Shown: positions 1 through 32,000 of the stretch, one piece after another
Position numbering within the stretch: position 1 is the first letter of the stretch
Layout of the letters: the number at the start of each line of letters is the position of its first letter
Origin: Acaryochloris thomasi RCC1774
Lineage (GTDB): Bacteria; Cyanobacteriota; Cyanobacteriia; Thermosynechococcales; Thermosynechococcaceae
Length of the DNA stretch: 32,000 nucleotides
Direction of reading: 5' to 3'
Assembly (NCBI RefSeq): GCF_003231495.1
Contig: NZ_PQWO01000004.1
Location: 120,001 to 152,000 of the forward strand
Translations under genes and position numbers: made by a program
Notes under the pieces: generated by a model
Databases searched by the model: none
Told to the model about the DNA's origin: nothing
Seen by the model: the letters and a program-made list of their open reading frames with translations, nothing else

Positions 1-357
1 CACAATTGTCTCTGCTTTAGCTACTCCATTGGGCATGATACTTGGCGATTTAAGCGAGATAGTGAGATCTGCGAAGTGAAGGTCAATGGCTCTTTGGTCG
101 CGAATAACTCAGAGGTTTTACGTCAGCTTTGTCTAGAGGGTGCAGGGTTGATTTTGATGCCCACTTGGTTGATTGGCGAGGATATTTGTGAAGGACGTTT
201 GCAGACTGTCTTGGATGATTTTCAGTTTTACCCTCACACAGATGTTGATACTGGCGTTTATGCGCTTTACCTACCCAATCGACGCCACTCTCTGAGAGTG
301 AAGACGTTTGTTGATTACCTGACTCAGCGACTTAGTCATTCATCTGCTTCTGGCTAG
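1..357 (+). CDS. LysR family transcriptional regulator, C-terminal part (5' end lies outside the window)
   Basis: Frame 1 is open from base 1. The translation ...WRFKRDSEICEVKVNGSLVANNSEVLRQLCLEGAGLILMPTWLIGEDICEGRL...YALYLPNRRHSLRVKTFVDYL is a typical LysR substrate-binding domain C-terminus. Confidence 0.85.
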   Translation, partial: HNCLCFSYSIGHDTWRFKRDSEICEVKVNGSLVANNSEVLRQLCLEGAGLILMPTWLIGEDICEGRLQTVLDDFQFYPHTDVDTGVYALYLPNRRHSLRVKTFVDYLTQRLSHSSASG

Positions 358-412
358 ATAAGAAGAAAAACGCTCTAACTAAGTTGACTGCATTTACGGC
401 TCTATAGTCGGC

Positions 413-1324
413 TCAACTCTTCAATCTTTCAATATCTCTCCTGGGTGGCGCACCAAACATACGGGAATATTCACGGCTAAACTGCGAGGGACTTTCATAA
501 CCGATCTGATAGGCCGTCTGAGCCGCATCAGTACTCTCAGTAAGCATCATCTGACGCGCTTTCAATAGTCTTAGCTGTTTTTGGTACTGCAGCGGACTCA
601 TTGAAGTGACCTCTTTAAAGTGGCGATGAAATGACGATGAAGACATATTAGCCTGCTCAGCTAGGGCCTCAACTCGCAGTGGCTTTGTGAAATCAACGTT
701 GATTTGCCTGAGCACCTCAGCAATTCGCTGCATAGTGCTGCCAGATGTGGCGATCTGACGCACCGCTTCGCTTTGTTCACCGATTAGAAGGCGGTAATAG
801 ATTTCACGGATAATCATTGGTGCCAAGAAAGGGATATCCTGTGGCGCGTCCAACAGTTGCGTCAGTCGGGTGGCACAATCAATTAACGGTAAATCGGCAT
901 TATTGACAAATAAGCCTCTCACCGAGTTCTCTTTTTTATCTTTAATCGGTCTGACTTGAGCAATAATGTCGCAGAGTTGAACGGGGTCTAACGTCAGCTT
1001 GAGTCCTAAGTAAGGCTGACTGGTTGTTGCCTCCACCGGAAAGCCACAGATCGGTAAGTCAACTGAAACCACTAGATATTGGGCAACGCCATAGTAATAG
1101 GTTTCATCGTTGAGCAATACTTCTTTTTTGCCCTGAACGATGATAGCAAGGGTTGGTTCACAGACCCCCTGAAGTGTTTTTGCGGTAGATTCCCGCATGA
1201 GGTCTAGTTGATTGATGGCAGTTGTATGCATACCATCTCCCTTGCCGTCAGTATGCCGAGCTACCAATGCCGCTAATTCGCTGCATTTGCTGATTGTCGT
1301 CCTGTGACTCAGTACCTTATCCAC
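413..1324 (-). CDS. AraC family transcriptional regulator (AraC_N-type N-terminal domain plus C-terminal HTH)
   Basis: 303-aa ORF. The C-terminus LAEQANMSSSSFHRHFKEVTSMSPLQYQKQLRLLKARQMM...IGYESPSQFSREYSRMFGAPP is the AraC double-HTH signature. It is divergent from the SDR operon. Confidence 0.9.
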   Translation of the reverse strand: MDKVLSHRTTISKCSELAALVARHTDGKGDGMHTTAINQLDLMRESTAKTLQGVCEPTLAIIVQGKKEVLLNDETYYYGVAQYLVVSVDLPICGFPVEATTSQPYLGLKLTLDPVQLCDIIAQVRPIKDKKENSVRGLFVNNADLPLIDCATRLTQLLDAPQDIPFLAPMIIREIYYRLLIGEQSEAVRQIATSGSTMQRIAEVLRQINVDFTKPLRVEALAEQANMSSSSFHRHFKEVTSMSPLQYQKQLRLLKARQMMLTESTDAAQTAYQIGYESPSQFSREYSRMFGAPPRRDIERLKS

Positions 1325-1501
1325 CGCGTTGAATCCTTCATTGATTTCACTACTCCTGTGATCTCATTGTAGAAAATGTTTTTCTTGCCAATACTCCATT
1401 TGAGAGGATTAGGCAATTATCTGAGAAGTTTGTGTATTTAGCGTCAAGATTTTTGCGCCTACGATGAAACTATGTCAAAAGAACCATGAAAGGATAAGGC
1501 A

Positions 1502-2269
1502 ATGGTAAACGACGCAACAAAAATTGCTTTGGTGACAGGATCGAGCCGGGGGCTGGGCAAAAACACTGCTTTAGCACTGGCAAAAAAAGGAGTGAATGTC
1601 ATCGTCACATATCACAGCAGCGAGGCGGAAGCCGATCGTGTTGTGGCTGCGATCGCAGAACTGGGTCGTGAAGCTGTTGCCCTACAGCTCGACACATCTA
1701 GCACGAAAAACTTTGATGCGTTTGCAGTGCAAATCAAACAAGTCCTGAAAGACAAGTGGCAAACAGAGCAGTTTGACTTCTTGGTCAGCAATGCCGGAAT
1801 TGGCATCAACCAACCCTTTTTAGAGACAACCGAAGCAGACTTTGACTGCCTGATGAATATTCAGTTGAAGGGCGTGTTCTTCTTGACGCAAAAACTGCTG
1901 CCGCTGATCAAGGATGGCGGACGGATTATTAATATCTCATCGGGTCTGGCTCGATTTGCGCTACCAGGATATTCTGCCTATGCCGCAATGAAGGGAGGCA
2001 TCGAGGTGTTGACCCGCTACTTAGCAAAGGAGCTGGGTGAAAGGCAAATTGCCGTCAACACGATCGCTCCTGGTGCCATTGAAACAGATTTCGGCGGCGG
2101 CGCAGTGCGTGACAATCAACAGCTCAATGATTTTGTTGCTTCGCAAACGGCTCTGGGCCGCGTGGGTGTGCCGGACGACATTGGAGGTGCGATCGCATCT
2201 CTACTCTCCGAAGAAAACCGTTGGGTCAACGCCCAGAGGCTTGAAGTCTCTGGCGGCATGTTTATCTAA
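1502..2269 (+). CDS. SDR family oxidoreductase
   Basis: Cofactor-binding motif TGSSRGLG, NAG motif (VSNAGIG), catalytic S...YAAMK, and PGAIETDF, in a 255-aa ORF. Confidence 0.9.
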   Translation: MVNDATKIALVTGSSRGLGKNTALALAKKGVNVIVTYHSSEAEADRVVAAIAELGREAVALQLDTSSTKNFDAFAVQIKQVLKDKWQTEQFDFLVSNAGIGINQPFLETTEADFDCLMNIQLKGVFFLTQKLLPLIKDGGRIINISSGLARFALPGYSAYAAMKGGIEVLTRYLAKELGERQIAVNTIAPGAIETDFGGGAVRDNQQLNDFVASQTALGRVGVPDDIGGAIASLLSEENRWVNAQRLEVSGGMFI

Positions 2270-2316
2270 CTGACTAAACCCCAACAGCAAAAAATATCAG
2301 GGAAGGCATCAAAGCC

Positions 2317-2808
2317 ATGAATCGACTGTTTCTGACCTCAGCAGTAGTGCTAGCCGTAGTGATAGTTTCAGAAACTCAAGCACAGGAGACCGTTCCGCAA
2401 CCGCCAAAAGTCCTAACCCGCCAAGAGCGCGGCGAAAAAGTGATGAATAGCTTTTCACAAGGCCAGGGGCTACCACCACATTTCCAACAGCTCCAAAAGG
2501 ATTTTCCAGAGCTGGCCGATCTAACGCTCAAATATGCTGTGGGTGATATTTGGGGGCGAGAAGTTCTAGACGACAAAACCCGACAACTGGTCTCTCTTGC
2601 CGGGTTTGCCGCAGAAGGGACGATGCCGCAGTTCAAGGTTCATGCCCAATACGCTCTCAACTACGGCGTGACACCAGAAGAGCTGATGGAAGTGATTTAC
2701 ATTACCACCGTTACATCCGGCTACCCCCGCGCTTTAATTGCTGCGGGAACGCTCAAAGAGCTGTTTCAAGAGAACAATGTCAAGTTTCCGGTTACGTCGC
2801 AGCAGTAG
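2317..2808 (+). CDS. carboxymuconolactone decarboxylase (CMD/AhpD-like) family protein with an N-terminal signal peptide
   Basis: Signal-like N-terminus MNRLFLTSAVVLAVVIVSETQAQE. The CMD-like core is GDIWGREVLDDKTRQLVSLAGFAAEG...ALNYGVTPEELMEVIYIT. Confidence 0.75.
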   Translation: MNRLFLTSAVVLAVVIVSETQAQETVPQPPKVLTRQERGEKVMNSFSQGQGLPPHFQQLQKDFPELADLTLKYAVGDIWGREVLDDKTRQLVSLAGFAAEGTMPQFKVHAQYALNYGVTPEELMEVIYITTVTSGYPRALIAAGTLKELFQENNVKFPVTSQQ

Positions 2809-2817
2809 GAGATTTCA

Positions 2818-3552
2818 ATGTCGAACTTAAATGGAAAGGTCATTGCGATTACTGGAGCCAGTAGCGGCATCGGTGAAGCTAGCGCCAAGTTACTCGCCGA
2901 AAATGGTGCAAAGGTTGTTCTAGGCGCACGGCGAATCGAAAAATTAGAGCAGATTGTCGAGGAGATCCGTGAACACGGCGGCACGGCGAAATGCAAAGCC
3001 GTGGATGTCACCCGTCGCGAGGATGTAAAAGCGTTTATTGAGTTTGCTAAAGACCAGTTTGGTCGTGTTGATGTCATCTTCAACAATGCAGGTGTCATGC
3101 CCTTATCTCCGTTGAACGCCTTGAAAGTCGAGGAATGGGATAACACGATCAACGTGAATGTTCACGGCGTATTGAACGGAATTGCAGCCGGTCTCCCCAT
3201 TATGGAAGCCCAGGGCGGCGGGCACTTTATCAATACTGCATCCATCGGCGCACATGCAGTCTCGCCCACTGCGGCGGTTTACTGTGCAACTAAGTATGCC
3301 GTTTGGGCTATCTCCGAAGGGCTGCGGCAGGAATCGAAGAACATCCGCGTGACTACACTCTCTCCTGGTGTCGTCGAGACGGAACTCGGCTCAGATATTA
3401 CAGATGAATCAGCCCAAGACTTTTTGAAGGAACTCCGTAAGAATGCCCTTAGTTCGGATGCGATCGCAAAGGCCGTTTTGTATGCTGTGTCCCAGACCGA
3501 TGATGTCGATGTCAATGAGGTGATTGTCCGCCCAACCACAAGCACATTCTAA
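2818..3552 (+). CDS. SDR family oxidoreductase
   Basis: TGASSGIGEA, NNAG, and S...YCATKYAV catalytic motifs. It starts 10 nt after the CMD gene, so the two are probably co-transcribed. Confidence 0.9.
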   Translation: MSNLNGKVIAITGASSGIGEASAKLLAENGAKVVLGARRIEKLEQIVEEIREHGGTAKCKAVDVTRREDVKAFIEFAKDQFGRVDVIFNNAGVMPLSPLNALKVEEWDNTINVNVHGVLNGIAAGLPIMEAQGGGHFINTASIGAHAVSPTAAVYCATKYAVWAISEGLRQESKNIRVTTLSPGVVETELGSDITDESAQDFLKELRKNALSSDAIAKAVLYAVSQTDDVDVNEVIVRPTTSTF

Positions 3553-3568
3553 GCAAAAGGAAGTTCAG

Positions 3569-3656
3569 CGATTCAAACGAGACAGTGAGCTCTGCGAAGT
3601 GAAAGCCAATGGGGTTTTTTTTCGCTAATGACTCAGAAGTTCTGCGGCAGATTTGA
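3569..3656 (+). pseudogene. LysR regulator fragment (about 88 bp remnant, frameshifted)
   Basis: It reads RFKRDSELCEVKANG, then a T-run frameshift, then ANDSEVLRQI. By eye it is roughly three-quarters identical in nucleotides to bases 45-131 of the LysR gene at the left edge. Confidence 0.7.
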
Positions 3657-3672
3657 CAATATCTCCAGCCAA

Positions 3673-4584
3673 TTAAGCGAGTGATGACTTGTCTGTTTCT
3701 GTCTTCACCAGACGTGGATAGACAATATCTGCCGTTAGGACGAGCAACAAATGAAACGGCAGGATGAGCAGCGTAAGGGTCGAAAATCTTGCTACGCCTA
3801 ATGCAGCCTCAATCGGTTTGGGCTGAGGTTTTAACCAGTCGAATGCGGTCTTCAAAAATTCTAAGACCTGCACTCTACCATCGATGCATTGCCAAGGACT
3901 GTGAGCCACGATCAAATGCTCTGGTTCCCAGGCTTGAACGTTTGCGAAGGCTTGGCGCAGAGATTCACGGCCAAAGGAGTGTACAAGCTGTATTCCCCGT
4001 GGCGAGTGGCGATACATCTGGTTCCACCGCGTCGTAACCCGAGAGATGCCTGAGAACATCTCGGGGTCAAAATCCATAATCATGTCGGTGAAGATCACCG
4101 TTCGTGACTGGCAATGAAAAAAGACAATCTCGTCCAGCCAGCCGTTCCAGGATTTAAAGTTGAGCTGTTCAATCTGGCCCTCCCATTCGGGTTCTGGTAC
4201 ACCAGTAGACAGGGTTGTTTCAAACGTCAAGTCTTTGCGCTTTGGCGGCAGTCCCGGAGAAGCGTATAGTTTGGCATCGGGGTAGGCTGCACTCCAGTCT
4301 GACAGGCGTAAATGGTGAATATGGTTAGGGGAGACCAAATATTTGACCGTTCCAAGGGCATCAATCTCGTTGCGAATGGCCGGATTTAGCGCGATCGGAG
4401 AATGGATAAACAGGCTGCCATCTTCGAGGCGGATGACAACAGTACGGTGTGTGTAGGGATAGCGAGGTTGTGCCGGTGGCCGGTAGTAGACGAAGTTATC
4501 TGCCTTAAGGGTCCAAATGTTGGCAGCGACTTCAATCAGAGGACTCTTTACATCACTGGGAATGGGGCGCAGTCCAAGTTCCAT
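3673..4584 (-). CDS. DUF4336-like (metallo-beta-lactamase-fold) protein with a C-terminal hydrophobic tail
   Basis: 303-aa ORF. The motif TVKYLVSPNHIHHLRLSDWSAAYPDAKLYASPG matches my memory of the DUF4336 family found in cyanobacteria and plants. The C-terminus RFSTLTLLILPFHLLLVLTADIV looks transmembrane. Confidence 0.6.
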   Translation of the reverse strand: MELGLRPIPSDVKSPLIEVAANIWTLKADNFVYYRPPAQPRYPYTHRTVVIRLEDGSLFIHSPIALNPAIRNEIDALGTVKYLVSPNHIHHLRLSDWSAAYPDAKLYASPGLPPKRKDLTFETTLSTGVPEPEWEGQIEQLNFKSWNGWLDEIVFFHCQSRTVIFTDMIMDFDPEMFSGISRVTTRWNQMYRHSPRGIQLVHSFGRESLRQAFANVQAWEPEHLIVAHSPWQCIDGRVQVLEFLKTAFDWLKPQPKPIEAALGVARFSTLTLLILPFHLLLVLTADIVYPRLVKTETDKSSLA

Positions 4585-4907
4585 CCGGTACCCTCTCTTT
4601 AGAATGCGACAGATTTAATTAGAGCCTTAATCGCATTATCCCCCGAGTCAACGGTCTAAGACCAAGAGGGTTGGTTAAAGTCTGCGATCGCTAAATCCAC
4701 AAACGCTCTAACCTTCGGTGTCATATATCGACTCGAAGTAAACAGTGCAGAAACCGGTACGGCTACTCTCTCCCAGTCTGTACCGAAGCAGTCCGCGAGG
4801 CTCTCCCTGGGCACGGGCAATGCAGGCTTTCGAGACGACTGACCACGCGGCTCACATGCGCCTTGTCTTTACCTAAGTGTATTGGCCCAGTCTGGACACG
4901 ATGCTAG

Positions 4908-5021
4908 CCGAGGTCGGCGACCCTGCTAAATTGCGCCGATGGTTGTGCCTATCTGGCATCAGAGGTGGCAGGCTATATTACTGGGATGAGCCTGACCATT
5001 GACGGCGGTGTCAATGTCTAA
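4908..5021 (+). pseudogene. SDR C-terminal remnant
   Basis: An open stretch encodes ...ADGCAYLASEVAGYITGMSLTIDGGVNV*, the canonical SDR C-terminus, but there is no upstream gene body. Stops and frameshifts lie upstream, with faint SDR-like traces back to about 4700. Confidence 0.65.
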
Positions 5022-5308
5022 GCCTCTCGCTTCTCCTGAATGGCCTGCCGAAACCCCAGGACAATGAAAATGTTGGAGAGTGTTAGAAACACTTCTGCTC
5101 CGCCATGTAAAAAGTCAACATCGGCTAGGGTCAGGCCATATTTTTGAAGTGCATACACCCCTGCTGGAATTGTCACTGCAACGAATAGCAGCGTTAGGTA
5201 AAAGCCAATTATCGCTAGGCGAGGAAACAGGCCCGATTTGGTCACGACCCATAAAAAGCCTAGATAGGGAAAGAGTGACAGTGCAAAGAGGGTGTCCTTA
5301 GAAATCAT
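5018..5308 (-). CDS. DUF3593-like small membrane protein
   Basis: 96 aa with three hydrophobic helices. It is adjacent to a DUF2499/Ycf49-like gene, a pairing conserved in cyanobacteria and plastid lineages. Confidence 0.7.
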   Translation of the reverse strand: MISKDTLFALSLFPYLGFLWVVTKSGLFPRLAIIGFYLTLLFVAVTIPAGVYALQKYGLTLADVDFLHGGAEVFLTLSNIFIVLGFRQAIQEKREA

Positions 5309-5351
5309 GATTGGGGTTCAAGACTCGATAAATATCAGAAGATCAGGGAAA

Positions 5352-5666
5352 TTAGGCTGTACCTTCCTGCGCCGCTTTATGCTGACGCCAGATCCACCAG
5401 GCGGCAAGCCAAACGGTGGTGTTACCCACAACGGTCATGAACGCTTGAAGCGTTACCATCCATTCGAGCTGGGGAGGGTTGTCGAAAAAGTGCCAGGTGA
5501 TTGCGCACATGGCACTTATAAGCAAAGGCAGCATTGCTAAGGAGAGCCACCGCCAGCTTTTGTTTTGGGTGACGTCGCCGTAGGTCCAGATCAGCCAAAT
5601 TGCAACGAGCCACTCAACCACGCTTGATATGTGGATAATCCAGGTTGGAATTGAGAGCGCGTGCAT
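5352..5666 (-). CDS. DUF2499 / Ycf49-like membrane protein
   Basis: 104 aa, Trp-rich and hydrophobic: IPTWIIHISSVVEWLVAIWLIW...WHFFDN...WLAAWWIW. Confidence 0.7.
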   Translation of the reverse strand: MHALSIPTWIIHISSVVEWLVAIWLIWTYGDVTQNKSWRWLSLAMLPLLISAMCAITWHFFDNPPQLEWMVTLQAFMTVVGNTTVWLAAWWIWRQHKAAQEGTA

Positions 5667-5725
5667 GGCAAGGTCCGTGTGAGTCTAGGATAATCTTACA
5701 GAACTGTGGTGGTAGGAGTGACGGT

Positions 5726-6769
5726 GTGCAGAAGATCCAGGCGGTTTTATGTGGCTACTATGGCTTTGGGAATGGCGGAGATGAGGCGTTGCTGGCGGCG
5801 CTGCTGCAGATGCTGCCGGAGCATGTGACGCCGCTGGTGTTGTCCAGTGACCCAGCCGCAACAGAGAAGCTGCACGGCGTTGAGAGTTGCGATCGCAACC
5901 ACTTTTCCACCGTCTTTTCTGCCCTGCGGTCCTCTCAAGCCTTCATCTGGGGCGGCGGTAGCTTAATCCAAGACGCCACCAGCGCTTTAAGTCCGGTTTA
6001 CTATACAGGACTCATGTTTCTGGCTCAAAGGCTCGGACTTAAAACAATTGCTTGGGCGCAGGGGATTGGTCCCCTTAACTATCGTCGCAATCGCTGGCTA
6101 GCAAAGCAAACCTTTAAGGGCTGTGCAGGGGTTAGCGTTCGCGATCGCAACTCCACTCAATTCATCCAAGATTGGAAGCTGCAGGCCAGCCAAGCCCCTG
6201 ACCCCGTTTGGGCGCTGGACGCCACCTCTGTTTATCGGCGGGTCGAACTCCCCAACCCTCGCATTGCCGTGTCGCTGCGTGCTCACCCCCTGTTGACACC
6301 GCAGCGACTGCAGCACCTAAGCGAAGCGTTAGTGCTGTTCCAGAATCAAACTCAAGCCTCGATTCTGCTGCTGCCCTTTCAGCCCCGCCAAGATCTAGAC
6401 ATCGCCCAAGCGCTGCAGAAACAGCTCCAAGGGCCGAGTCAGGTGCTGCAGCTCAGCGATCCGCGTCAGCTCAAAGGCGTTTTTCAGACCGTAGATATGA
6501 CCATTGCCATGCGCCTCCATGCTTTGATTATGGCTGCGGCAGAAGGCTGTCGCTGCGTGGGTTTGAGCTATGACCCCAAGGTAATGCAGCTCATGACAGA
6601 TATCGACTGTCCCGGCTGGGAACTTGAAGATTTGCCCACTCAACCGCAGACGATTAGTCAAGTTTGGGTTGAGCACTATCGTCAGGGACAGGGGCTGACC
6701 GAAGCCAGCAGGAATGGACGATGCAGCCAAGCTTTAGAACATCAAAAGATTTTAGAGCAGGTGCTTTAG
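5726..6769 (+). CDS. csaB: polysaccharide pyruvyl transferase CsaB
   Basis: The N-terminus VQKIQAVLCGYYGFGNGGDEALLAALLQMLP is the CsaB hallmark. The longest ORF starts at 5645 but overlaps the DUF2499 gene, so the GTG at 5726 is the more plausible start. Confidence 0.8.
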   Translation: MQKIQAVLCGYYGFGNGGDEALLAALLQMLPEHVTPLVLSSDPAATEKLHGVESCDRNHFSTVFSALRSSQAFIWGGGSLIQDATSALSPVYYTGLMFLAQRLGLKTIAWAQGIGPLNYRRNRWLAKQTFKGCAGVSVRDRNSTQFIQDWKLQASQAPDPVWALDATSVYRRVELPNPRIAVSLRAHPLLTPQRLQHLSEALVLFQNQTQASILLLPFQPRQDLDIAQALQKQLQGPSQVLQLSDPRQLKGVFQTVDMTIAMRLHALIMAAAEGCRCVGLSYDPKVMQLMTDIDCPGWELEDLPTQPQTISQVWVEHYRQGQGLTEASRNGRCSQALEHQKILEQVL

Positions 6770-6825
6770 CGCTCTGCCACTGCAGTCAGCTACGTGACAC
6801 CGCCTGAATTTCATCATGAAGACGG

Positions 6826-7200
6826 CTATCGCAGTCGTGATAAGTGACGTTCGGCTAGCCAATACCCCAACCCCACACCCAAAAAGCTCATGACCAGATC
6901 GAGGCCATCGAAGCTGCGATTAGGTGAAAAAGCCTGCAGTCCCTCCTCAACGAGTGTAAAGCTCCCAAAGGCAATCACCCAGAGCGGCAGACGGAACCGT
7001 CCAATCCGTTGCCAGCGCAGCACCCGATGCCCCAGGTAGGTGGCAATGCCGTAAATAATCAAATGTCCAGGCTTATCGTAGTTGGGAATAATCGCGAGCT
7101 GTGGCGGTAGGTTGCCGGTGTAGGCCACCACTAATAGGACGCTAAAAGCTACTGCATACAGGAGTCCAAGAGCGATCCAACATCCTTTTTGCTCTTTCAT
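6826..7200 (-). CDS. VanZ-like family membrane protein
   Basis: 124 aa with four hydrophobic segments. It has DKPGHLIIYG and EEGLQAFSPNRSFDGLDLVMSFLGVGLG motifs, as in VanZ-like proteins. Confidence 0.65.
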   Translation of the reverse strand: MKEQKGCWIALGLLYAVAFSVLLVVAYTGNLPPQLAIIPNYDKPGHLIIYGIATYLGHRVLRWQRIGRFRLPLWVIAFGSFTLVEEGLQAFSPNRSFDGLDLVMSFLGVGLGYWLAERHLSRLR

Positions 7201-7425
7201 AATCTGTGATCGATGCCTTGTTTATCTCAGCGTGCCCTCATTGCCTGACGTAGGCCCCAGGTCATCCGTTAAAGACTGAAACCGTGTTGAGAGACTGTCA
7301 ACACGTATAACTTTGATGAAATGCAAAAGCTATACAGAAAGAAAACACATCGCATACCTGCACTTGGGGCATTCTATAAGTAGACATATTTGTCTTTTCA
7401 TCTATCTGGGGAACACCACAGCTAT

Positions 7426-7460
7426 GCTCTGACATTGGTTCTGTCAGGGCATTTTTTTTA
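7426..7460 (+). terminator. orphan rho-independent terminator-like hairpin
   Basis: GCTCTGACA-TTGGTTC-TGTCAGGGC forms a 9-bp stem including one G-U pair. It is followed by A-TTTTTTTT-A. No plus-strand gene ends within about 650 bp upstream. Confidence 0.5.
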
Positions 7461-7485
7461 TTCACAATAGAGAACTCTACTTATC

Positions 7486-7915
7486 TTGGCTAGAGAAGCT
7501 GAACCCGGCAGTATGCTGACGCTGAGCGATAAAACCTTTGAACTTCAGCCGTTTCATTTCCACACTCCCAGTGAGCATACGGTAGAAGATGAGACTTTCC
7601 CGATGGTGGTTTATTTGGTTCACCAGAGCGCTGAGGGGAGGCTGGCTGTGCTGGGGGTGTTCTTGAAAGAGGGCTAAGTCAATGGGGATTTACAGCCGAT
7701 TTGGGATGCAATGCCCGCTCGAAAGCAGCTAGAAATATTGCTACTTCGGGTCTCTTACCACGCCGCCCTGTTCAGAAGTTGTACAGTGGGTGGTTTTTCA
7801 AGAAGCGCTAGAAATTTCCCAAGCTCAGATTGACCCATTCAAGCAAAGCTTTCCGCTCAAGGCTCGGCCGGTGCAGCCTTTAAACCGGCAATTCTTACTG
7901 GAAGAGGTGCCCTAA
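7486..7915 (+). pseudogene. alpha-carbonic anhydrase (EcaA-like) pseudogene
   Basis: FELQPFHFHTPSEHTVEDETFPMVVYLVH...LAVLGVFLKEG is followed by an in-frame TAA at 7675-7677. The frame then changes to YFGSLTTPPCSEVVQWVVFQEALEISQAQIDPF...ARPVQPLNRQ. About 100 N-terminal residues, including any signal peptide, are missing, and there is an internal deletion. Confidence 0.85.
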
Positions 7916-7918
7916 ACG

Positions 7919-8488
7919 CTAGCGTCCTTGCTCTCGCGCATGAGAGATACCGCCATAGGGCTGCAGCAAGTGCTCCACAGCCTGATCAAAATAGACGATA
8001 TCTTTCATGCAGACCGCCATCATCATCGCTCCCTGCAGCCCCGCCACTAACGTTGCAGCCTGACTCTGACGCTCTGCAAGCGCCACTTTGGCAGGCAGCA
8101 CCTCAGCAACCCAGTCCATATTTCCTTGCAAGAACCGCTGTACAGCCTTAACCACAGGCTCCGGTAAACCACCGCTTTCGACCCCTAACATACCGCAAAG
8201 ACAGAGGGTATCGTTGGCGACTAATGAGGCTCGATAAAGGCCGCAGAACTCCTGTAAACAGAGGGCCGCAGAGTCTTGAGACACGCGAGCTAATGCCGCC
8301 TCAAACTGCTCTGTATAGCGATGGACAAGGGCAACGCCCAGATCCTCTTTTTGGCGAAAGTAGTAATGCACGCTAGAGCTTTTAATGCCCAAATCCTCCG
8401 CTAAATCCCGGAAGCTGACGGCATGATAGCCAGAGGTGCGGATGCGCTGCTCTGCAGCGTCTAACAGGCGGTTGATCGTATCGGCCAT
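7919..8488 (-). CDS. TetR/AcrR family transcriptional regulator
   Basis: N-terminal HTH RTSGYHAVSFRDLAEDLGIKSSSVHYYFRQKEDL. It is divergent from the GST gene. Confidence 0.9.
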   Translation of the reverse strand: MADTINRLLDAAEQRIRTSGYHAVSFRDLAEDLGIKSSSVHYYFRQKEDLGVALVHRYTEQFEAALARVSQDSAALCLQEFCGLYRASLVANDTLCLCGMLGVESGGLPEPVVKAVQRFLQGNMDWVAEVLPAKVALAERQSQAATLVAGLQGAMMMAVCMKDIVYFDQAVEHLLQPYGGISHAREQGR

Positions 8489-8558
8489 TCATTCACTGTG
8501 ACATTGCCCCTCTCTGAGTATAAATAGCCTTGACAAAGATTGATGGGATCGGTCATTG

Positions 8559-8578
8559 TCTATCTATCGATAGATAGA
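8559..8578. promoter_or_regulatory. perfect 20-bp palindrome, candidate TetR operator
   Basis: TCTATCTATCGATAGATAGA is its own reverse complement. It lies 14 bp upstream of the GST start and follows a TTGACA hexamer at 8530-8535. Confidence 0.6.
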
Positions 8579-8591
8579 GAGTGCTTCTAGT

Positions 8592-9212
8592 ATGAAAGTC
8601 TATGAATTCAACGGTCTCCCAAATCCGGCACGGGTCCGCATTGCCCTTGCTGAGAAGGGTTTGACGGAAAAGGTCGAGTTTATTTCTGTCGATGTGCCCA
8701 ATGGTGAGCATCGGCAGCCCGAGTTTTTAGCAAAGAATCCCTTGGGGGCCGTCCCTGTTCTAGAGCTAGAGGACGGCACCACGATTTCTGAATGCACAGC
8801 GATCACAGAGTATCTTGACCACATTACGGGCGAGATCACTTTGACCGGACGCACTCCCAAAGAGCGGGCCACGATTCACATGATGCAGCGTCGTGCTGAG
8901 TCCGGGTTGCTGGATGCGGGTACCACCTATTTCCACCATGCAACGCCGGGGCTGGGTCCCGATCTAGAGACCTATCAGTGTGCAGAGTGGGGTCAGCATC
9001 AGCGGCAAAAGGCTGTCTCAGGGATGCATTATTTCAATGAGGTGCTGGCGAAGCAGGACTATCTTGCCGGTGAGCAGTTCTCGATGGCTGATATCACAGC
9101 CTTTGCGGGACTGGCCTTTGCAGACTTTGCCAAAATCGATATCCCGGTGGAGTGTGGTCATTTGCAGGCATGGCGTGAGCGTGTCAGTCAGCGCCCCAGC
9201 ATCTCAGGTTAA
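8592..9212 (+). CDS. glutathione S-transferase family protein
   Basis: N-terminal thioredoxin-like fold (NPLGAVPVLELEDGTTISECTAITEYL) and a C-terminal helical domain (FSMADITAF). Confidence 0.85.
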   Translation: MKVYEFNGLPNPARVRIALAEKGLTEKVEFISVDVPNGEHRQPEFLAKNPLGAVPVLELEDGTTISECTAITEYLDHITGEITLTGRTPKERATIHMMQRRAESGLLDAGTTYFHHATPGLGPDLETYQCAEWGQHQRQKAVSGMHYFNEVLAKQDYLAGEQFSMADITAFAGLAFADFAKIDIPVECGHLQAWRERVSQRPSISG

Positions 9213-9245
9213 ATCTAATTCAGCGACATCGAACAGGAGAGCAGT

Positions 9246-9938
9246 ATGGATTTGAATGCAGATTTTAGTCAGCGCGCAGCAGTCCATGCTGCTCAACTCG
9301 ATTGGCTTCCTTCGCCGATGCCGGGGGTAGAGCGCCGGATGCTAGATCGTGTTGGTGATGAAGTCGCCCGCGCTACCTCGATTGTTCGGTACGCACCCCA
9401 GAGTTCTTTCTCACCCCACGTCCACACTGGAGGGGAAGAGTTCTTGGTGCTCGACGGCGTGTTTCAGGATGAGCATGGTGATTTCCCTGCCGGTAGCTAT
9501 ATCCGCAACCCACCAGAGTCGAAGCACAAGCCTGGGTCTGACCTTGGCTGCACGATTTTTGTGAAGCTGTGGCAGTTTGATCTTAAGGACCGTACCCATG
9601 TACGCGTCGATGCTCGCACAAGAACGCAGTCCGAGGTGTCCGACCGGCCTGGTGTTAAGACCACGCCATTGTTCCATGATGGCCGTGAAGCAGTCCGGCT
9701 AGAGTCTTGGAAGCCGGGTGTCACTCTCAACTATCAGCCGGAGGGCGGGCTAGAAGTTCTAGTCTTAGAGGGCGAATTCACGGAGGGCAATGAAACCTTT
9801 ACAGAGCAGTCTTGGCTGCGCTTACCTATTGATGCAAAGCTGTCTGCTCAAGCGGGGCCGGTCGGCTGTCGCTGTTGGGTGAAAGAGGGCCATCTACGGC
9901 ATCTCGATCTGGATGTTTTGACGCGCTTGAGGGCTTAG
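9246..9938 (+). CDS. cupin domain protein (ChrR-like cupin)
   Basis: The cupin core is HVHTGGEEFLVLDGVFQDEHGDFPAGSYIRNPPESKHKP, and the C-terminal half holds a second cupin-like repeat. It probably forms an operon with the GST gene. Confidence 0.75.
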   Translation: MDLNADFSQRAAVHAAQLDWLPSPMPGVERRMLDRVGDEVARATSIVRYAPQSSFSPHVHTGGEEFLVLDGVFQDEHGDFPAGSYIRNPPESKHKPGSDLGCTIFVKLWQFDLKDRTHVRVDARTRTQSEVSDRPGVKTTPLFHDGREAVRLESWKPGVTLNYQPEGGLEVLVLEGEFTEGNETFTEQSWLRLPIDAKLSAQAGPVGCRCWVKEGHLRHLDLDVLTRLRA

Positions 9939-10148
9939 GGGCTGCTTGCTGTGCGGCTCAAAGCTGCCTGCAAACATGAATTCTTCAAATTCTTGCTTTC
10001 GACATCGTTGCCGCTCTCCCACATACGAAGTTTCGACACTTTCTTGAATAGGGGCGCTGTTGCGGGTTTTGAAAGGTGAGATCGCTTCTAGCCCTAGCGT
10101 TTCATTTTTTGAAACTGCCACGGGTTAAGCTGCACAGCCACTTATGCT

Positions 10149-11873
10149 ATGGACAGCTTCATCTCAAGTCAGTTCATGCCCCCAAAAATTCCTTTCATGG
10201 CTAAGCGACAGATTCAACAACAGCTTAGAGCTTCTGCACTCTCATTAGGCTGCCTGTTGGCGACTGCTTCAGCATCTAGCTTTGCAAATACCGCAAGCAC
10301 TTCTAACCTGACTGGATTTCAAGCAGAACGTCTGGCACAAACAGCTGATGAACGGCCTCCAGAGATTTCAATCGAAACGAAGCGGGAGATACTGCGGCAG
10401 GCAAGTGCGATCGCAAGTAATATGAACCCCTCCCAAGCGCAGCGGACCGCGTGGATCGAGATTGCGATTGCCTACGGCGATATAGGAGAGGTAGAAAGCG
10501 CCAGACAGCTACTGCAAAAAGTGCCTAGGGGTTTAGAGCCAGCGGACCATTCTTTTTTTATTCACCACTATGTCGATAGGATTAGCGAACTAGCGCCAGC
10601 CTATGCCGCGATTGGCGACGTAGAAACAGCAACCGCGTTGATAGCAGATGCGATCGCAATCATCTCGGATTCTCAAGCGATTAGAACGACATTAGGTCGC
10701 TCAGTTCACGACTCGTTTATAGATGCCCTGCGAGGCGAAGCGACCGGAGAGCTGGCTAAAGCCTATGGCAGCATGAAGCAGGCTTCCGTCGCTCAAGCGG
10801 GACTCTCCACCCTGACAGACCTTGCTAAAGACAACATCAGAAATGAGTATCAAAGATCTTCAGCGCTCAGTAAGATTGTCTCTGCCTATGGTCAGCTCAA
10901 TGAACCGGCGATCGCGAGTGAAGGCATCGATCAGATCAGTGAGTTAGCAAAGAAGACAGACGCAACCTGGTTGCAGTCTAATATTGCAAAAGCCTACTTT
11001 CAAATCGGCAATCAAGGGGCCGCCTACCCTTGGCTAAAAGCCGTTACGCTTTCCGATAGCAGCGTTTACTTAGAGGATGCAGTCAAGCTCTACGGCCAGA
11101 TGAATAATAAGCAGTTGGCTGAACAACAACTGCTGGCTTTACTCCCCAAAGCAGAAAAGATAGAACGACCATCCGACAAAGTAAGGGGATTGAGCGAAGT
11201 TGCGATCGCATTTCACACCCTGGGTAACCGGGACAAAGCACAACAGGTCGTGAATCTCATCTCATTAACCGCTTCAACCGAGCTAAATCCAGCAGAGTTT
11301 ATCCTGACACTGCCTCACCTGGCTAATCTATATCAGCAGCTAGAATTACCCTTAAAACAACAGGAAACGATCGATCGACTGTACACAGAATTTGTAGAAA
11401 CTGAACATCCGACTCAAAAAGTATTTCTCTTCATGTTGCTATGCAGGCTTTACCCACAGGTAGACAACGAAGCTGCACCCAAGTACCAAAATGCTCTGCT
11501 GGACTACGCTAGACGTGCCTTGACCAGCGCAGACCAAGCAGAATTTCTTGGACTAGTCGCGGCTGCGGTTAGCCAGCGTGGAGAAACAGAAGTAGCCCTA
11601 CAGATCACAGATGAAATTAGCCAAATTATTATGACTTACCCAGCAGAGGGGAATGGGGGGCTGGGTAGTGGCTGGGGTTTCCCGATGATGGCAAAAGTCT
11701 ACACTGATATAGAAGACACTCAACTCGCCCAGCAAAAGCTTCAACAACTCACGGCACTAGCCCAAGAGACCTTTGGAAAACCGAACGGTGACATCCAAGA
11801 CTTTATTATCAGTGCGTATCTGAAGCTCATCTCAGAAGATGACAAAACGGAACTGCACCCGGGCCTATTTTAA
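10149..11873 (+). CDS. secreted TPR-like repeat protein (function unknown)
   Basis: Signal-like MAKRQIQQQLRASALSLGCLLATASASSFA; the start at 10197 may be the real one. At least 8 repeats follow the pattern hydrophobic-A-x-A-Y-x-x-hydrophobic-G-x(4)-A-x(3)-L, e.g. IAIAYGDIGEVESARQLL, LAPAYAAIGDVETATALI, LAKAYGSMKQASVAQAGL and VAIAFHTLGNRDKAQQVV. Confidence 0.7.
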   Translation: MDSFISSQFMPPKIPFMAKRQIQQQLRASALSLGCLLATASASSFANTASTSNLTGFQAERLAQTADERPPEISIETKREILRQASAIASNMNPSQAQRTAWIEIAIAYGDIGEVESARQLLQKVPRGLEPADHSFFIHHYVDRISELAPAYAAIGDVETATALIADAIAIISDSQAIRTTLGRSVHDSFIDALRGEATGELAKAYGSMKQASVAQAGLSTLTDLAKDNIRNEYQRSSALSKIVSAYGQLNEPAIASEGIDQISELAKKTDATWLQSNIAKAYFQIGNQGAAYPWLKAVTLSDSSVYLEDAVKLYGQMNNKQLAEQQLLALLPKAEKIERPSDKVRGLSEVAIAFHTLGNRDKAQQVVNLISLTASTELNPAEFILTLPHLANLYQQLELPLKQQETIDRLYTEFVETEHPTQKVFLFMLLCRLYPQVDNEAAPKYQNALLDYARRALTSADQAEFLGLVAAAVSQRGETEVALQITDEISQIIMTYPAEGNGGLGSGWGFPMMAKVYTDIEDTQLAQQKLQQLTALAQETFGKPNGDIQDFIISAYLKLISEDDKTELHPGLF

Positions 11874-12012
11874 GAACAAGACCGTCGCGGCTTCAATTTC
11901 TGAAACCGTCAAGAGCCTGTGGTACAGAGATTTATGCACTACACAGCAGATTTAGATCCGGCTAAACGCAGGGCATTGCATTACCTCATTTACTTTCTAG
12001 CGCAGATATTTA

Positions 12013-13857
12013 GTGCATCCTATGAGTATTTCTTTAAGCAACGCTTTTTTTGCTTCAACGCCCCCCAAAATTGCTTTAGGAAGGCTGCCTAAGCTGGTAT
12101 CGGCCTGTGTCTCTGCACTGTTAATTACCGCACCGCAGTTGCCAGTGCGATCGCAAACGCCTCTCCCGTCTCTCATCACCCAAGCAAATCCGCAGCCATC
12201 AAAAAGCCTCTCGCCAGCCGCAACAGCAGAGCGAATCAAGAGACTAGATGCTGCTGTTTTAACCGTTGATAACGGCAGTAACGAAAAACCTGAAAATTCG
12301 ATTGGCACACTGCGTAGACTCGCTGATGCCTACAGTGAGTTGGGGGAGCAGGCGCGAGCAATAGAGCTACTAGAGCGATCAGAGCTGATTGCGAGTGAAA
12401 ACTCTGCTGCCCTCTATAGCTATCCACGCACCGTTGCTCGTATTGCCTCCTACTACAGTGGTATTGGTGAAGTCGCAACCGCTCAAAGGTTATTAGAACA
12501 AGCCGTTGAGCTAAGCCTGACATCCCCCAATGAGCGCTTGAGACCCTACGCCATCGGCGATATCGCCAAAGCCTATAGCCTGATAGACGATCCTGATATA
12601 ACTCAATCAGGACTTGCCACCCTCCTTGAGCTGGTGACAGATGCCGACAGCCCACTCTGGAAAACAAGAACTCCATTCGCCCCGACACAGCTTATCGACG
12701 CCTACCGTCAGCTAGACAATGCCGCAGAAGCAAACAAAGGGCTTTCAAAGCTTCTAGAGATAAAGCAACAGCAAGCAACCGCTATAGCTCATGGAACGCC
12801 TGAGAGCTTAAGCATTGCCACCCTCGGCCAATTTGCAACTGCCTATGGTCAACAGGGCAACACAGAGTCTGCTGAAAAGCTACTAGATCAAGCAGTGGAG
12901 CTTGTGCAAAACAGCGAGGAAAACGGCAGGAGATTTTACGATATCGGCAAAATTGCTGCTGCCTATGGCGATTTAGATGATGTGGCTACCGCTGAACAGG
13001 CACTTGCAGACCTGACAAAGCTGTCTCAATCAACAACACTTCCCTTTGAAAGAGAAAAACGGGCTGAAGCAGACGAGCTTCGCGTTTCTTTCGCAAGAAT
13101 CGAATACGACTTAGCTGCTTTGTTGCCGGTTGCGATCGCATATAGCAAGCTTGGCAACCGCTCAAAGGCGCAAGAAGTTCTGACACCTCTCACAGAAAGA
13201 TTTTCAGCATTTGAGGAAGCCGGTATATTAGCTGGCGGACTTATATACATAGAACCCCTCGCTCGAACCTATAAAGAAATTGGTGACATTCAAGGTCAGC
13301 AAGCGATCCTTAAGCAGGTATTCGCTGCAGTACCAGCACTACAGAAGAGTGCGTCTAAAGGATTGAACATTGCTGATGTGACACCTGGTTATTTAGGCAT
13401 TGGGACGCTTGTAACCGGCTATCTCGAAACAGAAGAAGATGAGATCGTTCAAGCACGGCTCCAAATACTAGAAGATTTCTTCAAGCAGATCCGATTTAGT
13501 GAAGGCGGCTTTTCAGGTCAGCTCACCGGGCTTGCCTCTGCTGCTATCACCAGAGGAGATGAAGCGACCGCACATCGTCTGATGACCGAAGCTATGCAGC
13601 TTTTAGGCACACCAGAAGATCAGCTCATTCCAGACGATTCGCGCTTTAGTGTGGTTCGTGTCGGCGGAGAAAACTTTGAACAAGTTCAGCATAGTAAGGT
13701 ACTCCGCAACATGGCTCGAAACTACGGCAGCATAAAAGATGAGCAAATGCGGCAAGCAGGACTTGAAGCAACTCAGCAATTAGCTGCCAAGCTCCTTAAA
13801 CCCGAATTGAGATCTGAGATAGACGATGTGATTGTCCGAGCCTACGCTGGCATTTAA
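12013..13857 (+). CDS. secreted TPR-like repeat protein, paralog of 10149..11873
   Basis: It has the same repeat grammar, e.g. LADAYSELGEQARAIELL, IASYYSGIGEVATAQRLL, IAKAYSLIDDPDITQSGL, FATAYGQQGNTESAEKLL, IAAAYGDLDDVATAEQAL, VAIAYSKLGNRSKAQEVL and LARTYKEIGDIQGQQAIL. The N-terminus has a hydrophobic signal-like segment. Confidence 0.7.
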   Translation: MHPMSISLSNAFFASTPPKIALGRLPKLVSACVSALLITAPQLPVRSQTPLPSLITQANPQPSKSLSPAATAERIKRLDAAVLTVDNGSNEKPENSIGTLRRLADAYSELGEQARAIELLERSELIASENSAALYSYPRTVARIASYYSGIGEVATAQRLLEQAVELSLTSPNERLRPYAIGDIAKAYSLIDDPDITQSGLATLLELVTDADSPLWKTRTPFAPTQLIDAYRQLDNAAEANKGLSKLLEIKQQQATAIAHGTPESLSIATLGQFATAYGQQGNTESAEKLLDQAVELVQNSEENGRRFYDIGKIAAAYGDLDDVATAEQALADLTKLSQSTTLPFEREKRAEADELRVSFARIEYDLAALLPVAIAYSKLGNRSKAQEVLTPLTERFSAFEEAGILAGGLIYIEPLARTYKEIGDIQGQQAILKQVFAAVPALQKSASKGLNIADVTPGYLGIGTLVTGYLETEEDEIVQARLQILEDFFKQIRFSEGGFSGQLTGLASAAITRGDEATAHRLMTEAMQLLGTPEDQLIPDDSRFSVVRVGGENFEQVQHSKVLRNMARNYGSIKDEQMRQAGLEATQQLAAKLLKPELRSEIDDVIVRAYAGI

Positions 13858-13858
13858 T

Positions 13859-14638
<780 letters not shown>

Positions 14639-14660
14639 TTACAGCAGGGCAATTGTAGCT

Positions 14661-15200
14661 CTACGCTTGCAGAGCTGGGAAGGTCTCACTCATCGCAGCC
14701 TGCATGGCTTGCTTTTGTTCGGCGTCGTAGCCCCACCGCTGCAGGAATTCAGTGTAGGTTCCGGTGTCGGTGGTGAGGCTTTGCCAAAGCTGCTGGGCCT
14801 CTTGCTCGACAGCAGGGAGCTTCACCTGATGAATAACGGCTGCTGTGCGCTCACGGGTAAGCTGCGACTGTTGAACCATGTCTGGGTTGTCTTGACGGCT
14901 ATGGGTCAAGGTCATAGCGGTGGACATCACAAGATTTTTGACAAGCAATCCTGCTACGGTGTCTGGGGCTGTGCGGAGGGCAGTTGCGATCGCATCCTTC
15001 TTCTCTTCATCCAGCTCAAACTCATTGGTCAAAAAGGTGACAAAAAAGCCTCGCGCCCCGTTCATCGTGGCGACTAGGTCTGCGACGTGAGACTCAACTT
15101 TAGAGGATGCTAGCTGATCGATATTGGTGAAGAGCGTTTGAGTCAATGCGATCGCATCTTGAAAGCTGACCTCTGAAGGTACTTGAAAATCTGTCGGCAT
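14661..15200 (-). CDS. hypothetical protein
   Basis: The ORF has coding-like composition and I recognise no family. The ATG at 15200 (MPTDFQVPSE...) is preferred over the longer 15260 start. Confidence 0.5.
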   Translation of the reverse strand: MPTDFQVPSEVSFQDAIALTQTLFTNIDQLASSKVESHVADLVATMNGARGFFVTFLTNEFELDEEKKDAIATALRTAPDTVAGLLVKNLVMSTAMTLTHSRQDNPDMVQQSQLTRERTAAVIHQVKLPAVEQEAQQLWQSLTTDTGTYTEFLQRWGYDAEQKQAMQAAMSETFPALQA

Positions 15201-15325
15201 TAGAGCAGACCTCACATGGGGGACTCTTTTCTTTATACCGCCCTCACCAAGCCACGGCAAAGCAGGGAGCTAGATCATCAATTGTGAGCGGCGATAGCTA
15301 TGGACTATTACGCTGCTCACATCGC

Positions 15326-16294
15326 TCAAACATCAAGAGGACTGCGGACACCCAATACACCTTGATTGAGAACATGGGTGTATACCATAGTCGTTTTGAG
15401 ATCTTTATGTCCCAAGAGTTCTTGCAGCGTCCGAATATCGTAGCCATTCTCTAATAAATGGGTGGCGAAGCTATGACGCAGGGTGTGACAACCTACTTTC
15501 TTGTTAATGCCTACTTTTTGAGCGGCTCTCTTGACTGCTTTTCGGATGACGCTCTGATCTAAATGGTGCCGCCTTGTTTTACCGCTGCGAGGATCGATGG
15601 ACCGTTTAGTAGAGGGAAAAACGTATTGCCAAATCCATTCTCGATTGGCCTCTGGGTATTTGCGTTCGAGAGCATTGGGCAGGTATACCTCTCCATAGCC
15701 TTGAGCCAAGTCATCTTGATGAATTTGTTTGACTTGAGTGAAATGAGCTTGCAAGAGTGGAGTAAGTGTTTGGGGGAGAACGGTCACTCTGTCACGTTTG
15801 CCCTTAGTTTCTCGAACTGTAATTTGTGAATGCCCGAAATCGAGGTCTTTAACTCTCAATCGTAAGCCTTCAGTCAACCGCATTCCTGACCCGTAGAGGA
15901 GTTTAGCAAACAGTTGCTGAATGCCGGACATGCCTTGCAGTAAGCGTTTTACCTCACCAGTTGTAAGGACTGTTGGTAGATGTTGTGATTGTTTGGCGCG
16001 AACGGCATCAATAGAGTCACCTAGAGGTTGCTTAAGAACGTATCGATAGAGGAACAGCAAAGCGCTGAGAGCCTGATTTTGGGTCGACGCAGCGACATCT
16101 TGGTGAACCGCTAAATGGGTTAGAAAGGCTTCTACTTCTGGTTCTGACATCTCTTGCGGGTGACGCTTATTGTGAAACAGAATAAATCGTCGAATCCATT
16201 GAACATAGCTTTCCTCGGTTCGATAAGCATAGTGCTTGGTACGCATGACATCACGCACTTGATCAAGCAGCTTTTTCGGTTTAGTCGCTTGCAT
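15326..16294 (-). CDS. intI: integron integrase IntI
   Basis: The N-terminal SAM-like domain is [33 protein letters not shown]. The catalytic residues are present: R ([12 protein letters not shown]), HxxR ([12 protein letters not shown]) and H/Y ([16 protein letters not shown]). The IntI-specific insertion is also present: [42 protein letters not shown]. The longest ORF reaches 16369, but the ATG at 16294 ([10 protein letters not shown]) matches usual IntI N-termini better. Confidence 0.9.
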
Positions 16295-16515
16295 CTGACA
16301 TGCCCAATAAAACCCTAGATTGTCATATATGGCGGAAAATTGCCTTCTAAATTTCTGTGAAGCAGCCAAGAAAACATCCCTAATTCCTTTTATGCAAAGA
16401 CATTAGCCGATTAGGATAAGATTCTTATATCAGGCTAGTTGCTCAATATATCTTTCAAGCTAAAAGTGTTACCCTGCCTTTAGCTAAGACTTTCAACGCG
16501 GTTTATTCTTTCTTC

Positions 16516-16550
16516 TTAGGAGGCAATTTGCCTCCTAAGCATAGTTAGCC
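16516..16550 (+). other. attI-like recombination site
   Basis: A 23-nt palindrome TTAGGAGGCAA-T-TTGCCTCCTAA is followed by GCATA-GTTAGCC. The segment CCTAAGCATAGTTAGCC resembles the attI1 simple site CCTAAAACAAAGTTAGGC (from memory). Several additional TTAG[GC] motifs lie upstream at 16410-16490. Confidence 0.55.
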
Positions 16551-16606
16551 TATCTTTGTAAATGGGCATACTACTGTGATGTACTGTCATTTCTTTATTT
16601 GAAACT

Positions 16607-16900
16607 ATGGCTTACGCTCATGAAATAAAGTTTTTCATCAAAGATAAAGATTTATACGCTGCTCTATTTGATAATCCGCCCTTTTTTGCTAATGAGTTTT
16701 GGATTAAAAATGTGAAAGCACAGGAGCTGGGAATATCTGAATTACCTCAAAATGTAAAACTTGAGCAAAAGTATAAAGTGGAAGACCTAGGAATCAAGCC
16801 ATTTCACACAACTAAACCTGAATTTGAATTCATGGATGCGTTGGCTGAAACTGCCTGGAAAAAGGGTGTTAAACTGGCCATTGGCTCTTTTCTCCCTTGA
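16607..16900 (+). CDS. integron cassette 1 ORF, hypothetical protein (97 aa)
   Basis: A single ORF between the attI-like GTT (16544) and attC1. It is AT-rich compared with its flanks, and I recognise no family. Confidence 0.55.
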   Translation: MAYAHEIKFFIKDKDLYAALFDNPPFFANEFWIKNVKAQELGISELPQNVKLEQKYKVEDLGIKPFHTTKPEFEFMDALAETAWKKGVKLAIGSFLP

Positions 16901-16954
16901 GTGGATACGAAGCGATTGCCTCTAGCCAATAAAGTTTGTAGGCTCTGTGTTTTT

Positions 16955-17046
16955 GTCTAACAATGGTATGCAAATGGACGCTCGAAACACGCTACTTGTC
17001 AACGCTTTAAAATAATTCTCGCGCCCCTGATACCAAGACGTTAGAA
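16955..17046 (+). other. attC site 1
   Basis: It begins with R''-like GTCTAAC and ends with R'-like GTTAGAA, which are inverse complements at 6 of 7 positions. The internal arms TGGTATGCAAATGGACGCTCG and CGCGCCCCTGATACCA pair imperfectly, with bulges. Confidence 0.75.
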
Positions 17047-17088
17047 ATACGTATCTACTCACAATCTAGTACAGCGATAAAACTGCCA

Positions 17089-17769
17089 ATGCCGCTTGAA
17101 CTACATAACTACGTTTGGAGTGGAGAATGGTTGATTCAGATTGAGAGTCAGCCCAGTCATATTGATGGTGTACTAGATACCGTTCAAAATGTACGAAAAA
17201 GTTCCAATCTAGATTGGGAAGATATTTATTCAGCCTATTATGAGTGTGAAGAAGACGGCACCATTACTTTCTACGAAGGCGAAAGTTCAGAGGCGGGGAA
17301 TCCAGGGGTATGGACTTATGTCGTGTACGACTGTCCTGAAGGAAAGGAGGAGGTTTTATCCAATCCCAACATTGATGTTCTAGCTGCCTTATTAAAAGTT
17401 GAGCGTGGCATTCAAGACAGGAAAAACAGCAGAGCAGATCTACTACCACACGCAGAAAATGCGGTGGTCGATATTCGCAAGCTACGTGACTATTGCCTTA
17501 ATCCAGAGCATGATGCTGGAAAGCATAAGGCTCGTTTGTTTTTCTCAATTTTAGGGATGACTGCTGAACACGCTGATGAATTGCAAGCGATTCTGCTCAA
17601 AATTGTTAAGACAGGTGACGTTTGCTTAGGAAGGCAAGATCAATTTGGGCAACGCTACACACTAGATTTTGTTCTTGAATGGCACAATAGAAGTGCGACT
17701 CTTCGGAGTGGATGGATGCTCGAAAATGGTTCAACAGTCCCGAGATTAACAACCTGTTATCCATTGTAG
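17089..17769 (+). CDS. integron cassette 2 gene A: unknown N-terminal domain plus DUF6883-like C-terminal domain
   Basis: 226 aa. The C-terminal half, VVDIRKLRDYCLNPEHDAGKHKARLFFSILGMT...GQRYTLDFVLEWHNRSATLRSGWMLENGSTVPRLTTCYPL, fits the DUF6883 pattern as I remember it (K-L-x-x-Y-x-L-N-x-x-H...KA-x-x-F ... P-R-L-x-T-x-Y-P). I do not recognise residues 1-115. Confidence 0.65.
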   Translation: MPLELHNYVWSGEWLIQIESQPSHIDGVLDTVQNVRKSSNLDWEDIYSAYYECEEDGTITFYEGESSEAGNPGVWTYVVYDCPEGKEEVLSNPNIDVLAALLKVERGIQDRKNSRADLLPHAENAVVDIRKLRDYCLNPEHDAGKHKARLFFSILGMTAEHADELQAILLKIVKTGDVCLGRQDQFGQRYTLDFVLEWHNRSATLRSGWMLENGSTVPRLTTCYPL

Positions 17770-17787
17770 TTAGTGGAGGTAAGAACA

Positions 17788-18036
17788 ATGACAGCAAATT
17801 CTATCAAGTTACTAGATGTTGTAGCATTGACAGTCGATTTACCAGATTACAACTTGTGGTGTGGGCAAGTTGGTACCGTGGTTGAGACGTTGGCTACTGA
17901 GACTGCATTTGAAGTTGAGTTTAGCGATCGTGACGGACGAACATTTGAGTCTATTGGATTACGATCAGAGCAAATAATGGTGTTGCATTTTGAGCCAGCA
18001 TCGCCAGACTTAAAGCCTGCAATGGTAGCAACATAA
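17788..18036 (+). CDS. integron cassette 2 gene B: DUF4926-like small protein
   Basis: 82 aa from the ATG at 17788, preceded by GGAGG at 17775-17779. It starts 18 nt after the stop of gene A. LLDVVALTVDLPDYNLWCGQVGTVVE...FEVEFSDRDGRTFESIGLRSEQIMVL matches the DUF4926 pattern from memory. Confidence 0.65.
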   Translation: MTANSIKLLDVVALTVDLPDYNLWCGQVGTVVETLATETAFEVEFSDRDGRTFESIGLRSEQIMVLHFEPASPDLKPAMVAT

Positions 18037-18141
18037 ACCAGCGCAACAACCGTATTGCAACGAAGAGTATCAAAAACCTGATAAGGGTTCGGTGTTGTGA
18101 TTAATTGTCTCAGTCGTAAAAGCTTTTCCGTCTATTTGTTT

Positions 18142-18233
18142 TTCTAACAAGCCCATGCAAGGGACGCTCCGCAATAAGTGGCTGCTGGGTACTTTAGATC
18201 CTGTTCGCGCCCCTGGTGGCTGAGCAGTTGGCC
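18142..18233 (+). other. attC site 2 (terminal, more degenerate)
   Basis: It has the same length as attC1 and shares the blocks TCTAACAA, ATGCAA, GGACGCTC, CTTTA and TCGCGCCCCTG. It ends with GTTGGCC. Confidence 0.65.
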
Positions 18234-18293
18234 CATTGCTATTATCGCTAGGTATTAAGAAAGCTGATAGATACCAGGCCACAACCTATCTAT

Positions 18294-19757
18294 TTACCGG
18301 CGCTGCGAAATACTGAGGGCTAGAACATAGACATAGCCACTCCAAAACAGCGCCAAAAACGGAATTGATAGAAAATGCTGGTTGTTGAGGGCCACCCCAA
18401 TCGTAATTGTTAGATAAACAGCCATAAACAGCTCAAGATATGGAAGCAGATTTCTTGCGGCCCGGTATTTCTTGGTTTTCCAGCTTTCTTGGCGACTGAC
18501 AACCCCGTGCTTTGGAGTGCGGATAAAATCAACACCACCCCCAAACAAACCTGCACAGACTGCTAGAGACTGATTAATACTTAGCCCAATCCCCACACTC
18601 ATGAGCAGAACGATGTTGTGAACTAGCTTCCACAGCGGTAGCTTAAGAGGTTGCTCACGCGTAGAAACGAAGTAGAAGCACAAAACACTCAACGTCGTGA
18701 TCAAAAATAGAGGCAGATGAATGAATACTCCATGCTGCCAAGGTGCCTGCGTTAGGTAGATCTGATAGGGCAGAGACAGCAGTAGCAACGCCATCAACAG
18801 CAAATAGTTAAAGTTATTCGTTAAATGCAGAAACGCCTCCCCTTTGACGCTGAGCGGTGCATTGGATTTGAGAATCGGCAGCAACAGCTTCTTCATTACC
18901 TGACTGGCCCCTTTTGCCCACCGAAACTGCTGAGCTTTGAAGGAATTCATCTCCATCGGTAGTTCCGCCGGTACGATCATCTCCGGTAAATAAATGCACC
19001 TCCAGCCCTTAAGCTGCGCTCGATAGGATAGATCTAAATCCTCTGTCACCGTGTTGTGCTGCCATCCACCGGCATCGGCAATGGCCTCAGTCCTCCAGAT
19101 ACCAGCGGTGCCGTTGAAATTGAAAAAGCATCCCGAACGGTTGCGAGCCGTTTGCTCGGTCACGAAATGCCCATCCAGCATCAGGGACTGCACTTCAGTC
19201 AATCTAGAATAGTGACGATTGATGTGTCCCCATCGGGCCTGCACCATCCCCAACTGAGGATCTGAAAAGTAATGCACCATTTTGAGCAGCGTGTCAGGTG
19301 CCGGGACAAAATCAGCGTCAAAAATCATCACCAGCTCCCCAGATGCTGACTGGAGGCCATGTTCTAATGCACCCGCTTTGAAGCCCGTCCGATTGTGGCG
19401 ATGAATGTAGTGAATATTTAGATCTCGTGTTTGCAGCTCTTCGACCTTGGAGCGGCACAGGGTTTGCGTTTCGTCCAGAGAGTCATCGAGAACCTGAATT
19501 TCTAGTTTTTCCCGAGGGTAATGAATGTGGGCAATGGCTTCTAGCAGGCGGTCAACGACATTGATTTCATTAAAGATGGGTAATTGAATCGTGACCGACG
19601 GCAGTTCCCAATCAGAATAGTAAGACTGAGGCTGAGGAACATTGTCTCTATATTTATAGAAGCGCCAAACAATCGAGACTTTGTGGAGGCTGTATAGCCC
19701 GATAATGATTAAAAGACCCAGATAGATTTTATAGATATTTTCTGATAGCGCGCTCAT
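18294..19757 (-). CDS. family 2 glycosyltransferase, processive beta-glycan synthase type (CslA/cellulose-synthase-like)
   Basis: Motifs VLDDS, FDADF (DxD), TEDLDLSYR (TED) and QQFRWAKG (QxxRW). One N-terminal and several C-terminal transmembrane helices. Confidence 0.85.
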   Translation of the reverse strand: MSALSENIYKIYLGLLIIIGLYSLHKVSIVWRFYKYRDNVPQPQSYYSDWELPSVTIQLPIFNEINVVDRLLEAIAHIHYPREKLEIQVLDDSLDETQTLCRSKVEELQTRDLNIHYIHRHNRTGFKAGALEHGLQSASGELVMIFDADFVPAPDTLLKMVHYFSDPQLGMVQARWGHINRHYSRLTEVQSLMLDGHFVTEQTARNRSGCFFNFNGTAGIWRTEAIADAGGWQHNTVTEDLDLSYRAQLKGWRCIYLPEMIVPAELPMEMNSFKAQQFRWAKGASQVMKKLLLPILKSNAPLSVKGEAFLHLTNNFNYLLLMALLLLSLPYQIYLTQAPWQHGVFIHLPLFLITTLSVLCFYFVSTREQPLKLPLWKLVHNIVLLMSVGIGLSINQSLAVCAGLFGGGVDFIRTPKHGVVSRQESWKTKKYRAARNLLPYLELFMAVYLTITIGVALNNQHFLSIPFLALFWSGYVYVLALSISQRR

Positions 19758-19974
19758 TAAGTAAGGTCCTGTAAGGTGATTGATCGGTCCGATCTATAGG
19801 GCACGAAGCGCTGCGACAGTGGCCGAAACACATTACTGTTCGTTGGTGAACCTCACGAGCGATACCTCTGACTTCTTCTTGTCTAGGGAAAAGATCCACA
19901 ATCTATCCAAAACCTGACTCAATCTACCGCATTTTTAGTTCTTTGAACGGCTTTCATTCGTCATCTGTCCCATT

Positions 19975-20296
19975 ACTCAAAGTTGAGGTCGTCAAGGACT
20001 CTCTTTCCGTGACTCAACAAGACCTCATTTTGTTGCCAAGAGATGCAGCCAATTTCTGATGTCAGAGTCCTGACTTCCTGGTTGACTGAAAAAAGTTGAA
20101 GCTGGCGAATAAAATTCGCGCCTATAAGAACGAAGTCAATCATCCCTTCTCCAAGTGGGACAGCATTTTCAGTGATTCAATGGTGACAGTGGCTGCGGTA
20201 GATTGCCTTGTCCATCATGCCCTCATTACTGAAATCAAGGCTGAGAGTTATAGAAAGCAGGCGACTGCAAACTGCGCTAAAACCAAGTCATCGTAA
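19975..20296 (+). pseudogene. IS21-family IstB (ATP-binding helper) C-terminal remnant
   Basis: ...NHPFSKWDSIFSDSMVTVAAVDCLVHHALITEIKAESYRKQ matches the IstB C-terminus pattern (F-x-x-W...D-R-L-x-H-H...SYR). Upstream DLILL (the DLLILDE region) is interrupted by stops and deletions. There is no Walker A motif and no istA. Confidence 0.65.
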
Positions 20297-20407
20297 TGCT
20301 ACTGGAACCCCAAATCCAATCTAAATGCTACCAAACAGAAAGAATTCAAGAGAATCCTCGCAGGTAATTTCGGCTACGGAATATCTAGCAGTGGTGACTA
20401 GGACTGA

Positions 20408-20884
20408 CTATGCTGGGCAATTCAGTGCCTTTCGAAAAATAATCTTATCGTCTCCAGCCTTGTAATAGTCACGAATCCTTGCTTCTTCGTCATATCCGTT
20501 TTTACGGTAAAAAGAGCGTGTCTGCTCAAAGCTATCTACGCCTGAAGTTTCCACTAACAGCAATCGTTCGCCGCGTTCTTTTAAGACTTCTTCCACATGA
20601 CGAATGAGTGCAGTGCCACGTCCTTTACCTTGCTCACTCGGGAGGATGCCGATGAAGTACAGATTCCATACGCCTTCAGAAAATGGCTCCGGTGCGTAGT
20701 AGGCAGCTCCGACAAGTCCATTTTCGTCATCGGTGATCCAAAAATTTTCACTTTCTCCTTGACTACCGAGATGCTCGCTCATCATCTCACCAAATCCATC
20801 AAGCTCTTGCGGCGAGAATAGCCCGGTCGCTTCGGCTATTGCCAGAAGGCTTACCTTGTCTTCAGTTATTGCATTTCGAATCAT
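20408..20884 (-). CDS. GNAT family N-acetyltransferase
   Basis: Acetyl-CoA-binding motif ILPSEQGKGRGTALIRHVEE, then ...RSFYRKNGY. Confidence 0.85.
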   Translation of the reverse strand: MIRNAITEDKVSLLAIAEATGLFSPQELDGFGEMMSEHLGSQGESENFWITDDENGLVGAAYYAPEPFSEGVWNLYFIGILPSEQGKGRGTALIRHVEEVLKERGERLLLVETSGVDSFEQTRSFYRKNGYDEEARIRDYYKAGDDKIIFRKALNCPA

Positions 20885-20910
20885 AGCAAAGCTTTCATGC
20901 TGAATTTATT

Positions 20911-20957
20911 TATATGCGCCAAGCATATACAAGGCGTTCATGTGCGTCAAGCATATA
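20911..20957. promoter_or_regulatory. two tandem inverted-repeat boxes, candidate MarR operators
   Basis: TATATGC-GCCAA-GCATATA (20911-20929, perfect 7-bp arms) and CATGTGC-GTCAA-GCATATA (20939-20957). They lie in the divergent GNAT/MarR intergenic region. Confidence 0.55.
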
Positions 20958-21008
20958 ATATTCTTCTGAATCTCAATTTCCCAATACAACGCATCTCTTC
21001 ATAGAACT

Positions 21009-21527
21009 ATGACTAAGGAAAAAATTGAGAACGTCTTTGGGGCGTTATCCCTCGCTTTGGCAGACGATCTTCTTCAAGTAACACAGAATCATGTCCCTTC
21101 GTCATCACCTGCCGCTGCGATATCACTTGTTGGTCACATGCCAGGGATGAGTATCAATCAACTATGTGGAGCGCTAAGACTATCTCACTCCGGAGCTGTT
21201 CGACTCGTTGACAGGCTTGTTCGACATGACCTTCTCTGTCGGGGACAGTCCGCAACGGATGGTCGTACAATCTCCCTTACCCTGACACAGGCAGGAAAAG
21301 TCAAATGTCAACAGATTCTCTCGTCTCGTCAAAACTTGCTTGCCTGTGCGCTTGATAGTCTAAATCCTTCTGAGCGAGAAACATTGGGTCGTCTTGCTGA
21401 AAAGATGCTGCGCAACATCCTGAAAGGAGAAGAACATGCCTACAAGATTTGTCGGCTTTGTGATCCTTTTATCTGCACTGATTGCCCTGTAGAGAATGAG
21501 ATCATGGAGCGCGAAACAACTGTCTAA
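21009..21527 (+). CDS. MarR family transcriptional regulator with a C-terminal Cys cluster
   Basis: Winged-HTH core MSINQLCGALRLSHSGAVRLVDRLVRHDLLCRGQSATDGRTISLTLTQAG. The C-terminus is CRLCDPFICTDCPV (CxxC-x4-CxxC). Confidence 0.8.
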   Translation: MTKEKIENVFGALSLALADDLLQVTQNHVPSSSPAAAISLVGHMPGMSINQLCGALRLSHSGAVRLVDRLVRHDLLCRGQSATDGRTISLTLTQAGKVKCQQILSSRQNLLACALDSLNPSERETLGRLAEKMLRNILKGEEHAYKICRLCDPFICTDCPVENEIMERETTV

Positions 21528-21679
21528 ATCCACGCTGGCAGCGGAGGTGCGATCGCATCTGTCCCAAGGACCGTTACAGATACTCGACTACTTGATCAAG
21601 GGGCAAGACTCAGACCCATGCTCAAGACGCTGGGGACGCTCAGCAAACGCGGTCTGATTGCCCTTTAGCAGAGGCCCAA

Positions 21680-21913
21680 AATTATATTGGGACGCTACTG
21701 GAGCTGTGTCAGGCGATGGGGTGAGAGCCACCCATTTTTGAATTTGAGGCGCAGGAATCTGGGTTCTCTTGTCTCTGTAGGTTGGGCTACGAGGGGCATG
21801 AGGTGGAGGGGTTTGCGATCGCAACCCAAAAAAAGCAAGCCAAGCAACAAGCCGCAATGAAAGTCCTGAGCGCGCTGGAAGTTGATGATGTTTCTGCCGT
21901 TAGGGGCAAATAA
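21680..21913 (+). pseudogene. double-stranded RNA-binding domain (dsRBD) remnant with a premature TGA
   Basis: NYIGTLLELCQAMG*EPPIFEFEAQESGFSCLCRLGYEGHEVEGFAIATQKKQAKQQAAMKVLSAL follows the dsRBD alpha-beta-beta-beta-alpha pattern. The TGA at 21722-21724 sits where Trp (GW) is expected. No start codon is in frame. Confidence 0.65.
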
Positions 21914-22373
21914 ATTCACCCCAAACCGGATTTGCATCTTCCCCAGCCTCAATACACTTGAAGGGAAAGACTTCGCCGCTTTCTCGCTTACCGTAGACTT
22001 CAGACCAGTCTGATTGATTTAGGCCAAAGACAACCTCGCCAATGTGAGTACAGTTGTTCAGAATATTACTCGCTAGGCTGTTCATAAACACGGGTGAATT
22101 GAGTAGATTCTCGCCACCACCGCCGCTGATCAAGAACAGAAAGGAGTGCGTGAAAGCAACCGGACGACTCGTATCAAGATCGCGGTACAGACGAGAACCC
22201 GATTCCACTAGCTTGAGGCCCTGAATTGCCTGAACGCGATTACTTGACCCATCAATTTCAGTTTCACAAACGGAGGGTTCTTCATCCAAAGGCGCACCTG
22301 TTTGGGCAAGGCTAGGCATGCAAAATAGGATGCTCAGCAGTAGAGTTATCGGGAACCTTAGCATTGACTTCAC
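21900..22373 (-). CDS. hypothetical secreted protein
   Basis: Signal peptide MKSMLRFPITLLLSILFCMPSLAQ. The mature part holds 5 Cys (the signal peptide has one more). I recognise no family. Confidence 0.6.
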   Translation of the reverse strand: MKSMLRFPITLLLSILFCMPSLAQTGAPLDEEPSVCETEIDGSSNRVQAIQGLKLVESGSRLYRDLDTSRPVAFTHSFLFLISGGGGENLLNSPVFMNSLASNILNNCTHIGEVVFGLNQSDWSEVYGKRESGEVFPFKCIEAGEDANPVWGEFICP

Positions 22374-22464
22374 TCCACAAATACAGCCTTCTTACTAGAC
22401 TATCCGCCGTCTGTTAAATAGCCCGATTTCTTAGCAATATAGAAACACTTTTACCTTAAAGACG

Positions 22465-23544
22465 CTAAAGCTGCAAAGAAAGCTGTTGGGGGCCATTTTG
22501 AGCAGAACTGAGGTTAGAGACAGTCAGGCCCAGTAATCTGACGGATTGCTCCGGATCAAGATGGGTGCGCAGCAGTTCATGGGCTAGCTGCCGGATCGCC
22601 TCAATGTCGTCTAGTGGTTCGCTCAACGTTCGACTGCGGGTAATTTGTTGGTAGCTGGCGTATTTAATCTTCAGCGTCAAAGTTGTGCCGGAGCGCTGAT
22701 TTTCCGCCAGCCGCTGCTGGAGAAGAGTTGCGATCGCATCCAACTCCCGCACCATCTGTTCTGGTTCGGTTAGGTCAGTCAGAAAACTCCGCTCCGCCCC
22801 AATCGATCGGCGAATCCGGTTCGGATTGACTGCTCGCTGATCGTCCGCTCTTGCAATCCGGTAATAGTAGTGCCCCACCTTACCGAACTGAGCCACAAGA
22901 TTGGCCTCAGACCATCGCAGCAGATCTTGGCCAGACTGAATCCCCAGCTCGTGCATCTTGCCCGCCGTCACCTTGCCAATGCCGTGAAACTTTGCAATCG
23001 GGAGGTCGCTCACAAAAGCCTGCGCCTGATCGGGCGGAATCAAAGATAGGCCATCCGGCTTATCTAAATCAGAGGCCATCTTTGCCAGGAATTTATTAAT
23101 TGAGACTCCAGCAGATGCCGTGAGCTGAGTCTGAGAATAAATACGCCGCTTGATCCGGTGGGCAATCTCTATCGCCGATCGGATCTCAAGCTTATTGGTG
23201 GTCACATCCAAATAGGCCTCGTCCAAAGAGACGGGTTCCACAAGGTCTGTATATTCTCTAAAAATGGCTCGGATTTGTCCTGAAACCTGACGGTAAACCT
23301 CGAATCTAGGACGGACAAACATTAAATCCTTGCATCGTAAAGCTGCCGTTCGAGAAGGCATCGCCGAGTGAATGCCGTAGCGCCTTGCCTCATAACTCGC
23401 GGCAGCAACTGCACCTCTTTGCTCCGGTCGTCCCCCCACGACAACCGGTTTGCCCCGCAGGGCTACATTGTCCCGTTGTTCAACGGAGGCGAAGAACGCA
23501 TCCATATCGATGTGCAGGATTTTTCGGAGCGTCATTGCCGTCAA
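22465..23544 (-). CDS. dinB: DNA polymerase IV
   Basis: ILHIDMDAFFASVEQRDN, SLDEAYLDVT and GIGKVTAGKM are the Y-family polymerase motifs. The Met at 23535 is a possible alternative start. Confidence 0.92.
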   Translation of the reverse strand: MTAMTLRKILHIDMDAFFASVEQRDNVALRGKPVVVGGRPEQRGAVAAASYEARRYGIHSAMPSRTAALRCKDLMFVRPRFEVYRQVSGQIRAIFREYTDLVEPVSLDEAYLDVTTNKLEIRSAIEIAHRIKRRIYSQTQLTASAGVSINKFLAKMASDLDKPDGLSLIPPDQAQAFVSDLPIAKFHGIGKVTAGKMHELGIQSGQDLLRWSEANLVAQFGKVGHYYYRIARADDQRAVNPNRIRRSIGAERSFLTDLTEPEQMVRELDAIATLLQQRLAENQRSGTTLTLKIKYASYQQITRSRTLSEPLDDIEAIRQLAHELLRTHLDPEQSVRLLGLTVSNLSSAQNGPQQLSLQL

Positions 23545-23547
23545 CTA

Positions 23548-23561
23548 AGTACTTTTGTACT
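23548..23561. promoter_or_regulatory. LexA-box-like palindrome (cyanobacterial type)
   Basis: AGTACTTTTGTACT fits every position of the RGTACNNNDGTWCB consensus reported for Anabaena LexA. It lies in the 72-bp dinB/photolyase intergenic region, next to a TATAAA hexamer at 23565-23570. Confidence 0.6.
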
Positions 23562-23616
23562 ATGTATAAAATATCATGATTTTTGCGCTTCAGTAGTCGC
23601 TGTTTTGAGGTCCAGT

Positions 23617-25026
23617 ATGGCCCCCACCGTTATTGTCTGGTTTCGACGTGATTTGCGCTTGAGCGATCATCCCGCGCTGGCACAGGCGGTGGCTGAGCAA
23701 GCCCAGATTGTGCCGCTGTTTATTTTTGATCCTTACTTGCTGCAGCATCCTGAAACAGGCTCGGGGCGCGTTCAGTTTTTGCTGGACTGCTTAGACAGTC
23801 TGCAAAAGAATCTGGACTATCTCGGTTCTACTTTGGTGCGACGGTATGGTGATCAGCGGCAGGTGCTTGCTCAAGTCGCAGCAGAGTTCAAGGCGGATGC
23901 CGTGTACTGGAATGATGACAGTGAACGACTGTGGCGCACCGAAACGGATTGTTCTGTCACAGATTCCTTAAAGAATCTGGGCGTTAGGGTGCAGGTGTTT
24001 CGATCTGAAGCGCTGTTGCCCGCTGGCGGGAAGCAGACCTATGCGCTGAAAACTTTTACACCCCAGTGGTATCAGTTCTTGAGTGAGCCAGTTGCGCCCA
24101 GACCCCAGATTTTGCCGCCTGTTGCGGTGAAAGGAATGGACGAGTTGCGATCGCTTCAGGATCTAGATTTACCCAAATCCGATCAACGCATTCCCACAGC
24201 GGGCGAACGGGAAGCCCATCGGTTGCTCTCTGAATTTATCCACCACAAAGCACCCGACTATCTCAAGAGCCTGAGCGTTGCCACACAGGCCAGTCAGAAA
24301 ACCAGTCGGCTCAGCCCCCACCTCAAATTCGGGACGATGTCTGCCCGGACTATTTATCAACAGGTGCGGCAATATCGACCCGCCGCCACAAAATGGGAAA
24401 AGCGCAACCTAGACGGTTTTATTAGTCGGCTATTTTGGCGTGATCACTTTGCTCAAAAGCTACGCAACCTCCCCCGCTGTGAAACCGAGTCTTACCTAGA
24501 GGCATTCGATCAGGTGTCCTGGAGTCAGAATGAAGATCATTACCAAGCTTGGTGTGAGGGCAAAACGGGTTACCCGCTGGTGGATGCTGCCATGCGCTGC
24601 CTCAATGCAACCGGCTGGATTCCGTTTCGGCTCAGGGCCCTGTGCGCCACCTTTCTGTGCATCGATCTTTTTCTGCCTTGGCAGTGGGGCGCGAATCACT
24701 ACATGAACAAACTTATTGATGCCGACGTCGCCATTGATCACTGGCAGTGGCAAAGTCATGCAGGCGTCAGCAATCGAGGACGGTCTTGGTTTCGAGTGTA
24801 TAACCCCAATAAAGGCATCTCCAAGATTGATCCGCAGGGCAGCTTTATCCATCAGTGGGTGCCTGAATTAGCAGACATACCCGTGGCAGGATTCAGTACG
24901 CCCCAGCTATACGGCAGAGACTACTATCAGCCCCTTGTTGAGCATGACGAAGCTCGACGGCAGGCTTTGGCTGTTCTAGAGCCAATCAAACGTCAGCAAA
25001 AGCGAAAGAAGAAAAGCGCAGCATAG
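23617..25026 (+). CDS. cryptochrome/photolyase family protein (deoxyribodipyrimidine photolyase-like)
   Basis: The N-terminus is VIVWFRRDLRLSDHPALAQAV. The FAD-binding C-terminal domain is GYPLVDAAMRCLNATGW...DHWQWQSHAG. The longest ORF (from 23368) overlaps dinB, so the ATG at 23617 is preferred. Confidence 0.85.
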   Translation: MAPTVIVWFRRDLRLSDHPALAQAVAEQAQIVPLFIFDPYLLQHPETGSGRVQFLLDCLDSLQKNLDYLGSTLVRRYGDQRQVLAQVAAEFKADAVYWNDDSERLWRTETDCSVTDSLKNLGVRVQVFRSEALLPAGGKQTYALKTFTPQWYQFLSEPVAPRPQILPPVAVKGMDELRSLQDLDLPKSDQRIPTAGEREAHRLLSEFIHHKAPDYLKSLSVATQASQKTSRLSPHLKFGTMSARTIYQQVRQYRPAATKWEKRNLDGFISRLFWRDHFAQKLRNLPRCETESYLEAFDQVSWSQNEDHYQAWCEGKTGYPLVDAAMRCLNATGWIPFRLRALCATFLCIDLFLPWQWGANHYMNKLIDADVAIDHWQWQSHAGVSNRGRSWFRVYNPNKGISKIDPQGSFIHQWVPELADIPVAGFSTPQLYGRDYYQPLVEHDEARRQALAVLEPIKRQQKRKKKSAA

Positions 25027-25122
25027 CTTTCGCTTTTGAGGTTAGAGATCTCGACTTCAGGTCACTGCCCCCTGCCGCTAGCATGAGAAAGAACAGAGAC
25101 CTGTGAGCGGAGAGGCCCCATC

Positions 25123-26115
25123 ATGCGTAGGAAGCTATTGCCTATTTTTCTGGGTTTGTTTCTGGCCCTCGGATGTGGCTTCATCACTCAAGCTGCGCCC
25201 AGCCTGAAATTGGGGCAGCCCATTGACTGTACTCTCGGCCAAAACTGCTTTGTTTTAATTTATCCCGATCGAGATCCGGGGCCAGACGCTGTTGATGTCG
25301 GCTGCGGCCGGATGACCTACGACGGCCATAAGGGGACAGACTTTGCCATTCCAGACGAAAGAATCATGGCTCAAGGTGTTGCCGTAAAAGCTGCAGCAGC
25401 GGGAACCGTACTCCGCATCCGCAATGATATTCCGGATCAGCGCATCAAAGACCCTGCTGATACATCTGCGGTTGAGGGCATGGAATGTGGCAACGGTGTG
25501 GTCATTGACCACGGCCAGGAGTGGGAGACTCAATATTGCCATTTACGTCAAGGCAGCGTAGCCGTCAAATCTGGAGACACCGTCGCGGAGGGAAGTGTTT
25601 TGGGCCTCGTGGGAACCTCTGGAGCGGCATCGTTCCCCCATGTTCATCTAAGCGTTCGCTACCAAGGTCAAGTGATTGATCCGTATGTGGGGCCAAATGC
25701 CGAATCGGGGTGTCAAACATCTAAGCAACCGCTCTGGAAGACTGACCTCCCCTATCAACCGACGGGATTGATCCGAGCGGGGTTTGCGCCTCAGCTCCCC
25801 GATCTCGATCAGCTATGGTCTGGAGCCTTTTCAGACTCTGCTCTCGCTGCAAATAGCCCTGCCGTTGTTTTTTGGGCGCACAGCTATGGCGTTCTCCAAG
25901 GTGATCGAGAACGTTTACAGTTGCTTGATCCAACAGGAAAGGTCGCCGCTGAGCTGGAGCGTCCGCTTTCTCAGGCTCAGCGGGTATGGGTCGCTTCTAT
26001 CGGTAAAAAGAACACCTCAACGGCTCTTCTCTCAGGTGAATGGGTCGGTCAATACCAACTCTTCCGTGACAATCAACTCTTAATCGATATTGAGAAGACC
26101 ATCCGTGTGGAATAA
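25123..26115 (+). CDS. M23 family metallopeptidase (secreted)
   Basis: Signal-like N-terminus, then the zinc motifs HKGTDFAIPD and GTSGAASFPHVHLSV. Confidence 0.85.
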   Translation: MRRKLLPIFLGLFLALGCGFITQAAPSLKLGQPIDCTLGQNCFVLIYPDRDPGPDAVDVGCGRMTYDGHKGTDFAIPDERIMAQGVAVKAAAAGTVLRIRNDIPDQRIKDPADTSAVEGMECGNGVVIDHGQEWETQYCHLRQGSVAVKSGDTVAEGSVLGLVGTSGAASFPHVHLSVRYQGQVIDPYVGPNAESGCQTSKQPLWKTDLPYQPTGLIRAGFAPQLPDLDQLWSGAFSDSALAANSPAVVFWAHSYGVLQGDRERLQLLDPTGKVAAELERPLSQAQRVWVASIGKKNTSTALLSGEWVGQYQLFRDNQLLIDIEKTIRVE

Positions 26116-26246
26116 GAAACCTGCGTTCGGCGGCAGTCAAGACGGAGATATCCTTGCATGCAAAGTTGCTGGAGAATTGGGTGGTAACCATATTGAGCTT
26201 CCGACCTCGCAGCTAACGAGATGATGCAATTTTGATGCAATTGAGG

Positions 26247-26783
26247 TCATGTTTGGGAATGCTCAATTGCGTAAATCCTGACTGGAACCTGCCCTAGAAA
26301 AATGGAGTCTTTCTCATACGTCATGCCATTTTTCTCTGCTACCCGTATGGATGCGATATTCTCTACTTCAACAATCGAGATCATCCTCTCATAACCCAAT
26401 GTTCCAAAACCATATTCTTTGACGGCTATGGCCGCTTCTGTTGCAATCCCACGCCCCCAGTAATTTGGATGCAGACGATAACCAATCTCGCCTTCATTTT
26501 GCTGATCAATGACCTGAAAATAGTAGCCACAATAACCAATGACTCTCTGCTCGTCTCTAGGAATAACAGCAAGTAACCCCGCATTTCTTGTTTCGTAGCT
26601 CTTTAAGCATCCATCAATAAATGCCCTTACTCTCTCGTGAGAATAAGGGCCACTCAACGAAAACCTCATCACGTCTGGATGACTCAGAACCTCAGCTATC
26701 TCGTCTAGATCTGTTTCACAGAATCTGCGGAGAATTAGTCGTTCTGTTTCGATGCTATTTATTGCTGTTGGGTCAGGTCCCAT
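26247..26783 (-). CDS. GNAT family N-acetyltransferase (RimJ/RimL-like)
   Basis: TERLILRRF...IGYRLHPNYWGRGIATEAA...N.ASIRVAEKNGM is the Acetyltransf_3 pattern. Confidence 0.85.
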   Translation of the reverse strand: MGPDPTAINSIETERLILRRFCETDLDEIAEVLSHPDVMRFSLSGPYSHERVRAFIDGCLKSYETRNAGLLAVIPRDEQRVIGYCGYYFQVIDQQNEGEIGYRLHPNYWGRGIATEAAIAVKEYGFGTLGYERMISIVEVENIASIRVAEKNGMTYEKDSIFLGQVPVRIYAIEHSQT

Positions 26784-26809
26784 TGGGTTATAAACATGGA
26801 GAAATAAAG

Positions 26810-27694
26810 CTAGAGCTCGGCTACAGCGCGTTCAATCAACCGACGCGACAGCGTTTGAATGCCGGTATGTTCGTAGTACTTCACCGATATATCGAGAAAC
26901 GCACCTAGATAATCGAGCTTGCTCTTCGAGCCTTCGATGAAGCCCGCTAAGCCATCCACTGCAGAGCTTTGGGTAATGCCCTTCTCGGCGACGAATTTAT
27001 CCATCCATCCTCTAGTGGACTCGAAGCTTTCAGTAATAAAGGCAAGTTTGCTCTCAGCGTTGTCTCCAGGAATCTCTTTCTTGACGCCTTTGAAAGTTTG
27101 ATTTTTTTCTAGGTCCGAGGCTCCCATCCCTTTGATGCTGGCAAGCACCTTAGAAGAGAAATCAGCACCTAAGGGAATCACGCCGTCAAAGGTCACCAGG
27201 GCCGCCATTCGCATCAATGACTCGCTACTGTAATCGCCCAAGGACTTTAAGAAGTCACCCAAGCTATCGCCAGGGATGCCGTTGATGTGGCAAAACGCCA
27301 CAACTTCAGTTACGAGCTTAATGCTGAGGTCGATGGTCTGGGCTTTTTCAGGCTTAGGCGAAATGTTCTTTAAAAAACCTAGGAAGCTATCCTGACCAAT
27401 GCGGTTGGCGAGGGCTGCGGTTCCCAGCATCCCAGAGGCAGAATCAACGGTTTGATAGAGCCATAAAGCACGTTGGTAGCCTTCGTGTTTGTCGTTAAAC
27501 AGGGTAATGGCCCGTTCTCCAATCGCCTGCACCATCGCTGGGTCAGTTTCGCCGGTCACGGTTTTAATCGTGTTGTCGAACCCGACGAGGTTATCCCATT
27601 TCCCTGGCACAAATTTGTCCAGAGACTTGAGGGCCATTACGGTGATGCCCCCCTTAGGCAGCTTATCGACTAATTCGTAAATCTTCTTGCTCAT
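26810..27694 (-). CDS. hypothetical protein (294 aa, soluble)
   Basis: A long ORF with coding-like composition. I recognise no family motif. Confidence 0.55.
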   Translation of the reverse strand: MSKKIYELVDKLPKGGITVMALKSLDKFVPGKWDNLVGFDNTIKTVTGETDPAMVQAIGERAITLFNDKHEGYQRALWLYQTVDSASGMLGTAALANRIGQDSFLGFLKNISPKPEKAQTIDLSIKLVTEVVAFCHINGIPGDSLGDFLKSLGDYSSESLMRMAALVTFDGVIPLGADFSSKVLASIKGMGASDLEKNQTFKGVKKEIPGDNAESKLAFITESFESTRGWMDKFVAEKGITQSSAVDGLAGFIEGSKSKLDYLGAFLDISVKYYEHTGIQTLSRRLIERAVAEL

Positions 27695-27776
27695 GATTGT
27701 CTCCTAAGTATCTGCCGTCAATCGTTCGAGAGTATGTGTTTTGGCCCACTGCTGTGTGACCAGAAAATGTCAGGGC

Positions 27777-28409
27777 TTAGGCTGCCGGTTGCGGCACTAG
27801 GTTGCGGTTCGGAGCGGCGTTTGGCAGGCTCGGAGCAGTTTTCGGCTGCTGTGTCGTCAATGATTTGGGAGCCTTCTTCGCCTGCGGTCCCGATACGCCC
27901 TCTAGCTTGGCGAGTCCCTTTAGATCAAATTTCTGCAGCCATGTAGACCGATCGGCCTCAGTGAACGACTGATCTCGTGATAGCACTTTGACTTGGTAGC
28001 GTCCGTTCACGAGCAGAGCAAGGGCGGTGGTGCCTTGCTTAACGCTGGGGTATCCGGCAATGGTTTCTGTGGCGCTATCGTATTTGGCGGCGGCGGCGGG
28101 CAGGCTGGCGGTGTCGTTGATGGTTAGCATGGCCAACGTGGTGCCGTCCTGATTGAGCTTGTACTGCGCAAAGCCCTTTTTCTCTTGGCTCGGAACGACT
28201 TTGTAATCTCCTTCGTCTTTCGGGAAGAACTGATTAAAGGTTCCGCCTTTCTCAGCTTGTTTGGCGACGGCGGCAGGCTTACCAAAACCGGTGGTGTCTT
28301 TTTGCACCTGTTCGTACTTATCGGGGGCTGAGGTGCTGCAGGCTGTGACGAGCAGTACGAGACAGACAAGAAGCGGTGCTAGTCGCTTTAACCAGCGAGT
28401 TAAGAACAT
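27777..28409 (-). CDS. hypothetical lipoprotein
   Basis: The signal peptide has the lipobox LLVTAC. The C-terminal tail is Pro/Ala/Gln-rich. Confidence 0.65.
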   Translation of the reverse strand: MFLTRWLKRLAPLLVCLVLLVTACSTSAPDKYEQVQKDTTGFGKPAAVAKQAEKGGTFNQFFPKDEGDYKVVPSQEKKGFAQYKLNQDGTTLAMLTINDTASLPAAAAKYDSATETIAGYPSVKQGTTALALLVNGRYQVKVLSRDQSFTEADRSTWLQKFDLKGLAKLEGVSGPQAKKAPKSLTTQQPKTAPSLPNAAPNRNLVPQPAA

Positions 28410-28539
28410 TGGGAGCCTCCAATGAGAAGTGTGGGGTAATCAGGTGCATTATCGTGGATTGGGCGAGCAAAAGGCTAGGTTCGCCTACGGAAGTTAACAC
28501 CTGCTTCAGGGCTATTCGATCTGTAGGCGATGCGCTTGT

Positions 28540-29178
28540 TCAGCTCTGCTCCCATCCTTTGCGGCACTGTCGGTAAATCCAACGTAAAGATCGCTGCGTC
28601 AGCCAGAGATATAGTCCTGTTGGTAATGTCAGTAAAAACGCAAGCCCCCAGTGTTGGGTACTAACGGCCATTAAGGTCCAGGCACCAAAGCCAAAGGCTG
28701 TTCCATAGGCGCAAAGGGTGCTTACTATTGCGATCGCAACCCCAAAAAAATATTGTCCAAGTCCTGGTTGAGGCCGATAGGCCCATTCTGCTAATGCCCC
28801 GCCCAACAGCCCCCCGAGGATGGCGCCGCCAACGGCCCAGGATATCTCTTGACTCAACTGACCTGCATGATAGAAGCCGAGGATAGCACCGGAGGCGAGG
28901 CCGCTGACGATGCCCATGAGATAGGTTTTCGAGGGTTTCAGCGTCTGGATACCTACGGCGATTCCCGCTAGAGCTAGCACTCCACCTGATAGGGGAACGA
29001 GGTGCCAGTCAGGATGGCTGGGGGCTAAGCCGAGTAAACCAAACAGGATTGTACTGATGATAGAGAATGTTAGGGATGCGATCGCAACCAGTCCCAAGCC
29101 CTGTAGTGCTGTAAACCAAACCTTGAGCTGTCTGGAATGACGATGATTCATAAACAGAGTTGAAAATGGAACAGCCAA
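28540..29178 (-). CDS. hypothetical Gly-rich integral membrane protein
   Basis: About 6 hydrophobic helices with repeated GxxxG-like segments such as GAILGGLLGGALAEW. Confidence 0.55.
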   Translation of the reverse strand: MAVPFSTLFMNHRHSRQLKVWFTALQGLGLVAIASLTFSIISTILFGLLGLAPSHPDWHLVPLSGGVLALAGIAVGIQTLKPSKTYLMGIVSGLASGAILGFYHAGQLSQEISWAVGGAILGGLLGGALAEWAYRPQPGLGQYFFGVAIAIVSTLCAYGTAFGFGAWTLMAVSTQHWGLAFLLTLPTGLYLWLTQRSLRWIYRQCRKGWEQS

Positions 29179-29247
29179 ATCACAATTAGAAGTCGATCAA
29201 ATCAGCAAGATACAGCGGTCACACATTCTCCAGGATAAGAGACAGAA

Positions 29248-30180
29248 ATGAAACATGGGCCAAAGGTGCTTCTCAAAGGACTGATGTGGATTGGGTTACT
29301 GATGCCGCTGGTAGTTTACGGCGCTGCCACCCTAAAGCGTCCGGCTCGAACCCGCATTACAAATCAACCGCTTTTTGAAGGGATTCTCTACAGCCGCCGC
29401 ATCCAGACACAGCCTCGCCCCTTGATGATTCATATTCTTGAACTTGATCTCACGGCTCCGGGACTCCGTCCCTTTGTTACCCCTAGCTTTAAAGAGGCAA
29501 ATCTCAGCGTTGATCCTAATCCAGGCAAAGAAACCCTGGCCCAACGCACCTCTACTTTTTTGCAGGAACATCAGCTTCAGCTGGCCGTTAACGCTAATTT
29601 CTTCTTCCCGTTTCGGGAAGAGACGCTGTGGAACTATGAACCCAGGCAGGGTACACCTGTCATGCTGGGTGGTCTAGCAATTTCTAATGGACAGGTTGTT
29701 TCTCCGCCTCAACTCGGTCAAACAGCCCTCTGCTTCTTATCACAGCGGGCTGAAATTGCGAGTAGCGGCGATTGCCCTGAAGGCACGGAGCAGGCGGTTG
29801 CAGGTAATACCCGACTTCTGAATGAGGGGGAACCCACCAAAGGCTTTGGGGCCGTGGTCCGCAGGAATAACACTGACCCGCCTTACCCCGTCAACATTGC
29901 GGCCCTCGATGCTAGCGGCAGTCGCCTATGGTTGATTCTGAGCGATGGTAAGCAGCCTCTCTATAGCGAAGGAATAATGCTCACAGAGGTTGTGGACTTG
30001 GTTCAGTCGTTAGGGGCCGATACTGCGATGCGGCTCGATGGTGGGGGGTCAACTACTGTTGCGATCGCAACCGACACCGGCCCTCAAACCCTAAATGCAG
30101 TGATTCATGGCAAAGTGCCGGGGCAAGAACGTCCTGTCGCTAATCACCTTGGTTTTTTTGCTGCACCGCTACAACCTTGA
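29248..30180 (+). CDS. phosphodiester glycosidase family protein (DUF2233/NAGPA-like)
   Basis: N-terminal membrane anchor, then NANFF, ...RLDGGGSTT and a PVANHLGF ending, as in the family. Confidence 0.75.
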   Translation: MKHGPKVLLKGLMWIGLLMPLVVYGAATLKRPARTRITNQPLFEGILYSRRIQTQPRPLMIHILELDLTAPGLRPFVTPSFKEANLSVDPNPGKETLAQRTSTFLQEHQLQLAVNANFFFPFREETLWNYEPRQGTPVMLGGLAISNGQVVSPPQLGQTALCFLSQRAEIASSGDCPEGTEQAVAGNTRLLNEGEPTKGFGAVVRRNNTDPPYPVNIAALDASGSRLWLILSDGKQPLYSEGIMLTEVVDLVQSLGADTAMRLDGGGSTTVAIATDTGPQTLNAVIHGKVPGQERPVANHLGFFAAPLQP

Positions 30181-30278
30181 ACACTTGTCTAAATATGCAG
30201 CACATTGGCGGAACAGCTGTGCTGAGGGAAAAGTTCCTAGCAGCATCCACTGCTGATGAGTCAATCTTTGCGCTTGAC

Positions 30279-30339
30279 TGTTCATGGGAAAGTTCCAGGA
30301 CAAGACCGACCTATCGCTAATCATCTTTGTTTTGGCTAG
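30279..30339 (+). pseudogene. duplicated 3'-end fragment of a phosphodiester glycosidase gene
   Basis: It encodes HGKVPGQDRPIANHLCFG*. By eye it is about 80 percent identical in nucleotides to 30101-30160 (HGKVPGQERPVANHLGFF), the end of the intact gene 120 bp upstream. Confidence 0.65.
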
Positions 30340-30362
30340 CTGACCTTGTCATACCTAAAGGA

Positions 30363-30390
30363 CAAATTTTATACATATGTATAAAATTTG
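30363..30390. repeat. perfect 28-bp AT-rich palindrome
   Basis: CAAATTTTATACATATGTATAAAATTTG is its own reverse complement. It lies in the convergent intergenic region. Confidence 0.9.
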
Positions 30391-30466
30391 CCTGTCGCTT
30401 CCGCCTCTGACACCTCAGAAGGAAGCGATCTCTAGGGTTCTTTCGTCTGCTCTGTGGCGTCTAGGT

Positions 30467-30979
30467 TTACCCTAGTTTCTGAACAGAACTTCCATGTAAC
30501 AAAGGCATAATGTAAGCGCCTAACCCTAGCCCAGAGACTGCTCCAAATACAGTCACAATGGGATTGCTGTAGTCCCACCAACCCAAAGCCTGGGCGCGCA
30601 GTTCAAAGGGATAAACCAAGCAGAGTAAGAGGGTTAACAGCAAGCCCAGCAAGCCATACTGATGCAGCCAGTATCGACCTTTTCCCTGATCTTTCTCAAC
30701 CCAATATCTCGTTGCCATAAGCCCCATGAGTGTGCCAAAGCAGCGCATACAGACCGCCATCAAATTGGGGGGCCACAGCGCCAAGCCCATCTCAGGCTGC
30801 GGACAAACATGATTGCCCATGAAGTAGATAATGTCGGCAATCTGCGGCAGGATTGGTAATGGAGCAGCGGCTAAAAACGGGGCTGCTAGAGGGCCGCTGA
30901 CTAAGGCTGCAAGAATAACATCAGCCGTAACGCTGCGCCAGGGGCGTTGTTTGGCAATGGGTAGGCTCGTGTTCTGCAT
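30467..30979 (-). CDS. DUF2085-like membrane protein
   Basis: Hydrophobic 170-aa protein with HVCPQ and ...CMRCFG Cys motifs, as in DUF2085. Confidence 0.65.
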   Translation of the reverse strand: MQNTSLPIAKQRPWRSVTADVILAALVSGPLAAPFLAAAPLPILPQIADIIYFMGNHVCPQPEMGLALWPPNLMAVCMRCFGTLMGLMATRYWVEKDQGKGRYWLHQYGLLGLLLTLLLCLVYPFELRAQALGWWDYSNPIVTVFGAVSGLGLGAYIMPLLHGSSVQKLG

Positions 30980-30988
30980 TTTATCTCC

Positions 30989-31684
30989 TCAAAATTCAAT
31001 CCCAGCTTGGGCTTTGACGCCCTGTTCGCGAAAGGGATGTTTCACCATTGTCATTTCAGTCACGAGATCGGCTTGCTCAATTAAAGCCTCTGGCGCGCCC
31101 CTGCCGGTCAAAATGACGTGGGACATTTCAGGCTTGCTGGTCAGTCCTTGTATAACAGCATCAGTTTCTAGGTATCCATGTTTGAGCGCTATATTCACTT
31201 CATCGAGCAAAACAAGCTGATAGTCAGGATCCTGGATATAGCTGAGGGCGGTTTGCCATGCTTTCTGGGCCTTTTGAGTGTCGCGATCGCGATCCTGAGT
31301 TTCCCAAGTAAACCCTTCGCCCATCGCATGAAACATCAACTGGTCCGGCCACTGCTCCAGAACAGCCTTCTCCGCAGGTTCCCAGGCCCCCTTAATAAAT
31401 TGAACGATCGCAACCTTGTAGCCGTGACCGAGAGATCGCAATACTATCCCCAACGCCGCTGTGGTTTTCCCCTTACCGTTGCCCGTATGGACAATCACCA
31501 GCCCCTTTTCTTTAGAGCGTTCAGCCACCCGCTGATCCTGCACTTCCTTACGCCGCCGCATCTTTTGCTGATGCTGTTCTGCCGTCAATCCCTCGGTCCG
31601 GGATTCGGTGGCGGTGGAGTCAGTCATATCACTAACGTTTGATAGGTCTGTCTTAATCTTACGTGTTTGGCAAGGCAAGGCCAA
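30989..31684 (-). CDS. cobO: cob(I)yrinic acid a,c-diamide adenosyltransferase
   Basis: GLVIVHTGNGKGKTTAALGIVLRSLGHGYKVAIVQFIKG, ...LVLLDEVN and ...HVILTGRGAP are CobO/BtuR hallmarks. The ATG at 31627 is a possible alternative start. Confidence 0.9.
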   Translation of the reverse strand: MALPCQTRKIKTDLSNVSDMTDSTATESRTEGLTAEQHQQKMRRRKEVQDQRVAERSKEKGLVIVHTGNGKGKTTAALGIVLRSLGHGYKVAIVQFIKGAWEPAEKAVLEQWPDQLMFHAMGEGFTWETQDRDRDTQKAQKAWQTALSYIQDPDYQLVLLDEVNIALKHGYLETDAVIQGLTSKPEMSHVILTGRGAPEALIEQADLVTEMTMVKHPFREQGVKAQAGIEF

Positions 31685-31806
31685 TATCTCATGTCATACC
31701 CATCCTTCCCAACGCAGATTGTGACTGCTGGCGAAGACTACATATACAACAAAGCCCCTCCCAATAATCTGAGAAAGGACTTCATTATATAAAGAAGGGA
31801 CGAGGC

Positions 31807-32000
31807 TTAAATCACCGTTGCGGTGAAGCTAGAGTCCGTCACCTCAGAATTCTCTAATGTAATTGTGACCGGCTCAACCTTCCAGATTTCTCGACAGTAA
31901 TCTTGAATAGAGCGATCGGAAGAGAATTTACCCATCCGGGCTGCATTCAGAATCGACATATGCGTCCAGCGGTCCTGGTCACGATAGGCTAAGCCCACCT
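31807..32000 (-). CDS. glgP: glycogen/starch phosphorylase, C-terminal end (5' part outside the window)
   Basis: ...[33 protein letters not shown] is the conserved GlgP C-terminus. The frame stays open to the window edge. Confidence 0.85.

Follow-up and report, generated by a model that had tools for sequence, protein, structure and literature searches.

A chromosomal locus of Acaryochloris thomasi RCC1774 with the layout of a complete integron and two gene cassettes

Is the recombinase gene of this cyanobacterial locus a resolvase gene with coincidental neighbours, or the integrase gene of an element that captures genes? The locus is chromosomal and lies in a stretch of 32,000 nucleotides from the marine cyanobacterium Acaryochloris thomasi RCC1774. 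We call this stretch the window and count all positions from its first letter. The original prediction had claimed an intI / attI / cassette-attC layout. Its elements were all found at the coordinates given, correct to the base, and the layout is upheld by the integrase profile, the attC model, the conservation of attI and the complementarity between the start of cassette 2 and the R'' box of its attC. The locus has the parts of a complete integron (intI, attI and at least one attC), as judged by integrase family, catalytic set, contacts with extrahelical bases, attI, attC and cassette structure. We therefore regard it as very probably a complete chromosomal integron of A. thomasi RCC1774 with a two-cassette array. 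The element is genuine but ordinary, consisting of an integrase gene, an insertion site and two captured cassettes.

If this element works by the mechanism established for integrons, IntI would recombine the double-stranded attI site, between G16544 and T16545, with the folded bottom strand of an attC site. Circular cassettes would be inserted at attI and could be excised by recombination between two attC sites, and a promoter in the intI/attI region would drive the transcription of their genes.

The integrase and the insertion site

We searched for the features that distinguish integron integrases from other tyrosine recombinases. The gene occupies positions 15326 to 16294 on the minus strand and encodes a protein of 322 residues, which is named 'XerD' in GenBank (PZD73819.1) and 'integron integrase' in RefSeq (WP_110985598.1). 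A start at TTG 16369 has no support from homologues. The original prediction had been staked on an IntI-specific profile, and the protein reached 480.1 bits on TIGR02249, the NCBIfam model for integron integrases, whose cut-off is 265. With the equivalog models for XerC and XerD it obtained 154 and 152 bits, well under the cut-offs of 335 and 330. The name 'Tyrosine recombinase XerD/XerC', carried in GenBank and UniProt, would make the protein a chromosome-dimer resolvase of the XerC/XerD type whose neighbourhood is coincidental. This reading is refuted by the profile scores, and we give it practically no credence. Xer structures moreover align with the protein in two pieces only, on either side of an insertion, and RefSeq has already renamed the protein.

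Alignment with the Vibrio cholerae integrase VchIntIA/IntI4 (PDB 2a3v) ran from end to end (E 7e-98). The integron-specific insertion, at IntI residues 205-244, aligned with VchIntIA without a gap, whereas XerA, XerC and XerD could be aligned there only in pieces. The 37-residue stretch that had been pointed out as an IntI-type insertion corresponds to residues 208-244. The tyrosine-recombinase catalytic set claimed for this gene is also present: R139, K164, H270, R273, H296 and Y305 were invariant in an alignment of 16 sequences of relatives. They align to R135, K160, H267, R270, H293 and Y302 of 2a3v, which we take to be the catalytic residues of that enzyme. IntI residues K149, R161, K212, Y213, W222, P235, H243 and H244 align with the positions listed as extrahelical-base contacts in VchIntIA and IntI1 (PMC3053210). 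Judged by its sequence, the protein is a member of the integron-integrase family that has kept both its catalytic and its extrahelical-contact residues. The A. thomasi genome encodes a second integron integrase paralogue, WP_110987077.1, on another contig, with 69% identity to this one.

The attI-like site had been described as divergent from intI and ending in GTTAGCC, and this motif was indeed found at 16544-16550. In the predicted attI core (16509-16550, plus strand), CATA-GTTAGCC comes after a perfect 12+12 palindrome (16515-16539), and the predicted crossover point lies between G16544 and T16545. Two other loci, L081 (IntI 83% identical) and L084 (75%), have conserved the block CTTAGGAGGCAATTTGCCTCCTAAGCATAGTTAG upstream of their related integrases. 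The window and these two loci have the palindrome and ATAGTTAG in common, and the similarity ends right after GTTAG; the DNA that follows differs in L081 and L084. In these relatives, attI is conserved exactly as far as the predicted G/TT crossover. The GC content is 0.37-0.45 over attI and the cassettes, compared with 0.46-0.55 in the flanks. A scan of the intI/attI region for promoters and terminators revealed no signal above chance. One sigma-70-like match lies on the plus strand inside intI (16144-16173), and the region contained four such matches, against a mean of 6.2 in shuffled sequence.

The two 92-nt elements and the attC model

The two 92-bp palindromes, described as starting with [G/T]TCTAAC, ending with GTTAGAA or GTTGGCC and having internal blocks in common, are present as stated. 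The first, attC1 (16955-17046, plus strand, 92 nt), has the R'' box GTCTAAC and the R' box GTTAGAA, with a predicted crossover at G17040/T17041. The second, attC2 (18142-18233, plus strand, 92 nt), closes the array; its R'' box is TTCTAAC, its R' box GTTGGCC and its predicted crossover G18227/T18228. These imperfect palindromes are 76% identical and both contain the blocks ATGCAA, GGACGCTC and TCGCGCCCCTG. Their combined 5' pattern, TCTAAC-N6-9-ATGCAA-N1-5-GACGCTC, had two occurrences in the window and none in any of 100 shuffles.

For a structural assessment we transcribed the published Cyanobacteria covariance model for attC (Ghaly 2021, PMC8352920, Supplementary Data 1) and ran it with a CYK scanner of our own. 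The transcription was validated over its 265 states, in which all probabilities sum to 1. As positive controls, three other cyanobacterial loci yielded 11, 1 and 4 sites (6.6-73 bits), on the expected strand and upstream of IntI. When both strands of the 32-kb window (64 kb) were scanned, only two matches above 0 bits appeared, attC1 and attC2, both on the plus strand, with boundaries at exactly 16955-17046 and 18142-18233 and with scores below 0 bits on the opposite strand. The maximum in 29 dinucleotide shuffles of 32 kb each was 3.86 bits. With this model, the outcome named in advance as contrary to the prediction, that neither element would score, did not occur. The first element scored 18.95 bits, for which the calibration of the model gives an E of about 6e-4; its alignment has no deletions, and 16 of the 18 model pairs are formed. 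The second, in its array form, scored a marginal 6.32 bits (E about 0.09), with 16 of 20 pairs formed. Both scores lie far below the 61-bit cut-off of the model's authors, which serves to assign an attC to Cyanobacteria with a sensitivity of 61%, and they are glocal CYK scores, not the local Inside scores that are the default of Infernal.

Scores rose when the sites were considered as they would stand in a circular cassette. The first six bases of cassette 2, TTAGAA, are exactly complementary to the R'' box of attC2 (TTCTAA), and joining attC2 to them added 12.3 bits (from 6.3 to 18.6), giving 18.64 bits with 18 of the 20 model pairs formed. The gain for cassette 1 was 2.3 bits, bringing attC1 to 21.2 bits. 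Both elements have the unpaired G (position 16) and the unpaired A (position 23) of the model; these are separated by six bases in attC2, as in the model, and by seven in attC1.

The bottom strands were folded, as had been proposed with the original prediction. That of attC1 forms the expected hairpin, with bulges on the 3' arm, and that of circularised attC2 closes a full hairpin of -13.0 kcal/mol, compared with -10.3 kcal/mol for the top strand. The DNA folding energies of both elements were no better than those of shuffled sequences (z between -1 and +1.3), so that stability alone cannot identify these sites. A hand-written R-box/L-box palindrome rule was discarded as unspecific, since it gave about 2.6 chance matches per shuffle and missed attC2. 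A sequence-only nhmmer search with the filter HMM of the model placed attC1 and attC2 among its top four matches. Two other segments ranked equally high (587-666 and 25933-25962); these were rejected as chance matches because they are without the structure and score below 0 bits on the full model. The Rfam gathering scan detected nothing in the window, and Rfam holds no attC family.

Could the two elements instead belong to a general family of extragenic palindromic repeats of the REP or MITE kind, with a tyrosine recombinase gene beside them by chance and no role as recombination sites? Imperfect palindromes with this degree of mutual identity and an unexceptional folding energy are compatible with such a repeat, and the copy search covered 32 kb of the genome. 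Within that window, however, there was no further copy, and both copies have the strand and order expected for cassettes leaving attI. They also fit a model trained on attC sites from other genomes, including its R'' and R' boxes and unpaired bases, on one strand only, and attC2 has an R'' box complementary to the first bases of cassette 2. The conserved blocks ATGCAA, GGACGCTC and TCGCGCCCCTG were absent from the nearest IntI loci in which they were searched. A pattern scan of metagenomes for attCs of the window type gave 120 matches, mostly due to chance, and was informative only after filtering with the covariance model. Attachment sites of this type were found in the multi-cassette arrays L108, L133 and L209, beside unrelated ORFs, and relatives of the 92-nt elements sit inside multi-attC arrays. 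We consider a dispersed repeat very improbable. Both elements fit the published attC model, oriented as one would expect of cassettes that lead away from attI, and we treat them below as candidate attC sites.

Two cassettes and a relic attC

All three cassette ORFs lie on the plus strand and are co-oriented away from attI, each unit being closed by an attC, and the predicted cassette boundaries obey the G/TT logic. Cassette 1 (16545-17040, plus strand, 496 bp) extends from the attI crossover to the G/TT of attC1. It contains an ORF of 97 aa (C1752_01627, 16607-16900, plus strand), whose product had no match in Pfam, NCBIfam, PADLOC or PHROGs. Its AlphaFold model (pLDDT 78) gave no PDB fold match by Foldseek, the best E value being 0.88. 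The search for homologues of the protein yielded 81, and the organisms named are all cyanobacteria, save for one record labelled Candidatus Gracilibacteria. Its close homologues elsewhere are encoded by stand-alone genes without an attC.

Cassette 2 (17041-18227, plus strand, 1187 bp) carries a putative two-gene toxin/immunity module and a relic attC. Its first ORF (C1752_01628, 17089-17769, plus strand) encodes 226 aa with a C-terminal DUF6883 domain, a putative BECR-Tox3 RNase toxin. Residues 119-225 match PF21814 (E 3.5e-25), and more than 40 homologues from cyanobacteria have conserved the protein in its full 226-aa form. Confidence in the AlphaFold model is limited to residues 119-226 (pLDDT >90), for which helices and a four-stranded sheet are predicted; with this domain, Foldseek returned no significant PDB match, the best (E 0.011) being to designed proteins. 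The second ORF (C1752_01629, 17788-18036, plus strand) encodes 82 aa matching DUF4926 (PF16277, E 2.9e-25), a putative immunity or antitoxin partner. PADLOC and PHROGs gave nothing useful for the cassette proteins. Of the plus-strand ORFs proposed after attI, those at 16607-16900 and 17089-17769 stand as described. For the third, ATG 17788 is a more probable start than GTG 17773, since the annotation has the 82-aa form.

The claim that all three cassette ORFs are of unknown function holds for the 97-aa ORF, but not for the other two, which belong to families proposed to act as toxin and immunity protein. A preprint (bioRxiv 10.64898/2026.08.28.747851) reassigns DUF6883 to the BECR-Tox3 RNase toxins and describes DUF4926 as the conserved downstream immunity partner. 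The genes are adjacent in cassette 2 in the order DUF6883 then DUF4926, and the same pairing is found at loci L087-L090. Cassette 2 thus probably carries a toxin/immunity pair. The toxin-antitoxin cassettes of other chromosomal integrons suggest, by analogy, a possible role of the pair in stabilising the array.

Between this gene pair and attC2 lies a decayed relic of a different attC (18041-18141, plus strand), which begins with GCGCAAC and scores -15.5 bits. At this score, a third cassette ending at the relic was rejected. The relic has a homologue in L087, an attC that looks functional (36.8 bits) and is located after the orthologous DUF6883/DUF4926 pair, so that the gene pair there carries a different attC. 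Since cassette 2 contains the relic of another attC, it probably arose by fusion or had its attC replaced. The more specific history, in which replacement or fusion left an L087-type attC to decay where it stood and an attC of the neighbouring cassette's type came to close the unit, is possible but doubtful. Should cassettes routinely exchange their attCs for ones suited to the resident array or integrase, the locus would be a natural intermediate of that process, and if attC replacement is true it would bear on how cassettes and their attCs originate.

The relic also bears on whether the element is still active. The locus could descend from a true integron and yet be an inert, fossil platform, on which recombination has ceased and the two cassettes have become fixed chromosomal genes. 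Its tiny array of two cassettes, the low scores of its attCs compared with many cyanobacterial attCs at 30-73 bits, the attC in cassette 2 already decayed to -15.5 bits and a promoter signal no stronger than chance are all consistent with this. Against it, the intI ORF is intact and has lost none of the residues for catalysis or for contact with extrahelical bases, relatives have a conserved attI in common with it, and both attC1 and attC2 align over the full length of the model without deletions. The first six bases of cassette 2 are, in addition, still perfectly complementary to the R'' box, which argues against long neutral decay. We therefore consider an inert platform unlikely, and prefer a complete integron.

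Comparison with known integrons

Contrary to the statement that integrons are uncommon and barely studied in cyanobacteria, surveys have been available since 2007-2008, and dozens of cyanobacterial integron integrases are 70-83% identical to that of A. thomasi. Those named come from Thermosynechococcaceae, Neosynechococcus, Rubidibacter and Spirulina, with others at 59-63% identity from Nodosilinea and Microcystis. Among the matches listed in a profile search of genome contigs with the IntI alignment, most were distant IntIs (55-68% identity). Cyanobacterial integrons are listed in the surveys of Nemergut 2008, Cury 2016 (IntegronFinder) and Ghaly 2021 (Cyanobacteria attC covariance model), and the phylum-specific attC model was built from 51 sites (PMC2426708, PMC4889954, PMC8352920). 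Boucher 2007, as cited through Nemergut 2008, is also given for cyanobacterial integrons.

The A. thomasi locus is not described in the literature searched, which likewise yielded no report of an experimental integron recombination test in a cyanobacterium. The locus leaves knowledge of how integrons work unchanged. What it adds is one well-delimited integron, with attI and attC boundaries exact to the base, to a poorly characterised cyanobacterial set, together with the correction of the GenBank name 'XerD' and the display of a toxin/immunity cassette plus a relic attC in a very small array. With one integrase, one attI and two attCs, it is also a compact candidate for a first experimental recombination test in a cyanobacterium. 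The next gene past the array, on the minus strand (18294-19757), encodes a family-2 glycosyltransferase.

The locus resembles other cyanobacterial chromosomal integrons in its IntI clade, in the divergent orientation of intI and the cassettes, and in an attC that agrees with the cyanobacterial consensus (R'' xxCTAAC, an AA spacer, unpaired G and A, R' GTTAG). It differs from them in its very small array of two cassettes, and its attC type (ATGCAA…GGACGCTC…TCGCGCCCCTG) scores low on the cyanobacterial model. With the class 1 mobile integron (IntI1, attI1) it has in common the three-part platform, the G/TT crossover logic and the K and R at the positions equivalent to K156 and R168 of IntI1. In contrast to class 1 integrons, it lies on no transposon or plasmid and carries no resistance genes, its attI is unrelated in sequence, and no Pc promoter was identified in the promoter scan.

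The chromosomal superintegron of Vibrio cholerae (VchIntIA/VCR) holds well over a hundred cassettes, whereas the A. thomasi array holds two. The two integrases are homologous over their full length, additional domain included. Both elements are chromosomal, have attCs that are alike within the array, and count a toxin-type module among their cassettes, putatively so in A. thomasi. The contacts to the second extrahelical base are IntI1-like in A. thomasi (K149, R161), in contrast to Q145 and W157 of VchIntIA, and the unpaired bottom-strand bases would be C and T instead of the T and G of the VCR. In L087-L090 the orthologous DUF6883/DUF4926 cassette comes with an attC but with no integrase within 6 kb, and is in this respect like the CALIN, or solo, cassettes. 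The A. thomasi cassettes are in contrast directly attached to intI and attI, and for this reason we class the locus as a complete integron and not as a CALIN.

An integron integrase related to VchIntIA and IntI1

The minus-strand ORF at 15326-16294 had been predicted to carry a full tyrosine-recombinase catalytic set together with the insertion typical of integron integrases. Its 322-aa product, named XerD in GenBank and already "integron integrase" in RefSeq, matches a protein of Acaryochloris thomasi RCC1774 (425,917-bp contig) at 100% identity and contains the Pfam domains Phage_int_SAM_4 and Phage_integrase. The integron-integrase profile NCBIfam TIGR02249 gave 480 bits for a cut-off of 265; the XerC and XerD equivalogs gave only 154 and 152 bits, for cut-offs of about 330. 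When the protein was aligned with 15 relatives, R139, K164, H270, R273, H296 and Y305 were invariant. The predicted insertion corresponds to residues 208-244, and the Vibrio cholerae integrase VchIntIA/IntI4 (PDB 2a3v) aligned over residues 10-320 (E 7e-98) with the IntI-specific region ungapped, confirming both features. XerA, XerC and XerD aligned as separate N- and C-terminal pieces only. In VchIntIA the extrahelical bases of attC are contacted by P232, H240 and H241 and by Q145, W157, K209, Y210 and W219; the counterparts of Q145 and W157 in IntI1, the class 1 mobile integron integrase, are K156 and R168 (PMC3053210). The aligned positions in the window protein are P235, H243, H244, K149, R161, K212, Y213 and W222. 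With K149 and R161 where VchIntIA has Q145 and W157, this predicted contact set is IntI1-like. A second integron integrase (P0112; PZD72427.1/WP_110987077.1), 69% identical, is encoded on another contig (201,644 bp) of the same genome.

Two attC sites detected by a cyanobacterial covariance model

The original prediction described two 92-bp elements as attC sites, attC1 (16955-17046) and attC2 (18142-18233). Column by column they are 76% identical, and ATGCAA, GGACGCTC and TCGCGCCCCTG are common to both; the window contains their combined 5' motif twice, and none of 100 shuffles contains it. No attC family exists in Rfam, but attC covariance models are provided as supplementary text by Ghaly et al. 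2021 (PMC8352920). Their Cyanobacteria model is derived from 51 chromosomal attCs; its cut-off for taxon assignment is 61 bits, at a sensitivity of 60.8%. We transcribed this model in full (265 states, each transition and emission vector totalling 1) and scored the sequence with a purpose-written scanning glocal CYK routine. On both strands of the whole window only 16955-17046 (+, 18.95 bits) and 18142-18233 (+, 6.32 bits) scored above 0 bits, with exactly the predicted boundaries. The model's own glocal-CYK calibration gave E values for 64 kb of about 6e-4 (attC1) and 0.09 (attC2). The best of 29 dinucleotide-preserving 32-kb shuffles reached 3.86 bits, which is consistent with this calibration being, if anything, conservative.

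As positive controls for the same code, 11 sites (6.6-60.8 bits) were found upstream of the integrase of L084, a locus with a related integrase, one (65 bits) in the Nodosilinea locus L003 and four (41-73 bits) in the Microcystis locus L013. All were on the strand expected for cassettes, the other strand scoring far lower. The window attCs thus belong to the lower part of the range of real arrays, and both are below the authors' 61-bit taxon cut-off. The 11-site array of L084 (7400-9180) includes recurring units, about 170 nt long, with two adjacent attC-like sites in each (e.g. 7406-7494 and 7562-7648). Weak matches to the sequence-only profile of the attC model at 587-666 and 25933-25962 of the window (E about 0.03) are probably due to chance, because neither reaches 0 bits under the full structural model.

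The full model aligned to both attCs with zero deletions, forming 16 of 18 pairs in attC1 and 16 of 20 in attC2, and its AA spacer after R'' is present in each. On the R''-L'' arm of both sites a G (model position 16) and an A (position 23) are unpaired, seven bases apart in attC1 and six in attC2; according to Larouche and Roy, the optimum for several integrases is a distance of six bases between the extrahelical bases. Read on the bottom strand, which is the one that recombines, the unpaired G and A would become C and T, the cyanobacterial consensus, in contrast to T and G in Vibrio repeats. Pairs 13-74 (TA/CG/GC) and 14-73 (AT/TA/CG) covary within the small family of window-type attCs.

Cassette boundaries and attI

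In an integrated array the six bases 3' of each G|TT crossover are part of the next cassette, so that cassette 1 extends from 16545 to 17040 (+, 496 bp) and cassette 2 from 17041 to 18227 (+, 1187 bp). The start of cassette 2 (17041), TTAGAA, is the exact complement of the R'' box TTCTAA of its own attC2. Circle-like joining to TTAGAA raised attC2 from 6.3 to 18.6 bits, and joining to TTAGCC raised attC1 from 18.95 to 21.2 bits. The bottom strand of circularised attC2 also closes a complete hairpin at -13.0 kcal/mol, versus -10.3 for the top strand.

The GTTAGCC with which the predicted attI-like site ends was recovered at 16544-16550. The attI block CTTAGGAGGCAATTTGCCTCCTAAGCATAGTTAG, in which a perfect 12+12 palindrome precedes the crossover, is kept upstream of the integrases of L081 (IntI 83% identical) and L084 (75%). 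The similarity to both loci stops directly after GTTAG, as would be expected of a platform to which different first cassettes have been joined. The palindrome CTTAGGAGGCAA-T-TTGCCTCCTAAG (16515-16539; perfect 12+12, conserved in L081) is located just upstream of the attI crossover, and an 80-85% related copy is found 185 bp away at 16331-16350, a short way upstream of where intI starts. Either may be a site at which the integrase or a regulator binds.

Cassette contents, origin and place among known integrons

All three cassette ORFs had been considered of unknown function. This stands for ORF1 (16607-16900, +; 97 aa), which matched no family in Pfam, NCBIfam, PADLOC or PHROGs and whose structure model (pLDDT 78) had no fold match in the PDB. 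It has 81 homologues, the organisms named being cyanobacteria except for one record labelled Candidatus Gracilibacteria; where examined, they are stand-alone genes without attC. The claim does not fully hold for cassette 2, in which residues 119-225 of ORF2 (17089-17769, +; 226 aa) correspond to DUF6883 and ORF3 (17788-18036, +; 82 aa) to DUF4926. A 2026 preprint reassigns DUF6883 to BECR-Tox3 ribonuclease toxins, with DUF4926 as the conserved downstream immunity partner (bioRxiv 10.64898/2026.08.28.747851). A structure search with the ORF2 model neither confirmed nor contradicted a BECR fold. Toxin-antitoxin cassettes are well known to stabilise chromosomal arrays in other integrons, and by analogy this pair may do so here. 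For 17089-17769, RefSeq has only a 119-aa DUF6883 protein (WP_110985825.1) and GenBank the 226-aa form. The long form is probably correct, because more than 40 homologues share the N-terminal 118 residues at 60-84% identity; this part belongs to no family, and confidence in its structure model was low.

A metagenome pattern scan for window-type attCs returned mostly noise; after covariance-model filtering such sites remained in L108, L133 and L209 (32-46 bits), in arrays of 2-5 attCs each. L133 has four minus-strand ORFs with an attC after each, and its window-type attC ends a cassette whose 129-aa ORF is unrelated to all window proteins. At 82% nucleotide identity, the gene pair of cassette 2 (17058-18058) recurs in four cyanobacterial loci (L087-L090), between a 2253-aa ORF and gyrB (L087 5950-7040). 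There a different attC follows five bases past the stop codon (L087 6953-7039, 36.8 bits). As no integrase was found within 6 kb of the pair in these loci, the unit resembles a solo cassette or a CALIN-like insertion. A decayed homologue of the L087 attC (-15.5 bits) occupies 18041-18141, after the DUF4926 stop codon and before attC2. This relic inside cassette 2 suggests either fusion with a downstream ORF-less unit or attC replacement.

GC content is 0.37-0.45 over attI and both cassettes (16250-18250) and 0.46-0.55 in the flanking genes. The latter are ordinary chromosomal genes, encoding a TPR protein, an NAD(P)-binding protein, a 199-aa protein of unknown function, a family-2 glycosyltransferase, a GNAT acetyltransferase and a MarR regulator. 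No tRNA gene was found in the window. For a 66-aa ORF (20096-20296, +) about 1.9 kb past the array end, the match to the IstB_IS21 profile covers just the final 43 profile positions (E 1.2e-10); the ORF represents a fragment of an IS21-family helper gene.

Every element of the predicted intI/attI/cassette-attC layout was thus present at its coordinates, and the profile, attC-model and attI tests agree; judged from its sequence, the locus is very probably a genuine, complete, small chromosomal integron. No link between A. thomasi and integrons was found in the literature that could be searched. The view that integrons are uncommon in cyanobacteria needs correction: Nemergut 2008 (which also cites Boucher 2007) and Cury 2016 place Cyanobacteria among the integron-bearing phyla, Ghaly 2021 (PMC8352920) modelled cyanobacterial attCs, and among the hits of our protein search were many integron integrases of cyanobacteria with 70-83% identity to that of the window. 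The window integron adds one more case to those already recognised in Cyanobacteria.

Follow-up and report, generated by a model that had tools for sequence, protein, structure and literature searches.

What is encoded by the second cassette of a small cyanobacterial integron, in which two closely spaced genes, here called A and B, share the interval between two attC sites? The locus lies within a 32,000-nt stretch of the Acaryochloris thomasi RCC1774 genome (the window), and a preliminary description of it had pointed to a toxin/immunity or defence pair. We propose that cassette 2 is probably a toxin-first, type II-like toxin-antitoxin (toxin-immunity) module that was captured by the integron. 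The module is widespread and most likely consists of an RNA-cutting toxin followed by a small neutralising protein, an activity that is predicted from sequence and from structural models.

Genes A and B share a single attC-bounded cassette adjoining an integron integrase gene (Table 1), and both attC sites and the integrase bear out the two-ORF cassette as originally described. The integrase reaches 479.7 bits against TIGR02249 (cutoff 265), with Phage_integrase and SAM_4 domains also found by profile search, and the features that define an integron gene cassette are present, namely R''/R' core sites, a foldable imperfect palindrome and an array beside intI. The attC repeat occurs in just two copies within the window, their starts 1187 nt apart, with ~75% identity across the aligned regions of ~130 nt that surround them, and attC1 folds as a canonical attC hairpin whose bottom strand pairs over 6 bp at the R box, leaves the spacer unpaired and has a bulge in the L stem. 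Recombination at attC1, between the G at 17040 and the TT that begins at 17041, sets the 5' end of cassette 2. Reading G18227 on into TTAGAA (17041-17046) gives the exact reverse complement of the attC2 R'' box, so that an excised circle would restore a perfect 7-bp R box, and this fixes the cassette boundaries of Table 1, a few bases away from the span of 17043-18233 first assigned. At the candidate attI junction, TTAGCC agrees in five of the six bases predicted by the reverse complement of the attC1 R'' box (GTTAGAC). The array comprises two cassettes only; beyond attC2 lies a chromosomal gene for a GT2 glycosyltransferase (18294-19757) in convergent orientation.

Table 1. Positions in the window of the integron components and of the features of cassette 2
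Feature	Position	Strand	Description or basis
Integron integrase gene intI	15326..16369	-	Divergent from the cassettes; TIGR02249, E 4.3e-144
Candidate attI/cassette-1 junction GTTAGCC	16544..16550	+	Read from the sequence
attC1, 92 nt	16955..17046	+	R'' GTCTAAC ... R' GTTAGAA; direct repeat with attC2, and fold
Cassette 2, 1187 bp	17041..18227	+	Recombination points (between G and TT) of both R' boxes
Short leader	17058..17088	+	Travels with the module in other genomes (blastn)
Gene A, 226 aa, C-terminus PRLTTCYPL	17089-17769	+	ORF; stop TAG 17767-17769
Gene A N-terminal domain (aa 1-~114), acidic	17089..17430	+	pI 4.2
Gene A DUF6883 domain (aa 119-226 and stop), putative RNase toxin	17443..17769	+	PF21814
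GGAGG, Shine-Dalgarno sequence for gene B	17775..17779	+	Read from the sequence; 8 nt before ATG 17788
Gene B, DUF4926, 82 aa, putative antitoxin/immunity protein	17788-18036	+	PF16277
attC2, 92 nt	18142..18233	+	R'' TTCTAAC ... R' GTTGGCC; 3' end of cassette 2 and of the array

Two-gene cassettes, at first thought unusual, are well known where toxin-antitoxin modules are concerned: such modules occur within single attC-bounded cassettes, are thought to stabilise arrays, and form a common, selfish integron cargo that gives our reading a precedent (PMC10661359). The GC content of the cassette (0.37-0.45, against 0.47-0.54 in the flanks) suggests a foreign origin and likewise counts in favour of a toxin-antitoxin module. 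Similarity to related loci, by blastn, starts at 17058 and ends at 18062. No sigma-70-like promoter was found in the leader at the start of this stretch, and candidates for a promoter or terminator of the cassette's own are no commoner than chance expectation; the failure to detect a promoter in the cassette counts against the toxin-antitoxin reading. Flanking the gene A start is a perfect inverted repeat of 10 nt (17064-17073/17169-17178), which was considered as an operator or hairpin and set aside, being not conserved among relatives.

The pairing of A with B is not a matter of chance. We surveyed the best 80 loci, almost all labelled cyanobacterial, among 506 confirmed stretches in species-representative genomes, and in these loci each of the 81 DUF6883 genes has a co-oriented DUF4926 gene directly behind it, mostly after 3-20 nt; the copies in Nostoc PCC 7107 and in the window have the same order and orientation. 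The adjacency extends over four phyla and to viral contigs: the pair occurs at 35-49% identity on plasmids of Rubrobacter, Nitrosococcus, Meiothermus and Rahnella (Actinomycetota, Gammaproteobacteria and Deinococcota) and, in viral, phage-like contigs, beside tail genes. Two small, adjacent, co-oriented genes with conserved adjacency are thus present, as in type II toxin-antitoxin systems, and both the obligate and the cross-phylum adjacency count for that reading. The survey, which the preliminary description had recommended, therefore upholds a conserved, coupled pair of the toxin/immunity type. Long 'fusion' ORFs in high-GC viral contigs proved to be artefacts of ORF calling, the true genes encoding 109 aa, and a tblastn search of 50,697 isolated phage genomes with gene A's C-terminal domain and with gene B returned no match.

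The two families differ in their occurrence. Among the best 80 loci DUF6883 is never seen without DUF4926, whereas DUF4926 does occur without DUF6883: extra or truncated copies are present (loci L012 and L055), lone copies are found in phage genomes, and in viral contigs DUF4926 stands directly behind Gp49/HigB-XRE (HigB/HigA-like) pairs, in the same slot as the DUF6883-DUF4926 pair. This asymmetry fits a toxin on the one side and an antitoxin on the other. At none of the 80 related genome loci, nor at that of Nostoc PCC 7107, does an integron integrase lie within 6 kb of the pair, and related loci do not share the attC flanks; the integron location is therefore exceptional for the pair rather than typical of it. 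HIP1-type repeats were observed at one of the loci (L009).

The C-terminal half of gene A matches DUF6883 over aa 119-225 with 88.9 bits (cutoff 27, E 3.5e-25, model positions 2-108 of 110; Pfam), in agreement with the initial assignment. The domain is modelled with high confidence (AF2 pLDDT > 90) as three helices followed by four strands, the modelled elements being H129-136 (an extra helix), H145-155, H159-175, E178-183, E187-198, E201-212 and E219-225, the terminal strand carrying T-T-C-Y. K131, Y135, H141, K147 and W209 are invariant across phyla; in ten of ten sequences from five phyla and viral contigs H141, K147, K131 and Y135 are unchanged, whereas H146 varies. The invariant His falls in the loop before the second helix, with the invariant Lys and Tyr near it. 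A 2026 preprint (bioRxiv 10.64898/2026.08.28.747851) describes DUF6883 by computation only as a BECR RNase, 'BECR-Tox3', with the conserved downstream DUF4926 as putative immunity protein, and the experimental validation given there concerns BECR-Tox2 and none of the DUF6883 family. At the level of secondary structure only, the DUF6883 topology fits the pre-alpha helix, alpha helix and beta1-beta4 of the colicin-like BECR fold, and H141, K147, K131 and Y135 would supply the conserved His at or near the pre-alpha element and the nearby Lys/Arg that characterise it. This order of elements and the invariant His/Lys/Tyr agree with the colicin-like BECR description in the preprint, and we count them for an RNase toxin. 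A further link to nucleic acid, which we count in the same direction, is provided by a protein (P0115) in which DUF6883 is fused directly to the RNase H1 hybrid-binding domain Cauli_VI, again with DUF4926 downstream.

Other observations weigh against this assignment. With the full-length gene A model as query, Foldseek found nothing in the PDB at E < 1e-3, the best matches (E 1e-2) being designed curved-sheet and NTF2-like proteins, and BECR entries (colicin, CdiA) were absent among the best 50 PDB matches. Sequence and profile searches of PDB and Pfam with A, B and their profiles gave matches at chance level and no related family. The BECR fold is thus without independent confirmation or a matching solved structure, which counts against an RNase toxin, and the domain is not basic (pI 6.6), unlike many RNase toxins. 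A and B are, in addition, 70-90% identical across cyanobacterial orders, a degree of conservation that is atypical of fast-evolving toxin-immunity pairs and that we count against the toxin-antitoxin reading. The high conservation and the want of a match among solved toxin structures would suit a pair with no part in conflict, in which A binds or processes RNA without being toxic and B is its partner or chaperone. We regard such a pair as highly improbable, as its distribution is patchy, multi-copy and mobile, extending over plasmids, viral contigs and an integron, with tandem copies at one locus (L023) and IS elements adjoining another (L128); copies have been pseudogenised at two further loci (L053 and L047), and DUF6883 is fused to phage minor capsid proteins.

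These fusions were found by structure. A BFVD search aligned the DUF6883 model with the C-termini of phage minor capsid proteins (E 1.6e-9 and 5e-9; rmsd 2.0 over 106 aa). These are annotated simply as minor capsid proteins, and we infer them to be of the MuF type from the Phage_Mu_F fusions of DUF6883 reported in the preprint (bioRxiv 10.64898/2026.08.28.747851). DUF6883 is also C-terminal in a protein annotated as a Zn-peptidase and in a 330-aa Rahnella protein whose gene is followed by one for DUF4926. The domain thus behaves as a toxin 'warhead' that terminates longer proteins. This placement would be accounted for by a polymorphic toxin and its immunity protein, with the toxin directed against nearby cells or carried to them in phage particles and not active within the producer; the order of toxin then immunity gene is conventional for such toxins, MuF C-terminal domains being toxins with a small downstream immunity ORF as the rule (PMC5576092), and 'toxin-immunity' is the term used in the preprint. 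We nevertheless consider it improbable for cassette 2, since gene A lacks a signal peptide, a MuF domain and any known trafficking domain, and its N-terminus matches nothing in Pfam or PHROG. Most cyanobacterial members of the family are bare domains of 110 aa without an export route, and it is the N-terminus that varies while the toxin stays constant, the reverse of the logic of polymorphic toxins.

The N-terminal domain of gene A, noted at the outset as unrecognised, has no match in Pfam, NCBIfam, PHROG or PADLOC and is modelled with low confidence (AF2 pLDDT 28-64). It is a real domain, since it also exists as a separate protein of 110 aa, and it recurs in other fusions. Its family is tiny: it forms 38 clusters, and every member whose source is named comes from a cyanobacterium. 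The same domain is found on a DUF433 antitoxin encoded upstream of the DUF5615 toxin and on a 176-aa protein encoded upstream of Doc/Fic, and it thereby heads the first-gene product of three unrelated toxin-antitoxin families (DUF6883-DUF4926, DUF433-DUF5615 and 176-aa-Doc). A minority of the DUF6883 family carries it: a near-constant DUF6883 (~70% identity) is joined to at least six unrelated N-terminal regions or to none, most members having none. The neighbours of its free-standing genes include no consistent partner. A weak match of aa 23-72 to a PadR winged helix (E 0.057) was rejected, the family profile giving no stronger match (E 0.7), and a 1248-aa Calx-beta repeat protein matching the domain profile was judged spurious. 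This domain is the sole undescribed element of the pair. That it is a portable module specific to toxin-antitoxin operons, and perhaps a domain of a new type whose sensing or regulation would let otherwise constitutive pairs respond to a trigger (a phage protein, for example, or a stress signal), is an idea that we hold to be distinctly unlikely; were it a sensor, the other variable N-terminal regions on DUF6883 would be alternative sensors.

Such sensing is central to an abortive-infection or anti-phage module, in which B restrains the toxin until infection and the variable N-termini, the 110-aa domain included, sense phage components. This alternative overlaps with a toxin-antitoxin module, as it has the same parts with another trigger and another benefit. 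The joining of one DUF6883 to many N-termini fits interchangeable sensor or adaptor modules, the pair lies near tail genes in phage-like contigs, the lone DUF4926 of phages could serve as a counter-defence antitoxin, and defence genes are known among integron cassettes. The PADLOC-DB v2 models, however, match neither A nor B at E <= 1, a defence-island context was not seen in the loci inspected, and the N-terminal domain is missing from most family members. The defence half of the preliminary proposal thus finds no direct support, and we rate an anti-phage module as rather unlikely.

Gene B is, as first reported, an 82-aa DUF4926 protein whose gene has its own GGAGG and begins after an 18-nt spacer; upstream of gene A no Shine-Dalgarno sequence was found. 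DUF4926 spans aa 8-65 with 88.1 bits (cutoff 29.1, E 2.5e-25, model positions 1-57 of 57; Pfam). Starting from a GTG at 17773 instead would lengthen the protein to 87 aa; the 82-aa product is 100% identical to the A. thomasi RCC1774 protein C1752_01629 (P0121 in our set), which has the 82-aa ATG start. NCBIfam, PHROGs and PADLOC libraries gave nothing useful for the pair. The protein is modelled as a five-strand SH3/KOW/Tudor-like barrel (pLDDT 78.6), and a fold search with the model gave generic SH3/KOW/Tudor matches alone. Being small, acidic (pI 4.2) and free of enzymatic motifs, B resembles a neutraliser. It has this barrel in place of any HTH, RHH or AbrB match, and without a recognisable DNA-binding domain classic type II autoregulation is not evident; in some relatives a separate HTH gene is present (Meiothermus), or the toxin bears N-terminal fusions instead.

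The roles could in principle be the other way round, with DUF4926 as toxin and DUF6883 as antitoxin. The commonest type II gene order is antitoxin first, CcdB and MazF toxins are likewise SH3-like barrels, and the N-terminal domain of gene A otherwise sits on proteins in the antitoxin position (DUF433 before DUF5615, the 176-aa protein before Doc). We find this exchange scarcely credible, as lone phage copies and extra copies of DUF4926 would be impossible for a toxin; moreover, DUF4926 is acidic, its Pfam core has just 57 residues and its best folds are KOW/Tudor/SH3 rather than MazF or CcdB. The invariant His/Lys/Tyr are on DUF6883, which takes the toxin position in the capsid proteins (presumed MuF-type) and in other longer proteins.

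While the structure of the genes, their domains, their conserved adjacency, the fusions and the ends of the cassette are observed, toxicity, RNase chemistry, neutralisation by B and a role in addiction are what we infer in our model of a toxin-antitoxin module, which is as follows. The C-terminal DUF6883 domain of gene A would be a small alpha+beta endoribonuclease-like toxin with its active site around the invariant H141, K147, K131 and Y135; characterised members of the colicin-like BECR group, in which the preprint places DUF6883, mostly cut tRNA. Gene B would be translated from its own Shine-Dalgarno sequence, and its acidic SH3-like barrel would bind and block the toxin one-to-one. The pair may be a selfish mobile unit, represented in the window by 17058-18062, that has spread through hundreds of cyanobacterial species, plasmids of other phyla and phage-like contigs, and that would have gained an attC and then been captured by the A. 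thomasi integron. Borne on a cassette, it could act as an addiction module that imposes a penalty for losing the cassette or the array. The 110-aa domain would be an optional accessory, perhaps with a regulatory or sensory role.

Were the prediction confirmed, DUF6883/DUF4926 would join the toxin-antitoxin families that rest on experiment, as a new one that is very abundant in cyanobacteria, and would contribute one more RNase toxin whose inhibitor, of SH3-like fold, is unusual. The pair carried by the integron suggests that cyanobacterial chromosomal integrons capture toxin-antitoxin modules, as Vibrio integrons do, and the shuffling of N-terminal domains on the toxin offers a lead on how such modules gain regulation or sensing. 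Conceptually nothing is new: the family pairing was predicted before, in the preprint (bioRxiv 10.64898/2026.08.28.747851), and the pair is not the undescribed system for which it was first taken.

Among known systems, BECR-Tox3 as presented in the preprint has the same two Pfam families and gene order as cassette 2, and our structure search recovers the link to phage minor capsid proteins that is reported there as Phage_Mu_F fusions; the available part of the preprint mentions neither an integron-borne copy nor the cyanobacterial N-terminal fusions (the 110-aa domain, Cauli_VI and forms of 241, 270 and 318 aa). The tRNases colicin D, colicin E5 and CdiA-CT resemble DUF6883 in being small alpha+beta domains of a pre-helix, a helix and a four-stranded sheet, with a conserved His, Lys/Arg near it and a small acidic inhibitor encoded directly downstream. 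They differ in showing no detectable sequence or Foldseek similarity between their solved structures and ours, in their delivery domains, which the protein here lacks, in the immunity fold, here SH3-like, and in the terminal strand, where DUF6883 has T-T-C-Y instead of a second His. MuF polymorphic toxins of temperate phages share the C-terminal fold, which ends phage minor capsid proteins (probably MuF-type), whereas gene A lacks a MuF domain and bears an unrelated N-terminal domain confined to cyanobacteria. HigBA (Gp49/HigB with XRE HigA, RelE-fold) is likewise a toxin-first two-gene operon of small cytoplasmic proteins carried by plasmids, prophages and integrons, with a toxin of another Pfam family and, unlike the antitoxin here, an HTH/RHH DNA-binding domain. 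The toxin-antitoxin cassettes of Vibrio superintegrons (phd-doc, ccd, parDE, higBA) have their own promoters, whereas none was detected here, and the array of A. thomasi is tiny, with two cassettes, in a cyanobacterium, and holds another toxin-antitoxin family; in both, each such attC-bounded cassette carries one two-gene module.

We propose that cassette 2 is a putative toxin-antitoxin (TA), or toxin-immunity, module carried in an integron cassette, a reading of gene A (a DUF6883 protein, PF21814) and gene B (a DUF4926 protein, PF16277) that is well supported by comparative evidence. Two cassettes follow the integrase gene on the plus strand. Their attC sites share ~75% identity across aligned regions of ~130 nt around them, start 1187 nt apart and are present in just two copies across the window. 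For attC1, folding gives the canonical hairpin of such sites, in which the R box pairs over 6 bp, the spacer stays unpaired and the L stem is bulged. G18227 joined to TTAGAA (17041-17046) is the exact reverse complement of the attC2 R'', so that an excised circular cassette 2 would restore a perfect R box, which sets the boundaries of cassette 2 at 17041-18227 (1187 bp). The array consists of these two cassettes only, because a convergent chromosomal GT2 glycosyltransferase gene comes next downstream of attC2. The GC content of the cassettes (0.37-0.45) is below that of the flanks (0.47-0.54). The cassette 1 ORF has no match in Pfam, NCBIfam, PADLOC or PHROGs, and the three genes listed beyond the integron are ordinary chromosomal genes.

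Features of the integron and its surroundings (window coordinates)
Feature	Position	Strand	Remarks
Integron integrase	15326-16369	-	TIGR02249, E 4e-144
Cassette 1 ORF	16607-16900	+	97 aa
attC1	16955-17046	+	92 nt; R'' GTCTAAC, R' GTTAGAA
Gene A	17089-17769	+	226 aa; full-length DUF6883 match, aa 119-225
Gene B	17788-18036	+	82 aa; full-length DUF4926 match
attC2	18142-18233	+	92 nt; R'' TTCTAAC, R' GTTGGCC
GNAT acetyltransferase	20408-20884	-	beyond integron
MarR regulator	21009-21527	+	beyond integron
Y-family (DinB/IMS) DNA polymerase	22465-23544	-	beyond integron

The spacer of 18 nt between the two genes holds a GGAGG 8 nt ahead of the gene B ATG, and the ORFs, domains, spacer, GGAGG and attC-bounded cassette of the preliminary description were all confirmed. 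The gene B product is 100% identical to A. thomasi RCC1774 protein C1752_01629. The protein collection lacks an exact copy of the 226-aa gene A protein; the closest entry has 84% identity, and the gene may be unannotated or differently annotated in the public record.

A survey of GTDB r232, with one genome per species, yielded 506 tblastn-confirmed DUF6883 stretches. ORFs were called in the best 80 loci, nearly all of which carry cyanobacterial labels (a few have uninformative or other MAG labels), and were searched with HMMs built from our own alignments. A same-strand DUF4926 directly follows DUF6883 in 81/81 ORFs of these loci, usually after 3-20 nt, and is likewise next in the Nostoc PCC 7107 and window copies. 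The same adjacency, at 35-49% identity, is found on plasmids of Rubrobacter (Actinomycetota), Nitrosococcus and Rahnella (Gammaproteobacteria) and Meiothermus (Deinococcota), the last with an extra HTH gene upstream, and high-GC viral contigs carry the pair near tail genes. At the DNA level, the window resembles its closest relatives only over 17058-18062, a span of both genes with a leader of ~30 nt and a trailer of ~26 nt; the attC sequences lie outside the travelling unit. No integron integrase lies within 6 kb at any of the 80 related genome loci, nor at the Nostoc PCC 7107 locus, which, with attC outside the shared span, points to an autonomous mobile pair captured here as a cassette. The integron location is the exception for this pair and not the rule, and any special significance of it found no support in the tests run. 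Nor did the anti-phage or defence reading of the pair, and no PADLOC model matches either product.

Variation was seen among the related loci (L-numbers, with their own coordinates). An uncultured cyanobacterial contig (L023) has two tandem pairs, 5068-5667 and 5998-6580, and the FACHB-471 genome two separate loci (L032 and L072), so that the module can be multi-copy. At L053 (2155-2914) separate ORFs encode the N-terminal domain and DUF6883, and in L047 and L081 the DUF6883 ORFs are shortened and lie 110-120 nt ahead of DUF4926; these degraded-looking relatives probably carry toxin pseudogenes next to a retained antitoxin. A Mycobacterium sp. SMC-8 plasmid (L121, 580-2265) encodes a 561-aa protein with DUF6883 in mid-position (aa 310-418), followed by a 148-aa hypothetical protein instead of DUF4926; this is a divergent architecture, and the 148-aa protein is possibly a different immunity protein. 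The closest 226-aa relative (L009, 5290-8705) lies amid direct repeats of 42-129 nt containing the cyanobacterial GCGATCGC (HIP1) motif.

Of the two, DUF6883 is the putative toxin on several grounds. The AF2 model of gene A residues 120-226 (pLDDT > 90) has helices at 129-136, 145-155 and 159-175, then four antiparallel strands, and looks like a small enzyme. An alignment that covers five phyla as well as viral contigs shows K131, Y135, H141, K147 and W209 as an invariant polar set, and L137, G144, A148, F151, G156 and G187 as invariant structural positions. In the viral structure library BFVD the DUF6883 domain aligns with the ends of two phage proteins, 473 and 497 aa long and named only "minor capsid protein" (rmsd 2.0 A over 106 residues; E 1.6e-9 and 5e-9), as well as with a Zn-peptidase-annotated protein. 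We infer that these capsid entries are MuF-type because a recent preprint (bioRxiv 10.64898/2026.08.28.747851) reports frequent DUF6883-Phage_Mu_F fusions. In MuF proteins the C-terminal domain is a polymorphic toxin, and a small immunity gene lies downstream (PMC5576092). Rahnella encodes a 330-aa protein with DUF6883 at its end, followed by DUF4926. In Gloeotrichia echinulata (L128, 3001-3754) a 159-aa protein joins an RNase H1 N-terminal hybrid-binding domain (Cauli_VI) directly to DUF6883, with DUF4926 downstream and IS605/TnpB elements flanking the locus; this fusion links DUF6883 to nucleic acids.

DUF4926, for its part, has the look of a neutraliser. The gene B product is a small protein of acidic pI (4.2) whose model is a five-strand SH3/KOW/Tudor-like barrel. 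Extra copies without DUF6883 occur at related loci, others behind Gp49/HigB-XRE pairs in viral contigs, and lone DUF4926 genes in phage genomes, which fits a neutraliser, since this can stand alone and a toxin cannot. On three high-GC viral contigs (L092 3280-4222, L103 ~1054-1643 and L091 2512-3131) a DUF4926 gene overlaps the end of the XRE-HTH (HigA-like) gene before it; L092 has a Gp49/HigB-like toxin gene upstream of the HTH gene, and in L091 the arrangement adjoins a DUF6883-DUF4926 pair. DUF4926 may serve, or be a remnant of, more than one toxin type.

The pair was earlier regarded as undescribed; its pairing is already predicted in the preprint, and the small N-terminal domain alone is undescribed here. 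This region, spanning 110-115 residues at the start of gene A, has no match in Pfam, NCBIfam, PHROGs or PADLOC; its pI is acidic (4.2) and its modelling poor (pLDDT 28-64). It is a real domain, with a family of only 38 clusters among the 1.84 billion representative proteins covered by a profile search, all matches with a named source organism being cyanobacterial. It occurs as a free 110-aa protein, for example on plasmid pAQ7 of Picosynechococcus PCC 7002, and fused to unknown helical regions; the free-standing genes have no consistent neighbour at the inspected loci. In each TA context it is the N-terminus of the first gene's product, and it is common to such products of three unrelated TA families. 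At L127 (623-1721) it is joined to DUF433, and the next gene downstream encodes a DUF5615 (PIN-like) toxin; at L006 (4001-4914) it makes up residues 1-110 of a 176-aa protein whose gene runs into the start of a Doc/Fic gene. The DUF6883 domain stays ~70% identical whichever of at least six different N-terminal regions precedes it, and also where there is none; the bare form of 110-126 aa clearly predominates, and the 226-aa form is present in only ~8 of the best 80 loci. The likeness to PadR winged helices was weak (E 0.057) and grew no stronger when the family profile was used (E 0.7). We would guess, with low confidence, at an accessory role in regulation or sensing.

The preprint (August 2026) places DUF6883 as a new "BECR-Tox3" family in the colicin-like group of BECR ribonucleases, with DUF4926 as a conserved downstream putative immunity gene; the sole toxicity experiment described there concerns BECR-Tox2. 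Foldseek of the full-length gene A model against the PDB gave no significant match and no colicin/CdiA entry in the top 50, and sequence and profile searches found no links to solved structures or other Pfam families, so that the assignment as an RNase of the BECR fold, which we regard as likely, rests on the preprint. Our analysis reproduces both the DUF4926 adjacency and the phage minor capsid association, and the topology and His/Lys placement described in the preprint agree with our gene A model and alignment. Finally, two-gene TA cassettes are established integron cargo, thought to be kept since their loss kills the cell (PMC10661359).
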